Positions 1 through 64,000 of a stretch of 64,000 bases of DNA are shown in pieces. Location: contig OX597835.1 of NCBI GenBank assembly GCA_951406725.2, forward strand, positions 30,752,001-30,816,000. The letters are read 5' to 3'. The notes beneath the pieces were generated by a model. That model saw only the letters and a list, made by a program, of their open reading frames with translations. It was not told the DNA's origin and did no database searches. The DNA comes from Octopus vulgaris. Taxonomy: Eukaryota. A program made the position numbers and the translations under genes. Each line of letters begins with the position of its first letter. The stretch's first letter is position 1.

Positions 1-54
<54 letters not shown>

Positions 55-71
55 TTTTTTTTCTTTTATTA

Positions 72-138
<67 letters not shown>

Positions 139-310
139 ATTTTATTACTATTATTATTGTTGTTGTTATTATTATTATTATTCTCCTTGTGGTTGCTGTT
201 GCTATTGCAGTTGCTACTTCTCCCCTTCTCCTCCTCCTCCTCCACCTCTTCTCCTCATCCTCCTCATTATTATTATTATTATTATTATCATTTTTATCAT
301 TATTGTCGTT
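1..310. repeat. (ATT)n microsatellite with degenerate CTC/GTT triplet segment
   Basis: Direct tandem triplets. Confidence 0.95.
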
Positions 311-316
311 ACGACA

Positions 317-527
317 GCGAGCTGGCAGAAGCGTTAGCACGGCGGATTTAATGCTTAGCGGCATTTCTTTTCGAACCTTTACGTTCTGCTTTCAGATTCC
401 GCTGAGGTCGACTGTGTTTTTCATACTTTCGGCTCTGAGAAAATAAGTACCAGTTAAAAATTGGGGTCATACAATCGACTTAACACGCCACTCTCCGAAA
501 TTGCTGGCCTTGTCAAAATTTGAAACC
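317..527 (+). mobile_element. tRNA-derived SINE, family A (degenerate)
   Basis: gcgagctggcagaagcgttagc head, gaggtcgactgtgtttttcatactttcgg...ataagtaccag core shared with many copies in the window, followed by (ATT)n. Confidence 0.85.
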
Positions 528-605
<78 letters not shown>

Positions 606-609
606 TTTA

Positions 610-951
610 TATGAAAGCTCAAAACTTATTTTGCTGGGTATGATGGAAAGTGTCAGCTGTCGACAGCTAGCACACTAAGGTGGTACTTATTTATTGATCA
701 TGCTTCAAGAACCTTGCGAAGAATTCTTGCAGTTCCAAGCAATGCTGATTTTTGTAGGTCTTCTATCTTCACACTTGCACCGATCTTTCTCAGCCATGCT
801 GTTAGTTCAGTGCTGATAGTTCCAAGAGAACCAATTACTGTTGGTATCACGTCTACTCTCCTCATTGACCGCAACCTTCGTATTTCCCACTTTAAATCGT
901 CGTAGTTGTTTTTTTTGGGTTTTTTTTCTTCGTACACATTGAGTCTTTTGT
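610..951 (-). mobile_element. R4/Dong-clade non-LTR retrotransposon 3' end (RLE C-terminus and 3' UTR)
   Basis: Translation YDDLKWEIRRL..VIPTVIGSLG...LQKSALLGTARILRKVLEA* matches the R4/Dong C-terminus; the 3' UTR runs into (TAA)n. Confidence 0.85.
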
Positions 952-1019
952 CATCATCACCATCATCATCATCATTATCGTCGTCGTTGTTGTTGTTGTT
1001 GTTATTCTTAATATTATTA

Positions 1020-1232
1020 GGGCGGCGCCTTGGTTGACTGTTTAGCACTCTGTACAAAATGCTTAGCAGCATCCAGACCGTCTTGCATTCTGGTTTGACA
1101 TTTCATCGAGGTCGACGTTCCCTTTCACCCCTTCGAGGTCGATCAAATAAGTGCCAGTTTAGACGGGGCCATCGGCAATCGACTTGCCGTCTCACCCAAA
1201 ATTTCAGGCCTTGTGCCTGTCGTAGAACGAAT
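1020..1232 (+). mobile_element. SINE family A (degenerate)
   Basis: aaaatgcttagc, gaggtcgacgttccctttcaccccttcgaggtcgat and aaatttcaggccttgtgcct motifs. Confidence 0.75.
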
Positions 1233-1515
1233 TACTACCTGAGTAAAAGAGTGCGGCGCAGATCTCTGGTTGTTGAACCAAGTATCGTAAGGTCGTGGTT
1301 TGGTTTCCTGGAGCGGGTAGCGCATTATGCTCTTAAGCAAAACGCTTAGTTTCACGTTGAACCTATCCACTCGGTTGTAAACGAGTACTATTTAAATAGT
1401 TCAGCTCTGCCAATCTAGGGACCATTCTTGGTGTTTTGTCGTCATCTAAAGAAAGATGAAAGAGGATCGTGACGTGTTTCCAGCATAGTATGCAAAGAGC
1501 TGGGAATGGGACAAT

Positions 1516-2188
1516 TGGGCGTAGCTGTTTGGACGCTGGTGATTTGGTACGGCAGATTGGATATTTAGCTTGTTTTGACAACAGTACGTTTTGGTGGGCA
1601 CACGCACTCACCCACATACACGTACATACATACACAAACAAACACACACATACACACACACACATAGAGACTCATACATGCACATTAACATAAACACTCT
1701 CTTCAGAGACTTAGAGAGAAGTATGTTCACATAAATAGAGAGTGAGAGAGAGAGAGAGAGAGAGTGAGAGAAAGTGTGTCTGTGTGTGTGAGAGAGAGAG
1801 AGAGAGTGAGAGAAAGTGTGTCTGTGTGTGTGAGAGAGAGAGAGTGAGAGAAAGTGTGTCTGTGTGTGTGTGAGAGAGAGAGAGTGAGAGAAAGTGTGTC
1901 TGTGTGTGTGAGAGAGAGAGAGTGAGAGAAAGTGTGTCTGTGTGTGTGAGAGAGAGAGAGTGAGAGAAAGTGTGTCTGTGTGTGTGAGAGAGAGAGAGTG
2001 AGAGAAAGTTTGTCTGTGTGTGTGAGAGAGAGAGAGTGAGAGAAAGTGTGTCTGTGTGTGTCTGAGCGAAGAGAGCGCGAGAGCGAAAATGAGACAAACA
2101 TCAAAAACGTCTGATGTCAAATAAGTCAGCGTCAAATAACCAACACCAAAGAGGCGGTGACAAAACGGCAACGCCACAGCGTCTCTCA
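1516..2188. mobile_element. Degenerate MITE-like element with inverted sub-repeated ends and internal microsatellite
   Basis: Left end is rich in (t)ttgg/ttttga sub-repeats and right end in ccaaa/tcaaa sub-repeats; related copy at 4378-4900. Confidence 0.45.
1737..2062. repeat. Compound minisatellite, unit of about 38-42 bp ((GA)n-gtgagagaaagtgtgtc-(TG)n), about 8 copies
   Basis: Near-identical tandem units. Confidence 0.9.
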
Positions 2189-2729
2189 TAATCGTGCATA
2201 TCTGAAACAAACACCGCAAAGTATTCTATCTGGTATTCTAACCAATCTACCAATTCATTATCTGGTTCCACCGACCACCTTTCAAAAACAAAAAGAAAAA
2301 TAGCCAGAAAATAAAGAAATAAGAAAACCGAAAGTAAAATGAAACCATCTAAGAAAAAAGACCCCTCCCCTAAAAAAAAACAAACAAACAGAAATTAAAC
2401 CACGTTTATTCAATGTGTGACACCTCATTTTTTAGCCATTCATCCTGATCTTTCCTTCATCGAAATTTTTACTTAGTCTGACGTCCTGCTCCCCCGTTTC
2501 TTGTCCCTTCCTCTCTCCATCACTCCATCACTCGCTTACTCACTCAATCTGTTCTCTTCCTCTTGCCTCTCTCTCTCTATCTCGGTCTCTCGCTCCCCTC
2601 TCTTTCTCCCATATTGTTCTTCCTCTCACTCATACCGCCATACATAACACACATTCCATTTTACTTATTGTTTCCTGATAGTCATCGTTCATACTTTTCC
2701 ACACTTTTCGTCTCCATGTTCTCACTGGA

Positions 2730-3355
2730 ACCATCACTAACACCACCACCACCGCCATCACCACCACCAGCACTACCTCCACCACCATCCACCATCAGCA
2801 CCAGCACCACCAGCACCAGCACCAGCACCACCACCACCACCATCACCACCTACACCACCACCAGCACTACCACTACCACCATCCACCACCACCACCAGCA
2901 CCACCAGCACCAGCACCAGCACCACCACCCCACCACTCCAACCATCCCCACCACCACCTCTACCATCACCATCACCGCCAACACTTCCAATACTAGCACC
3001 ATCGCCATCAACACCACCACCAACAGCAACATCAATATCATCACCACCACCACCAATACCAATATCAACACTATCACCACAACAGCTATCATCACAGTCA
3101 CCACCATCCGTCATTGCCACTCACCACTGACACCCCCACCACCACTCACCACCACATACCACTACCATGACCACTACCACCACCACCATCACCACCACCA
3201 TCACCACCACCAACAACATGCCAGTCATTGCTTCTGTGACCAACACCACCACCACGCCATCACCTCCAGCACTACCACTATCACCACTGACAGCATTATC
3301 GTCATCACCAAATCACCACCACCACCACCACCACCACTACCACTTCCACTACCCC
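2730..3355. repeat. Degenerate (ACC)n low-complexity tract
   Basis: ACC/AGC/ATC triplets. Confidence 0.9.
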
Positions 3356-3425
3356 ATGAATAATATCCTTTCATCACTTGCTTGTCTGATAACGAACAAG
3401 CAGGAAGGCATGAGAAGAGACACTC

Positions 3426-3460
<35 letters not shown>

Positions 3461-3569
3461 ATCTCTTTCTCTTTCTCTCTCTTTTTCAATTTCCCTCCAT
3501 CTCTTTTTTTTCACCCCTTTTCTCCTTCCCCCTTATTCTCTCCGCAAGAAATCCCCTAATAAGCCCTTT

Positions 3570-4170
3570 TCTGCTAAACCCACCCACCTACTTACCAATA
3601 GCTAACCTCTGTAGATTTCTCTTCAAACCTTCAATGGAACCTCATTCATCATACATTCAGCCACACGGAACTAGTCTACAGTTTATGGAGGACTTTCAAC
3701 AGAATACTTCCACTATGACCTGATTTTCCGTTTCTCAAGATTCAATTTCACCTGAAACCCTTCTCCTTCTCCTTATTCTTCTTATCCTTGTTTATATATT
3801 TTCACTATTTATTCACCTGGTTCAATCTACATCTATTTTACGGAGTTTATTCCTGTCTGGTTCAACTGATTCTATTCTTCCTGAGAACATCCATCGTTTT
3901 GAAAGCAATCACTTTACGATTTCCTACATTGACAATCTTTCTGGTTGCTCTACTACCTACAAATAAGTTATTCTTACACGATTTTGTCCCCAACAGTCCA
4001 CTATAATATAAGGGAGTAGAAGGAATGTAAAGAGGAGATCTGCAAATTTGTAAGACATCGATTAACGACAGAAAGATTAAAGGACTGGATTTATGATGAA
4101 TTCAGGATGAAAATTAGACGAAGACAATGAGTTCCAGAGAATAACAGATCGAATTTCGTGGGCACCGTGA
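3570..4170. mobile_element. Highly degenerate CR1/L2-like LINE remnants
   Basis: Minus strand about 4040-4160 reads RSVILWNSLSSSNFHP, like the LWNSLP..VFP C-terminus; plus strand about 3580-3800 weakly resembles RT. Confidence 0.35.
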
Positions 4171-4377
4171 CCCACTTGCTGACAAAACAGTTCCAAAGCG
4201 TGTATAACCAGCGTAGCCAATGGCCAGCCTGTCCAAGACTTATAATTTCTATACCGTTCCATTATCTTTGTATCCAGTTCCTCCAAGACAGATGAGGTTC
4301 ATGAAATTCCCGCTCAGCATAAACAGCTGTAAATATGTTTAGTCAAAGAGCCGGAATATGTTTGGACAATTAACGAT

Positions 4378-4900
4378 TGGGTGTAGCTGTTTGGACGCTA
4401 AAATCCTGGTGCAGTTGGCGGGACATTCGGTCTGTTTTGGTGACAATAATTTTTGGTGCTGGCGATAGACACAGACAGAGAGACACACTTTCACACACAT
4501 GGACATATACACACATGCACGTAAATGAATAAATGCACACAAAGGAAGAGTGGGAGAAAGAGAAAGAGGGGAAGGAGGAAAGGAGAGAGTTGCGCGTAAA
4601 GATAAATATGTTCACGCATATAAAAACAGAGTAAGAGAGGAAGAGATAAGGAGGGAGGGAGAAAGAGGGAGAGAGAAGAAGAAAGACGGTGTGAGAGGAG
4701 AAAGAGGAAGAGAGGTGAGAGCGAGAGAGACAGAGGGGGGAGAAATAGAGAGGGAAAGAGAGGGAGGAGGGAAAAAGAAAGAGAAGGTGGTTGGAGGGAG
4801 AGAAACTGTAACATGCTTGATACCAAATAAATCAGCATCGACTAAGTGATGCCAAATAAGCGGCGCCAAAACGCTTGTGCCAAAACGCCTCATACTCAAC
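4378..4900. mobile_element. Second copy of the MITE-like element with internal purine-rich tract
   Basis: tgggtgtagctgtttggacgct matches 1516 tgggcgtagctgtttggacgct; right end gccaaataagcggcgccaaaacgcttgtgccaaaacg. Confidence 0.45.
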
Positions 4901-5401
4901 AAGTGACCGCTCTTTACTTCTCTTTCTCTTCCAGTCATGTTGCTGTTTGTGTCTTTTCGTGTCTCAAACCTGAAGACGTATTTTTAAAAAGCGTTCCTAT
5001 AGTGACCCTGCCTCAATCTTTTGATAGAAAGTTTAGTTCTAATACCACGGTATCCATTTTATCCTTCTCGCTTTAAGACAACCAGAAAAAAATTACAAAC
5101 CGGACAGAAGATACCTCATTGCTGGTTTTCCTTTCGAGAGATCAGTAGAGATCTATCTCAATTCTATACTCACATATGGATTGGGAAACCGCTTTAAAAA
5201 ATTTTTGCGGTGATTTGAAACAACTTGATTTCTCCCATCAATAATATCTAGTGATATCTAGTGCACATCAATGCTATAACATCCAATATTACCAATATCG
5301 GTAACACTAATAGTTAGAGCACATGAATAACATCAAAACTGTTTCACATCTATATTGTTTTGTTTTTTTCTTTTTCTGGACATACTTCAGTGTTATACTA
5401 A

Positions 5402-6022
5402 GAATTACATGGCCAATTCTTGAATCAAACAGATTAACTGATGGCAACCAGAAGCAAGAAGCTAAATCACTGATTATAGCTGCTCAAAGACAAGCCATTG
5501 TAACGTAATTTATAAAAGGTAAGTATTGATAAGCTCAGGCAAAGGACAAATACAGAATACGTAGAAAAGGGGACGAAATATTTCGCCACCTGCCATATGA
5601 GTGCAGTAAGTTAGCACGAAAACAGAATAAACATAGGCAGATATGAATGTGTTTTCAATAGAGTACACTGGAATGTTCGATAAGTTTATGAATCCTGAGG
5701 AGCGAAAAAGTGGTATAAACAGAAGTCAGATTTAAATGATGATTCCAGGAATTACATGATATCTCCATATAGCTGCAGCAAAGGGAGCAGATATGATCAT
5801 TGAATAATAAAAATAAAACAGTATAGGATCATAGACTTTGCGATACAATATAATATTAGGGAGGATACCAAAGAAATTGCGAAGACTGAGACGTGAGGAC
5901 CTAGCTAGAGGGATGAAGGGATTGTGGAAGATAGAAGTGACAATTGTTCCTATGGTAATTGCTTCACTGGACACAATAATTTATCTAAGGGACAAAAAGA
6001 TATGGGAATTGAAACCCGTATA
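5402..6022 (+). mobile_element. Degenerate R4/Dong LINE fragment (zinc-knuckle and RLE region)
   Basis: Pieces LHGQF, SLIIAAQRQAI, ECSKLA, IIDFAI and DLARGMKGLWKIEVTIVPMVIASL, with stops and frameshifts. Confidence 0.8.
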
Positions 6023-6361
6023 TTCCATTTTACTTATTGTTTCCTGATAGTCATCGTTCATACTTTTTCCACACTTTTCGTCTCCGTGTTCTCACTGGAA
6101 CCATCACCACCAAATCTACCACCACCAGCACCACCACCACTACCAACAACAACAACAACAACATCAATATCATCTCCAGCACTACCATCATCACGAAGAC
6201 GACCACCACCACCAGCACCACTATTATCATCATCAGTATCAACACTGTCACCACAACCGTTATCATCACAATCACCACTACCACCACCACACCACCACCT
6301 GCAGAAAAGTTCAATCATGTAATCTGCGAGAATCCTACGAAAGATTCTTGAAAATTGAGGA

Positions 6362-6524
6362 GGCGTAGGGGTGGCTGCGTGGTAAGTAGCTTGCTTACGA
6401 ACCACATGGTTCCGGGTTCAGTCCCACTTCATGACACCTTCAGCAAGTGTCTTCTATTATAGCCTCGGGCCGACCAAAGTCTTGTGAGTGGACTTGGTAG
6501 ACGGAAACTAAAAGAAGCCCGTCG

Positions 6525-6615
<91 letters not shown>

Positions 6616-6820
6616 CTGTGTTTTTCCGCTCCCAACATCGCTTGTCAACCGATGCTGGTGTGTTTACGTCCCCGTAACATAGCTGTTCGGCAAAAGAGAC
6701 CAATAAAATAAGTGCTAAGCTCACAAAGAATAAGTCCTGGGGTCGATTTTCTCGACTAACAGACGGTGCTCCTGGTTGTCCACAGTCAAGTGTCTGAAAC
6801 AAGTAAAAGTGTAAAAGAGT
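6362..6820 (+). mobile_element. tRNA-derived SINE family B with internal (TA)n(TG)n
   Basis: Head ggcgtaggggtggctgcgtggtaag (A-box) and gggttcagtccc (B-box-like); CORE-like accttcagcaagtgtctt; tail ctgaaacaagtaaaag. Confidence 0.92.
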
Positions 6821-7194
6821 AACCAAACTTCAAGACAACATGTTAGGGGACTAAGGTAGCGTGTAATAGCCTCATAGTAATAATGATGTTAATATATCCA
6901 TGATGGCCTTTATACTCCAAATGGCTGGTATTTGTATGTCTTAGTTTCTTTGGCATTAGGTGGAAGACAACTAAATATTCATCTGCTTTAACAAGCTATC
7001 GGCATATAATAAGATACCAGGCCATTTAAAAGGAAATGATTTTCTTAATATAAACTAAACTAAGATGCGCGATATTTTGTATAGGGTGTAAGCTGTTGTA
7101 ACTTTTGTAAATTTAACAATCCCCTACCTACAGTTGTGGACGGGAGCACTGATCTCCTACTACAACACAGCTCACACACACACACATACACTCA

Positions 7195-7254
<60 letters not shown>

Positions 7255-7571
7255 CACACACACGTGTGACTCCCAGAAATCGATAGTGCATACTAATAGC
7301 CACACCTTGTTATCTCACTTCAGCCAGTGAGTAATGCTAAGTAAAGTGTAAAGTGCATTAGATGTCTCGGAAGGATCAAAGATAGGAGCAGTCATCTTTT
7401 AAGTGCACGAAGACTATAATGACGAGTGAGGCGGCAGAGAAAACCCAATATGACCAGCAGCTCAGAAATCACTGTAAGATGCGTGGTGCATCAAGGGCAC
7501 ATCATTGACGAAATACAGACTTGTGACCATCTTCTGTGGAAGTGATCTGGCTCCTGCCATGTACATAATTG

Positions 7572-7872
7572 TTTGTTCCTTCTCAAGCCATCCCTGGCTC
7601 ATAAGGGTCGAATTCCCGGTTCCCTTGGCGTATAGGTTCTCCACCTGGACGGGACGCCAGTCCGTCGCAGGTGAGCAGCCAGATGCAGGAGGAAAGAGTG
7701 GGAGAAAGTTGTGTGAAGGAATCAGCAGAAGTTCGCCATTAACTTCTGCCAGAGCCGCGTGGAGCTTAGGTGTTTTCGCTCGTAAACACACACATCGCCC
7801 GGCCTGAGATTCGAACCCACGATTCCGCGACCGCGAGTCCGCTGCTCTAACTACCAGCCATGTGCCTCCAGG
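7572..7872 (-). mobile_element. tRNA(Arg-like)-derived SINE, family C, with 12-bp TSD
   Basis: Minus strand ggaggcacatggctggtagttagagcagcggactcgcgg...gggttcgaatctc; TSD tgtacataattg at 7560-7571 and 7873-7884. Confidence 0.9.
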
Positions 7873-7924
7873 TGTACATAATTGCACCTCTAATAAATCA
7901 TGGGCTTTAAACTAACCTAATGAA

Positions 7925-8270
7925 GATCCTTGATGTTCAAACTGCGGGGCGTCGATGAAGTCTAAGGATGGAAAACGCAGGTGTGAATATCAGAATTCCA
8001 GCGCTGATTTTGGCTTCCTTCAGCTGCAAATCCGCTTCCATTGCATTACAATATTCACAGACATTGATAGTGTGTGGACACAGATGTCGGAATACAGATT
8101 GCCTTATTCGTGGAGTATTCCGTATTCGAACCACCTACCTTCTTGGCATGTGGTCTGGTCTGGTCTGTTCTGATCTGGTTGTTGCTATCTTCGATATAAA
8201 CACGCCTGATTTTGACGCTTTTTCTAGAATCTCAACTAAATCGCCGTTTAATGCCAACCTTCACACGTGA
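7925..8270 (-). mobile_element. Degenerate RTE-like LINE fragment
   Basis: Minus-strand pieces resemble the post-RT region of RTE (L.YGCE.W ... CLR.IL.I.W). Confidence 0.45.
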
Positions 8271-8684
8271 CTACAAACTATTCCAATGGAAATGACAGTA
8301 GAACAAGCTTAAGAGAGCAAACACAGTGAAAGACAAGAGCAGTGATGGCGACTACGTGGGGTTGGGTCGGGTTGGAATGGACGTGAATGTAGCGGCAAAA
8401 ATAAATGAATAAATGTATAAATGTCTTCGGACAATTATGTGAAGTGGACCATTAACAAGAGACTAACTGAACTGGACGCACTGACCAATAGATAGTTGAT
8501 TAGTTAGGGAGCTATAAGCAGTAAAATTTTCCCACTCCCAATTACGCTTAATTAGATGCGTCTCGTTATGTAAAGCAATGTTTAATGCTTATGGACTCGT
8601 GTTGGAAGCAGTTTGTTCGAAGCATTAGCTTCGTAAATTGTTTCATAGGCTCCAGAAATCTATTAGATAACGGTAAATGGTAAA

Positions 8685-9270
<586 letters not shown>

Positions 9271-9496
9271 GATATGGTGAGGCTGCTGATTAAAACTGTA
9301 TGTATTTCTAAATCTAAGCAAAGACACGTTTGCATGAATACGTGTTCTCTTTTAAAATTATTATCCATGTGTCTGTACGTATCATCGAACTCGTGTATCA
9401 AAACTAATTGTACGCACGCACACAAATACACACATAAACACACACACACAAACACACGCACACATGTGTGCGTGTCTGTGTGTGTTTGTGTGTGTA

Positions 9497-9648
9497 TGGC
9501 TGTGTGGTTAGACGCTTGCTTCCATACCACATTGTTCCGGTTTCACTTTCCTGTGTGGTAAATCGGGCAGGTGTCATCTACCATAGCTTCCGGCTGACCA
9601 AACGGCTTCTGATTGGATTAAACAAACTGAAAATGGAAGAAGTCTCTC

Positions 9649-9689
<41 letters not shown>

Positions 9690-9892
9690 TGTGTTTTGCA
9701 CTTGTGTTAGTCTCTCCCCACTGCTTGGCAACCGGTGTTGGTGCGCTTGCATCCCTGTACATTATCCGTCCGGCAAAAGAGAGTAATAGCATAATTACCA
9801 CCCTTTTAGAAAATAAGTACCGGGGTCAATTCGTTTGAGTAAAAGTTGATGTCCCAGCATGGCCGCAGTCTAATGATTACAACGATTAAAAG
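9497..9892 (+). mobile_element. SINE family B (degenerate)
   Basis: tggctgtgtggttag head, internal (TA)n, cagcatggccgcagtc tail. Confidence 0.8.
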
Positions 9893-10419
9893 TTATTCAT
9901 CGTCCTCTCTCTCTCTCTCTTTCTCTCTCTCTCCCTCTCTCTCTATCTCTCTGTATATATATATATATATGTATATCAAATTAAGCAACAAGGATATCCA
10001 AGGTAGATATTGTTTCATGCTACTTCATTTTTTTAAACACTGTAAGTATGACATCAGCTTTAAAATGTCGAGCAATCTTCAGTCACATATAGAATTTTTC
10101 AATTAAACGGACAATGCACATTCTTGAACTTATACCATTCGCCAACATTAGGGTAGATATATAGACAGAGAGGCTAATTTCTTCACTAAGAACATGATGG
10201 CAGTATGTTCATTCTCCTTCGAATATATATATACTTGTATGTATGCATACACACAGGCACAGACACACACATATTGTTGACGTCATAATAACCTGACCAG
10301 TGAGTGTGATAAATTAATAAGGCACTGAAGGAGAATGACTCTCCCCACACAAAATAAAGAGGAATAATTCCTTTTTGGAATTGATTATAGAAGTACATAT
10401 AAATATGCCATAAATATGG

Positions 10420-10750
10420 CATTTAAACAGTGAATTAGAAAACCCGATTGGACGGAAAATTTTGAAGATTGTCTATGAGATTTGAACTCACATCTGTAAA
10501 CATGGGAGAGATTGTACCATTGTACCTAAGATAGCATTTGAATTTCTCCATCCGTTTCAGAAACGTTGTTCTTACCAGCGAGAATTTATAAACTATCGAG
10601 AGAACATGATGGAGTAATTTGAAGGACTGGTGTAGACCAGTGGTAGAAAGCCTGATATGTCTACAGGAGATGTGAGTTCAACTCCCACGAGTAGCCTTCG
10701 ACATTTTATAACCAAAAGGCATTTTCAAAGCAATATTTACAAAATGTTTA
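10420..10750. repeat. Imperfect palindrome with two divergent tRNA-like heads
   Basis: ttgaactcacatct (10482-10495) is the exact reverse complement of agatgtgagttcaa (10668-10681), and arm similarity extends both ways; A-box-like tagaccagtgg and B-box-like gagttcaactc. Confidence 0.7.
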
Positions 10751-11574
10751 ATTATACCTTTATATCCACCTCGTGACTCAATTCCCGAAAATTTTATTTA
10801 TATATACATACACACACATACATATACACACACGCACATATATGTACATATATATATAAACATTATCGGTCGCACATACATCGATACATGTGTTACTGTG
10901 GGATGGTGTCCGGAGAAAGCTTCCTGCATGACACCGAATGTTAAAAAACACCTGAAGATCTCAGAACAGGCGAGTCAAATCTCTTAATCTCTGAGATTGG
11001 TAGTTCGTCAATATTATGGTTTATCAATACGATATATTCGGATTATCTCGAAAGGAAGTGAACCACTAGATCGGCAGTGATGGTAGGAATATCAGATACG
11101 TACGTCTGACATTCACGAGCTTTGCTAGTAGCATGTACCCAATGGCAACCGCGTGCCAAGAGAAAATCCTTTACTAATGATATAAGAGAGTGATTGACAA
11201 ATGACTGATCTGTGAAATTCGCCGGTTGGCTGAATAGAAATTCATTACGTGCAACAAAAAACAGTATTAGTTTAGAATAACCATCTCTGTATGATAATTA
11301 ATGCAGAAACAATGCAGACAGTTAGATTAACTGCGGTATCAATATCTCTTACGGACGTGTTGTGTGGATACCTGAAATGGACAAAGCCCCAAAATGAAGA
11401 AATGCACATCCAGCATTCCCAAAAACGGTGGTGCATGATATTGGTCAGATAAACTTTTGCCTAAAGAAACACAGAAACAATACAGATCTTTCTACGTTCC
11501 CCCCTCTCTCTCCCTATATATATACATATATATGTAGGCATGTATATATATATATATATACATATATATAAATA

Positions 11575-11921
11575 TATTAATAGTTATCGCCATACTAATA
11601 TGGCAGTCTAAATATAAGACTAAAGCTGTCGCTGATTAGCTCCAAGAGGCCATCGCCTCTAGCTAGCTATATGACATACGAACCTGCGTCCATTACAACC
11701 TTCGAACAGGTCAGCCGCTTCACCTTGCTAGTCAGACATCTGCAGACATGTTTCAGGGTTGTTGCCCTTTATCAATGCAGCGTAGTCAGAACCAGCAGGT
11801 GTCACTACTGACCGTCTGTTCGAAGAATTTATTTACCTAGTTACAGACGGTCAGTAGCGATACCTGGTGGTTCTGACAACGCTGCATTGATAAAGGGCAA
11901 CAGCCCTGAAACATGTCTGCA
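11575..11921. mobile_element. Penelope-like fold-back (inverted pLTR-type) element in (TA)n
   Basis: 79-bp arms 11741-11819 and 11843-11921 differ at 5 positions, with a 23-nt spacer; each arm ends in a hammerhead-like motif. Confidence 0.75.
11883..11921 (+). ncRNA. Variant minimal type I hammerhead ribozyme motif
   Basis: tgca-TTGATAA-agggc(aaca)gccct-GAA-ACATGT-C-tgca; the core differs from CUGAUGA at two positions; mirrored copy on the minus strand at 11741-11779. Confidence 0.6.
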
Positions 11922-12045
11922 TATATATATATATATATATGTATGTGTGTATATATATATATGTATATATACACACACACACACAATATATGCATGTGCA
12001 GTTATGTATGTATGTATGTATGTATTTAAGTATGTATGTGTCATT

Positions 12046-12200
<155 letters not shown>

Positions 12201-12517
12201 ATATATATGAACATATAGATATACATACACGCACATATACTGGTCAATATGTCTGATTAAAACAAAACCTAATAAATAAATGAATATAGATTTATAGGTA
12301 AATGATTAAATGTTTACTTAGATAGGCAAAGCGCACAAAGAATCACTACCGTATACACACGCTCATACACACATATACACACACACATGTACTACGCATA
12401 CACATATACATACGCACGATCGTTTACATATATATTCTATTTTCCTCTTAACGGTTTATAGATAGATGGACAGAGACATATAAATAGAGAGATAAATATA
12501 CAGATATATATGTATAC

Positions 12518-12579
<62 letters not shown>

Positions 12580-12697
12580 CTCGTATAAGAAAAAGACTTT
12601 GGATAACAGCATTTTACAACTGTGATAGATACAAGCTAAAAGTAACAAAAGACACTTAAATTCTTGTCTTTATCTCTATTGTAGCTGTTGTTATTCA

Positions 12698-12764
<67 letters not shown>

Positions 12765-13125
12765 GTTGTTGTTGTTGTTATTATTATTATCATTTAACCT
12801 AAGTGAAATTCAGTTCCATTGAATTACCTGACGATAAACGCTATCAATTGAATAACATTTATTTTTTTTATTTCCTCCCCGCCCAAATTCAATACCAATT
12901 TTAGGGGAAAAATCTTGATTGAATCTAATGATAATTCAATCAGTTAGGAGAGACAGATTTTGTTGTTCACTTGGTAGAACGATGTGGTACCGTAATTCTT
13001 ACAAACAGAATATAATGGCAGCTCTTTATATTGTTATACAGCGAAACTCATGAATTTGGATAGATTCGTAAGCTATGGGAAGAAGAAGGGGGAATACGGC
13101 GTATCGGGTAATTCTTGCACCTAAT

Positions 13126-13221
<96 letters not shown>

Positions 13222-13288
13222 GATAGATAGATCGATACACAAGGAGAGAGGGACAGAGGGAGAGAGCGATTGTTATAAACACACAAAC

Positions 13289-13336
<48 letters not shown>

Positions 13337-13522
13337 CGAGAAAGCAGGAGAGATATATTGGTAGATAGATACAGAGAGATAGAATGTGAGAGAGAGACAG
13401 AGTGAGAGAGATAGTAACATATATAGATAAGGGGATAAATACATAGATTGAATGATAGAAAGATAAATACGTGGATATACAGACAGAAAGGCAAGAGAGA
13501 CTGACAGAGAGATAGATGGATG

Positions 13523-13592
<70 letters not shown>

Positions 13593-13671
13593 GATAGATA
13601 GAGAGAGAGGTGAGTAGGTAGGTAGAAAGAAAAACACAGGTAAATAAATAGAAAGGTAGAAAGATAGACAG

Positions 13672-14180
<509 letters not shown>

Positions 14181-14300
14181 AACCTTGACTGAACCCATTA
14201 GATGTTATAGAGTGCAACATGAATATGGGTTATAGTTTCACAACTAGGAAGCTGAACTTTTTGCATTAGGGAGTATTTTTTCCCTGGGAAAGCCATAGAC

Positions 14301-14705
14301 CAGTGGTTCCCAACCTGGGGTCCGCAAAGTCAGTACTGGGGGCCGTGAACTAAATCCAAATTTACACATATATATGATATATATGAGGATAAGGCTATTA
14401 AAACGCCTCCTTTGGAAAACTCATTTAAATAAAAGGGTTAGGAACTACTGTTTGGAACCAATACCGTAGACTATGCGATACTCCTCTGATACCCTCTTTT
14501 GACTGGAACATGACCCTTTGGTCAAGAAGAGAATAGAATCCGAGAAAGCATAAAAGAAATTATAAAAATTGAAGCAAGTAAAAAGTTTGCATCGCGGAGT
14601 ATTTTTACTGGGGGAGGACCATAGACCACTGGTTCCCAACCTGAGGTTCGCGGAACTCTGGTGGTCCACAAAGATCGTACTGGGAGTCCGTGAACTTAAT
14701 GCAAA

Positions 14706-14762
<57 letters not shown>

Positions 14763-14823
14763 ATAGGCATATCAAAAGGGGGCCGTGGGAAAAGACGTTT
14801 AAATAAAGGAGTTGGGTACCACT
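14301..14823. mobile_element. Two tandem hAT-type MITE copies (cagtggttcccaacct...ggttaggaactactg)
   Basis: CAG-starting TIRs at about 14301-14449 and 14628-14824; the flanking sequence is duplicated too. Confidence 0.75.
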
Positions 14824-14957
14824 GTTGGCAACCACTGTGATAAGTTTGGAAACCACTGCCATTGACTACGCAACATTCTTCCCATATTCGCTATTGACCC
14901 GAACTTAACCGTTTGATCAAGAAGAGAACTGAATCAGGGAAAACTAAACAGAAATTA

Positions 14958-15068
14958 TAAAAATTGAAGCAACTAAAATTGAAGCAACCAAAAATTGAAG
15001 TAACTAAAATTGAAGCTACTAAAAATTCAAGCAACTAAAAAATGAAGCAACCAAAAATTGAAACAACC
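14958..15068. repeat. 14-15 bp minisatellite (aaaattgaagcaact), about 7-8 copies
   Basis: Direct tandem units. Confidence 0.9.
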
Positions 15069-15082
15069 ATTTCCAACAACGT

Positions 15083-15123
<41 letters not shown>

Positions 15124-15200
15124 ATTGCTAAATCTATCCTCACCACTACCACTGCCACAACCAAAATTACCGACTCCTTCGTCTCCGTTATTAGCTAAAG

Positions 15201-15970
15201 CAGAGGTCGCCAAAGGGAGTCCGCAGGACACCTAGGGGTCGATGATAGCCAAGGGGGTCGAATGGGGGTCGGCGTGCGAAAGACCAGCTCAACCAGATGA
15301 ACTACTTGAAAAACCTTGTCAGCGCCATGAAACGTGGGAAAACAATAAATTTTCTCTATAGTGAGAAGTCTGCTGTTAATAACATTTGAGGCCTGATGTC
15401 GTAATCTGCATCGTAATCAAAGATTGAGGTGTGATTGAGGGGATGCAGACAGTCACGAGTTTGCTTATAGAAATTGCCTGAACTTGGATGAACAAGGTGA
15501 TATGAGACTGAAACTGACCAACATTCAGCCTGTTATCAATGCCTTGAAATCAGGATCACCATGGTGATACCACCTCATATTTAGGTTGTCGGTTTTAATA
15601 ATAATTATTCCAGCAATATGATGCGTTTTTCACATTTTCTAACAGTGAAAACAATTTCATAAAAATTGAAAGTTTAATACTGTATACCCGTACACGTAGT
15701 TTTAAATGTAAAATAGTGTGTCATCTTTAATAACATTTCTAAATTTGTCATTCATGCATATTTTAGGTAACATTTTAATTGCCAGCTTCAGTACCCGGTA
15801 CGCATTTAAGATATGGTACGGCAGGGTGAGGTATTAAAGGTGTTTTGAATGAGGAGGGTGGCCGATGTAGAAGTGGCTAAAGGGGGTCGATACGGAAGAA
15901 GAAGTGGCTAAAGTGGGTCAATACAGAAGGAGAAGTGGCTAAGGGGGGACGATGGTCGAAAAAGTTTGGC
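15201..15970 (+). mobile_element. Non-autonomous hAT (Charlie/Buster-like) element with transposase C-terminal remnant
   Basis: Left TIR cagaggtcgccaaa; ggggtcga sub-terminal repeats at both ends; about 15470-15580 reads LNLDEQGDMRLKLTNIQPVINAL, like the RGDLRL.LT.I.P.I C-terminus. Confidence 0.7.
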
Positions 15971-17418
15971 TAAAGCAACAGCAGCAACAATAGCAAGAGC
16001 AGCAGCAGCAGCGGCAGCAACGGCAGCAGCGGCAGCAGCAGCAGCAGCGGTAACAGCAGCAGCGGCAGTACCACATCCTCTAACGTCATTACCACCACCA
16101 TCACCACCACCACCACTGCTACCGTCAACACCCCACCACTAGCACCACCACCATTATCTCCACCTTCATTAACAGCAGCAGCACCACCATCATCACCACC
16201 ACCAACAACATCAACATTACTCGCATAACCACCACCAGTACTACCACAACAGACTCAACGAGTACAAACACCACCGCCACCACTACTACTACCACCTTCC
16301 CCAAATCAGCCGGCGGCACATCCACCACCAAAACAACCACTACCACCCCACTAACTTCATCATCATCATCAACATCATCAACATATGAACACCAACCCCA
16401 CCACTACCTCCATCACCACCACACCCCTATTTAGAAAGCCAAAACCAGTTGTGTCTAAACCAGTCTCAACCAATCGTAACTGTTCCGTCACTGCCCCTTG
16501 TCTGTCGTCATCTCTATTTTACCCCATCCCACATACAATCGCCACCCCTAAATGCATCCTCTAATCCATCATTCCCAGAATTCTATGGAATTCCCCTCTC
16601 AATGCCAACATTTTTTTTCCTCCAGAAATCCTTCTCCAGATGTTCACGATGTCAACCTCCAGATGTTTGAACTGAAACACCAACTGAACTACATGCACTG
16701 GTCACTGTATCTGCAAGAAATAGCAGTCAAAAACCTTCTTGTCAAACTCCGTCGGGAAGGACACATCGTAATAAGTGAAGGGCAAATGTAGATGGTAGGA
16801 ATATCTTAGATCACGTGTCTTATCGATCAAGTGTGAGCCATCAGAGAACTCGCTACGACATTGACGATATTCTAGAAATAACAACCAAAGCACATTAAGA
16901 CATACACTGCCCGGAAGGACACATCAAATGAAGGTGCAAGCAGACTCCTCATCGCCATAATAAGGTGTGGTTGGAGTAAGAATATTCTAGATCATGGGTC
17001 TGGCCGACAAAGCGTCAGTCATTGGAGAACTCGCTATGTGTTAGAAATAGCAACGAAATATCTCTCAAATTGTAATCCAACAATTATAACAAAGACACAT
17101 AAAAATACATCCGGGTAAAAGATAAAATGCTGATACGAACAAAATATAAACTCGGAGTTGCAACGGACATAAGGCTCAAGTAATACATGACACACTATTT
17201 GATGCTTTGGGTACCCTTTCTGTCCTTTTTCACACGAATACACATACACACGCAGACACGTATGCGAGCACACCCACGTGCACATACATATACACACAAA
17301 TAAGTCTACGTGTGTATACATAGATATTTGCACGCTCATACAGACAGACAGACACACACACACACACACACTCACGCACACGCACACATACTAACACACA
17401 CAAGCATACACATATCTG

Positions 17419-17818
17419 CGTGGTTGTGTGGTAAGTAACTTGCTTACCAACCACATGGTTCCGGGTTCAGTCCCACTGCGTGGCATCTTCGGCAAATGTC
17501 TTCTACCTTAGCCTCGGACCAACCATAAGCCTTGTGAGTGGATTTAGTAGACGGAAACCGAAAGAAACCGGTCATATATTAATGTGTGCGTATCTATGTG
17601 TTTCTGGTTTCCTCTCCACCATCGCTTGACAGCAAATATTATTGTGTTTACATTCCCGTAACTTAGCGGCTCGGCAAAACATACCGACAGAACAAGTACT
17701 AGGCTTACAAAGAATAAGTCCTGGGGTCGACTGCTTCGACTAATAAACACTTTAAGGTGGTGCTCCAGCATGTCCGCAGTCAAAATGATTGAAACAAGTA
17801 AAAGAAAAGAAAAAAAGA
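17419..17818 (+). mobile_element. SINE family B, near full length
   Basis: Head, CORE-like segment and tail are all present. Confidence 0.9.
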
Positions 17819-17918
17819 ATATTTATATATACATGTATACATACATACACATACACACATACATACATACATACATACCTACATACATACATACATACAT
17901 ACATACATACATACGTAC

Positions 17919-17951
<33 letters not shown>

Positions 17952-18365
17952 TACATACACACATACATACATAAGAATGTATGTAACATATAGGTATATA
18001 TGTGTATATAGCTATTTAGATACCTAGGTAGAATGATAGATATATAAAGAGTGACAGAGAGAAAGAGAGAGCGAGGAAGGTAGAAAGAGAGAGAGCGTGT
18101 AAGAGAGAAAGAAAGAGAGAGAGAGGAAAAGAGTTGGTTGTTTTATTTATGCCAACATGACTTTTATCTTCTATTGATTCTTAGTTTATCATACATACAC
18201 ATGTATACACATGTAGACACACACATGCACAAACACAGACACACGTATACATATATACATGTACGTATAACTATGTATATATATTTGTGTGTGTGTTCAT
18301 TAAAATATATGCATATATAAGTGCCTATGCATATATGTGTATATATATATATACATATGTATATA

Positions 18366-18399
<34 letters not shown>

Positions 18400-18685
18400 A
18401 ATATAATATATATATATATATACACATACATATATATATTATATAGATACTTATGTATACATATATACTTATTTTTATTTTTATTTTCACATGTTTTTGC
18501 TCGTAATTGAAATTGCCCATTTTTTTATTTATTCCATTATTCCTAAAAACTTATACATACACATATACGTACAAGCATGTATATATGTGTATATAACTAA
18601 GGCTAAATATATATTTCTCTACGCATATATGCGCGTTTATATGCAATCAAGTAGGTATGTATATACATGTATATATGTATATGTG

Positions 18686-18726
<41 letters not shown>

Positions 18727-18859
18727 GCTGGTATGTTGAAACACAGGAATCTCTTCAATTTCCTTGATGGAATTTACATAAATATTATTGATAATTTTAT
18801 TCCATAATGTGTTATAATTGAATTATTTCCTCTGATGTATTTGTTATTGTTGTTTTAGG

Positions 18860-18890
<31 letters not shown>

Positions 18891-19109
18891 TGTGTGTGTT
18901 GTGTGTGTGTGTGCGTTTTTTTTGTTCATAATTTATTTGATATTATTAATGTATTTTTGTTGTTAATGTTGTTAGCAGCCGTGATCTGGTAACGGTCGTG
19001 GTTTGGGTTGAGGTGTCACGTCACCGATCTTGTTCGTAAATATACATTGTTTTATGCGCATGTGCGTGGTATACATATATATATTTTATACACACACACA
19101 CACATACAA

Positions 19110-19190
<81 letters not shown>

Positions 19191-19196
19191 TATATG

Positions 19197-19229
<33 letters not shown>

Positions 19230-19544
19230 GTATTTGTATCTATGTATGTGCGTAGCTTATACGTACATAGATTGACATTTTCACATTCGTGTAATTGAAT
19301 AACTAATTTTGGGCTTCTTCATTACTCCGAGTTCTATAGGCAATCGAACAACGTGTAAAATCGCTCAGATGTTTGCTATAATAATTTATTAGCCGCATAT
19401 GACTTGAAAAGCATATCCTCATTTGTTGTTTATACTCTTCATTACCATTGAGCAAAGAAAGGTACATAATATCGTAACCTGCAGTTTTGAGGCACTGATA
19501 ATATTACCACAATTTAAGGGAGAACATCCAGTCATGACTATCGT

Positions 19545-20045
19545 CATTTAGCAATACGAATTTGAAACTTTTCATAGTATCCTAACACCTTCTTGTAATA
19601 ATTCACGGGTGTTTTTATCAGGATCATTGACGGAAATCGAATATCACATGTATCTGTTAAGGGATGCAGTGCATACAATTTTTGACAAGCAATGGCTGCA
19701 GTGTTTCCTAGGATTTGGTTTCTAAACTTCCACATAAAGAAGGAAACAGCGTTGCAGGACTATTTTTTCTCTACACTTAAAGGGTTTCCGATGTTGGATA
19801 TATCCTTGAACCATCTTGAATTTACTCATACCGAGCACTGTATATTCCCTCTGGTACCTATCAGACGGAGCGAATGTTGCTCTTTATGACACGTCTTTAA
19901 GAAAAACATAATCCACTGAACAGATAAGTGGCTTGGTTCCACACTAAGTTGGTGGAGAGGGAGACGGCGTTGCTGCATATGTTTTCGGTCATAGCTTTTG
20001 ATGGTAGAAACGATATTGTCTAGACATTATCGTTTTTAGTATCAT
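19545..20045 (-). mobile_element. Degenerate Penelope-like GIY-YIG endonuclease C-terminal remnant
   Basis: Minus strand MWKFRNQILG...LYALHPLTDTCDIRF resembles the PLE pattern IW.LK...W.I...PY.P...C.LC. Confidence 0.45.
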
Positions 20046-20114
20046 CAATACAGCATCATGATGTTAATAATAATATATATACATATATACATAAAACTGC
20101 AATGTATATGTATA

Positions 20115-20213
<99 letters not shown>

Positions 20214-20278
20214 TACGTATGGATATGTTCATATATATATACACATATGTATATATGTATTTATATTTATATATATAC

Positions 20279-20335
<57 letters not shown>

Positions 20336-20603
20336 CGTATGGATATGTTTATATATACATATATATATATGTGTGTGTGTATGTACACATATGTCTGTGT
20401 GTGAGTGTGAATGTGAGTGTAGTTGGTGAGTGTGTCTGTATTTGTGTTCAGATGATGTTTACATCATTTTTCATTTTTTTCGATTGTAGTCTGTTTATCT
20501 TCTTGTAGTTCCGAATACATACTTGCGTACGTACATACATGCACGCACAGATAAACACACAAATACACACACACACATACACGCACATATATATGCGCAT
20601 ATG

Positions 20604-20644
<41 letters not shown>

Positions 20645-20977
20645 TGTACATATGCATATATGCATGCATACAAATTATGCATATATATACATATATGTAC
20701 ATACGTGTAAATATATATGTATATTTCTATTTCTGTCTCTCTCCCTGTTTCCCATTATCTATCTATCTATCTGTCTAGTTCCAACTATGTTTTACAGATT
20801 AAGTTTTTTCCATTTTAGTGGGCGATAGAAATATTCGCAGATTTCTGCATGGAAATAAAACCATAGACGAAAAAAAACAAGTGCCATTAAAAAATAATGA
20901 TAAAAACAATGACATCGATAATAGCTGCATGAGCAATGAAAGCAAAAAATGTAAATAAAGAATATATTTTTAGTCGC

Positions 20978-21107
<130 letters not shown>

Positions 21108-21134
21108 GCAAATATATAAATAGGGTTAAATGTA

Positions 21135-21860
21135 GATGCTATTCAAATTGTTTTAATTCCGACATATGTTTCGGAGAAAACATTGGTATTATTCCAGAAG
21201 GAAAAAAATTTTGCAAAACTATGCAACCTTCTCTTCAGGAAAAGAAAGGAACCAAACACATCAATAAGACATTTTAACAGAATGCGATGATTGCGTATAT
21301 GATGAAGGGAACACTATTAAATTAAAAGAAAAAAACCTTAGTATATATGACATCAAAGGTATTTTTAGAAAGAGAAGGAGGAGAAAGAAAGAAATTAGCA
21401 GAAAACTTATAGTGGAGAGATATAGGGTGATAGGTGAATTAGTATAAAGCTTGAAAGAATAAATGTAGATATATTTAGTGGAAATGCAATGTAAGAAGAC
21501 AGTCAAAGGTCGAATTTTAATAAATGGTAGAAATCACTTATAGGAATTAAAGGAATGTTTCTGCCAATGTTTTCAACGATAAACGCGTTCTATAAACGCG
21601 TTTACAAGGGGAGTTTTTGAAAATAGGACAAAAAATATTTCCCTATTAAAAAGCGAGCATGAAGATTTACCTTGGTCATGAGGTAAAGAAATAGTGAGAA
21701 TATTCCATTCCAAATTAAATTGTTTATTATGATCTTTTAGATACCAGATTAATTTACTAAACCCAGTATTTATACATACATACTCGATTTCTTAATTTAT
21801 CTATGTTAAACAGAAACATTTCACTAAACCCTGGAATTTCAACCTTTATAAGACGGCTGT
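21135..21860 (-). mobile_element. Penelope-like element 3' end (GIY-YIG C-terminus, 3' UTR, hammerhead)
   Basis: About 21770-21590 reads TGFSKLIWYLKDHNKQFNLEWNILTISLPHDQGKSSCSLFNREIFFVLFSKTPLVNAFIE, matching the PLE endonuclease C-terminus. Confidence 0.75.
21157..21242 (-). ncRNA. Type I hammerhead ribozyme with intact core and long branched stem II
   Basis: tttc-CTGAAGA-G...C-GAA-ACATATGT-C-ggaa; palindromic stem III and GUC cleavage triplet. Confidence 0.7.
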
Positions 21861-21938
21861 AACATCCTTGGTGCTTATGTGAATTTTTGCTACCCTGATA
21901 ACTATTTATTTTTTCCGTGTTATTTGTACGCATTCAAA

Positions 21939-21973
<35 letters not shown>

Positions 21974-22199
21974 CATGCATTTCGAAGTATCTGCATTGCT
22001 GTTTCTATTATTATCTCCATCACTTTTTCCCATTTTGTTTTTTAATAAGATAAATGGTTTCAGTTTTATTAACAGAGAAACTTCTAAAAAACTCATCTTG
22101 AAGATGTCGCTAACGATTTATCATAAGTGGACACGTACTTAGTGATAATGATGGTTAATAGAGGTAGCGGCGATAATGGGAACTGAACAATGAAGGGGA

Positions 22200-22735
22200 A
22201 CGGTGATGATGAACAGTCTGATGGTGTTGTTGTTGATGTTGTTGTTGGTGGTGGTGGTGATGATGACGACGACGATGTTGGTGATTATAATGATGATGGT
22301 GATGATGATGATGATGATGATGATGATAATAATGATGATGATAATGATGGTGCTGGTGGCGGTAGTGGTGGGTGGCTGAGGTGTCGTTCGTATTGGTTTT
22401 GGAGATGACGAAGGGTATGTGACTAGATCCTGATGTCATAAGGTGGGATGGTGGTAGTGTTATTGGTGGTGGTGATGATGAGGATGATGATGATGATGAT
22501 GATGACGGGGAGGAAGAGGAGGAGGAGGTGACGGTGATGGAGTGCTTTCTTGAATGTGTTGGGATGAGGTGGTGGTGGTGGTGGTGGTGGTGGTGGTGGT
22601 GGTGGTGGTGGTGGTGTTGGTGGTGGTGGTGGTGGTGGTTGTGATGGTGGTGATGGTGGTTGTGGTGGTGGTGATGGTGGTTGTGGTGGTGGTGGTGGTG
22701 GTGGTGGTGGCGGCGGTGGTGATGGTGGTGTTTGT
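22200..22735. repeat. Degenerate (GGT)/(GAT)n tract
   Basis: Direct triplets. Confidence 0.9.
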
Positions 22736-23019
22736 AATTTTGATGAAAGCTATGTTGCTGCTGCTTTTGCTGCTGCAAAGAAGAAGTTGAATGAAGATAA
22801 TGAAAAATCAGCTGAATTTTGAAATGACAAAATAGAGAAGTAGTCAAGAATGAATCAACAAATGATGGAATAAATAAAGAGAAAAAGGAATGAGGGAGGA
22901 AACGAAGAACGACAATTTAGCAACAAGTTGAAATTTTAAATGACAATCATATCCTGACACGATATATTTTCCTCTCTCTTTCACCTTTCCTCCCTCTTTC
23001 TTTCCTTCTTTTCCTTCCT

Positions 23020-23101
23020 TTCATATTTTCCTTTTCTCTTATTGTCCATCTTTCATGCTTTTCTTTTTTTCGTTCCATAATTTCCTACATGACTCTTATT
23101 T

Positions 23102-23137
<36 letters not shown>

Positions 23138-23655
23138 TCATTTCCTTCGTTTCATATTTTCCTTTTCTCTTATTGTCCATCTTCCATGCTTTTCTTTTTT
23201 TCGTTCCATAATTTCCTACCTGACTCTTATTTTCTTTCTTTCCTGCTTCCTTCTTTTTCTTCCTTCCTTTTCTTTCTTCCATTTCCTTTTCCCCTTCTTT
23301 CTTTCTTTTCCTTCGTTTCATATTTTCCTTTTCTCTTATTGTCCATCTTCCATGCTTTTCTTTCTTTCGTTCCATAATTTCACACCTGTCTCTTATTTTA
23401 TTTCTTTCTTTCCTGCTTCCTTCTTTTTCTTCCTTCCTTTTCTTTCTTCCATTTCCTTTTCCCCTTCTTTCTTTCTTTTCCTTCCTTTCATATTTTCCTT
23501 TTCTCTTATTGTCCATCTTCCATGCTTTCCTTTCTTTCGTTCCATAATTTCCTACCTGACTCTTATTTTCTTTCTTTCTTCCCTGCTTCCTTCTTTTCTT
23601 CTTTCCTTTTCTTTCTTCCATTTCCTTTTCCCTTTCTTTCTTTCATTTCCTTCCT
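23020..23655. repeat. Pyrimidine-rich minisatellite, 4 units of about 130-170 bp
   Basis: ttcatattttccttttctcttattgtccatc recurs at 23020, 23151, 23317 and 23487. Confidence 0.92.
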
Positions 23656-24118
23656 CCTTTATGTATTTATTTATTTACTTATTTGCACCCACCTCTCGTT
23701 TCTTTCTTTCGTGTTTTCTTTATTTCTTTATGTCTTAATTCCTTCATGCTTTCTTTATTTCGTTCGCTTTATTTCTTCCTTTCTATCTTCCCTTCTCACA
23801 TCCTTCCTACTTTCTTCCGGTCTTTCATCTCTTTCTTCGAACTTCCCTTCCTTCCGTCCTTCTCTACTCAATCTTTTCTCTTTTCTTTTTTCCATCACCG
23901 TCAGCTTTTCTTTTTTTCCCCCTCACCATCTTCTGCTAATCTCCGTTGATAAGTTACTCTATTAGCAATTTATCAACATTGCTAAAAACAGCGCTAATAT
24001 AACTAATGTAAATCTTTGAAGAAATATTTTCTCTTCGGCAATGAACAGTTTCTTCTTGGTATCCAAGACAACTATTCGTTAAGCGAATTCTAATACCAGT
24101 TAATATATATAAAGTCTA

Positions 24119-24330
24119 AGGCGGTGAGCTGGCAGAATTGTTAGCACGCCAGGTAAGTGCTAAGTGGCATTTCGTCTACCTTTGCGTTCTGTATTCAACT
24201 TCCGTCGAGGTTGACTTTTCTTTTCATCCTTTCGGGGTCGATAAATTAAGTACCAGTGAAAAACTGGGTCGATATAATCGACTAGTCCCCTCTCCCCAAA
24301 TTTCAGTCCTTGTGCCTTTAGTAGAAAGGA
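24119..24330 (+). mobile_element. SINE family A, full length, (ATT)n tail
   Basis: ggcggtgagctggcagaattgttagc...ttcatcctttcggggtcgataaattaagtaccag...gtagaaagg. Confidence 0.92.
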
Positions 24331-24393
<63 letters not shown>

Positions 24394-24483
24394 CAGACGT
24401 AACAGAATGACTCAGGTTCGAGCGTTTCGTGTGTGTATGTATGTATGTACGTATGCATTTATATGTATGTAAATATCTGTCTG

Positions 24484-24548
<65 letters not shown>

Positions 24549-24551
24549 ATA

Positions 24552-24619
<68 letters not shown>

Positions 24620-24994
24620 TGATTCATGTCTAGACTTCGGTAAATTTAAGTTTCAATTTTCGGAAATACCTTACGGAAGAACACGATATAAAAATCGATA
24701 TAATTGAAAGCGGGAGTAAGTGATTTGGACGCAGTTTCTCTTTTATACCATATTGACTTGTATGAGCCGAAACAAAATATGAATAAATGAATAAAATATT
24801 TTTTTTATTTTTTAATATTGTAAAAGGGATTTTTATTTCGATTTTTCTGTATTTTTTTTGTATGTGTCCCTTATATCAGTTGAGTACATTTACAACATTC
24901 TTCTCATAATTCCTTTCACATTCTAGAATGTCTTCTAAGAATATTAAATCGATCACAGTTTTTGGCTGGTTTTATCATTCTATCGACCTTTATA

Positions 24995-26255
<1,261 letters not shown>

Positions 26256-26300
26256 AATATCTTTACTTCGATTCGAACTTGTAAATTTTCTTATTCATAA

Positions 26301-26463
26301 GGCACAGGAGTGGCTGTGTGGTAAGTAGCTTGCTTACCAACCACATGGTTCCGGGTTCTGTCCCACTGCGTGGCACCTTGGGCAAGTGTCTTCTTCTATA
26401 GCCTCGGACCGAACAAAGCCTTGTGAGTGGATTTGATATACGGAAACTGAAAGAAGCCCGTCG

Positions 26464-26504
<41 letters not shown>

Positions 26505-26724
26505 GTTTGTGTGTCTGTGTTTGTCCCCACAACATCGCTTGACAACCGATGCTGGTGTGTTTACGTCCCCGTCATTTAGCGGTTGGTTCGGCAAGAGAGA
26601 CCGATAGAATAAGTACTCGGCTTACGAAGAATAAAGTCCTGGGGGGTCGATTTGCTCGACTAGATGCGGTGCTCCAGCATGGCCGCAGTCAAATGACTGA
26701 AACAAGTAAAAGAAAAGAAAAGAA
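26301..26724 (+). mobile_element. SINE family B, full length
   Basis: ggcacaggagtggctgtgtggtaag...ggcaccttgggcaagtgtc...(TA)n...gactgaaacaagtaaaag. Confidence 0.95.
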
Positions 26725-27744
26725 AGAAGAAGCAAATTCCTTATGGAAATGAATGCACCTCACCGCCGTTCTGACTCTCTTTCCGTGACATATACTCACG
26801 CAGTAAAAGCCATCATCGTTCATCCACCAACGTTACATTAAAGGTTAGCGACCGTTTAATTCGGTTGCTCATATGGTTTGTATGATACGTTGAGCTATTA
26901 GTTTCGGCAATTCACAGAGAGTTTTTTTTTTATATTTTCTATATATCAGTATTTTTTTTTTTTTTTGGTATGTGTATATGTGTATGTGTTGGGGGGCGAT
27001 AATCTCTCATTAAATGTTGGTTGTTATTCACCTTATATTTAATGACAGTATACCAATGTTCGATGGTTCTTCGTAATCTGTCTCCTTTTTTTTTTCTCCC
27101 CCTCTTTTACTTCCTTTCTTTCTTTGTGCTGATAGTTCCTGTTTTATTCCGATCAATCACAGTCGATCCTAATTGATGTAAGGAATGGTAACTGCTGCAC
27201 AATACAGTATCTCATTCAATATCCATAAATTTTCCATCTGTATTTCCCCACGTTTGTCATCGAATAACAGAATACCATTATCGATTATTCCTAACATTAA
27301 ATCACTTCGTTTCCCCACCGATTCTTCTTGTAAATCTCTCCTCTTTCTCCCCTCCTCATTCCCCCGTTTCTCTCGCTTCTCTAATGGTCGAGCGTTAAAC
27401 AAGCTAAATTTCTCCATGGACAAGGCGGACGGCCGACCATTTTTTCTTCTTTTTTTCCCCCACTCTTTTCTTTTTTTTATTATCAAGCTAGAAAAGTGGG
27501 CGGCAAAGTGACCGAATAGGTAGAGCGACGAGGCAAGTAGCAGGAAATATTTACTTAAATGCCTCTTTTTGTCTTTTATGTTCTGAGTTCGAATCGTACC
27601 AAAATCAACTCTGCTTTCATACTTTCAAGATTCTTTCAAATAAAAATACCAGACAAGTATTGGAGTCGTGTAATCCCGGAATTCCTTTTCTTAAAATCTA
27701 TGGCAAAGCTGGTAGAATAATGTGAAAATATACTTTTCGTTTTA

Positions 27745-27940
27745 TTTGTTTCAGTCATTGGATTGCGGCCATGCTAGAGCATTGCCTTGAGGTGTTTAGT
27801 CGAATAAATCATTCTCAGTAATTATTTATTTTTTGAGACTTTTTGATTCCTTGTGCAAGTTTATGGAGACGTAAACAAACCACGGTCGGCAATCGAGTAG
27901 GGGAAGGAAGGAAACAGCACAAAGATATATATACATACCT

Positions 27941-27998
<58 letters not shown>

Positions 27999-28016
27999 CA
28001 AGTATGTATGTCTATG

Positions 28017-28047
<31 letters not shown>

Positions 28048-28391
28048 TCATTTACTTGTTTCAGTCATTGGTTGTGGCAATCCTGGAGTCCTTAGGGCTT
28101 ATTCGACCCTAGGACTTATTCTTTGGAAGTCTACCACATATTCAACCGTTCTCTTTTGCCGAGACACTATGTTACGGGGACGTAAACACATCAACATCGG
28201 TCATCAAGAGATGGTGGGGGACAAGCACAGACATACACAAATACATACATACGTCTACCAAATTCACTTTCAAGGTAATGGTCAGTCCGAGGGTATAGTA
28301 AAAGACACTTGCCCAGGGTGTCACGTAGTGGAACTGAACCCGGAACCATGTAGTTGAGGAGCAAGCTTTTTACCATACACCCACGCTACGC

Positions 28392-28393
<2 letters not shown>
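27745..28393 (-). mobile_element. SINE family B copy plus additional tail fragment
   Basis: ttgtttcagtcattgg tails at about 27746 and 28056; head ggaactgaacccggaaccatg at about 28330. Confidence 0.8.
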
Positions 28394-28427
<34 letters not shown>

Positions 28428-28429
28428 AT

Positions 28430-28670
28430 CTAATCATATCTGTCAGGCATGTGGAAGAGAGTGTAATTCGGCAGGTGGACTTAAACGACATGCAAAGGTA
28501 CATGAAGCCCAGTTACAACTACAGCCAGCTATTGCCAGAAAAGGTTATAGCTGTCCATTCTGTACGAGACGTTGTAGATCTTTAGCTGGCCACAAAGTCA
28601 CATTCGATCACAGCACCAATGACAGTTAAGCTTCGTGAAATGGCCATACTCGATAACGAGGGAGCAGCTA
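28430..28670 (+). mobile_element. LINE (probably RTE-clade) 3' end encoding two C2H2 zinc fingers
   Basis: CQACGRECNSAGGLKRHAKVH...CPFCTRRCRSLAG; the second finger is frameshifted; a short 3' UTR is followed by (TATC)n. Confidence 0.65.
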
Positions 28671-28679
28671 TCATTTCTC

Positions 28680-28748
<69 letters not shown>

Positions 28749-28767
28749 CTCTATCTATATATATATA

Positions 28768-28845
<78 letters not shown>

Positions 28846-28974
28846 TACGTATTTATTTGCTTATTTCATTCGTTTACTTGAATCACACTTATGTTTGAAA
28901 TTAATAATTAGATATAATTGAATCTTTACTGGCTGATGTTTTTCGATTGTTTATCCTCTCCATTTTCATTATTG

Positions 28975-29034
<60 letters not shown>

Positions 29035-29047
29035 ATATATATGTATG

Positions 29048-29145
<98 letters not shown>

Positions 29146-29701
29146 CATATACATATATATATGTATATACTTGTGTGTGTGTATGTATGTGTGCGTATAT
29201 CTGTATGCATACGTACATGCACATGCAAAAATTTAAGTATATTTGAGTATATTTATGTATATCTATAAATAATGACGATAGTTGAATTCCTGTTGTATGG
29301 TATTTTATATACCTGTATTTGTCTATGTTGTTCAGATTCATACCACAGACCCCTCTGAGTCATTTCTCTTAGTCCATTTTTGTTTTCATTAATAATAAGG
29401 AAAACCTCCTGAACTCAAGGTACTTGTGGAATCAACGTACTTTTTATCGCAAGCGTTCCAGCCATGCCTTCACCCAGAGAAAGACTTACTCAGTAGATAA
29501 ACACCTACTCTTTTTCCATTTCTCTCACTAGTTTTGGAACCGCTAAAACTAACCGAGGTCGACTTTGCTTTCATCCTTTCGGGGTTGATAAATTATGTAC
29601 CAGCTGCTTACAGAGGTCGCTCTAATTGACTGGCCCTCTCCCCAAAAATTTCGCCCTTTTGCCTAGAGTAGAAAAGAATATATTTCATAATCACATCTCT
29701 G

Positions 29702-30465
29702 AGCAGTCGATGCTCAGTTGAGATTCAGTAGATATTCAGTTGTTATTCAGTAGATGTTCTGTTGATATGCAGTAGATGTTCAGTTGATGTGCAGTTGATA
29801 TTCAGCAGACAGTCATCTGACAGGCAGTTTATGTGCAGTTGCTATTCAGTAGCTGTTTCGTTGATATTTTATTTAAACTCAGGCGACAAGCTGTTGGAAT
29901 CGTTACTGTGCCGGACAAAATGTTTAGCAGCATTTCTTCCGGCTTTTTATGCTTCGATTTCAAATTTCGCCGAGATCGACTCTATGCCTTTCATAATTTC
30001 GTGGTTGATAATATAAGTAGCAGTTAAACACTGGGGTCGATGTAATCGTCTTAGCCCCTTCTCCATATCAGCTGGCCTTGTGCCAAAATTTGAACTGATG
30101 TTTAATAATGTGCAAGTGATATTCAGTAGGCAGTCAGTTGATATACAGTTGATGTGAAGCTGCTATTCAGCAGATGTTCTGTTTGATGTGCAGTTGATAA
30201 GCAGCTGATATGCAGTTGATGTGCAGTTGCTATTCAGCAGATGTTCTACTTGATATACAGTAGATGTCCAGTTGATGTGCAGTTGATATGCAGTTGATGT
30301 GCTGTTTCTATTCAGCAGATATTATTTTGGATACGCAGTAGATATCCAGTTGATGTGCAGTTGATATTTAGCAGATGCTTACTAATATGCCGATGATATT
30401 CAGCATATGGTCAGTGGATGTACAGTTGAAGTGCAGTTGGTTTTCACTAGTTATTTCGTTGTTAC
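29702..30465. repeat. Degenerate 11-bp tandem repeat (cagttgatrtg) interrupted by a SINE A at about 29881-30095
   Basis: gcagttgatat/gcagttgatgt units on both sides of the SINE. Confidence 0.85.
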
Positions 30466-30500
30466 GCAATTAATGAGAACTAATATCTAAATTAAATTGA

Positions 30501-30700
30501 AGGGCAAGCTGGTGGAAACGTTACTGCGCCGGACAAAATATTTAGCAGCATTTCTTCCGGCCCTTTATGTCCTGATTTCAAATATCTCCGAGTTCAATTT
30601 GCTCTTTATCCTTTCATGGTCGATAATACAAGTACCAGTTATATACTAGGGACAATGTAATCGACTAACGCTCTGCCTTTGTGTCTATAGTAGACAAGAT
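30501..30700 (+). mobile_element. SINE family A
   Basis: Shared head and core; closely resembles the 29881 copy. Confidence 0.8.
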
Positions 30701-31300
30701 ATTTAGTTTGAATTTCTAACCAAAGAAAAACCAAGATAAAACAAGAGCAAAGACATGGAAAATGAGCTGAAGAGAAATACACTATAGTGGCTCACCCTAC
30801 TTACATTAAGTTTATCCTTAAGCTGAAGGGAGATAAGCAGTACTGAACAATGATTACTACCAGGATGACAAATGAAAATGTTAAAAATACTTATTATCTA
30901 GAAATATGTTGACACATTGCGTTTCCAATTATATAAAATACAACAAATGATAAAATAGAAAAGGAAACATAGACTGAGAGTTAACAGATACGGTGACATT
31001 ATCTGATTTAAATTTGCTTATTTTTCACATTTTATTATTATCTTTATTAGTTTTGGTCTTTTAAAGCTATTAAATTTGAATTCAGTATGATATGGCTGCT
31101 ATTTCTAGCGGGCTTATCAACCGTATAGAATTTATATGGCGCCTGGGGACTTCTGAATAATTTTTTGTTGAAATATATGTGCAATAAATGGCTTATATTT
31201 ATACGATATACAAAATATTAAATTTTTTTAATACAATTCCTGATAATATTTAATTGCACCCCCCTCGAAAAAAAAAGCAAAAAACAATAGGATTTTAAAC

Positions 31301-31468
31301 AGGCGTGGGTGAGTAGCAAGAAGCTTGCTTCCCAACCACTCGATTCTGGGTTCAGTCACACTGCATGGCACTTTAAGAGAATGTCTTCCATAGCCCCGGG
31401 CCGATTAAAATCTTGTGTGTGGATTTGGTTGGCGGAAACTAAAAGAATACCATCGTATGCATACACAG

Positions 31469-31503
<35 letters not shown>

Positions 31504-31705
31504 CTTGTGTCTGTGTTTGTCCCCCCCTCCAATCATCGCCTGACAACCTGTGTTTGGTGTGTTTACGTACCCGTGACTTATCGGTTCGGCAAAGAGACCG
31601 ATAGAAGAAGTACTAGGCTTACAAAAATAAATCCTGGATGCGAATATTTCGACAAAATAACTCCAGCATGACAACAGTGAAACGATTGAAACAGGTAAAA
31701 GATTC
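31301..31705 (+). mobile_element. SINE family B
   Basis: Head, internal (TA)(TG) and tail. Confidence 0.88.
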
Positions 31706-31719
31706 AAAGAATATAAGAA

Positions 31720-32340
31720 TAAAAGAATACACTGAATCGCTATGGAGGTCCAGTGGAGTCAAATAGGAAACAAAAGGGTCCTTAGGCAAAAAAAAAAAAG
31801 AAAAGAAAATGAAACAGAAAATGGCTGCGAGCAACTGATATAGAGAGAGAATGGCAAGTAATATTTGAATGAGAAACGCTGCCGTGAGTCTGCAATACTT
31901 GTCTTAACGCTAGGAATAGAGTTTTAAGAAGAAACTGATGGAAGCGGTGAGAGACAAGGAAGAGACATGCATTCTGCAGATTATTGATTCGGTAAGATAT
32001 TTAGTTTTTCTTTCAGGGTGTGGGGAATACGGAAGTGAAAGTAAATATTGACATAACATGGCGGATTTAAGAGTGACATTTTCTGAAAAAAGATGGCGGG
32101 GGCCCCGTTATGATGTCAGCAAGTAGACAGAGCTGATATATTAACATTCCAGAAACATATTGGGTTTATATGAAGAAGAATAACTGCAAGGATCAACATT
32201 AAAAATATGCGTTTATTGTATTATTTCCGAATATGGAATATGTGATATTATTTTGTTATCTGGGAAAAACAATTGCAGCTGTGCAGAGTAGATATTTGGG
32301 ATATCAGAAAGCTATTTTGATCCTTTTCAACATATGTCTG
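31720..32340 (-). mobile_element. Possible highly degenerate CR1/L2-like RT remnant
   Basis: Weak resemblance to FADD-region and downstream RT motifs on the minus strand. Confidence 0.3.
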
Positions 32341-32394
32341 AGATCATGGAAGAATTAAGTATATAAATATATACATACATAGATACATACATAA

Positions 32395-32461
<67 letters not shown>

Positions 32462-32533
32462 TAGATAGATAGGTATAGATATATCTGTGTGTGTGTATTC
32501 AAATACATATACATGCACATATATATATATATA

Positions 32534-32585
<52 letters not shown>

Positions 32586-32856
32586 CATACACACACACAC
32601 ATACACACCAACACACACACACACAGACATATATATATATATGTAATGTGTGTGCGTCGGTGCATATATGTGTATGCACATACACCACACACCCATATAT
32701 ATATATTTATATATATATAAATGAGAAAAAACCCGCCCTTTATCAATTCAAAATGAACAATTAAATTACACCATCTAGAAAATTACATATAATAGAAAAA
32801 TTGAAATGAAAAATAAGTAAAGATTAAGTAAATTGCAAAAAATAAAAATAAAAAAG

Positions 32857-32954
<98 letters not shown>

Positions 32955-32969
32955 GATTGGATAAATAAC

Positions 32970-33200
32970 AAATGAAATTATGAAGTAGACTTCATTAGGT
33001 TACAGTCGTTTCTGCTACATGGAGTATGTGCAGTCATGTATGCAACCCACAGTATTGTTCCGTGCACCTTTATGCAGCAGGTACTCATGTCGGTCAACTA
33101 ATTATGATGTATAATTATCGGTTAAATTAAAAGAAAAAATTGAAGAGGTACCAGGCCTTGCATTCGAATATATTCATAATGCAACGAAAGCGAACCGAGA
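32970..33200. mobile_element. Degenerate Penelope-like fold-back with two eroded hammerhead motifs
   Basis: Minus strand GAAACGACTGTA at about 33001-33012; plus strand TTGAAGA-G (33140)...ttgcat/atgcaa-CGAAA (33185); adjacent to (TA)n. Confidence 0.4.
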
Positions 33201-33324
33201 TTTACCCATAAGAATTACAGTAAGATTGCTCAAACTAAAAGATCTTAGCTGCTTCTAACTACTTGATGCGGTTGACCGCAACCTGAACTATACGTGAGAG
33301 TCCTTACGTCGATAATTTATCCCT

Positions 33325-33718
33325 GGAGAGCTGGCAGAAACATTAGCATGCCGGGCCAAATGCTTCGCGGTATTTCGTCTGCCGTTACGTTCTGAGTTCA
33401 AATTCCGCCGAGGTCGACTTTGCTTTTCATCCTTTCGGGGTTGATAATTTAAGTACCAGTTACGCACTGGGGTCGATATAAGCGACTTAATCCGTTCGTC
33501 TGTCCTTGTTTGTCCTCTCTGTGTGTAGCCTCTTGTGGGTAGTAAAGAAATAGGTATTTCGTCTGTCTTTACGTTCCGAGTTCAAATTCCGCTAAGGTCG
33601 ACTTTGCCTTTCATCCTTCCGGAGTCAATAAATTAAGTACCAGTTGCGTACTGGGGTCGATCTAATCGACTGTCCCCCTCCCCAAACATTTCAGGCCTTG
33701 TACCTAGAGTAGAAAAGG
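33325..33718 (+). mobile_element. Dimeric SINE family A
   Basis: Full monomer with alternative tail joined at aaagaaataggtatttcgtctg to a headless second monomer. Confidence 0.92.
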
Positions 33719-33740
33719 ACAATTTATTCCTATGTACTTA

Positions 33741-33826
<86 letters not shown>

Positions 33827-33952
33827 ATATATATATATGTATATATATATAACACAGAGAAATCAAACAAGCGTTTGGACGTAGCACAAGCAATGTATTA
33901 TATATTTATATATATATAATACGTTATAATACATTGCTATCTCTCTCTCTCT

Positions 33953-34007
<55 letters not shown>

Positions 34008-34264
34008 TATATGATGTGTTAACAGCCATATCTTCATTCATACATTTCCTTACATCTATATACAAATTTTCACACTGCACGTGCACACATAATCCCGACG
34101 AGGTAATGCATTTATTAACCCCTAATTCAGATAATACCTATCAAAATACAAGCAAAAGCATAGATACTCCATAACTGGACGAAATGCAACGAAGTGAAGG
34201 ATTATGTGACGTCGCTGATCTCAAGAGTTTATAGGGAGTTGACGTGATCTGATAATACTCGTTT

Positions 34265-34469
34265 CCAATTTTCGCGCAAAGCCAGCAATTTTAAGGGAGA
34301 GTTCAGTCGATTACATGAACCCAAAGTATTCAAATGATACTTAATTTATCGATCCCGAAAGGATGAAAGGCAAGGTCGACCTTGGCGGAATTTGAACTCA
34401 GAACCTATGGAGGGGTGAAATTTTGCTTAGTATCTTGCCCGGCGTCATAACGATTCTGCCAGCTCGCCA
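34265..34469 (-). mobile_element. SINE family A
   Basis: Reverse complement of the core and head (ttctgccagctcgcc). Confidence 0.88.
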
Positions 34470-34584
34470 CGTGGTAGTTTGATGAAAATCAAGAATAATA
34501 TAATTCAGTGACCTCTGAGATCATATCGGAGAATTTCGTTGAAGCGGAGTTATAGAACATGCTGAGCATATTGCCAATGTGAAT

Positions 34585-34865
34585 GTGCGTGACCTAATGT
34601 TTAGGTTGTTTCACTCAAGATTGCTCGGATGCGGGTTCGATACCTGGACCGGGCGGCGCGTTGCATTCTTGAGCAAGACACTTCATGTCATGTTGCCACA
34701 GTCCACTCTGCTGTGAATGAGTAACCCCATCGCAGACCTGTCTTACAGTCAGAAGGACCGTTAGACTGCTCACCTAACCAGCAAAGTTGACGCCGTTCGA
34801 AAGCTAAAGTACATTGTAATGAGCGATGTAAAACACCATTCAAGAGTTTGATCGATCACGTGATG
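34585..34865 (+). mobile_element. tRNA-derived CORE-like SINE, family D
   Basis: gggttcgatacc B-box and ttcttgagcaagacactt CORE-like segment; 3' part related to 39201-39292. Confidence 0.7.
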
Positions 34866-34916
34866 TACCAAGACATGGCCTCCACACAGATACACTGATA
34901 TGTGTGAGCGTCTGTG

Positions 34917-35017
<101 letters not shown>

Positions 35018-35286
35018 CTTATTTTAAGCATAGAAAATTCAACAAAATCTGTTACTCTGAGTTTCTCGTTGCCGTTCATCAGACAGTTTTTGCTAGAATA
35101 TATATATATATATACACTTCCTCACATGCTTATATACACAGACCTAGTACCCGACAATCATAGGCATACACGATTCCATTATTCGTACACCGACATAATA
35201 GAATATTTTAGACGTCTACACTCTAAAACACGGACAATCATGCATACACGATTATTAATACATGCCTATAATTACATACATAAATC

Positions 35287-35328
<42 letters not shown>

Positions 35329-35443
35329 CACATAAATACACACACACACATATATATATCATATTTAAATAATATTTCTCTCTTTCTCACACACTCTATA
35401 TATATTATGTTGTATAAGATCTATCTATCTATCTTTCTATCTA

Positions 35444-35474
<31 letters not shown>

Positions 35475-35704
35475 TTTTGCACATTATATATATGTTTATA
35501 TATATATGTATATATGTATATATGTATGTATATATTTACAGAAACATACACACACACATACACATATACATACAGACATGCAAACATACTTGCATGTTTC
35601 TATGGACATAGTTGCATGAATATATCTGCATCTCTCTCTGTCTCTCCACATATCTCTCTACCTGTCTCTTTATTTATTTATCTATCTATCTATCTATCTA
35701 TCTA

Positions 35705-35737
<33 letters not shown>

Positions 35738-35777
35738 GCTATCTAATAATTTACATACATAGATATGTGTTGATGTA

Positions 35778-35832
<55 letters not shown>

Positions 35833-35867
35833 CAGGAAGCTTTATGAAAATAAACAAAAGACGAAGG

Positions 35868-35933
<66 letters not shown>

Positions 35934-36380
35934 GTATATATACATCTTTAAAGCGAACGTATGTATTCACAAACAGATACACACGGCTACACGCACAGAT
36001 CCTCATATATTCATAAGCAGCAACATGAATGCAACGGAAGCAGCGTCTCTTAATGCGTTCAAATGAAACTCCAGATTGATAACAATACAGTAACACAAGA
36101 TGAATTAAGAAATGGGGAAGTGGCTTTCTGGTTCACAGCAAAACCTAATCTCGTCGTCTTTTCATTGACTTTAGTCTTTTTGCATGAAACACTTGCCCTC
36201 AGGTTAAAGAATTTTCAACTGTCGATGAATTGGCCGGCAGATGGCGGCAGAGGTATTTCGTCAAAAACGCCATATTGAAGAAAAGAAGTCGGCGAAGAAA
36301 ATAATGGGACAGATTTCCATAGCAGGGAAATAGAGAAATAGAGAAATAGAGACTATGTTGTATCTATAGGACACATGGAA

Positions 36381-36448
<68 letters not shown>

Positions 36449-36545
36449 ATACATATATATGTATATGTATATATATATATGTGTGTGTGTGTGTGTATGT
36501 ATATAAATATATATGTATATATATATGCATATGTATTTATATATG

Positions 36546-36605
<60 letters not shown>

Positions 36606-37079
36606 TGACTTATATAAGGAGAAACAGAGAGAGGGGGAGATAGAGAGAGAGGGAGTAAATAAAAAGAAAAGAAAGATAGAAAGAAAGAAAGACAGAGAGA
36701 GTGTGTGTGTGTGTGTGTGTGTCTGTGTGTGTGATAGAGAGTGTTGGGTGGAGTGTTGTGATGAAGGTTATTGTGCGGTTTTTCGAAAATTGACGATAAC
36801 ATGGAAAAGTGGAGCGAATAAAAGTGCTTGTGGGAGAAATTATGCTGTAAACATGGAAGAATGGGGTTGATATCATGGCCGACATTGTTGATGACAATAA
36901 CTGTAATGAAGCTGATGAGGATGGGGGTGAGCAGGAGGTGGTGGTGATGATGGTGTTTGTGTGTGTGGAGTGGGTGTGGGTGATGTTGATGAGGGCAGTG
37001 ATAATGACACTGGTAATGCAGTTATTACTACTACGGTCATATACATATACATACATACATTATATATATATATATATAT

Positions 37080-37112
<33 letters not shown>

Positions 37113-37172
37113 CACGCATATATATATACACGCATATATATATATATATATACACGCATATATATATATACA

Positions 37173-37242
<70 letters not shown>

Positions 37243-37635
37243 AAGAGCGATTTATTCGTGATCAGAGGTATTCGATAAACCGATGTACTACTGTATATCA
37301 TGTTACCAATATTAATTCGTGTCATTTATAACACGTGACAGGGACCAATATGTCTGCAGGTGCGATTACACCGTAAAAATGGTCCAAGAATTATTGGTTA
37401 AAACAGAATTGGTACCAGTAATATTTGGGAGGAATTAGCGGGTAGATTATCATTACCATCACATCAACACCACTAAAAACATTTTACTGCTACCACCACA
37501 ACCACCACCAAAAATATCACCGCCGCCACCACCACTCGCTACTCCTATTGTCACCTCTATCATCCCCACCACTACTAGCACCACTACTATCATCACCACC
37601 ATCACAATCACCATCACCGTTACCATCCATATTCT

Positions 37636-37757
37636 TTTCTACTTTAGGCGCAAAGCCCGAAATTTTGGGGAAAGGGGCAAGTCGATTAGATCGAACCCCA
37701 ACACGTAAGTGGTACTTAATTTATCGACCCCGAAAGGATGAGAGGCAAAGTCGACTT
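37636..37757 (-). mobile_element. SINE family A 3' fragment
   Basis: ggtacttaatttatcgaccccgaaaggatg. Confidence 0.85.
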
Positions 37758-38299
37758 CTCATTCTCTTTGCCATCCTCGCCTCTTTCCCTCTCTTGTAGA
37801 TGCTCTCCTTCCTCTCCGTTCCTCTCTTGCTCTCCAGGTCTCTCTGGTACCGACTCCAACCACTGCTTTCGCCTTCCGTTACGCTCACCCATGCAACCAT
37901 ACACCACCAACCAGGCCCTCTTTCATAACACTAGAAACCCTAAAGACCCGGCTAGTTGTTTTTCTCTTTCTTCCTCCATCTTCTCTCCCAGTTCATCCTC
38001 TTCATGCTCTCCTTCTCTTTGCCCTCCTCGCCTCTTTCCGTAATTTCTTTCTTATTCTCCTTCCTCTCCCGTAGTCTTTCTTTCCACTGTAACACACACA
38101 CACACACACTCACTCTCTCTCCCACCCTCTCTTTCTTTCCCTCACACACACACACAAGCAAACACATTCTTTCTCACACACACACAGTCACACACACAAA
38201 ATCAAACACACTCTTTCTCGCATGCACACACTTACACACATACACGCATGCATGCAGACACACACGCAAGCAAAGATACACATACATCTATACGCACAC

Positions 38300-38360
<61 letters not shown>

Positions 38361-38759
38361 TACACACACTGTCTCTCTTTCAGACATTGAAACACACACA
38401 CATACACACTTGTACGTACTATTCATTCAATCGCGCGCAAACTCATACACAACACACACACATGTGCTCTCTCCCTCACTTTCTCTCCCCCTCTTCTTTT
38501 TCATCCCTCGCTCTTTTTCATAACTGCACACGTGCATTTTCGCTTTCTCTTCCTTTGTCTCTCTTCCATAAGAACACTTGCACACGCACACACACACTTT
38601 CTCTCTGTTTCCTTCTCTGTCTGTCTGTCTGTCTCTTTCTCATACGCACGCATACGCAGACAGTGACGTAAAAATTACACGGAATATACACGAACACACG
38701 CAAAAATAACCCAACAAAACAAACACACCGAATTACAATATACATGGACACAGTGAGCT

Positions 38760-38803
<44 letters not shown>

Positions 38804-39030
38804 TCTCACACACACACACACGCACACACTAAGATACACATACACAACATCAGACAAGTGCACAGGCAAGCACAATACAGACAATACAGACACACAGACA
38901 TGACCGCATGCTATACATCTAACAACGACTATAGACCACCAATCAGTGCATGTTCTGTCACCCATGTGTCACATGACTAGCGTAGAGGGCGTTTGTAGTA
39001 GGAAGACCTGCATGTGCATGGAGTCAAGCC

Positions 39031-39078
<48 letters not shown>

Positions 39079-39285
39079 AGCGTTCATACATGCCTTATAT
39101 ATATGTGTGTGTTTATACATACATATAAATACATACATATATATATATATATATATACATACAAGCACCCACTTATATTAATCTTTGTATATATATATAT
39201 TGGCCTGCTCGCATAGCCAGCGGGATGGCGTCATTTGAATGCTAAAACAATGCGAAGCGCATTGTGACCAGCGATGTGTAGCGAT

Positions 39286-39388
<103 letters not shown>

Positions 39389-39417
39389 AAAAACGATAAG
39401 ATAACAAAAGAAAGAAA

Positions 39418-39607
39418 GAGACCTCGATATTAAGTAAGTAGACGAAATTTATCTGTAAAATAATATGTGACAATTATTCGGTAACCAAAATAAAACTCTG
39501 TGCTTCGGATGGCAGATAACCGAAGAGATGGTGTTCTGGATTTCCATCTCGGTATCCGAGACTCAGTTTTATCTTGGCTACCGAATAAATGTCACATATT
39601 ATTTTAC

Positions 39608-39611
<4 letters not shown>
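39418..39611. mobile_element. Fold-back element with degenerate hammerhead, in (TA)n
   Basis: Perfect 22-bp IR at 39451-39472 and 39590-39611; agataa-CCGAAGA-G...C-GAGA-ctcagt-t-ttatct. Confidence 0.7.
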
Positions 39612-39673
<62 letters not shown>

Positions 39674-39706
39674 TAATAATAATAATAATAATATGACAAT
39701 CTGAAT

Positions 39707-39929
39707 GAGACCTCGATATTATGTAAATAGAAGAATGTATCTATAAATATAATATAAAACAATCAGTTAGTTGTCATAATAAGACATAATAAGAGTTTCG
39801 GATGTCGGGGCTGATGACTTGCTCCGGCATCTCATCTGTTATTATTTGTCTTAATAACTGATGAGATGTCGGAGCAGGCTTCAGCCCCGACTTCCGAAAT
39901 TCTGAATTTTATTATGACAACTAACTGAT
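39707..39929. mobile_element. Related fold-back element with inverted hammerhead pair, in (TA)n
   Basis: Shares the start gagacctcgatatt with 39418; perfect 21-bp IR at 39762-39782 and 39909-39929; the inner arms are also complementary. Confidence 0.8.
39847..39919 (+). ncRNA. Type I hammerhead ribozyme, core intact
   Basis: Stem I tgtcttaataa/ttattatgaca (10 of 11 pairs), CTGATGA at 39858-39864, stem II gatgtcggagc/gccccgacttc, GAAA at 39896-39899, stem III attc-t-gaat, H=U at 39908. Confidence 0.75.
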
Positions 39930-39932
39930 CAT

Positions 39933-39994
<62 letters not shown>

Positions 39995-40039
39995 CACATG
40001 TAATACACACACATCCATGCATACCCGTATATATGTGTA

Positions 40040-40329
40040 AAACTAGATCGCCGTCTGTTACGACGACGTTAGTTCCAGACGATTCGATCAACGGAACAGC
40101 CTGCTCGTGAAATTAACTTGCAAATGACTGAGCACTCCTTCATGAAATTTCAGTGAGACACAGAATGGGACAAGGCCCGGCCCGTTGACATACTGGTACA
40201 ACGGATTTTTGTCACCTGAACAGCATGAATCAATGTGTCTTACGCAAAGGTAAAACGCGCCATCAGGAATCGAACTCAAGACCTCGCAATCATGAGCCGA
40301 ATATTCCAGCCATTATGCTACGTGCCTCC
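40040..40329 (-). mobile_element. tRNA-derived SINE, family E
   Basis: Minus strand ggaggcacgtagcataatgg (A-box)...gagttcgattcc (B-box), with a distinct 3' body. Confidence 0.75.
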
Positions 40330-40369
40330 ACACACACACACACACACACAGAGGCACATATATATACAC

Positions 40370-40405
<36 letters not shown>

Positions 40406-40447
40406 ATAAATATTATGTGTGTATACATAGAGGTGCACATAAATATA

Positions 40448-41058
40448 TTGGGTAGGCAAATAAGTTCCCGCCCTTTTTTTTAATTTTGGAATTTATCGCG
40501 TTTTTAAATTTTGGAATCTATTTGTTCGAGAATTCTATTTTTTAATCATTTTGGAATCATTTTTTTTTTTCAGTTAATTTTTGTTTATTTTTCAATCATT
40601 AAAATGGAATGTCAAGTTAAGAAAAACGAGCCTTTTCAACACCTCCTTTTTGCTTTGAATGAAGATTCTAAGGCCGCAAAAGCTGTTCTCAACATTTGTG
40701 CTGTGTATGGAGAGGGTGCCATAGCTGAAAGAACTGCTCGTGATTGGTATGTCAAGTTCAAAAATTTTGATCTCAAAGACGCACCTCGTTCAGTTGAGTT
40801 CGATGAAGAGCGATTAAACCAACTTTTGCACGAATATACTCGTCAAACGAAAAGTGAACTGGCAGAGAAAATGGAATGCTCACACACTGCTCTAGAGAAG
40901 CATCGATGGGAAAGGTTCAGAAGTATGGAGCATGGGTTCCGCATGCTTTAAGTGACAACAACAAAAATCAATGAGCCACAATCTCCGCTGGTTTGCTTGC
41001 TCGTCACCGCTCAACTCATGGACACAAGCAACGATTTCTTTACCGAATCATTACTGGC
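40448..41058 (+). mobile_element. Mariner (Tc1/mariner) transposon 5' half with transposase pseudogene
   Basis: TA followed by TIR ttgggtaggcaaataagttc; ATG at 40604; HTH region ICAVYGEGAIAERTARDW; WVPHAL motif; FLYRIITG; frameshift and stop; truncated at the start of the DD34D domain. Confidence 0.92.
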
Positions 41059-41283
41059 TTCCACAGCAGGCCGTGCAATTCGAAATCGTGTAAAACGTAG
41101 TATGGACATTTGTGTGCGTATTATGCATTTGTTTCCTTATATGTGTGTTTATGATTTTTGTAGTATTGCATGTATGTGTGTATATTTTATAATGTATATT
41201 ACATATATTTCCTTACGCGCATACTCAGGAAAATATAAATATTGACATGCAAGCGTTAGTTTGTGTTTGTATGTGTTTCTGTG

Positions 41284-41325
<42 letters not shown>

Positions 41326-41377
41326 ATGCATTCATACACACACATATATATTACTTTATTCATTTATTTTCTCTAAT

Positions 41378-41770
41378 TTGTTTCAGTTATTTCACTGCAG
41401 ACATGCTGGAGAACCGCCTTTAGTCGAGAAAATTGACCCCAGGAATTATTCTTTGTAAAGCTAGTAATTATTCTGTCCATCGCTTTTGTCGAACCGCTAA
41501 GTTAGACAGCAACATCTATTATCAAACGATGGTGGAGGGAAAACACAGACGCAACCATATACACAAACATTTATATATATACATATATACACACACATAC
41601 ACACACACACACACACACACGGGCTTCTTTCAGTTTCTGTCTACAAGTCTACTCATAGGCTTTTATCGACCGAGGCTATAGTAGGGACACTACGCAAGTA
41701 CACCAAAGGGACTGAACCGGAACCATGTGGTTATAGCAATCTACTTACCACATATCGACTGCTACGCCTA
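41378..41770 (-). mobile_element. SINE family B
   Basis: Reverse-complement tail, internal microsatellite, head. Confidence 0.85.
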
Positions 41771-41779
41771 TGCATAAGA

Positions 41780-41854
<75 letters not shown>

Positions 41855-42204
41855 ACATATATATAACTGTATATATATATATATAAATATAGAATTGTAT
41901 ATAAATATATATATATATAATTATAAGCATAGCCATATATAATACATCACCCTCTCTACGTATATTGATATAGTCTTACAAACAATATTACGAACGTAAG
42001 CAATACTCTGTTAGCCCTGGGAAAACATCTCGAAGTAAATTCGCAGAATAGGCAGCGGAAGTCCCTGCCTCAGCAGGAGACTTTATGATGTCTATTTCTA
42101 CATGGATTTCAGACCTGAGTATCTTGGAGGGTTTTGATACAACTTTGGATATGTTGTGGATGTTTGAAACTAGAGCATGGCACACTTTTCTGCTAAGTAA
42201 TCTT

Positions 42205-42242
<38 letters not shown>

Positions 42243-42263
42243 AATCATCTATGTATCTACTTC

Positions 42264-42325
<62 letters not shown>

Positions 42326-42350
42326 TATACATATATATACATATATATAC

Positions 42351-42384
<34 letters not shown>

Positions 42385-42433
42385 TAGTTCCGGTTGAGTT
42401 AACCAGTAAGTAAGGTACTCAATACATAGCAGA

Positions 42434-42467
<34 letters not shown>

Positions 42468-42957
42468 TATCTTTCTATATATATATATATATATATAGAA
42501 TATATGTACGTATATGTATATTTGTATGTATCTATTTAGATATATGCATACATAGATATATGTGTGTGTTCATATACACACACACATGTATACATTGTAT
42601 GTCTATATATATGTGTGTGTCAGTAGATCGTCGAAACGAATGGGACTGTATGCGTATATGTGTGTGTGTGTTGTGTGTATGTGTGTGTGTGTGTTGTGAG
42701 AGAGAGTGAGATAGGGCGAAGGTACTGTTATATACATAAACATAGGTGTGTATGAAAATTACATACAATTAATATCTTTGCTATTTAATTAATTCATTTT
42801 CTACAAATAATTCGCATATCTACTCTTTAAGATTTAAGCCAATTTAATTAATTAATCATGCAAAAACATAATGAATAACAACAACAACTAATTAATTAAT
42901 AGATTTCGCATATTAATTCACTAATTCCTCCCCACTTCCCGTAACATACTCACTCAG

Positions 42958-42993
<36 letters not shown>

Positions 42994-43157
42994 TTTGGAC
43001 AAGTGTTGTTTCTAAAGTATTCCGTTGTCTGTACGTAAACGATTGTGTGTGTATGAATAGTTACACATACATAAATGCACACGTACATATATATATATAC
43101 AGACATACATAACAGAAACAAACACAAACGCAATCTCATATAAATAGAAACACACAC

Positions 43158-43198
<41 letters not shown>

Positions 43199-43302
43199 CA
43201 TGTACCTATGTAAAAATAAATGTTTCCATATGTACATATATGCATCTGTATAGCTATACATATATATACACATGTATATGATAGTAATCATATATATATA
43301 TA

Positions 43303-43343
<41 letters not shown>

Positions 43344-43525
43344 TTACATATATATATATATATATGTATATATATCTACATATGTATGCACCATTGTACT
43401 CTGGTATATGTGCACATATTTACAAACATATACACATATATTCATAGCTATATATTTTTATATTCCATATACATACGCATACATACATATATACATAAGC
43501 ATACATACATACATACATACATACA

Positions 43526-43561
<36 letters not shown>

Positions 43562-43959
43562 CATATACGTACATTTAATGCAAATAGTTTCACATGCGTC
43601 TGTCTAATTAACTGAAACGTACGTTTAACCCTTGCTTAATAAATTTTGACGTGTATTTAACCAGAAGGCTTCTTTATCTAACTAACCAGAAAACAGCCTG
43701 ACTACGTTCGCTAAATTATTTTGCCGCTTTATTAAGAGTTTTACCTTCCTATATTCTGCAGCAACAGAATGTTGCTATTTATTCAAAATGCTATGCATAA
43801 CAGCCCTGATTTATTTCATTTACATATCAGTATATTATATGTTGGCAGTGTTCATTTCTAAAGTAATTAGACATCGAATTAATTATCTTAAGTAAGTTAT
43901 CTGAAGATAGGTTTTTTTTTTTTGGTTTAAAACTTTTACTTGTGTTATTTCTTGGAACC

Positions 43960-44316
43960 CGGCCACACCGTCGCAGAGTCATGGAAAAGTTTGGTGAAGC
44001 TAATCAGCAAATCAACCGTAGTACTCATTGGTTGTTCTTTTGTCGGTCATTTTTGCCGAACCGCTAGCGCTACACTGACCGGTGACATAAACAAACCGTT
44101 TGCCAACTGCTGGATGGGACACATGCAAAGAATCACTCAAATACGCGCGCGCGCACACACACACGCACATATCCACGCCTGTGTGGCTGTGTGGTAAGAC
44201 GCTTGCTTCCCACCCACATGATTCCGGGTTCATCTTGGACAGTTGTCTTTTCCTATAGCCATGGGCTGACCAAGGTTCTGTGAGTGGATTTGGTTGACAG
44301 AAACTAAAAAAAGTCC

Positions 44317-44320
<4 letters not shown>
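43960..44320. mobile_element. SINE family B fragments (minus-strand tail, plus-strand head)
   Basis: tttgccgaaccgctag and gtggctgtgtggtaagacgcttgcttccc. Confidence 0.7.
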
Positions 44321-44357
<37 letters not shown>

Positions 44358-44563
44358 CCATTTGAAAAATCCACCAGAATGGACGCAATTTGAAAAATCT
44401 GACAGAATGGACGAAAGCGCTAATATATATATGATATAAGTTATATGATGTATAAAAATATGTAATATACAAATAAATATCTGTAAATATAAAATCATCC
44501 GAATTTCTGAATACCTCATTTCTTCTAATATCAAATACCTGTACATCATCTCCAACCTTTCTA

Positions 44564-44604
<41 letters not shown>

Positions 44605-44803
44605 GAAGTTCGTAAATTTCGGGAAAGAGTTTAAATCGATTACCTCGACTCCAGTCTATAACTGGTACTTATTCTATCAACGCCAAAAGGATGAAAGTAA
44701 AAATGCGACTTCGGCGCAATTTGAGGTCGTAATTTAACTTGAAGATGGGCGAAATGCCGCAAAGCATTTTGCTCGGCGTGCTAACTGTTCTACAGGCTAA
44801 CCA
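44605..44803 (-). mobile_element. SINE family A (degenerate)
   Basis: actggtacttattctatcaacgccaaaaggatgaaag. Confidence 0.75.
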
Positions 44804-44990
44804 CCTGGAAATTTTGCACTTCATATTGACAGTGAGTGTTTGTGAATAAACCAATTCTAAATAGGAAAGAATTGTAATGTAAACCACCCCAAGAAGTTTA
44901 TTTACGCATTTATTTTTCTTCAAACGTTTCAGTTATTACCTTCATCAATAATATGCGCATATATATATGAGCGTGTTTATGTGTGTGCAT

Positions 44991-45393
44991 GTTTGAACGG
45001 CAGTTTTTTTAAATAATTTCCATGTAACTAAACACTTTTAAACTTCGTATACTGGTAGAGTGGGTTTATAAAACATCTTTTTCTCCTGGCTTTATTGAGA
45101 AAATTCTATACTTTGTAAGATATTTGTTGTTTTTTTTCTTCAATTTCTGCAATTTCAACCAATCAATGACGTCTATTGAGGGGAAAACAGTTTGTGCCGT
45201 ATGAATATGTCCCTCGTTTAAGAAACAGATTGGGTTTATTTACATTTCTGAAGAAAAATGATACCCTTTCCCCACCCCTAACCCTAACCCTAAAACAGAT
45301 TGAAATGCAATAGATCGCTACTAGGGTCATAATTATGGGTGACAATTTCATATGACACCGCTAGAAAAACTGCCGTTCAAACCGAAAAGGTCC
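44991..45393. mobile_element. MITE with perfect 18-bp inverted repeat and internal (CCCTAA)3
   Basis: gtttgaacggcagttttt (44991-45008) pairs with aaaaactgccgttcaaac (45365-45382). Confidence 0.8.
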
Positions 45394-45852
45394 AGTATGC
45401 TTATTGTATTTGCTGTTATTATGTACTTAGGTCAGTCCTGATCCAGCAAACATATCATGAAAGTCATTCTAAACGTGGCTGCTCCGCCTTTCATTTGTCC
45501 GCAGCCTTTATTATCCTTTATCATTATATTTGTGTGATTTGTTGTGATTTGTTGAATAATTGGCTGCTGTTTCTAGCGTTCCATTGCCCTTTTCGCAACT
45601 CGCTCGTACAGTCTCATACTGTGGTGAGTGTATGCGTGTCTATGTCTCTATACATGTGTGACTTTGTGCGCATGTGTGTGTGTGCGTTTATTTGTATGCA
45701 TGTATTTGTTCTACATGGGCATAACTTTTAGTTAAGGCGGCAGCTTGTTTCTCAGTGATTGGCCATGTGTGTATGTGTGTGTGTGTGTGTGTGTGTGAGT
45801 CTATGTGTATGTTGAGGTGTGTGCGTTATATGACGTCTCTAATATATATGCA

Positions 45853-45896
<44 letters not shown>

Positions 45897-46415
45897 TATA
45901 TATATATATGCATGTATATATATATATATATATGTACGTGTATATATATATATATATATATGCACGTATATATATATATATATGTATGCGTATATATATG
46001 CACGTATATATATATGTATGTATATGCATATGTACATATATATATATGCACGTATATATATGTATATATCTATATGTATATTTATATATATATGCATATG
46101 TATATGTTTGTTATCATATAAGAGGCAGAGCTAACACTCATAAACGGACGCACACGCAGAGGAGAGGGAGAGGAGAGGAAGAGAATGAGAGAATTAGAGA
46201 GAATGAGAGTGAGAGTGAGAGATTAAATGTGTTTGTGAGAGAGATAGAGTGTGAGTGCGTGTGTGAGAGAGATTGTGAGTGTGTATATTAGCGAGAGAGA
46301 GAGACAGAGACAGAGAGAAAAAGAGGGAGAGAGAAAGAAAGAAAGAGAGAGAGGGAGAGAGAGAGAGAGAAAAAGAGGGAGAGAGAGAGAAAGAGAGAGA
46401 GAGAGAAAGAGAGAA

Positions 46416-46446
<31 letters not shown>

Positions 46447-46869
46447 GGGAGAAAGAGTGAGAGAGTGAGAGAGAGAGAGAGAGAAAGACTAACGGCTGTT
46501 GAGCCAATCAGCTAAGTGCCCGCTACACAAAAACACTGATTTCATATCAATATTACATTGCAAGCCGCTATCTCTGTCCCTTCACCTACTCCCGCCACAC
46601 ACACACACACACACACAGACCCCATCCCGCAAATCACACACACACACACACATTTGTCACAAACACATCATACATACCAGAGCAGTCATTCCTCAGTCAT
46701 GTTTACTATTGTCATGTTAGAGAACGGAACAAATATAAAAATTAGCTCACAGCATTCCACATGGAATGTGAAGACAAAAGAAGAAGAAAAAAAAGGGAAT
46801 TAATAATAAACAATGTTTTAAAGTTTATAATATTTTTTTTTTCATCTTCATTTTGTCTTCTATTTCTCA

Positions 46870-47692
<823 letters not shown>

Positions 47693-47726
47693 ATACACCG
47701 CCACAGTAAAAAACATTTGAATTGTA

Positions 47727-48120
47727 AGGCGGTGAGCAGGCAGAATCGTTAGCACGCTGGACTAAATCCTTAGCTGCATTTCGCCCGTCGCTAAGTTCTG
47801 AGTTCAAATTCCGCCAAGGTCAGCTTTGCCTTTGGTCCATTTCGGGGTCGGTAAATTAAATACCTCCCACCCACCAAATTTCAGGCCTTGTTCCTATAGT
47901 AGAATGAATTATTAATTACAATTTTGCAACACAAATTTATTGATAAGACTTTTAAATAGAATTTTAGTAATTGTTATGGGTTTTCTTTTTTACTCTAGGC
48001 ACAATGCCCGAAATTTTGTGGGGAAGGGGTCTGTCAATTGGATTGACCCCAGTACGCAACAGCTACTCAATTTATCGATCCGGAGAGGATGAAAGGCAAA
48101 GTTGACCTCAGCGGAATTTT
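47727..48120. mobile_element. Tail-to-tail inverted pair of SINE A copies
   Basis: Plus copy 47727-47908 and minus copy 47987-48120. Confidence 0.85.
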
Positions 48121-48269
48121 AAATTGTTACGGATTTTCTAAACGGTATATTATTATGTGTTTAAATAATCGACTGTGCTCATATGAACTCAGTTTGATAT
48201 GAAGAGCACCTTCCAAGTGGGGTGATCTCGTAGGAGTTTCAAGCTCGTTATACGGGTTCGATCCACAGA

Positions 48270-49392
48270 GATTACAGCAATTTCGGGGGTTGTGGAGGCT
48301 AAGCGGATTACATTGACTCCAGCACTAAATTAGTACGTATTTTATCGCCCTCGCAATGGACGAAAGGCAACCTTGAGCTTGGCAGATTTTGAACTCAGTA
48401 CGTAAATTTGGACGAAATGCTGCCAAGCAGGTAGCGATTCAGCCAGGTTACCGACCGTTTCTAAAGACACAAGGCTTGGAATTTTGTGGGAGGTGACTAG
48501 TCAATTACACCGACTCCCAATGCTTCCCTGGTATTTAATTTCTCGAATACGAAAGGATGGTAGGTAACGTTGACCTCGGCAGAACCATGGGTGGTAAAGT
48601 CGATTACATCGACCCCAGTGTTTCACTACTACTTAATTTATCGACCCCGAAAAGATGGAAAACAACGTTGACCTCGGCGGAATTTAAACTCAGAAAGCAA
48701 AGACGGACGAAATGCCTCTAAGCAGTTCGTCCAGTGGGCTAACGATTCTGCCAACTAGCCCCCTCACTAAAGTAATAATAAGGATTTCAAACTATTGTCA
48801 CTAGGGCAACATGGGAGGGGGTGTTAAGTCGATTACATCGACCCCAGTGCTTCACTACTACTTAATTTATCGATCCTGAAAGGATGTAAGGCAACGTTGA
48901 CCTCGGCGGAATTTGAACTCAGAACGTATGGATGGACGAAATGCCGCAAAGCATTTTAACCAACGTGCTTACGATTCTGCCTGCTTTATAATAATAATAA
49001 TCCTTTCTATTATCGGCGCAAATCCTGAAATGTTGGGGGACGACTTAAGTCAATTACATCGACCCCAGTATCCAAGTGGTACTAAATTTATCGACTCCGA
49101 AAGGATAAAAGGCAAAATCAATCTCAGCGGAATTCGAACTCACAACGTAACAGCAGACGAAATACCTATTTCTTTACCACCGACAAGGGACTAAACACAG
49201 AGGACAAACAAGGACAGACAAACGCCTTAAGTCGATTATATCAACTCCAGTACGTAACTGGTACTTAATTTATCGACCCCGAAAGGATGAAAGGCAAAGT
49301 CGACGTCGGCGGAATTTGAACTCAGAACGTAACAGCAGACGAAATACCGCAATGCATTTCGCCCGGCGTGCTAACGATTCTGCCAACTCACT
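48270..49392 (-). mobile_element. Tandem array of about 6 SINE A monomers, including a dimer at 49003-49392
   Basis: Repeated aatttatcgaccccgaaaggatgaaaggcaaagtcgacc-type cores. Confidence 0.9.
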
Positions 49393-50390
49393 GTCTTACT
49401 AACGTAGTAATAAAGATAATATATTGTATAGGTGTTAATATGTTGGAGTGTTGGGGAGTCAAATAATTTAGTAGATTCCATTTTGTGTTCACCGCTGTAC
49501 ACAGACTTACACATATGTGTAAAACGTGCTTGTACCGTCGTGTGAAGGTGCCTGTTCCTAAATATATTGCTTCAGTCGTGAGACTGCGGCCATACTGGGT
49601 CGCTCTTTGAAAGAATATTAGTCGAAGGAATCGACTCTATTGAATATTATTTTCTTTCAGAGTCTAGTAATTATTTAATCGGTGTCTTTTGCCGAGTCAA
49701 TAACATACGGGAACCTAAATATATCGACACGGCTTGTGATCAAAACACTAACACACACACACACGCACAGATACATACATATACACATACATATATAAAT
49801 ATATATACATACATATATGTGTGTGTATATGTTTACATATATATAGATATGTTTGTATGTGTAATACATACACACACATGCGTAAACACAACCACACAGA
49901 CACACACATACACACAGAGTCACACATGCGCGCATACACAGAGTCAGACACACACACATGCACACACATATATATACATATATAGATATTTGAATTGGAT
50001 TTAGCATTCGGAATAATGAAACAGATTATTATTTAGATCGACTGAAACATATATGTATATTTTGTTGAAAGTTAGAATTAATTAGAATTTCAAATAATGC
50101 GAACAGAGCAAGAGAAAAGCCAAAAACAAAATTCAAATGAAATGAATGAAAGAAAGAAAGTGAGAAAGAAAGCCAGAAAGAAAGACAGAAAGAAAGACAG
50201 AAAGAAAGAAAGAAAGAAAGACAGAAAGAAAGAAAGAAAGAAAGGAAGAAAAGAAAAGAAAGAATGAAAAAATTTTTCGTTGAAGGCAAACGTCTGCTTT
50301 TGTTATAGACTCGGTTCAATAAGACTTTGTAGAATTCTTTCGTTTTTCAGACACAAAAATATAGCAAAATAGCAAACATGGAGAGACGCA

Positions 50391-50441
<51 letters not shown>

Positions 50442-50661
50442 CATATATAAATAACACACACACACACACACATATATATAAATATATACATTTATATATA
50501 TATATACATATGTATATATATACATATGTATAAATATATACATTTATATATCTATCTATCTATATATATATATGTATGTATATATATATATGTATATATA
50601 TATATATGTATATACTATAGAAATGTATATATATATATACATTTATATATATACATATATC

Positions 50662-50719
<58 letters not shown>

Positions 50720-50950
50720 ATAGATATATAGAGACATTTTTTAATGATAAATAAGGATAATAAGAGTTTAACACTAAAATGAAGAATTACCTCAGAAACT
50801 TTCGAAAAGTTAAGTACTTGTAATAATTTTAAAAGAAGTGGGTTGACTGTGACTTCGCAGTTTTGGAATGCTAGCTCGACAGAGAATACTAGGCTGAAAC
50901 TTCGATGTTACTAACACTCTTCTTCCTTTAGAATCATTAGACATACTAAG

Positions 50951-51053
<103 letters not shown>

Positions 51054-52024
51054 GTACGTATGTAAGTAAGCAAGTATAGATGTCTTTTTCAAATTACGGA
51101 CCATATTTTTTGGTGATAAACGTACTAATTATTAAAAGAAAAAAAAAATTATATACACACACAGAGACATACGCATATACGCACACGCTCACGCGCGGGC
51201 ACACACTCACGCGCGGGCACACACACGCATACACACACACGAGCGCGCGCTCAAATTATTTAATGAATGGATGTGCGGAATTTTAGATCCAATCTGATTT
51301 CATAAAATTTGGTACACTTTGTAATTTAGTGAAATGAACCGGAGACAAGCACTGACAGACCTATAAATATATACGCATGCTTCCCTATAACTGACATAGA
51401 AATATGCATAAAATACATGCATTCATATATGTGTGTGTGTGTATGTGTTTGTGTGCGTGTGTGTATGTGTGTGTGTATAAACACACACACATATATATAT
51501 ATATAACAAACGATGGATAATATATACATAATACATATATGTATGTACGTCAATATGCATGTGTGTGAATGTGAGTGTGTGTGTGTATGTGTGTGTGTGT
51601 GTGAGTGTGTGTGTTTGTGTGTGTGTGTGTATGTGTGTGTGTGTGTGTGTGTGCGTGTGTGTGTTTATAAGCACATATGCGCACATTTAGCTCTGCGTGG
51701 TTGCCTGTGCACGATACGTATAGATATGAGTCACATAAGTTACATCTCATTTTTTTTTCAGGCATTTATTCCCACAAAGTGCTCTATTATGAATTTTGAA
51801 ATTAGTTGGGGCTATGAGCAAAATCTTTGCAAACTTAAGAGAACGTTATAAACAATCTCTGATGCAGAAACTTTGTATATATCTTATACGTATTTAATTT
51901 TCATAAGTTTTGCTGTTTGATTTCCATTGGAAGCGATTAGCCATTTGACATTTGAATAGTTATTACTACATACAGATATACAGGCTACTTAAACGCACGT
52001 TTATAAATATACAGCCACATTCAC

Positions 52025-52402
52025 GCTTCCCAGCCACATGGTTCCGGGTTCGGTCCCACTGCGTGGCACCTTGCGCAAGTGTCGTTTAATAAAGCCTGAG
52101 ATCTGCCAAAGTGAGGATGTGGTAGATGGAAATTGAAAGAAATCCGATATATCCTTAGAAATATACGAATGTACGCGTGTATCTGTGTGTGTGTGTGTGT
52201 GTGTGTGAGTTTGTCCCCAGCACCACCACTTGGTAACCGGTGCTGGTGAGTTTACGTCACCGTAACCTAGTGATTAGGCACAAACAAACCGATGGAATAA
52301 CTGTCAGGCTTAAAAGAATATAGTACTGGAGTTGACATGTTTTACTAAAGATTTTCAAGGTTGTGGGTACACTAACATGGCCGCAGTCTGAAACAAGTAA
52401 AA
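52025..52402 (+). mobile_element. SINE family B
   Basis: ccacatggttccgggttcggtcccactgcgtggcacc...ctgaaacaagtaaaag. Confidence 0.85.
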
Positions 52403-52415
52403 GTGAAACTTCAAT

Positions 52416-52450
<35 letters not shown>

Positions 52451-52520
52451 CACAGACACACACATATATATATATGCATGTATATGTGTGCTTATACATA
52501 TATATATACATATGTGTGTA

Positions 52521-52590
<70 letters not shown>

Positions 52591-52751
52591 ATATATATAA
52601 GGATATACATGTATGCATATATATGTCTATATGTAAATGTATATATATATATATATATAATATATATATATATAGATATATATATGTAGGTATGTTCATA
52701 TATGAATGTATATATGCATACATACATATTATTTATATTACACACACACAT

Positions 52752-52815
<64 letters not shown>

Positions 52816-53639
52816 CTATAGTAAAATGTAATAACATGTAAATGCATGATATAAAAATGAAATTATGTATCAACGTTCTGTATTGCCATAAACTTTTCTA
52901 TCCGAGATATCTTAGCAGCTTCAGACGTTCCACTCCTGGCCATTCCATGCAACTTTCTGGGCAGCATTACCAACGTATTCATTTGGTGGGTAGAATTTAG
53001 GTTGTGGACAATGTGATTTGGCTATTATATTTTGCAGGTCGATCGATTGATCAGGTAGCATCTCTAATTATTTGTGTTTATAAGTGTTAGGGAGTATGTG
53101 TGTACGTGTTTATGAATGTAACTATGAGTATGTTTGTGCGTAACTGCATGTGTGTGAGAGTGTTCAAAAGTGCCTATGTGGGCATGGCGTGTGCGTGCGT
53201 GGCGTGCATGGTGTGTGTGTGTGCGTGTATGGCGTGTGTGTGCGTGCATGGCATGTATGTGTATGTTGGTGTGTGTGTGTGTGTGTGTTGTTTGTTTGTG
53301 TGCATGTGTGTAACGTTACGCGAGAGGTACGTGAAAGCGAGAGACAGCGTGCTCAAGGAATAGTAGATGCGCGTTTATATGCATAATTGTGCATGCTGCA
53401 TGTTGGTGTATATACACGTGTGTATATGACTATTTTTTGTGCGATTACGCACATATGCCATACATACCTCTCTCCATCTATTTCTAAAACCCTCTCTATA
53501 TATTTATATATATAAATATGCACACACATACACACATATACAACTCTCACACTCACTCTGACATATATTTATATATATATATAAAGATACATGTGTATGC
53601 ATGTATATAAATATATATATATATGCATCTATATATATG

Positions 53640-53672
<33 letters not shown>

Positions 53673-53760
53673 ATACATATGTATGTATATATTTATATAT
53701 ATATACACACATATATATATATATGTATGTATGTATGTATATATATATATATATATATAT

Positions 53761-53796
<36 letters not shown>

Positions 53797-54340
53797 GCGT
53801 GTATATATATAAATATATACATACATATGTATATATACACACACATATATTTATGTTATACACATCGTGTGCGTGTGTGTGTGTGTATTTTTGCGCATAC
53901 TTGTCTACATATGTGCCAGAAAGCTTCGTTGAAATCTAGTGAATAGGTTTCCATCCTACACCTATTATTATGTGTGTATACACAATTATTATATTTTTTT
54001 TTACATGACTGCTTCTATTCCTGCGCGTCGTTTTGCTCAACGAGTAGTGCGCACGTGTCTGTCGGTAAATCTCTGTGTGTGTGTGTCTGTGCGCGCGCGT
54101 GTGCCTGCGTGTGAGAGTGTATACCGCAAAAATGAGCACGCAAGGATATAGAAAGCACTTGGATTACTTTTTGGAATAGTGCCTCTTGCGTCCGCGTGTA
54201 TGCATATTTAATTTTCGTGTATCTTCATATTTGTAATTATATATACATACATACATACATATATATATATATTTATATAAATGGGCAGTGTACAGTTATA
54301 TATATACGTATTTATATAAATGTGGGGGTGTTCATATATG

Positions 54341-54375
<35 letters not shown>

Positions 54376-54527
54376 ATGTGTGTGTGTGTGTCTATATATA
54401 CATATGCGCCCACACACTCACTCCCATATGCGTACAAAGGTATTGTAAACAGGATTATTTTCTGATACTTAAATGTTTCGTTTGGCTGATAGGTTATTCA
54501 TCGGGAAATCAGGAATAATTACATTAT

Positions 54528-54615
<88 letters not shown>

Positions 54616-55109
54616 GTGTGTGTGAGCGTGTATATATATATATATTTATAAATATGTATATACATACATATATATGCATATGTATGTGTATACATATATA
54701 TATGTATATATATGTATATATATATATATATATATATACACATACATGCACACACATACACACGCACGTATATAAGCTTCTATATGCTTGGTAGTTTCAT
54801 TTTGAAAAGTATCTGAATCGTCACAAGACGAACAGGCGAAGAAAACTTGACATTTATCCTCCTTCACCTCTCCATTCCATCCATGGAACTTTTTCTCTCC
54901 ATTTTAAACTCCAGCTTCAACGCATCTAACTTCATTCAGCATCGACACTTATTTCCCTTTTCTTACCATAAATCAGTTTTTAACGACTATTTACGCCCTA
55001 TCCATAAAACGACAAAAAGTTGTATGGTTGTGTTTTTCTTTTGAGGCTTTTTTTAATCAGTTTTGGCCTTACTGGGGCGCCGCCATGTTGCTACACTGTA
55101 ATTATTGAG

Positions 55110-55885
55110 AGCCTCATCTGATATGTGGAATATGGTGAATAAGGGAGTTCGATGCCGTTCCCATCATTTGCGCCTCCTGCCGTGATGTAGTTACATTTGG
55201 GACTCTCGACAAGAAGAGATCCAGTTTTGATTTGAAAAAAAACCTGCATCTACTTTATGTAGGTCCTTCAGACTCTTTGGAAGAATAGGAAAAAGCTGTG
55301 GGGGAGGGGGTCCCTGAAACACAGGCTGTTACCGTAACTGGTCCCGAAGAGCGACGCCATTGCTAGGATCTTTGGCAATGTACAGTGGCAACCCGTTGTG
55401 GCTTTTATGTAGTGGCAAGCCATTCTGGCATTTACTTTCAACTTATTATTCGTTGTCAAGAAGCCGGAAATACATCAACACAATTATTTATGGCCGTTAC
55501 TATAAACTGCGTCCCCAAAGTCCATCTCCTCCATATCGTGGTGGGGACGCTGGCAACGAGTAGTGTCAGAGCTATGCCGTCGGGAACTTCGGTTCCTGGT
55601 AGCGCCACCCAAGGCGGGTTGGTCTGACACCGAGTGGTATTAGGGCCACAACCCGGCAGTTAAAATCCTCGGAGTGTCTGTTTCGGCAACCTGCGGCTCC
55701 TCGGTCGTTCTGTCCCTGCTCTGCGGACAATCTGCGGCAAACAGGATGTCTCTACATGCGGGATTGTTGGGGACCGCTAGTGAAATTCATATTCCCACGA
55801 AACTTCTTCTACTGCCATGGTTCGAGATTCCTCGAGGGTGGTAGAAGAAGCCGACTCAACCCGCCCAGGGTGAATGTCGTCACAG
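55110..55885 (+). mobile_element. GC-rich non-coding island, probably the 5' UTR of a LINE (RTE-like)
   Basis: Sharp GC/CpG enrichment against the flanks and no credible ORF; the family assignment is from recall only. Confidence 0.45.
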
Positions 55886-56403
55886 GTACAAGTAAGTAAT
55901 TACTATAAACTATACTTCTGCCATTGCATAACAGCCGAGGAAAGTATCAAAGATACAAGTATCAAAGATACAAGTGTTTTGCCGTTGATCTTGGATCAGG
56001 TAATGATTCCAAGCTCACACAGGCATTTGAGTATCAAGCTCAACATTTTCATTAGAAAATTCTCTGTCTTGCATCTTGGCAGTTACTTGCTAATTATTGC
56101 GGTAACTGATTACTTTGTAGTGTATAAATGATTCATACATAAACACATGCGAGCATACATTGATATACAATCACATATATGCATGTTGGGAGGTAGGTAC
56201 CAATGCACGAATGCATGTATGTATATTACAATGTATGTAATTATGTGTGCATATAGAGTTCTATATACGTATATTTATATGTGTATATGTATTTAAATAT
56301 ATACATGCCAACGTACATACCCTCATTCATATATACATACATACAAGTATATATATATATATATATATTTATATATACATACATACAGACATGTATATAT
56401 ATA

Positions 56404-56435
<32 letters not shown>

Positions 56436-56449
56436 ACTCATTTACTCAT

Positions 56450-56655
56450 TTACTTGTTTCAGTAATATGACTGTGGCTATGCTGGAGCACCGCCTTTAGT
56501 CGAGCGTATCGACCCCAGAACTTTTTCTTTGTAAGCCTAGTACTTATGCTATCGGTCTATTTTGCCGAACCGCTAAGTTACAGGGACGTAAACACACCGG
56601 CATCGGTTGTCAAGCGATGTTGGGGAGACAAATACAGACACACAAACATATACAG

Positions 56656-56694
<39 letters not shown>

Positions 56695-56755
56695 CATATA
56701 TATGACAGGCTTCTTTCAGTTTCCGTCTACCAAATCTACTCACAAGGCTTTGGTC
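56450..56755 (-). mobile_element. SINE family B, 5'-truncated
   Basis: Reverse-complement tail and internal microsatellite. Confidence 0.88.
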
Positions 56756-56853
56756 ATGCATATCTTTTATTTATATGCGTAAAATATATGAATATATACC
56801 CGTGTTTATATTCACACACACACACGCATATATATAGATACACACACAGAGAC

Positions 56854-56884
<31 letters not shown>

Positions 56885-57042
56885 TTGTGTGTGTGTGTCA
56901 GTGTGTGTGTGTGTGTCTGTCTGTGTGTGTTAGTTACCATACTTATGCTTATACGAAAATATATGGGAGTAAATTGTGTTAAACAACTTTTCAATATTAA
57001 ATGATACCACTTTGCCTTTTACACTATTATTATTATTATTAT

Positions 57043-57108
<66 letters not shown>

Positions 57109-57577
57109 CAGCAGCAGCAGCAGCGGCAGCATCTTGACAGTAAGACCAGAGCAGCAGCAGCAGTAGCAATCATATGAATTAATGTAATTGCATAGTTTTA
57201 AGTTGTGAGAACATAGCTTAATACGCAAGCCTGACATTATAATCCGGCACAACATCGAAGTAAGCACGAACATAAGGAATAAAAACAACGGCTACCGTTA
57301 TCTATGTTAATATTAATTACGATCACATATCATTATCGCGAGATCATCATCATTATTATCATCTTTCCTATTATCAAAATTGCTGTTGTCGTTTATGATG
57401 TTCTTGTTGTTTTTCTTATCTTCATCGTCGTCGTCGTCGTCGCCATCTTCATTATTATTATTATTATTACTTATTCTTTTTCACTCAGTTTTTGTTGCAA
57501 CTCCCGCAGTCTTGCATGTGTAGCGGACTTGATACCTGCAGCCTACGTTACCATGTTATCTGATCTTTTCAAATATA

Positions 57578-57615
<38 letters not shown>

Positions 57616-57638
57616 GTTATTATTATTATTATTATTGC

Positions 57639-57683
<45 letters not shown>

Positions 57684-57691
57684 CATCCTTA

Positions 57692-57738
<47 letters not shown>

Positions 57739-58190
57739 GAGTAAGAGAGCAGTACACACCATCAAAGTGATGCTATGGGACAAATATACGAAGCCCAATA
57801 TACCCATCATGACTACCTATCTGGTAAGAGAGCACCTGGCACATACATCATAACCATATATGAGCGATATGTTGATTTCATATCAATACAAAATCGCATG
57901 GCCTTGCAAATGGGGCCCAGTTAGAATTTCCTTCAGCTCGAGTAGCCCATCTTTTTCCAGTTCTCCCTGAATGAGGGATGTTTAAGGGTGATGAACAAAA
58001 CCGCCATGCTTCCCCAAAACTCCTGCTCGTCATCCCTTGAGGGAAATTCCTAACTTGTGAATCTGTGGTACTGAGCAGAATATTTGTTGTAGCCATCATC
58101 TACACCAACACAAAATATGTACATGTTTATACTTCCAAACAGTTAAGATCAGAAGACTTGAAAAACACTTCCTGATACTGTATCCCGGCA
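57739..58190. mobile_element. Non-coding insertion embedded in an (ATT)n array
   Basis: About 450 bp of complex sequence bounded by (ATT)n on both sides. Confidence 0.55.
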
Positions 58191-58240
58191 TGATACTTAT
58201 TATTATTATTGTTATTATTATTATTATGATTATTATTATA

Positions 58241-58690
58241 GGCGCAAGAGAGGCTGTGTGGTAAGTAGCTTGCTTACCAACCACATGGTTCCGGGTTCAG
58301 TCCCACTGCTTGGCACCTTGGGCAAGTGTCTTCTACGATAACCTCGGGCCGACCAAAGCCTTGTGAGTGGATTTAGTAGACGAAAACTGAAAGAAGTCCG
58401 TCGTATATGTATATATATATATATATGTGTGTGCGTGTGTGTGTGTGTGTGTGTCTGTGTGTGTGTTTGTGTGTATCTGTGTGTGTCTGTGTGTGTGTCT
58501 GTGTTTGTCCTCCCAACATCGCTTGATAACCGATGCTGGTGAGTTTACGTCCTTGTAGCTTAGCGGTTCGGCAAAAAAAAACCCCGATAGAAGAAGTACT
58601 AGGCTTACAAAGAACAAGTCTGGGGATCGATTTGCTCGACTAAAAGCGGTGCTCCAGCATGGCCTCGGTCAAATGACTGAAACAAGTAAA
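58241..58690 (+). mobile_element. SINE family B, full length
   Basis: Head, CORE-like segment, (TA)(TG) and tail. Confidence 0.95.
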
Positions 58691-58703
58691 ATATTTATTA
58701 TTA

Positions 58704-58767
<64 letters not shown>

Positions 58768-58958
58768 CGTTCCGTAGTTTTACATGATTTTATTGTTGGT
58801 AAATTTAAGCAACAAAATCATATATGGACCCTTAATTGTCAAGTGTACCCCTGTTCAAAATCACTTTATTTTATCCTTGAATTAGTTAATTTTCATTACA
58901 ATAACTATATATATATCCATATATATACTTGTATATATCGATATGTATGTATATATAT

Positions 58959-59040
<82 letters not shown>

Positions 59041-59114
59041 TTATCATTTACTGTCGGGAAAAACGTATTCATTCCCGTAGCAGAAATTAATATTTTTGTT
59101 TCGTCTAGTGAGTT

Positions 59115-59160
59115 CCATACAACTCCGAGTTTCGACTGCACTGGCTCTTCAGACTAGTTA
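59115..59160 (-). ncRNA. Hammerhead ribozyme core (stems I and II eroded)
   Basis: CTGAAGA-G-ccagtgcagt-C-GAA-ACTC-G-GAGT-T; stem III resembles those of the 39.5-39.9 kb elements. Confidence 0.55.
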
Positions 59161-59319
59161 TGACTTGCCCGAAAATCTTATGCACACACAAGTGAAAACT
59201 CAGATTAGTAAGGATCTAACTTAACCCCCAAAAAAATTTCATATCCATATACATACTATTATATATGTGTATATCCATATACAATTATAGTGATAGCAAA
59301 TTTTTGTTTAAAGTACGGG

Positions 59320-59494
59320 AAGTGGTTTAGTCGATGACATTGACCGCAGTGCACAACTTAAACTCACTTTATCAGTTTCGAAATGAATACATGAAAGGCA
59401 AAGTGAACCTTGGCGGATTTTGAACTTGAAGCATAAATGGCGCTATGGATTATGTATATTGCCTGGCGTCCTAACGATTCTGCCAACTCACCGT
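59320..59494 (-). mobile_element. SINE family A (degenerate)
   Basis: atgaaaggcaaagtgaaccttggcgga and ctaacgattctgccaactcacc. Confidence 0.75.
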
Positions 59495-59948
59495 CTTCAT
59501 GTCTATGTGTATGTATGTGTATGTGTGTGTATGTATATATATATATATATTAAAATACACAACACACACACATATATATATATATATAAATATGTATGTG
59601 TGTGTGTCTGTGTGATATACATGTGTATATATATATGTATATATATATATAGCGTGTATGTAACTTTGTGTAAATATGTATGTGTGTGGAAAGAAATACT
59701 TTTCGATTTGAATTAATAATGACCATTTTGAAATTAAGGATTAAAAGAAGAACCTGACGTATCTAAATTAGAATCTTCTCGACTATGAGAATCGTTATAG
59801 CTCTGAATCGTTAGTTTCTGGGTTCAAAGCACACAGACAATGCTGAAAATCATCCCCACTTTTTTTTGTTCTGGGAGGCACAAACACTATAGGTGTCTTC
59901 TTCTTCTTCTTCTTCTTCTTCTTCTTCTTCTTCGTCTTCTTCTTCTTC

Positions 59949-59998
<50 letters not shown>

Positions 59999-60001
<3 letters not shown>

Positions 60002-60496
60002 TAGTTTTATTTTTATTTTTATAGCGTGCTTTCACTTCACTACCGAGCGCAGCTCTATGTGCCTTGGGTATGTGCTATGATTTGTTGTGATGCTCTGATG
60101 GTTATTGTATGGAAAGTGTTCTGCGTAGGATGTGGGCAGTGCCTAGTAGTGCAATTTTCTGTATGTTATATGTGTTTGTAAGTCCTGGTGTTTTTGTTAT
60201 GTATTTGTCTGAATATTTTTTTATCATGCCTAATGCACCTACTATGATAGGAATTGTTTCTGTTTTCAGATTCCACATTCTAGTTACCTCTATTTCCAGG
60301 TCTTTGTATTTTGAGAGTTTCTCCATTTCTTTTAGAGACACGTTGTCATCTGCCGGTATTGATACATCAATTAAAAAGCATTTTTTTCTTCATGATCTCT
60401 GACAACTATATCTGGTCTGTTGGCCTTAATTTCTCTATCTGTGTGTATCGGCATATCCCAGAGTATGGTTGCTTTCTCGTTTTCTGTGACCTTTTT
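59999..60496 (-). mobile_element. Young 5'-truncated R4/Dong LINE (RLE endonuclease domain and 3' UTR) inside (TAA)n
   Basis: ATILWDMPIHTDREIKANRPDIVV..CFLIDVSIPADDNVSLKEMEKLSKYKDLEIEVTRMW..IPIIVGALG..IQKIALLGTAHILRRTL*; one 1-bp frameshift in an A-run; (ATT)n on both flanks. Confidence 0.93.
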
Positions 60497-60503
60497 ATTA
60501 TTA

Positions 60504-60548
<45 letters not shown>

Positions 60549-61459
60549 CATTATTATTCGTCTTCTTCTTCTTCTTCTTCTTCTTCTTCTTCTTCTTCTT
60601 CTTCTTCTTCTTCTTCTTCTTCTTCTTCTTTCTACTTCTCCTTCTCCTTCTCCTTCTTCTTCCTCTTCTTCTCCTTCTCCTTCTTCTTCTTCTTCTTCTT
60701 CTTCTTCTTCTCTTTCTTTTTCTTCTTCTTCTTCTTCCTTTAATTTTCCCCTTCCTCTCAGCCCCCACTCTCTCTCTTTCTCAGAACCAAGGACGCAGAA
60801 TTGCGAATATGTTGCAATGAAGAACTCACAGTTTCGCCATCCTCCAACACAATAAAACACTGTCAGACCAACAGCTAATTACCTCTCATTTCAAGAGCCG
60901 GGAATCTCAACCAAACACAGACTCAGTATTCTGAACAGCATGAAAAGATTTCAAAACGGAAAAAAATCTTCACTACATTTTTATCTTCATTTAAAAGACA
61001 CCTGCATATCAGCTTTTCATTCTCTTTCTTTCCCACTCTCTTTCACTCTCACCCTCTCTCTCTCTCTCTCTCGCCATCTGTCTGCCTATCTGCCTCAAAG
61101 CCTATGTGTCTGTCAATCTGCCTGCCTGTCTGTCTGTCTGTCTGACACACAATCCTCCACACCACCCTTACCTGTAAAATCTTCTTGTAACCCTATCATT
61201 CTAACATTGTGGAATGTCATATTAAAGGTTATTAATTCACTAAATAAATATATACATTTCATTCTGTTTGTGAGTGTTGGTGTTATTTTATTTTCTCCGT
61301 ATACGTGTATGCTCGGCTATTATATATATCCACATATGTATGTGCGCGTGCGTGTGCGTGAGTGTGTGTGTGTGTGTGTGTGTGTGTAGTTGTAAAATAT
61401 CTATAGTTATACACAAACACACACATATATATATATATACATATAAATATGTACATATA

Positions 61460-61557
<98 letters not shown>

Positions 61558-61714
61558 TATATATCCTTTTACTAGTTTCAGTCATTGGACTGCGGTCATT
61601 CTGCAGCACCTCATGTATGTGTATGTCTGCATGTATGTATGTATATATGTATGTATGTATGTATGTATCTATCTATCTATCTATCTATCTCTATATATAT
61701 ATATGTGTGTGTGT

Positions 61715-61760
<46 letters not shown>

Positions 61761-62055
61761 ATATGTATATGTATATGTGCTTTGTTTTTTTAAATATGTA
61801 CGTGCACGCACACAAACACATATGCATACATGCATAAACATAGATATATGTAGACACACATATATACATATACATATACAGTTAGGCGATGGCTCAGCTG
61901 ACCGAAACTTCGCAGTCACTTGTATAATTACAATTGTGGAAGAATAGTCTTTTACTTTACAAAACGTATTGTGCTAATTATTCAGCTTAATGTAATGTTG
62001 TTTTATTATAAACTAACATAAAAAATAAATAACCTGTCTCTCATAGTATCTATCC

Positions 62056-62123
<68 letters not shown>

Positions 62124-62154
62124 ATCTATCTATCTATGTATCTATCTATCTATG

Positions 62155-62252
<98 letters not shown>

Positions 62253-62746
62253 ACTATATAAATCCCTATCTGTCTCTCCCTGTCTGTGTATATATACACA
62301 CACACGCACACACTCACACACAGATACTAACTGAACTGAAGAATTAATTTTCTTCCCAATGGAATGACGATAACGGCTGTTTGTCATTGCATTTTGTAGA
62401 AGTCAGCGAGAGATAATAGTAAATATTTTGTAACTGCTAAAATCGTTGTCATCACATGTTCCATGATTAATCCCGTGTTATCCTTATAACATTCTATATT
62501 TCATTTGTTCAACTTATAAAGATTTCATCTACCGACATTGCTATTTACTACAAAGGTAGAATATGCCATTTGGTTCAGAAGATGCGTTTGAGAATGTCTC
62601 CAAACTTTAATGGTTATGGGAGAAATATTTTCTCAAACAAAATTTTAATGACGAGTTAGGAAAAGCATTTAATAGTAGACATATAACTAATATATCAGGA
62701 GATAAGTATTTTTGTGGGAGGCGTGTATGTGCGAGTGAATTATATA

Positions 62747-62789
<43 letters not shown>

Positions 62790-62807
62790 CTTACATATAT
62801 GCATATG

Positions 62808-62839
<32 letters not shown>

Positions 62840-62853
62840 TGTATGTATGTATG

Positions 62854-62890
<37 letters not shown>

Positions 62891-62952
62891 TTATAAAAAA
62901 GGAGTTTGAAAACACCACTATATAAGATAAATTTTGATTTTCTTAGAAAGTT

Positions 62953-63500
62953 TACATGTTTCGGTTCTTCTTGAAAAAACGAACCTTATCCAAAAAAATT
63001 TTTAAAGTTAACTGTAATAAAAAAGTTCATAATTGATTCTTACTAGTATCAACAGAATCCACGTGGTGGTTTTTTGTGGAGAGGAAGCATAATAGCTGTC
63101 TTATGTGTTGACTAAACTTGGAGAAAAAAATATATATATGTACTTATATATAAGAGAATCATATGCCGTTACATATTTATGTAAGATATACTAGAAAGAC
63201 TGGCTCCTGAGTTTGGAATTGAAAACTACACCAACTACCGAAGTAGGCGTCACAGTGTTGTATCAAAGTTCCCATTTACTCCATCTTGTATATGAACCCA
63301 GTATTGTAACAAATCGGGGTTCAAAGAATGACAGCTATTCAGCGTTCTCGCAAACAGCCGCGAGATTTTGCGAGATGTAGATCTAAATCTATCAAAGTGC
63401 GTCTGGACGAATCTTCTATCACCGATACAATTTGAACCCCAATCGTGGCAGAGACAGTAAGCAACATCAGCTCTGTCGAACTCTCTACTCAATCATTAAC
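62953..63500 (-). mobile_element. Degenerate Penelope-like element: GIY-YIG remnant and downstream eroded hammerhead
   Basis: ORF 63250-63492 DVAYCLCHDWGSNCIGDRRFVQT...LNSCHSLNPD resembles VVY.I.C.DC...YIG.T.R.L.TR...H; 62953-62992 reads TGGATAA-ggttc...gaacc-GAA-ACATGT-A. Confidence 0.6.
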
Positions 63501-63661
63501 AATAAAGGAGAGTAACCCAAGCACATTGAAAGGAGGCGCTCCAGCGTGGACTTGGCGTTTGGTTGAAAATAAGAAAACAATAAAATTATGTACCTAAATA
63601 TACACACACATATATATATGTATATATATATGTATATATACATATACATATATATATATAT

Positions 63662-63693
<32 letters not shown>

Positions 63694-63769
63694 TCACACA
63701 CACACACACCTATATATATTTATGTATATACGTATATACATATATATATGTATATATGTATGTATCTAT

Positions 63770-63877
<108 letters not shown>

Positions 63878-64000
63878 GTGTAATACGTTATTTGAAGTGT
63901 GTCGCAAAGTATATGGAATCGAAGGAAGAACGAAATGTAAACGAGGATATCGACAGATAGATGAATAGACAGATAAATAGATAAAGAGATTGATAGAACG

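Follow-up and report, generated by a model that had tools for sequence, protein, structure and literature searches.

A fold-back insertion of an abundant repeat with a predicted U3-A8 hammerhead, probably copied head to head by a Penelope-type enzyme

Penelope-like elements contain opposite-strand hammerhead pairs 100-700 bp apart, about 1,300 of their hammerhead motifs in S. mansoni carry a U3-A8 pair in the core, and dimer activity is low (PMC4209133). Natural U3-A8 variants are also noted, with earlier in vitro activity cited, in PMC3088659. Insertions of Penelope-like elements have an inverted 5'-truncated copy, a tail and a bias towards microsatellites (PMC8557442), and in vitro both target strands are cut and extended, copying can start internally, AT-rich targets are used and ribozyme cleavage is not needed (PMC11167929). 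What use the hammerhead has for these elements is still open according to both papers (PMC8557442, PMC11167929). Retrozymes are tandem units with canonical hammerheads and are probably derived from Penelope-like elements (PMC7229834; bioRxiv 10.64898/2026.07.22.740005). CAAAUA is the loop of the Schistosoma hammerhead, the loop-loop contact of which is made by a C..A hexaloop together with U and C letters (PMC2632901).

The locus described here, 11575-11921, lies in a window of 64,000 nucleotides (the whole stretch of DNA that was analysed), which is microsatellite-rich and animal-type in composition. It is built as follows.

11515-11574: left flank, a (TA)n-rich microsatellite
11575-11842, minus strand (RNA sense): main copy, a 5'-truncated member of a very high-copy repeat, with the main 3' end of the family at 11575
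11741-11819: left hairpin arm, lying within the main copy
11820-11842, minus strand: hairpin spacer of 23 nt, family sequence by which the main copy extends further 5'
11843-11921, plus strand: right hairpin arm, an inverted second copy
11922-11940: right flank, a (TA)n run

The original prediction described a hairpin with nearly identical arms, and re-deriving it gave the same result: the arms differ at 5 of 79 positions (11759/11903, 11784/11878, 11795/11867, 11801/11861 and 11804/11858), and the hairpin has a fold energy of -147 kcal/mol (z -24.75), which none of 200 shuffles equalled. It also placed a variant hammerhead in each arm, and both arms indeed read TGCA-TTGATAA-helix II-GAAACATGTC-TGCA, but the motifs lie on opposite strands, one per strand. 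Nor are the paired arms equivalent: past the predicted cut, the left arm continues for 170 nt as family sequence, whereas the right arm ends after 4 nt. Together with the right flank, these last nucleotides (11918-11921) can base-pair to the RNA immediately downstream of the cut, with seven Watson-Crick pairs and one G-U pair in the first nine positions. Counted strand-wise, 11 of the 376 (TA)n run ends in the window are preceded by TGCA, the hairpin's own included.

Elsewhere in the window we noted a mariner-type transposase fragment (40571-40948, plus strand; Pfam HTH_48, E 1.9e-11), a short C2H2 zinc-finger-like frame below the Pfam cut-offs (28429-28626, plus strand) and two SINE-like repeat families, each with many copies at 65-85% identity, the first for example at 6361-6808, 26291-26711 and 58240-58691, and the second at 25633-26058, 33328-33715 and 49004-49389. 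A frame at 698-1102 (minus strand) resembles what we take to be the C-terminal endonuclease end of a non-LTR retroelement and had no Pfam match. No tRNA genes were found in the window, and the best 150 of 455 Rfam matches over its whole length were microsatellite-driven microRNA models below cut-off.

Judged by its predicted structure, the motif is a type I hammerhead of canonical build with U3-A8 and A10.1-U11.1. Its parts, and the predicted folding of the main copy around it, are listed here.

11735-11787, minus strand: predicted type I hammerhead motif of the main copy
11776-11780 with 11740-11744, minus strand: helix I, with a sixth pair in family variants
11775-11769, minus strand: core, U3 to A9
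11768-11755, minus strand: helix II, 4 bp with A10.1-U11.1 and a 6-nt loop
11754-11751, minus strand: G12 to A15.1
11751-11746, minus strand: helix III, palindrome ACAUGU
11745, minus strand: C17, with the predicted cut between 11745 and 11744
11887-11893, plus strand: core of the right-arm hammerhead, with U3 at 11887 and C17 at 11917
11700-11825, minus strand: predicted long imperfect rod carrying the hammerhead at its tip (z -5.18, equalled by 0 of 200 shuffles)
11575-11699, minus strand: 3' family part with several short predicted hairpins, the most abundant portion of the family

The core letters U4, G5, A6, A9, G12, A13, A14, A15.1, U16.1 and H17 are all present in a three-way junction, and positions 3 and 8 form a Watson-Crick pair, U3-A8, which is seen in either arm and is standard in the family. 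The two core substitutions that had been singled out, U3 and A8, are thus there, together with a third departure from the consensus that had been overlooked, A10.1-U11.1 in place of G-C. We scanned the whole 64-kb window with a hammerhead descriptor in which positions 3, 7 and 8 were left free, and only two matches were obtained, at 11775 on the minus strand, the U3 of the left-arm motif, and at 11887 on the plus strand; 30 simulated windows gave a mean of about 0.23 matches per window. A palindromic helix III combined with G10.1 occurred in none of the 30 simulated windows, a strict filter that the real motif, with its A10.1, would itself fail. For the main copy in isolation, helices I and II and the short palindromic helix III are predicted, with pair probabilities of 0.78-0.92 for helix I and 0.97-1.0 for helix II. 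The main copy also has the letters for tertiary contacts, as loop II is a C..A hexaloop and 11738 and 11782 read U and C.

The descriptor missed a hammerhead with a long helix II at about 39858, which was read by eye. It has a C3-G8 core on the plus strand and lies in one (39752-39939) of two further fold-backs ending at (TA)n, the other being at 39447-39615. The former also has a U4-changed hammerhead core on the minus strand, and the left sides of the two share a 62-nt stretch at 82%. When the element was compared with the window by BLAST, no match was found at 39.4-39.9 kb, which agrees with the earlier reading that the stems of the two places are unrelated, and that the hairpin family is separate from the element at 39.7-39.9 kb.

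A search of public sequencing runs listed 24 runs (four species labels, nine studies), 20 of which contain the stretch or part of it. To profile the family, the contigs of four runs (species labels A, B, C and A) were aligned to 11565-11842 at a likeness of at least 80%, which gave 2668, 2394, 978 and 167 aligned contigs per run, and all 28 bins were covered in each of the four. In run X1, the summed contig depth, which is not a copy number, rises about 15-fold at 11575, from 38,451 to 585,218; it reaches 842k near 11600 and falls to 286k at the ribozyme and 94k near 11820, with single contigs at 30-80. The corresponding values are 897k, 341k and 83k in X2, and 76k, 14k and 4k in X4. The family probably comprises thousands of copies. 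Loose ends before 11574 were found in 49 (X1), 31 (X4) and 3 (X8) contigs, with a median length of 21-39 nt and one common sequence, the tail. The spacer (11820-11842) is covered continuously in all four runs, and one loose end in X4 has near-identical letters. The profile, with its sharp end at 11575, fading 5' side and optional tail of about 30 nt, is that of 5'-truncated insertions with minus-strand sense and a fixed 3' end. Among the 12 joints listed, 7 are strand switches, at 7 different places with one contig each (one place in two runs), of which the joint 11697/11816 may merely reflect an internal 10-nt repeat. None of the 12 is identical to the hairpin's own junction, which lies at the edge of the aligned stretch and may be unlistable. 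Also, loose ends or insertions at 11608 and 11707-11710 point to at least one further subfamily with divergent letters, and TTGATAA is retained in one X2 record in which the upstream context differs.

The variant analysis covered 40 of 49 variant rows among copies that are at least 80% alike. C3 occurs in less than 2% of the family in all four runs, because every A>G place is accounted for by the listed variants. For G8 the same holds, less than 2%, in X1 and X2, the two of four runs where every T>C place is likewise accounted for; in both X4 and X8 a single T>C is unlisted and of unassignable place, which limits the figure to X1 and X2. U3-A8 is therefore the family standard rather than decay. 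The original prediction had U3 and A8 predating the inversion, and their identity in both arms and prevalence across the family runs agree with this; a random mix of core substitutions among copies was not seen. That the two changes are compensatory, and compatible with activity, is borne out by analogy with published natural covariation (PMC3088659, PMC4209133).

The 12 core positions have no variants among these 40 of 49 rows (chance P 0.15), and 14 of the 40 variants break the predicted rod, against 16.0 expected (P 0.28, not significant), so selection is not demonstrated. Loop II reads CAAAUA in 42-65% of the family depth, about half. Most variants near the motif are compatible with it, and one at either 11739 or 11781 would restore the sixth pair of helix I, but the helix III palindrome is broken by one variant, at 0.1-19%. 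Where the arms differ, the left arm has the family letter at 11795 in all four runs and, judging by X1 and X2, at 11759 and 11784 as well, and the right arm has it at 11804 (94-98%). Three changes in the right arm (11867, 11878 and 11903) are non-family letters, two of them at tertiary-contact loop positions, where the last A of loop II and one loop I letter are altered. The inverted arm is truncated and decayed, with tertiary-contact positions lost, and self-cutting is predicted for the longer, main copy only. The kinetics of exchanges at positions 3 and 8 of hammerheads were reportedly analysed by Przybilski and Hammann in 2007, and Lunse et al. are said to have worked on hammerhead dimers.

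We also searched metagenome and viral sequences with a degenerate hammerhead pattern in which positions 3, 7 and 8 were free. This matched 12 metagenome loci and one viral locus, none of which aligns to the hairpin family, so they do not provide an independent covariation set; the 3'-end pattern of the family matched no viral contigs. Position 3 is C in five of these loci, four with C3-G8 (L004, L005, L008 and L010) and one with C3-A8 and no clear helix II (L001), and the remaining eight look like chance or coding matches. L004, L005 and L008 belong to a type I hammerhead family that has a C3-G8 core and is unrelated, although its ACAUGU palindrome and the TGCA of its helix I are the same, and in L005 two copies form a head-to-head pair (1965-2306) with 121-nt arms of 93% identity. 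Contig L010 (1-3629) is palindromic over its whole length at 96%, has a canonical C3-G8 hammerhead at the centre (motif 1822-1859, plus strand), and may be an assembly or reverse-transcription fold-back. The reading frames in its arms are presumably acyl-CoA-synthetase-like. Rfam hammerhead models gave no match at the hairpin, and the controls were weak as well, since the C3-G8 motif in L005 was missed and that in L010 scored below cut-off (Hammerhead_3, 28.6 bits).

Taken as a whole, the locus is probably a single insertion of this abundant hammerhead-bearing repeat, made by a Penelope-type enzyme that copied the RNA twice, head to head, into (TA)n. In this scenario, a Penelope-type reverse transcriptase/endonuclease would cut the (TA)n target on both strands. 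Priming of the first cDNA would take place where it normally does, 170 nt 3' of the ribozyme cut, and its synthesis would halt at 11842; the second would have an internal start, probably through microhomology immediately downstream of the cut site, and halt 23 nt sooner, after which the two 5'-truncated cDNAs would be joined head to head. Microhomology priming, a later deletion and priming on cleaved RNA are all possible for the end of the right arm. In the source element, the U3-A8 motif would cleave itself after GUC, aided by contacts between loops I and II and probably by dimerisation via the ACAUGU palindrome, while at the hairpin locus the fold-back would silence the ribozyme. The source may be a coding Penelope-like element, with the motif in its terminal repeat (pLTR), or else a retrozyme-like derivative that lacks coding capacity.

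Several traits of Penelope-like insertions are seen here: 5' truncation, an adjacent inverted copy and an optional tail (in the depth profile, the seven strand-switch joints and the loose ends), a hammerhead near the 3' end of the insertion, with the predicted cut 170 nt from the family end, and (TA)n on both sides at this one locus, in keeping with AT-rich or microsatellite targets. The same head-to-head geometry is found in the unrelated C3-G8 family of L005 and at two further places in the window, next to (TA)n. By Pfam, neither a reverse transcriptase nor a GIY-YIG domain was found in 88 reading frames of the window or in the truncated unit of 347 nt, and the hammerhead-pattern search of metagenome and viral sequences yielded no relative with flanks, so the link to a Penelope-type enzyme is drawn from architecture. 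Two points run counter to it: the 3' ends of the arms differ by 166 nt, against the 30-40 nt of the published tail, and the canonical build, with a 4-bp helix II, a 6-nt loop and an internal loop I, is tied more to tandem retrozymes than to pLTRs in PMC4209133 and PMC7229834. We file the hairpin as a hammerhead-bearing repeat that appears to insert like a Penelope-like element, and assign it to no named clade.

The build of the hammerhead could alternatively indicate a non-LTR retrozyme family, in which tandem-repeat masters yield small circular RNAs and the present locus is a dispersed, truncated and inverted offshoot. We regard this as possible, but hold it only tentatively; it overlaps with the best explanation, since retrozymes have been proposed to be non-autonomous Penelope derivatives. 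The canonical-type hammerhead, the self-paired non-coding unit with no reading frame through the motif and the unit size of at least 270 nt plus tail are features shared with the retrozymes described in PMC7229834 and bioRxiv 10.64898/2026.07.22.740005. However, no tandem copy occurs in the window, no joint among the 12 listed leads from the 3' end back to the 5' side (the unit may exceed the aligned stretch), and the polar depth and fixed end fit truncated retro-insertions better than tandem arrays.

It is rather doubtful that the hammerhead is dead, with U3, A8 and A10.1-U11.1 having hitch-hiked in a successful master copy and cleavage being dispensable for transposition. Ribozyme mutants of the anole element do insert in vitro, and RNA ends were not seen at the cut site (PMC11167929), 8 of 9 Xenopus retrozyme dimers remained uncleaved according to bioRxiv 10.64898/2026.07.22.740005, and selection on the core is not significant in the variant counts. 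Yet the two changes restore exactly the 3-8 pair, natural U3-A8 is reported as active in vitro (PMC3088659), and the main copy keeps helices I and II and the tertiary-contact letters, the variants at 11742 and 11768 being wobble changes and those at 11760 and 11761 of the wobble or loop class.

A bolder version of the Penelope-type insertion is improbable. In it, the inverted arm would end at the cut site because the second cDNA started on or directly beside the ribozyme-cleaved RNA end, and the source would be a non-coding element, dispersed in the genome, whose U3-A8/A10.1-U11.1 hammerhead works, is stabilised by tertiary contacts and is fixed throughout thousands of copies in several related species. 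If this were true, and if many copies shared that end, it would be genomic evidence for hammerhead cleavage in Penelope-type insertion, an involvement that the in vitro work on the anole element did not find (PMC11167929). The finding would carry greater weight if inverted copies ended at the cut site family-wide, because the service of the hammerhead to Penelope-like elements is still open.

The original prediction saw a shared fold-back design, and the great stability of the hairpin and the three local fold-backs in the window might suggest that the architecture was selected, either for ribozymes that cooperate or for functional double-stranded RNA as a substrate for editing or siRNA production. 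We consider this very unlikely. A transcript of either strand contains one sense motif and its antisense, and with the motifs on opposite strands a dimer in cis is not possible. When both arms are transcribed, helices I to III are no longer predicted, and core positions 3-9 are paired with probability 1.0 on either strand; reaching the hammerhead fold would cost 59.5-61.6 kcal/mol in the fold-back, compared to 6 kcal/mol in the main copy alone. Read-through RNA is thus predicted to bury its single ribozyme by about 60 kcal/mol, and the fold-back to work against the ribozyme rather than for it. Moreover, the family is mostly not fold-back, its most abundant part lies outside the arms, the inversion joints of other copies are scattered over seven different places, and the inverted arm has been truncated and has decayed. 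The geometry is common to the unrelated C3-G8 family of L005, and an adjacent inverted copy is a normal by-product of Penelope-like insertion (PMC8557442), so the notion of a fold-back design is not supported. Two other readings, as the precursor of a microRNA and as a miniature DNA transposon bounded by terminal inverted repeats, can practically be dismissed. The Rfam microRNA models that score the hairpin (best MIR862) do so far below their cut-offs (53 bits versus 100), reflecting pairing alone. The inverted repeat, with 166 nt of family sequence beyond the left arm, is not terminal, and inverted repeats thus do not lie at both ends of the family unit.

How does the hairpin compare with described systems? 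In the literature searched, to which subscription papers and repeat databases did not belong, we found no account of the hairpin family or of U3-A8 in a canonical animal type I motif. By title, none of the papers listed for octopus hammerhead ribozymes dealt with such a family, the text of PMC13282606 does not mention ribozyme or hammerhead, and for 'U3-A8' hammerheads only PMC4209133 was retrieved. With the metazoan Penelope-like pLTR hammerheads of Cervera and De la Pena 2014 (PMC4209133), the motif shares type I topology, a short palindromic helix III and U3-A8; one listed example from the Schistosoma mansoni U3-A8 families has the same UUGAUAA and a non-G-C 10.1-11.1 pair, and supplementary Fig. 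S4A shows an opposite-strand second motif at the 5' end of a truncated copy, as found here. In contrast to those pLTR hammerheads, the motif is canonical rather than minimal: its helix II has 4 bp and a 6-nt loop, A9 is not followed by an additional base, helix I continues past the internal loop, and no coding frame is attached. With EN+ Penelope-like insertions (Craig et al. 2021, PMC8557442; Frangieh et al. 2024, PMC11167929) the locus has in common 5' truncation, an adjacent inverted truncated copy, a one-sided optional tail, an AT-rich or microsatellite target and a 3' end well downstream of the ribozyme; it differs in that the inverted copy stops 166 nt before the main end is reached, where the published difference is a tail of 30-40 nt, and in that the enzyme was not seen. 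The metazoan non-LTR retrozymes (Cervera and De la Pena 2020, PMC7229834; Li et al. 2026, bioRxiv 10.64898/2026.07.22.740005) are alike in their canonical type I hammerhead, self-paired non-coding unit of a few hundred bases and thousands of copies, whereas the present family has no tandem array in the window or among the listed joints, and its core is U3-A8. The tertiary-stabilised hammerhead of Schistosoma mansoni (Dufour et al. 2009, PMC2632901) resembles it in loop 2, which reads CAAAUA in roughly half of the family, in the C-A opposition at the base of this loop, and in internal loop 1, which has a U on its 5' side (11738) and C as its last letter (11782), a match made by inspection and not by structure; U3-A8 and A10.1-U11.1 set the hairpin family apart.

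As U3-A8 is both the family standard and a published natural variant, the hairpin is mostly ordinary, and it adds one more hammerhead-bearing retroelement family and shows that standard CUGANGA and Rfam searches would miss a U3-A8 family of many thousand copies. The variant core itself is not new; the small twist compared to the described systems is the combination of U3-A8 with A10.1-U11.1 in a full hammerhead of the tertiary-contact type, which offers a natural test of whether, with the help of tertiary contacts, efficient cutting is possible for a U3-A8 core that has A-U as the basal pair of helix II.
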